Part shown: positions 1 through 11,019 of the stretch, in pieces | How positions within the stretch are numbered: position 1 is the stretch's first letter | Layout of the letters: each line of letters starts with the position of its first letter | DNA from: Candidatus Electronema aureum | Lineage (GTDB): Bacteria; Desulfobacterota; Desulfobulbia; Desulfobulbales; Desulfobulbaceae | Assembly (NCBI GenBank): GCA_004284765.1 | Contig: NQJD01000054.1 | Span: 1-11,019, forward strand | Reading direction: 5' to 3' | DNA length: 11,019 nt | The notes under the pieces: generated by a model | Database searches by the model: none | The model's input: only the letters and a program-made list of their open reading frames with translations | What the model was told of the DNA's origin: nothing | Translations under genes and position numbers: made by a program

Positions 1-187
1 AGTATGCGAAGATGTCCTTATCACATTCGAGTTTGAAATACTCGCCGCAGATTTCCATAGTGATGACTTCTTCATCTGTTAAGGCAGGGTTAAATCCGCC
101 CCGCCGCAGCCGACATTGCTGCCTGATGACACCGTATTGTTCACAGACAAGCAGAAAGACAGCAATAACAAAATCGTCTCGATCCAT
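1..187 (-). CDS. DDE transposase, IS4/IS982-type, N-terminal 62 codons only (partial; continues past the left window edge)
   Basis: My reverse-complement translation from ATG at 187-185 gives MDRDDFVIAVFLLVCEQYGVIRQQCRLRRGGFNPALTDEEVITMEICGEYFKLECDKDIFAY with no stop before position 1. It is absent from the ORF track because it has no in-window stop. AAGGAG lies 7 nt upstream on the minus strand (plus-strand 195-200). The 'R-R-G-x-x-P-x-L-(S/T)-D-x-E-V-I-T-M-E-I-x-G-E' pattern is one I recognise from N-termini of IS4/IS982-like transposases. The exact family is tentative. Confidence 0.6.
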   Translation of the reverse strand, partial: MDRDDFVIAVFLLVCEQYGVIRQQCRLRRGGFNPALTDEEVITMEICGEYFKLECDKDIFAY

Positions 188-328
188 TGGCGCACTCCTT
201 GTGAATAGGGCTTAGATACCACTATTCTACAGGATGCGCCCAATGGATCGGGCATCTTTTTTAAGAGTTGCACATTAGGTAAAGAGGATCATCCCGCTGA
301 TGAAAAAGATGAAGTCCGCACCGTAATC

Positions 329-2869
329 ATGCTGCCCCTGACTCGCCGCCAGATTGAAACGTATGCAAAAAATTGCGGTGTGCAGGACGCAGAAGCCTTC
401 ATGAAGGAACTCCAGCGGCAGGAAGCGTGGAGGTTTGCCAATCGTCCCCTTGATTGCAGCAATCTTGTTCAGATATGGAATGCAAAAGGAAAATTTGGCA
501 CACTTCAAGAACAGCACGAAGCGAGTATTGCGGCGAAGCTCAAAGATGACCCGGAACGGCCTGACAACAACCTGCTGACACCTGAAGATGCCAGAGCAGG
601 GGCGGAACGACTCGCTCTTGCCTTGGCCCTCACACAAACTCGCACGCTTTTAGCTCCGGGACATGAAGCAGCGGAAGGCGTGCTTGACCCGGCTGCGATT
701 CTCACCGATTGGACTGATGCCAAGCGGAACGCGCTTCTCCGCCGTGGGCTGTTCGATCCGGCAACCTATGGCCGTATCCGCTTTCATCACCGTTCCGCAG
801 AGGAATACTTGGCCGCCTGCCGTCTCAAGCGGCTGCGTGAAAAGGGGATGTCGATCAATGCCCTGAAGCATTTTTTCTTTGCGGAAAAGTACGGGGCCGA
901 GGTGGTCATTCCGTCCATGCGGCCAATTGCTGCTTGGCTGGCCTTGTGGAATGATGAAATCCGCTGGGAGCTGATTAAACGGGAGCCGGAAGTCCTGCTG
1001 GCGCATGGCGATCCGGGTTCTCTGTTGCCAGAAGATCGGGCAGAAGTGCTGCGGGGTTTTGCTGCTGCTTATGGCGACGGCGGATGGCGTGGAGTTGAGG
1101 CCCCTTCCATCGGAGAAGTGCGGCGGCTGGCCTGCCCTGAGCTGGCTCCGGTTATTCGGGAGCTATGGGGAAAATATCCTGACAGCGAAGAAGTAGTTAA
1201 GCTGTTTCTGCAATTGATCTGGCAGGGAGCGATAAGGGATTGCGTTGATATTGCTGAAGAGGTTGCCTTCGATACGCAAAGACCGGACTACCAGCGCAGC
1301 ATTGCAGTCTCTGGTCTCGTTGCCTGCGAAGCATCTGAAGTGTTGCGTAAAGTTGCCAAATCATTTCTTGCGGAACAAGAGAAATGGTCAAATGAAATTG
1401 TTCCAAACCTTGCCAAGCAGCTCTTTCCTGCCGCACTTTCTGTGCAAGAGCTGATCAGTTTAATTGAGCGTACACCAAAACCTCGCAGAGGCGCCTCTGA
1501 ATTTTCATGGTATTTAGAGCTGATTGCTGAAAATATTGATCCTTCCTCCAGCACTGCTGCCGAACTTAGGAAAGCGGTTGCCGAACTCATTTGGAACGGA
1601 CGGGACAAAGACCAAGAAGGATATTGGAATATCATAGGAAAATATAGCTACCTGTCTTCAGGGTTGGCTATTTTATGCGGCAAGCAGCTTGCGGAAGAAT
1701 TGCCAGACGATGATTTTATCTGGGCCTGCGCGGTGGCGAATCGTTTTGGCTCACGACCAACAGAGGTGGGAAAGCCTTCTTTGCAGGCTCTCAAGGAGCA
1801 CTTTAAAAATAATGCAACCTTGCGAGAGAAGACGTTCTGGATTGAAGCCGAGTTGATGAACCATTTGATTCAACAAGAGCAAAATAGCTTTTCTCAATTT
1901 AATTCAGTGATTGAAAACAGTCTGTTAGGCCACAGGTTTATTGCTACAATAATTAACGATCGCAGATGGCTGATGAATATGCTTGGCGACCAATCAGCTC
2001 CTTTGAAAAAACGTGAAGTTGCGTATGAAGCAATTTTTCAGCTTTGGAATTTTAATGGACGATTAGAAACCGAAGTAGATGATATACTGCGGGCTGTAGC
2101 CGATAATGCGTCTCTTTCTGAGAAGGTCAAACAAGATACTGCTCCCAAACAGAAAAAAGAAACAAAATTGGACCGACGGTGGCGCAAACAGGAATGCGTT
2201 CGCAAAGGTCGTGAACGCCAGCGGGTAGAGAAATGGCGAAAATGGCGGAACGAGCTGTTGACAGATACAGAAGCAGCGTTTAGCCAAGAACGCGTTTCAT
2301 CAACGCTGTACAATCTATATCATTGGCTCAATATTCATACGAAAAAACATAGTCCATCCAAAGTTTGGAACAAAGCTGCGCTCACCCAATCCTTCAATGA
2401 AGAAGTTGCTTCCCGTGCTGCGGCTGCCTGCAAAGAAATTTGGCGCGAGGAAACTCCTGTTTTATGGAGCAATCGCCCGTGCGATAAAAGAGGTGAGTGC
2501 TTTTATGTTTGGCACTACGGCTTGTTTGGTCTTATGGAAGAGTCTTCTTCGACAGGATGGGCTAAACATCTGAAGACTGAAGAGGCTGAACGTGCTGCTG
2601 CCTATGCAACTATCGAAACAGACGGATTTCCTCTTTGGCTTGCTGACCTCGCAATAACGCATTCTGATGCTGTTGCATCAGTTTTAGGTGATGAGATTGA
2701 CAGGGAGCTGTTGTTAGCTGCCGATGAATCATATCTTCCTGTTCTGAATGCCGTCGCCTCTCATGCAGACAGCTCGATAAAGCAGCTTTTAAAATCTTGC
2801 CTTCTCGCTGCCCTGCTGCGATGGGACAGCATAACTTCAGAAAAAAATTCTATCGGTCATCTTGGATAA
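329..2869 (+). CDS. N-terminally truncated NACHT-type STAND NTPase remnant (post-P-loop helical and winged-helix module plus a long helical repeat region); probably a gene fragment
   Basis: Longest ORF in the window. The frame is open upstream to 209, but there is no in-frame start and no SD before ATG 329. Three motifs occur in the order and ~150-aa spacing of the post-Walker-B 'L-x-P/G-L/F-s..q..Y' motif and the winged-helix 'F-x-H-x-S/T-x-x-E-Y/F-L-A-A' motif of NACHT NTPases: aa2-14 LPLTRRQIETYAK, aa37-50 ANRPLDCSNLVQIW, and aa151-163 RFHHRSAEEYLAA (nt 779-817). No Walker A GxxxxGK[ST] occurs anywhere in the 846 aa. The remainder looks helix-rich by eye, with a K/R/E/W-rich stretch at nt 2129-2260. 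Confidence 0.6.
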   Translation: MLPLTRRQIETYAKNCGVQDAEAFMKELQRQEAWRFANRPLDCSNLVQIWNAKGKFGTLQEQHEASIAAKLKDDPERPDNNLLTPEDARAGAERLALALALTQTRTLLAPGHEAAEGVLDPAAILTDWTDAKRNALLRRGLFDPATYGRIRFHHRSAEEYLAACRLKRLREKGMSINALKHFFFAEKYGAEVVIPSMRPIAAWLALWNDEIRWELIKREPEVLLAHGDPGSLLPEDRAEVLRGFAAAYGDGGWRGVEAPSIGEVRRLACPELAPVIRELWGKYPDSEEVVKLFLQLIWQGAIRDCVDIAEEVAFDTQRPDYQRSIAVSGLVACEASEVLRKVAKSFLAEQEKWSNEIVPNLAKQLFPAALSVQELISLIERTPKPRRGASEFSWYLELIAENIDPSSSTAAELRKAVAELIWNGRDKDQEGYWNIIGKYSYLSSGLAILCGKQLAEELPDDDFIWACAVANRFGSRPTEVGKPSLQALKEHFKNNATLREKTFWIEAELMNHLIQQEQNSFSQFNSVIENSLLGHRFIATIINDRRWLMNMLGDQSAPLKKREVAYEAIFQLWNFNGRLETEVDDILRAVADNASLSEKVKQDTAPKQKKETKLDRRWRKQECVRKGRERQRVEKWRKWRNELLTDTEAAFSQERVSSTLYNLYHWLNIHTKKHSPSKVWNKAALTQSFNEEVASRAAAACKEIWREETPVLWSNRPCDKRGECFYVWHYGLFGLMEESSSTGWAKHLKTEEAERAAAYATIETDGFPLWLADLAITHSDAVASVLGDEIDRELLLAADESYLPVLNAVASHADSSIKQLLKSCLLAALLRWDSITSEKNSIGHLG
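2841..2847 (+). repeat. A7 homopolymer at the junction of the 846-aa and 388-aa ORFs (candidate frameshift or slippage site)
   Basis: The sequence g-aaaaaaa-ttc is read directly. The downstream ORF is in the +1 frame relative to the upstream ORF and opens at 2835, just before the tract. A6 or A9 would fuse the two ORFs. Confidence 0.9.
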
Positions 2870-4028
2870 GGTCATCAGAGTCCTTAATGACACCGCCGAA
2901 GCAGATGAACGTGCAATTCTTGCTGCGGAATGCGCCGCACGATTTAGCAAAGAGCCAAACGGTCCGCTTGCACTGCCTTGGCTGACAGGACTGTTTCACT
3001 TTAATCCTCTTCAAGGCATTGATACTATCGAACAAACATTGAATGCTGTTAAGGAATCCGAGCGGACAGAACTGGCGGTACGTCTTTTTGCGAACGGCAC
3101 TTCACCACGCCTGTTTGAAATGACAGATAAAAATATTCGTGCAAATGCGTTGAAACGATTGCTTCTATGCGCCCGTACTTACATCCGTCCAGAACAGGAT
3201 AATGTCCGTGATGAAGGTGTTGTTTATGATATAGATGCCCGTGATCATGCCCAACGTGTTCGCAGCGGATTGCTGGAATCTCTCATCGCGACACCCGGAG
3301 CAGAGGCCCACAAAACCATTCTGGAACTAGCTGATGATCCGCTTTTTGCTGGTGATCCAGACTGGTTACGTTTCCGAGCGCGGGAGCAAGCGGCAAAAGA
3401 TGCTGAGTTCGCTCCATACATCCCAGATACTCTGGTCACGCTTGAAAAGAAGTTCGAGGCACCGCCGCGCAGCCGGGATGAACTATTTGTTGTCATGATG
3501 GACCGGCTTGATGATATTCAGCATTATATTGCGCATCATAAATTCACGATTCGCCAGACACTCCGCTGCATTAAACAGGAAACAGAGATGCAGCGTTATC
3601 TTGCTGGAAAACTCCACGACAAAGCAAATGGAGCTTATGCTGCTGTCGAACGTGAGCCGGAAGACGCGGACAGAAAGAAACCTGATATTCGCCTTTCCGC
3701 TGTTCAAGGAGACCAGCAAGCCGCTATTGAGGTTAAACTTGCCGAGAACTGGAGCATCAACGACTTCCGGCGCGCTCTAAGCAATCAGCTCATTGGCCAG
3801 TACCTCCGCCATGAAAGCTGCAAAGCTGGCTGCCTGCTGCTGACATGCAACGGCAGCAAATTTTATTGGGAACATCCTGAAACCAAAGAACACATTTGCT
3901 TTTCAGCACTGATTGATTTACTGCAAACTGAAGCCGTCGCAATCGCGCAGGAGAAAAATCACGAAATTCGCCTTGCCGTCTTTGGCCTTGATCTTACTGA
4001 CCCATATCTTAAACCGGCGCATAAATAA
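2862..4028 (+). CDS. Helical region plus C-terminal PD-(D/E)xK (restriction-endonuclease-fold) nuclease domain; likely the C-terminal part of the upstream STAND protein
   Basis: 388-codon ORF whose only candidate start is TTG at 2862, overlapping the upstream stop (TTGGATAA). It has no SD, and the first in-frame ATG is at codon 87. The C-terminal third carries ...KQETEMQRYL...VEREPEDADRKKPDIRLSAVQGDQQAAIEVKLAENWS...SNQLIGQYL. The PD (nt 3681-3686) and E-V-K (nt 3729-3737) lie 14 residues apart, which is the classical PD-(D/E)xK catalytic signature. An acidic residue sits upstream and a Q/Y-containing helix follows. Confidence 0.6.
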   Translation: MDKVIRVLNDTAEADERAILAAECAARFSKEPNGPLALPWLTGLFHFNPLQGIDTIEQTLNAVKESERTELAVRLFANGTSPRLFEMTDKNIRANALKRLLLCARTYIRPEQDNVRDEGVVYDIDARDHAQRVRSGLLESLIATPGAEAHKTILELADDPLFAGDPDWLRFRAREQAAKDAEFAPYIPDTLVTLEKKFEAPPRSRDELFVVMMDRLDDIQHYIAHHKFTIRQTLRCIKQETEMQRYLAGKLHDKANGAYAAVEREPEDADRKKPDIRLSAVQGDQQAAIEVKLAENWSINDFRRALSNQLIGQYLRHESCKAGCLLLTCNGSKFYWEHPETKEHICFSALIDLLQTEAVAIAQEKNHEIRLAVFGLDLTDPYLKPAHK

Positions 4029-4108
4029 TACGCCGTTAACCAATCAGCTCTTGGTCGGGCAGGATATTCCTTCCCGTCCTCTTTCATTTCCACTTTATGG
4101 AGTCCATC

Positions 4109-6046
4109 ATGCCTCTGAAGTTTGATCTGTCCGCCGCCGACCTGAGCAGCGCGGAACTCGCCTCGCTTAAAGAGATGCGCACACGCTGCGCCCGCCGCAT
4201 CCTGCTTTCCACCAGCCTTGCCGCGTCCGGGCATCCGGGCGGCTCGCTGTCTTCGCTCGACATGCTGCTGGTGGCCTACGGCATCCTGCGCCATGATCCG
4301 AAGAATCCCCGCATGGAAGCGCGCGACCGCTTTGTCGCCTCCATCGGCCACATCTCGCCGGGCGTGTACAGCGTTCTTGCCGAGCACGGCTACTTCAACG
4401 AAGAGGACTTCCTTGCAGGCTTCCGCCGCACTGGCTCCGGCTTTCCCGGCCACGTGGAAAGCATCGTGCCGGGCGTGGAGTGGGACACCGGCAACCTCGG
4501 CCAAGGCTTGTCCACAGCCGTGGGCATGGCGCACGCCTTCAAGCTCAAGGGCCTGAACAACCGTGTCTTCTGTCTGATGGGCGACGGCGAGCAGCAGAAG
4601 GGCCAGATCGTGGAAGCGATCCGCCACGCTGTGAAGTACAAGTTAGACAACCTGACCGTATTGATCGACCGCAACAAGCTGCAAATCTGCGGCAGCACTG
4701 AGGACATCATGCCGCAGTGTATGCAGAAGCTCTACGGCGGTCTTGGCTTCAATGCGGTCAAGCTGGAGAACGGCCACGACTGCAACGCCATTTATAAAGC
4801 GATGCGCGATGCCTACCGCAACATCAGCGGCGTGCCGACCGTGCTCATCGCCCAGACCGTCATGGGCAAGGGCATCTCTTTCATGGAGAACAAAGCCAAG
4901 TATCATGGCTCGACTCTGCCTGCGGACGATCTTGCCAAGGCTTTGGCTGAATTGGGCGTGGCAAATGATTTTGAGCAATGGCAGGAGAAGCGCAAGCAGC
5001 CGGTCAGCGGCAAAAGCATCATGCCGCCGCGAGCTGATTACCCAAGCGTGCAGGCGGGCGAGCCGATCGTCTATCCTGTTGACAAGCCTACGGACTGCCG
5101 TTCTGGCTACGGCAATGCCTTGACGAGTCTGGCCCAAGCCAACAACAAAGCAGGACAGCCGCCGGTGATCGTTGGCATCTCCTGCGACCTCGAAGGCTCA
5201 GTGAAGATGGACGGCTTTCATAAGCATTCGCCGCAGGCATATCTGGAGCTGGGCATTCAGGAGCACCACGCCGCAGGCACAGCAGGAGCAATGAGCTGCG
5301 AGAATTTCGTCACCTTCTTCTCCACATTTGGCTCATTTGCTGTGTCAGAGGTATACAACCAGAACCGGCTCAACGACTTCAACCACAGCAATGTGAAAGT
5401 GGTGGCCACGCACGTTGGCCTTGATGTCGGCGAGGACGGCCCAACGCATCAGTGCATTGACTATCTCGGCCTGATGAAGAACTACTTCCGCTTCTCGGTC
5501 TTCATGCCTGCGGATCCCAATCAAACCGACCGGATCATCCGCCACATTGCCGTGCAGCCGGGCAATCACTTCGTCGGCATGGGCCGCTCCAAAACTCCGA
5601 CCATCACCCGCGAGGACGGCAGCATCTACTATGATGCTGATTACGTCTTCACGCCCGGCCAAGCAGATTGGCTGCGTGAAGGCACGGACGCGACCATCAT
5701 CACCTATGGCGCGTTGACACCGGCCTGCATTGAGGCGTGGAAGCTGCTGAAGCAGGCGGGCAAGTCAGTCGGCGTGCTGAACATGGCATCGCTGCTGCCC
5801 TTGGACAAGGACGCAGTGCTTGCAGCGGCCAAACGCGGCCCCATCGTCACCGTGGAAGATCACCATGTGGAAACCGGCCTCGGCGCGTCCGCAGCTGCGG
5901 TGCTGATCGACAAGGGTCTTGCCCCGAAGATGAAACGCTTGGGCGTGAAGCAGTACGGTGGCTCAGGCAAGCCGTCTGATCTCTACAAGCAGCAAGGATT
6001 AGACGCGGAGTCCATCGCCAAGACCGTGCTGGAGCTGCTCGGCTAA
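4109..6046 (+). CDS. tkt: Transketolase, single-chain fusion of the short 'split-type' N- and C-terminal halves
   Basis: The protein contains SGHPGGSLSSLDMLLVAYG (the TPP-binding N-terminal motif of split-type transketolase N-subunits), GNLGQGLSTAVGMA, and CLMGDGEQQKGQ...NLTVLIDRNKLQI (GDG...N TPP motif). It also has a pyrimidine-binding and C-terminal half (GIQEHHAAGTAGAM, THVGLDVGEDGPTHQ). The ORF track starts at ATG 4097, but GGAG at 4099-4102 lies 6 nt before ATG 4109, so 4109 is preferred. Confidence 0.9.
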   Translation: MPLKFDLSAADLSSAELASLKEMRTRCARRILLSTSLAASGHPGGSLSSLDMLLVAYGILRHDPKNPRMEARDRFVASIGHISPGVYSVLAEHGYFNEEDFLAGFRRTGSGFPGHVESIVPGVEWDTGNLGQGLSTAVGMAHAFKLKGLNNRVFCLMGDGEQQKGQIVEAIRHAVKYKLDNLTVLIDRNKLQICGSTEDIMPQCMQKLYGGLGFNAVKLENGHDCNAIYKAMRDAYRNISGVPTVLIAQTVMGKGISFMENKAKYHGSTLPADDLAKALAELGVANDFEQWQEKRKQPVSGKSIMPPRADYPSVQAGEPIVYPVDKPTDCRSGYGNALTSLAQANNKAGQPPVIVGISCDLEGSVKMDGFHKHSPQAYLELGIQEHHAAGTAGAMSCENFVTFFSTFGSFAVSEVYNQNRLNDFNHSNVKVVATHVGLDVGEDGPTHQCIDYLGLMKNYFRFSVFMPADPNQTDRIIRHIAVQPGNHFVGMGRSKTPTITREDGSIYYDADYVFTPGQADWLREGTDATIITYGALTPACIEAWKLLKQAGKSVGVLNMASLLPLDKDAVLAAAKRGPIVTVEDHHVETGLGASAAAVLIDKGLAPKMKRLGVKQYGGSGKPSDLYKQQGLDAESIAKTVLELLG

Positions 6047-6047
6047 G

Positions 6048-6164
6048 AGCAAGGTACACCTCCCTTGGCAACAGCAAGGTGCCTTGCTTCGTAACGAGAA
6101 GGCACCTTGCTTGGCAACGGCAGGGTACCTTGCCGTCGCGCTTCAGGGTACCCTCTCATCTATG
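6048..6164. repeat. Five tandem ~23-bp degenerate units, each with a palindromic AAGGYRCCTT-like core
   Basis: Cores: AAGGTACACCT 6051-6061, AAGGTGCCTT 6076-6085, AAGGCACCTT 6099-6108, AGGGTACCTT 6122-6131, AGGGTACCCT 6145-6154. Core-to-core spacing is 24-25 (depending on alignment of the longer first core), 23, 23, 23 bp. TTGGCAAC recurs at 6065-6072 and 6111-6118. Confidence 0.8.
6075..6109 (+). terminator. Candidate hairpin downstream of tkt, formed by repeat units 2 and 3 (no U-tract)
   Basis: CAAGGTGCCTT (6075-6085) is the exact reverse complement of AAGGCACCTTG (6099-6109), an 11-bp stem. An inner TCG/CGA extension surrounds a TAA loop. It begins 29 nt after the tkt stop. No T-run follows, so intrinsic-terminator function is uncertain. 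Confidence 0.3.
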
Positions 6165-6223
6165 CCGCAGGAAAGGCGGGCTGAATGAAGGGCATACTTC
6201 CTCTACTTAATCGGAGATGAGTC

Positions 6224-6901
6224 ATGGCTACATTTCTCAACACCAGCAAGATCAATTTCTTGCTCGACGAGCTGATTCAAACAGCTAAGGAAGAACTGAT
6301 TCTGATCAGTCCCTTCCTCAAGTTTAACGACCGGATGCAGGAGCTGCTGCACGATAAGGGCGGGCAGCGGCTTGAGGTCAACATCGTGTATGGGAAGCAA
6401 GAGCTACAACCGAACGAAACGAAGTGGCTGGCAGAACAAAAGCACATCAAGACCAGCTTCTGTAAGAACCTACATGCGAAATGCTATCTCAACGAGAACC
6501 ATTGCATCATCACCAGCATGAATCTGTATGACTTCAGCCAGGTGAACAACAATGAAATGGGGGTGTCGTTCTCGAAGACGCAGGATAAGCTGCTGTATAA
6601 TGGCGCGTATGAGGAGGCACAGCGGCTGCTCCGCATCAGCGGCGAGAACAAGCCCGCAGTGCCAGCGTCCGAGCAGCATCAGGAATGGAGCAAGCTGACC
6701 ACGGCCAAGCTGGCAGAACACCTTGGCAAGTCAAGCAATGAGATATTCGGCCTGCTGCTGAAAGAAGGCTATCTGGAGATGATCAAGGGAAGTTACGAGC
6801 TAACCGAGAAGGGGCGAAAAGTGGCAGGTGGTGAGAAGAGAATAAGTAAATACGGAGGTGCTCCGTATTTCCTCTGGAACAAGCCGAAGCCAAAGCAATA
6901 A
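6224..6901 (+). CDS. Single-HKD phospholipase D-family (Nuc/BfiI-like) nuclease with a C-terminal wHTH-like domain
   Basis: GGAG at 6213-6216 lies 7 nt before the ATG. The N-terminal LDELIQTAKEELILISPFL is the usual PLD-fold opening. The HKD-type motif is NLHAKCYLNENHCIITSMNL (nt 6473-6523: H84-x-K86, N90/E91 in the Asp position, T-S-x-N100 for G-S-x-N). The C-terminal ~75 aa (WSKLTTAKLAEHLGKSSNEIFGLLLKEGYLEMIKGSYELTEKGRKVAGG...) reads like a helix-turn-helix plus wing. Confidence 0.7.
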   Translation: MATFLNTSKINFLLDELIQTAKEELILISPFLKFNDRMQELLHDKGGQRLEVNIVYGKQELQPNETKWLAEQKHIKTSFCKNLHAKCYLNENHCIITSMNLYDFSQVNNNEMGVSFSKTQDKLLYNGAYEEAQRLLRISGENKPAVPASEQHQEWSKLTTAKLAEHLGKSSNEIFGLLLKEGYLEMIKGSYELTEKGRKVAGGEKRISKYGGAPYFLWNKPKPKQ

Positions 6902-6913
6902 AGTAGACCTTAT

Positions 6914-7954
6914 TCATTCCACTTCCTGTGTCACTGCCCCATTCTTCTGCGCTCTTGCCCAAGCCCGCAGATTGCCTGTCCTATCCGATTCATCCATGAT
7001 CTCCCGGCCTATAATCTCCTCAATGATGTCTTCTAAGCTGATCACACCAGTTACGCCACCGTACTCATCTACCGCCACAAAGAGATGCTGCCGCCGTTCA
7101 AAGAACTCCAGCATCACCTTGTCCAATGGTGCAATCTCTGGGACGAAATGCGCCGGACGCATGAGTTCAGCTAACCGTAACTGAGCATTGCCTATGGCTA
7201 ACGCCTCCATTACCTCGTAGCTGTGGACAATGCCGATTACGTCGTCGCTGTCTGTACCGCAGACTGGCACTCGACTATGTACCCGCAATCGCTCCTCTAG
7301 CCGCACTGCTTCGGCAACAGTGGTGTCACCGTTCATGGTGAAGGTTACGGTGCGCGGAGTCATCACTTGCCGCACGCATTTACGGCGCAGGGCAATAATG
7401 TTCGTAATCACTATCTCTTGTTCCGCACCTATCTCACCTGAACTACGGCTCAGGCGAGCTATGGTGATCAGCTCCTCAGCGGAAACGGTGTATTCAGCAG
7501 CCTTGGGGACAAGGTGGGTCACAGCTTGGCCTATCATGATCATCGGCTTGAGCAAAAAGACCATCAGCTGGAGGGGCTGGGCGATGTACGGGGCTAGCGA
7601 GGTGTTAAAGGCAACGCCAATCGTCTTAGGCAAGATTTCCGAAAACAAGAGGATGACCAAGGTGAAGAAGGCGGAAAACCAAATCAGCATATCCTCGCCG
7701 AACACCGCTGCTGCCGCTGCCCCTGCTACTGCGGCTCCCATTGTGTTAGCAATGGTGTTCAGGGTGAGGATAGCAGCAATAGGCTGATCGATGTTGCTTT
7801 TCAGCTTTCTCAGCACCGTTGCTGCGGACGGGTGTTCCTCAGCCATCATCTCAATCCGGCTGAGAGGCAGGGAATACAGGGCTGCCTCGAGTAGGCTACA
7901 GCAGGCAGACATAAGGATAGACAGGCCGCAAGCAAGAACAAGCTCCAAAAGCAT
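6914..7954 (-). CDS. CNNM/DUF21 transmembrane domain plus CBS-pair protein (HlyC/CorC-family, 'hemolysin family' transporter), lacking the CorC_HlyC C-terminal domain
   Basis: The hydrophobic N-terminal half contains LLEAALYSL...LNTIANTMGAAVAG...SEILPKTIG, which are typical DUF21/CNNM motifs. It is followed by VRQVMTPRTVTFTM...VPVCGTDSDDVIGIV and ...LFVAVDEYGGVTGVISLEDIIEEIIGEI-like CBS-pair sequence. GGAG lies 7 nt upstream of ATG 7954 on the minus strand. Confidence 0.85.
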   Translation of the reverse strand: MLLELVLACGLSILMSACCSLLEAALYSLPLSRIEMMAEEHPSAATVLRKLKSNIDQPIAAILTLNTIANTMGAAVAGAAAAAVFGEDMLIWFSAFFTLVILLFSEILPKTIGVAFNTSLAPYIAQPLQLMVFLLKPMIMIGQAVTHLVPKAAEYTVSAEELITIARLSRSSGEIGAEQEIVITNIIALRRKCVRQVMTPRTVTFTMNGDTTVAEAVRLEERLRVHSRVPVCGTDSDDVIGIVHSYEVMEALAIGNAQLRLAELMRPAHFVPEIAPLDKVMLEFFERRQHLFVAVDEYGGVTGVISLEDIIEEIIGREIMDESDRTGNLRAWARAQKNGAVTQEVE

Positions 7955-8015
7955 GATCGATCTCCGGGGGTGATTATTTTCACAATTCCCTGTATCCTAA
8001 CCGAAACGAACTATT

Positions 8016-8042
8016 TTGCCAATTGGCTGAACAGAGTATAAT
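8016..8042 (+). promoter_or_regulatory. Candidate sigma70-type promoter for pepA
   Basis: TTGCCA (8016-8021), then a 15-nt spacer, then a perfect TATAAT (8037-8042), 52 nt upstream of the pepA ATG. The spacer is shorter than the optimal 17 nt. Confidence 0.35.
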
Positions 8043-8094
8043 GGCTCCCGGTCAGCCGGAGCGCGATTAACTTTTCCATACAGAGGACGCACGC

Positions 8095-9636
8095 ATGAAG
8101 ATTGAACTGAACAAAGAAGACGTGGAGCTGTTTGAAGGTGACTTGCTGGTTTATTTCCTCCGGGAGACCGGGGGCAACGCGGTGATGTGTCCCTGCAAGG
8201 TGCTCCGGCGGAACATCAAGTACGCTTGGAAGATTGGCGACTTCTCTGGCAAGAAGGGCGAGACCTTTCTGTTCTATCCAGCTGCCGCGAGCAAGGATAT
8301 CAAACATAACTTAGCGGCTGGCCGGGTCCTGGCAGTTGGGCTAGGCAAGACCAGCGAGCAGCCAGATGCCCTGCGCGAGCAGCTCCGCTTGGCCGCAGGC
8401 ACAGCAGCGCAGCAGGCAGCTAGTCTGAAGGTAAAGAGCCTGCTGGCGGTTTTGCCAGAACACACCGGTCTCGTCGATGCTGACGTAGCAGAGTGTATCA
8501 GCGAGGGCCTGCTGCTCGGCAGCTACCGCTTTGACCGACATAAGAGCAAGAAGAAGAAAGACGATGAGCCAGTTGTCAAGATCGAGACAGTTGCCCTGCA
8601 TACGGGTGGTCTTGATCAGGATGCGGTCAAGCAGGGACTCCACCGGGGCGAGCGGGCAGCCAAGGCAGTCTGCGCGGCCAGAGACATGGCCAACGAACCA
8701 GGCAATGTCTGGACTCCTAAACGCTTTGCCGAGTTCGGCGAGAAGCTGGCCAAAGAACACGGCCTCGAATGCACGGTCATCAATAAGCCAGAGATGCGCA
8801 AGCTCGGCATGGGCGGCCTGCTCGGCGTGAGCCAAGGTTCAGTGCAGCCGCCTAAGCTGGTGGTTCTCCGCTATCAGGGCAGCGAAGAGAAGAAGGCTCC
8901 CACGCTGATGCTGGTCGGCAAGGGCCTGACCTTTGACTCCGGCGGCATCAGCCTGAAGTCACCGCTGGGCATGGAGGAGATGAAATACGACATGTGCGGC
9001 GGCGCGGCGGTGATCTGCGCCATGCAGGCCATTGCTGAGGAGAAGCTGAAGGGCATCAACGTGGTGGCTCTGATCCCGGCGAGCGAGAACCTGCCGTCCG
9101 CCACAGCCCTCAAGCCAGGCGACATCATCACCCATTTCGGCGGTATCACCTCGGAAATTGTCAACACCGACGCGGAAGGGCGACTGATTCTCGCCGACGC
9201 GCTGGCCTACGGTATTACCACCTATAAGCCAAATGCCGTGGTTGATCTCGCCACCCTGACCGGCGCGGTGATCATTGGTCTCGGTCATCACCGCAGTGGC
9301 CTGCTCGCCACGGACGACGCGCTGGCCGCGCAGATCAACGCCGCTGCTGAACGGGCAGGCGAACCGGTCTGGCGGCTACCGCTGGGGCCGGAGTATTCTA
9401 AGCAGATTAAATCCACGGTCGCGGATATTAAGAACAGCGGTGGCAAGGAAGCTGGCACGATCACTGCGGCGGCCTATTTACAGGAGTTTGTCGGCGATAC
9501 ACCTTGGGCGCATTTGGATATCGCCGGAACCGCGTGGGGATTCACCGAGAAGAGCTACGTTCCTAAAGGGCCGTCGGGGATTGCGGTGCGCACCCTCCTC
9601 AATCTGGTGCGCGACTGGCAGGTCAGCAAGAAATAA
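8095..9636 (+). CDS. pepA: Leucyl aminopeptidase (M17 family)
   Basis: Contains VGKGLTFDSGGISLK, MKYDMCGGAAV and the M17 signature NTDAEGRLILADAL. The 513-aa length is typical. A purine-rich AGAGGA lies 7 nt upstream of the ATG. Confidence 0.93.
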   Translation: MKIELNKEDVELFEGDLLVYFLRETGGNAVMCPCKVLRRNIKYAWKIGDFSGKKGETFLFYPAAASKDIKHNLAAGRVLAVGLGKTSEQPDALREQLRLAAGTAAQQAASLKVKSLLAVLPEHTGLVDADVAECISEGLLLGSYRFDRHKSKKKKDDEPVVKIETVALHTGGLDQDAVKQGLHRGERAAKAVCAARDMANEPGNVWTPKRFAEFGEKLAKEHGLECTVINKPEMRKLGMGGLLGVSQGSVQPPKLVVLRYQGSEEKKAPTLMLVGKGLTFDSGGISLKSPLGMEEMKYDMCGGAAVICAMQAIAEEKLKGINVVALIPASENLPSATALKPGDIITHFGGITSEIVNTDAEGRLILADALAYGITTYKPNAVVDLATLTGAVIIGLGHHRSGLLATDDALAAQINAAAERAGEPVWRLPLGPEYSKQIKSTVADIKNSGGKEAGTITAAAYLQEFVGDTPWAHLDIAGTAWGFTEKSYVPKGPSGIAVRTLLNLVRDWQVSKK

Positions 9637-9673
9637 CCTCGAACTTCCCTAATAATACAGCAAGGAGAATACG

Positions 9674-10675
9674 ATGCCAAAACGCAAAGGCATTACCGTC
9701 AGCCGCCAGATCATGGACAGCCAGCACAGACACCCGGAAGCCACAGGCGAGCTGACTGGCCTGCTCAACGACCTGATCGTGGCGGCCAAGATCATCAATT
9801 CTGAAGTCAACATGGCCGGTCTGGCCGGAATACTGGGGCAGTCAGGCCAGATCAACGTCCAGGGCGAGCAGGTACAGAAGTTAGACGATTTCGCCAACCT
9901 AACCATCAAGCGGCGCATGGAGCAATGCGGCTATGTCTGCATCATGGCTTCGGAAGAGGACGACGGCGTGATTCCGGTGTTGGACAGCTACGCGGGCAAA
10001 TACACCGTGGCCTTTGATCCGCTGGACGGCTCGTCCAACATTGACGTGAATGTCAGCATCGGCACCATCTTTTCCATCCACCGCCGCAAGAGCGAGGGAA
10101 CGCAGGGACAGATTGCCGACTTGCTCCAGACAGGCCGCGAGCAGGTGGCGGCGGGCTACATCATCTACGGCTCCAGCACTATGCTGGTCTATACGGTCGG
10201 CGAGGGCGTGCAGGGATTCACCCTTGACCCCAGTGTCGGCGAGTTCTTCCTTTCCCATCCTGACATCAAGATCCCGCCGAAGGCCAAGTATTACAGCATT
10301 AACGAGGCCTATTCCCGCTACTGGCACGACAACACCCGCGCCTATGTCGAGCATCTGAAGGACTTGGATGAGCGCGGCGAGTGCTCCTACAGCCTGCGCT
10401 ACATCGGCTCGCTGGTGGCGGATTTCCACCGCAACTTGATCAAGGGCGGGGTCTTTGTTTATCCCAGAGACCGGAAGAGTGGCAAAGGCAAGTTGCGCCT
10501 GCTCTATGAGGCTGCACCGCTGGCCTTGTTGGTTGAACAGGCGGGTGGCCGGGCGATTGACGATGAGGGCCGCAATATCCTTGATTTGGAGCCGACTGAG
10601 CTGCATCAGCGAGTGCCGCTGATTATTGGCTCTAAGGAAGAGGTTGATCTGGCGGAGCAGTATTTCAAGAGCTAA
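9674..10675 (+). CDS. fbp: Fructose-1,6-bisphosphatase, class 1
   Basis: Contains GELTGLLNDL...AAKIINSEV, ASEEDD, FDPLDGSSNIDVNVSIGTIFSI, YGSSTMLVYT, RYIGSLVADFHRNL and GKLRLLYEAAPLA, all hallmark FBPase class-I motifs. AAGGAG lies 6 nt upstream of the ATG. The gene is 37 nt downstream of pepA and is probably co-transcribed. Confidence 0.93.
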   Translation: MPKRKGITVSRQIMDSQHRHPEATGELTGLLNDLIVAAKIINSEVNMAGLAGILGQSGQINVQGEQVQKLDDFANLTIKRRMEQCGYVCIMASEEDDGVIPVLDSYAGKYTVAFDPLDGSSNIDVNVSIGTIFSIHRRKSEGTQGQIADLLQTGREQVAAGYIIYGSSTMLVYTVGEGVQGFTLDPSVGEFFLSHPDIKIPPKAKYYSINEAYSRYWHDNTRAYVEHLKDLDERGECSYSLRYIGSLVADFHRNLIKGGVFVYPRDRKSGKGKLRLLYEAAPLALLVEQAGGRAIDDEGRNILDLEPTELHQRVPLIIGSKEEVDLAEQYFKS

Positions 10676-10703
10676 GGATTAGACCATCCGCGCAGAACAA
10701 GCA

Positions 10704-10744
10704 AAAGGGAGGGCAGAGTAGTTCTGTCCTCCCTTTGCTATTTT
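10704..10744 (+). terminator. Rho-independent terminator after fbp
   Basis: AAAGGGAGGGCAGA (10704-10717) pairs with TCTGTCCTCCCTTT (10723-10736) to form a 14-bp stem with one G-U pair and a 5-nt loop. GCTATTTT follows. It begins 28 nt after the fbp stop. Confidence 0.8.
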
Positions 10745-10795
10745 CGGGAAGATATTCAGAAAATGAGAATTATAGCATTTAAGTTTTTAGATCGT

Positions 10796-11019
10796 CTAAA
10801 AAACCGTCTCGACGCAAACGCTTAAACTCTTGATGCCGTCAGCTATTTTTTTAATTTTCGCCTTCATGGAAGCCAAAAATTTTTCTATCGGGTTTAAATC
10901 AGGGGAATAAGGCGGCAAAAAAAGCAGCCTGCAAGAAAACTTTTTCACAAGCTCCTTCGTTTTTTCTGATTTATGAAAACTTGCGTTGTCCATCACAACA
11001 AGAGAATTTTTGGGAATTT
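10796..11019 (-). CDS. IS630/Tc1-mariner-family DDE transposase, C-terminal part (partial; continues past the right window edge)
   Basis: The minus-strand frame is open to the window edge: ..IPKNSLVVMDNASFHKSEKTKELVKKFSCRLLFLPPYSPDLNPIEKFLASMKAKIKK... The 'DNAxxHK' and 'LPPYSPxLNPIE' pair is the signature second-D and E region of IS630-family transposases. The GTG start in the ORF track is an artefact of the window edge. The region is markedly AT-rich. Confidence 0.85.
   Translation of the reverse strand, partial: IPKNSLVVMDNASFHKSEKTKELVKKFSCRLLFLPPYSPDLNPIEKFLASMKAKIKKIADGIKSLSVCVETVF

Follow-up and report, generated by a model that had tools for sequence, protein, structure and literature searches.

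The described systems closest to the locus studied here are the Avs (AVAST) and bNACHT proteins, together with two families curated in NCBIfam, HyoA and EruA. Canonical Avs and bNACHT proteins carry their effector at the N-terminus, and the canonical STAND logic is that binding by the sensor leads to oligomerization of the STAND module and then to activation of the effector (bioRxiv 10.1101/2022.07.19.500537; PMC13581612). bNACHT proteins are single-gene antiphage defences. One of them, bNACHT25, carries a restriction-endonuclease-fold effector at its N-terminus and its sensor at the C-terminus (Kibby et al., bioRxiv 10.1101/2022.07.19.500537). The effectors of Avs proteins, nucleases among them, likewise stand at the N-terminus, and the proteins are found in defence-island contexts.

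HyoA is a family of NLR-like antiphage proteins of bacteria, each encoded by a single gene, that received its name only recently. It is defined by the NCBIfam equivalog NF058534.1 (“NACHT domain-containing antiphage protein HyoA”, cutoff 1200 bits), and its sister family is EruA (NF058535.1, “NACHT domain-containing antiphage protein EruA”); a literature search found no paper describing HyoA. The family has in common with bNACHT25 a NACHT-type NTPase, a conserved winged-helix histidine region and a nuclease-like domain, and with Avs a (predicted) nuclease effector and a defence-island context. However, in HyoA the NTPase is N-terminal and the nuclease-like domain stands at the extreme C-terminus, after a helical region, which is the reverse of the order in bNACHT25. 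HyoA also differs from Avs, whose effectors precede a STAND module that mostly belongs to clades other than NACHT.

The window, that is the whole stretch of 11,019 nucleotides of Candidatus Electronema aureum DNA that was analysed, very probably contains at positions 281-4028 most of a hyoA pseudogene, whose lesions are an IS982-family element and one extra G, and whose intact counterpart has the layout described below, with a working mode proposed by analogy. This segment corresponds to the 3' 85% of a gene of about 1,448 codons and is read, like the parts of hyoA described below, on the forward strand. Two open reading frames, 329-2869 and 2862-4028, lie on the same strand and make up one homologous coding unit. 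Hence, the single coding signal that the initial annotation had traced from 329 to 4028 stands, as does its view that the gene was inactivated twice: this copy is neither intact nor uninterrupted, with the IS982 insertion after codon 203 and the extra G at 2864/2865.

When the lesions are removed, the reconstructed protein of 1,448 residues scores 1300.3 bits on NF058534.1 over model positions 1-1428 of 1430. It therefore matches HyoA from end to end, with the same length and the same single-gene organization. The fusion of the two frames of the window alone reaches 1091.3 bits (model positions 190-1428) and stays under the cutoff because about 190 N-terminal model positions are absent. Intact orthologues of 1,449-1,484 residues are 76-93% identical to it, the closest being P0001 (1,449 aa, 93% identity, 1289.9 bits on NF058534.1), while P0006, from Ca. 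Electronema aureum, is 100% identical. Since the Electronema gene scores 130-164 bits on EruA, against a cutoff of 1000, it is not a member of that family; the alignment nevertheless runs over model positions 129-1261 of 1318, so that the overall layout of HyoA and EruA appears to be common. The locus is accordingly a dead member of an already known family, and the “poorly described architecture” proposed at the outset has to be given up, as a curated equivalog and a sister family exist.

The first 280 positions of the window are the right-hand end of a 1,015-bp IS982-family element on the reverse strand, identified from the identity between the window and the closed genome (100% over window positions 1-6037), from the score of its transposase and from its inverted repeats. 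The 297-residue transposase obtains 201 bits on the IS982 equivalog NF033520 (cutoff 130); its start codon is at 189-187, and from there the frame runs to the left past the window edge. The inverted repeats are 23 nt long and imperfect (87% complementarity; L001 8938-8960 and 9930-9952), and the one inside the window occupies 258-280. With its length of about 1 kb, its inverted repeats and its target duplication, the element is an ordinary IS982 with no notable difference from the family. The remnant of the gene begins at 281 and not at 209, as had been supposed: 209-280 is open in frame but is IS DNA.

hyoA is split by a simple IS982 insertion with target-site duplication, the 5' part being retained. 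The right copy of the duplication, AAAGAGG(A), lies at 281-287 and the left one outside the window, at L001 8931-8937. Codons 1-203 survive intact across the element (L001 8331-8937, just left of the window), and excision of the IS with one copy of the 7-8 bp duplication brings back the reading frame. The element entered after codon 203, cutting off the P-loop half from the rest of the gene. The initial annotation had it that the IS deleted the 5' end and that the missing N-terminus may have borne an additional domain. Seen from inside the window this was understandable, as the IS DNA abuts the open reading frame and no Walker A is visible there, but the 203 codons directly across the IS, with matching target duplication flanks, contradict the loss, and full-length homologues have no more than some 45 residues ahead of Walker A, leaving no extra domain. 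That account has virtually no chance of being correct.

The second lesion is one extra G at 2864-2865 (CTTGGATAAG vs. CTTGATAAG in the intact orthologue), which ends the hyoA frame with a stop codon at 2867-2869. It separates a middle piece (281-2863, codons about 204-1061 of 1,448) from a 3' piece (2865-4028, codons 1062-1448 and the stop). The middle piece, delimited by the HyoA model match and by identity to P0001, encodes the post-P-loop part of the NACHT module and then a long helical region; the 3' piece, delimited by AF2 models and by an alignment (A1) of 63 sequences with homologues down to about 44% identity, encodes about 235 helical residues and then the C-terminal domain. In the DNA alignment with L002, the intact orthologue has one G fewer at CTT-G-GAT, and the family consensus HL-D-x-V-L-R-I-L runs on across this point. 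The break had been placed at an A7 tract (2841-2847), but this tract is intact and occurs in the same form in the intact orthologue, and joining the frames there would put ILSVIL in place of the true residues NSIGHL.

A difference of a single base, in a genome derived from an enrichment-culture metagenome, could be an assembly or sequencing error, in which case the IS insertion alone would inactivate the gene. We hold this to be improbable: the identical truncated product of 846 residues is found on two contigs, window and closed genome agree at 100% identity over this site, and the lesion consists of a GG dinucleotide, not of a long homopolymer, the nearby A7 being the same as in the orthologue. 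With the extra G retained as a genuine lesion, both events look recent, because their removal yields a stop-free frame of 1,448 codons that passes the HyoA cutoff and because dN/dS between the pseudogene and the orthologue is 0.34. The gene is bracketed by a 92-bp direct repeat corresponding to the 5' end of a transketolase gene, with the downstream copy at 4109-4200 on the forward strand and the upstream copy at L001 8207-8298, outside the window. The same repeat also flanks the intact orthologue (L002 9877-9968).

In the closed genome each of the three pieces is called as an open reading frame, and the catalytic residues are intact, so one may ask whether the split gene still functions as separately translated fragments, namely a P-loop fragment of 212 residues, one of 846 and a nuclease fragment of 388. 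However, a STAND protein requires its nucleotide-binding, helical and winged-helix parts in one contiguous unit, and the break falls inside the NOD module; moreover, none of the 120 homologues listed keeps such a split as a conserved state. Function in pieces is therefore highly improbable, and the locus is best read as a pseudogene.

A [ST]RP motif and a winged-helix FxHxxxQE[FY]LAA motif are signatures of the post-P-loop part of NACHT modules. The window begins inside such a module, as had been proposed: LPLTRRQIETY (332-364), ANRPLD (437-454) and RFHHRSAEEYLAA (779-817), the last conserved at 90% or more, all fall in family-conserved columns. The absence of a Walker A motif from the window was also correctly noted, the P-loop lying in the 5' fragment across the IS. 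Indeed, this fragment (outside the window) carries AEAGSGKT and WFFLDSVDEL, which are nearly invariant in the family and correspond to the Walker A (GxxxxGK[ST]) and Walker B (hhhhDxxDE) patterns used to recognize a NACHT NTPase (Pfam PF05729; Koonin & Aravind 2000), as well as ISCRPSDW, a [ST]RP motif conserved at 90% or more.

More generally, GSGKT, FFLDSVDEL, SCRP and RFHHRSxxEYLAA are NACHT-style motifs conserved across the HyoA family. Among 12 N-terminal slices taken from family members, 10 have Pfam NACHT as their top family (best E 2.8e-7). Some homologues exceed its gathering score of 26.7, as does the N-terminal slice of P0004 with 29.2 bits; the closest orthologue, P0001, remains below it with 21.9 bits. 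PDB sequence-profile searches gave no match to an NLR structure. The conserved motifs and the Pfam ranking support the identification of HyoA as a NACHT-type STAND protein, in agreement with the first reading of the sequence.

The roughly 850 residues that follow the NACHT NTPase appear to form an alpha-helical, HEAT-like solenoid, the structural model covering the last 235 or so. For most of the central region (about residues 440-1061), the helical character is suggested by weak HEAT matches in two homologues and by the impression of the initial annotation, which had recognized a long helical region. At the C-terminus, AF2 models of mean pLDDT 89.4 and 85.9 show an alpha-beta-beta-beta-alpha-beta-alpha-beta topology (in the numbering of the second frame, H239-253, E258-263, E275-279, E285-292, H298-313 and E319-328). 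On the basis of its invariant residues, this topology and Foldseek comparisons, a predicted PD-(D/E)xK nuclease core is placed at 3570-3992. The protein does end in the PD...EVK signature reported earlier, with PD (3684-3686), E (3729) and VK (3735), residues that are invariant in 63 aligned sequences. In alignment A1 the invariant positions of the predicted core are E (3579-3581), D (3684-3686), E (3729-3731), K (3735-3737), Q (3786-3788) and Y (3801-3803), of which E239, D274, E289 and K291 are the catalytic-type residues. In the AF2 model, the D immediately precedes the N-terminal end of strand 2, and the ExK motif lies in strand 3, which is the canonical arrangement of the core.

The top of the Foldseek list consists mostly of restriction-endonuclease-fold proteins (FokI, Can2, OkrAI, Hjc, SwaI, McrC, RecU, XPF), with a best E of only 5.9e-3 and TM of about 0.35-0.39. 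Pfam PD-(D/E)xK families gave below-threshold matches only, and PDB sequence-profile searches gave no match. Since the structural matches are weak, no Pfam match is above threshold and the effector of canonical Avs and bNACHT proteins is N-terminal, the domain might instead bind DNA, act as a sensor or be an inactive scaffold, and something else, for instance the NTPase itself or a recruited host factor, would provide the output. This seems rather unlikely to us. None of the 63 sequences departs from the full catalytic set E...D...ExK, as expected of an active enzyme, HyoA has no other effector-like domain, and no conserved partner gene was found when 80 loci were compared. The C-terminal domain is hence best described as a predicted nuclease of the restriction-endonuclease fold, PD-(D/E)xK-like.

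Of 185,579 species genomes, at least 226 have an intact homologue of about 1,450 residues, and these genomes are patchily distributed across many phyla. HyoA is a stand-alone gene, and in full-length homologues Walker A is preceded by a leader of about 45 residues, without an N-terminal effector. In the three neighbourhoods inspected, the genes next to homologues include type I R-M, toxin-antitoxin pairs, methyltransferases, AAA_15/21 ATPases, a NERD-kinase and an integrase. The putative antiphage role, suspected from the start, rests on the NCBIfam family name and on this genomic context, which both support it. PADLOC-DB v2.0.0 (PADLOC 2023) holds no model for the family: no Avs, NLR-like or other model matches the fused protein or four full-length homologues.

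Intact HyoA is thus a protein of about 1,450 residues made up of the short leader, the NACHT-type STAND NTPase, a putative solenoid and the predicted nuclease, and it probably works in the manner of Avs and bNACHT proteins, from which the following mode is taken by analogy. The helical region would bind a phage-derived or phage-induced trigger. Such binding would free the NACHT module, allowing nucleotide exchange and oligomerization. The C-terminal nuclease domains, once clustered, may then switch on DNA cleavage and halt the infection, probably at the expense of the cell.

The Electronema locus itself is ordinary, because its hyoA copy was put out of action by an IS982 element of 1 kb and a single additional G. 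It adds only a dead copy, another defence gene disabled by an insertion sequence in the IS-rich genome of a cable bacterium. For annotation, three “hypothetical” open reading frames (212, 846 and 388 aa) and an IS resolve into one hyoA pseudogene. What is unusual is the layout of the family, with the NTPase first and the nuclease last. We tentatively suggest, as a possibility we would not yet favour, that HyoA and EruA represent a mechanistically distinct NLR layout, with the NTPase at the extreme N-terminus, a putative sensor solenoid in the middle and a PD-(D/E)xK nuclease at the far C-terminus. If so, the geometry of activation would differ from that of the solved Avs and bNACHT assemblies with N-terminal effectors. 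Because HyoA stands alone, lacks an N-terminal effector, keeps the E/D/ExK residues invariant, is patchily spread and has defence-type neighbours in the three neighbourhoods, intact homologues such as P0001 and P0016 are reasonable material for studying how an N-terminal NACHT module governs a C-terminal effector.

The two ORFs in question lie on the plus strand, at 329-2869 and 2862-4028, and overlap by 8 nt in differing frames. The window gives no match to the E. coli genome and does not come from that species; its first ORF is identical (100%) to P0006, which is a hypothetical protein in Candidatus Electronema aureum. Because the two ORFs share a strand and the first frame stays open upstream to position 209, the coding signal across both is real, and homologues confirm it: at least 917 cluster representatives are found at E<=1e-5, mostly of about 1,450 aa. 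In NCBIfam, the protein fused from the window sequence only matches NF058534.1, "NACHT domain-containing antiphage protein HyoA", with 1091 bits, the alignment spanning positions 190-1428 of the 1430 in the model, and the sister model EruA gives a weaker match. Since the match starts at position 190, the window holds hyoA without its first ~190 positions. On this window-only protein, Pfam and PADLOC (2023) return nothing but a weak DUF3839 match. The initial annotation had proposed a poorly described architecture; the gene, inactivated here, belongs to a family with an existing curated name, and the architecture is not new.

The 5' lesion can be followed in the closed genome OW818638.1 (L001), to which window positions 1-6037 are 100% identical (window position = L001 position - 9672). 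At its left end, the window has 280 bp of insertion-sequence DNA, on the minus strand, from an element with a transposase, inverted repeats and a target duplication. The transposase (297 aa) reaches 201 bits on the IS982 equivalog, for a cutoff of 130. The terminal inverted repeats, of 23 nt, are found at L001 8938-8960 and L001 9930-9952 (window 258-280), and AAAGAGG(A) is duplicated on either side of the IS, at L001 8931-8937 and window 281-287. Directly across the IS from the window part is a 212-codon ORF, the first 203 codons of which are the missing HyoA N-terminus and carry AEAGSGKT (Walker A), WFFLDSVDEL (Walker B) and ISCRPSDW. hyoA is split by a simple IS insertion, and its 5' part, previously described as lost to the IS, is kept just beyond the window. 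The start assigned at 209 falls away as well, positions 209-280 being IS DNA that is open in frame by chance.

The second lesion is a frameshift, in a zone bounded by TAA at 2832-2834 (second frame) and TAA at 2867-2869. The A7 tract was initially chosen as the lesion because it falls within this zone. Deleting one A does open the frame and fuse the ORFs, yet the same A7 is present in the intact orthologue of Ca. Electronema sp. VV (L002, 94% identical), and the DNA alignment places the true lesion elsewhere: the sole indel is one extra G at window 2864/2865 on the plus strand (CTT-G-GAT). The family consensus H-L-D-x-V-L-R-I-L runs unbroken across this point. Once the extra G, the IS and one of the duplicated copies are removed, a stop-free ORF is obtained, and the HyoA score of its 1,448-aa protein, 1300 bits, exceeds the cutoff of 1200. 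A programmed frameshift was discarded, as the orthologues are single continuous ORFs and the IS breaks the gene anyway. Double inactivation, as first suggested, is upheld, by IS insertion and an extra G.

Between hyoA and its orthologue, dN/dS is 0.34, so that divergence took place mostly under purifying selection and inactivation is probably recent. Along the gene (window 281-4028 vs. L002 10001-14350), dS ranges from 0.014 to 0.41. The first 200 codons account for the high end (0.41), and codons 800-1260 are at 0.014-0.03, a strong mosaic which suggests recombination or gene conversion between hyoA alleles, within the gene. G+C is 44-49% in the 3' two-thirds of hyoA (window 1501-4000) vs. 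57-61% in the adjoining transketolase gene (4001-6000), and this low value is consistent with horizontal acquisition. A 92-bp direct repeat of the transketolase 5' end brackets hyoA (window 4109-4200 and L001 8207-8298; 88-90% identical); the upstream copy, in which the start codon is included, makes up a remnant ORF of 34 codons. The intact orthologue is bracketed in the same way (also L002 9877-9968). This arrangement looks like an insertion of the 4.4-kb hyoA cassette into the tkt 5' end in an Electronema ancestor; no integrase is found near the cassette.

The surroundings show several other features. In Ca. Electronema sp. VV, a tRNA-like sequence (GCGCCAATAGCTCAGTTGG...TTCGAATCC...) at L002 about 9600-9680 precedes the intact orthologue, with cysS on one side and the tkt-remnant/hyoA cassette on the other. 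The region upstream of hyoA in Ca. E. aureum differs from that of VV and contains small ORFs and a Y1 transposase. Between window positions 6037 and 6038, the closed genome has 4.86 kb more (L001 15710-20565); their absence from the window reflects either a collapse of the draft assembly or a variant with a deletion. This segment contains a copy of the transketolase 3' part (a called gene of 279 aa, ~79-86% DNA identity) and, on the minus strand, a 1,263-aa protein with the P-loop ASGMGKS, without a match in NCBIfam or PADLOC, which could be another STAND-like defence gene. The plus strand at window 6224-6901 encodes a 225-aa protein that combines a PLD-like nuclease domain (PLDc_2, E 1.6e-6) with a winged-helix region at its C-terminus; its similarity to the defence proteins DrmC (DISARM) and MkoB (Mokosh) is weak, all far below cutoffs. 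Finally, an AT-rich repeat of 82 bp occurs downstream of the FBPase gene (window 10771-10852) and, 94% identical and ~14 kb off, at L001 6281-6362, where it adjoins a Y1 (IS200/RAYT-type) transposase gene; for the window copy, secondary structure is not significant (z = -0.49).

In full-length HyoA homologues, only ~45 residues precede Walker A. Hence, an N-terminal effector is absent, and the additional N-terminal domain that had been hoped for has no room. Pfam NACHT is the top family in 10 of 12 N-terminal slices of homologues (best E 2.8e-7); some homologues reach the gathering score, while the closest orthologue obtains 21.9 vs. 26.7. The motifs GSGKT, FFLDxVDEL, SCRP, LP[LM]..QI and RFHHRSxQEYLAA are conserved in the family, and we take them to fit the NACHT pattern. 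The middle region gives occasional weak HEAT matches only, and the ~235 residues preceding the C-terminal domain are predicted as all-helical, with pLDDT >90, in an AF2 model that covers residues 1062-1448. Sequence-profile searches of the PDB with full-length, C-terminal and N-terminal family alignments gave no meaningful match, only chance-level ones to superantigen-like proteins and an RNAP inhibitor.

In the last ~150 residues, E239, D274, E289, K291, Q308 and Y313 (numbering of the 3' ORF) are invariant in the 63-sequence family alignment. Two AF2 models of the HyoA C-terminus have pLDDT of 89.4 and 85.9, with pTM 0.85 for the domain alone. The predicted fold is alpha-beta-beta-beta-alpha-beta-alpha-beta, with D immediately before strand 2 and ExK within strand 3. 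Foldseek with the 387-residue model was uninformative, helical-repeat proteins dominating, and was rerun with the domain alone. No PDB match was then found at E<=1e-3, and the top list consists nearly entirely of restriction-endonuclease-fold proteins: the FokI cleavage domain (E 5.9e-3, probability 0.84), Can2 (probability 0.91), as well as OkrAI, Hjc, SwaI, McrC, R2 RLE, PaqCI, RecU, XPF, YaeQ, HindIII and DdmD. Pfam gives sub-threshold matches only (PDDEXK_3/4, DpnII-MboI, XisH, DUF3839). The PD-(D/E)xK assignment is well supported by the motif and the modeled topology, though statistically not nailed down. The order first read from the DNA, NACHT, helical region, C-terminal PD-(D/E)xK domain, holds.

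Relatives are present in 226 of 185,579 species-representative genomes, in hosts including Desulfobulbaceae, Alpha- and Gammaproteobacteria, Acidobacteriota, Entotheonella, Verrucomicrobia, Planctomycetes, Cyanobacteria, Nitrospira and Vibrio. When 80 hyoA loci were searched for a conserved partner, only shadow ORFs inside hyoA turned up. Since hyoA alone is common to these loci beyond close relatives, HyoA works alone. Neighbors in three unrelated genomes include type I R-M, RelE/HTH toxin-antitoxin and SLFN/AlbA_2 proteins, large methyltransferases, an AAA_15/21 ATPase, a NERD-kinase, an MmeI-type enzyme and an integrase. These defence-type neighbors, together with the NCBIfam name, support an antiphage role. 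In the literature covered, HyoA, Hyo, EruA and Eru retrieved only unrelated papers and no primary description, and the names HyoA/EruA are not used in a 2026 STAND survey (PMC13581612).

In canonical STAND immune proteins, the effector is N-terminal, the NTPase central and the sensor C-terminal, and oligomerization follows once a trigger is sensed (bioRxiv 10.1101/2022.07.19.500537; PMC13581612); in bNACHT25, the effector is an Mrr-like REase (bioRxiv 10.1101/2022.07.19.500537). In HyoA, these parts recur in another order. Neither sequence nor fold searches yielded a solved structure with this order, and no mechanism paper was found. In the most likely model, a trigger would bind the helical region, the NACHT module would then oligomerize in a nucleotide-dependent manner, and proximity would activate the putative C-terminal nuclease domains, leading to DNA cleavage. 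The locus itself is of low interest; that of the HyoA family, which is moderate, lies in its unusual domain order.
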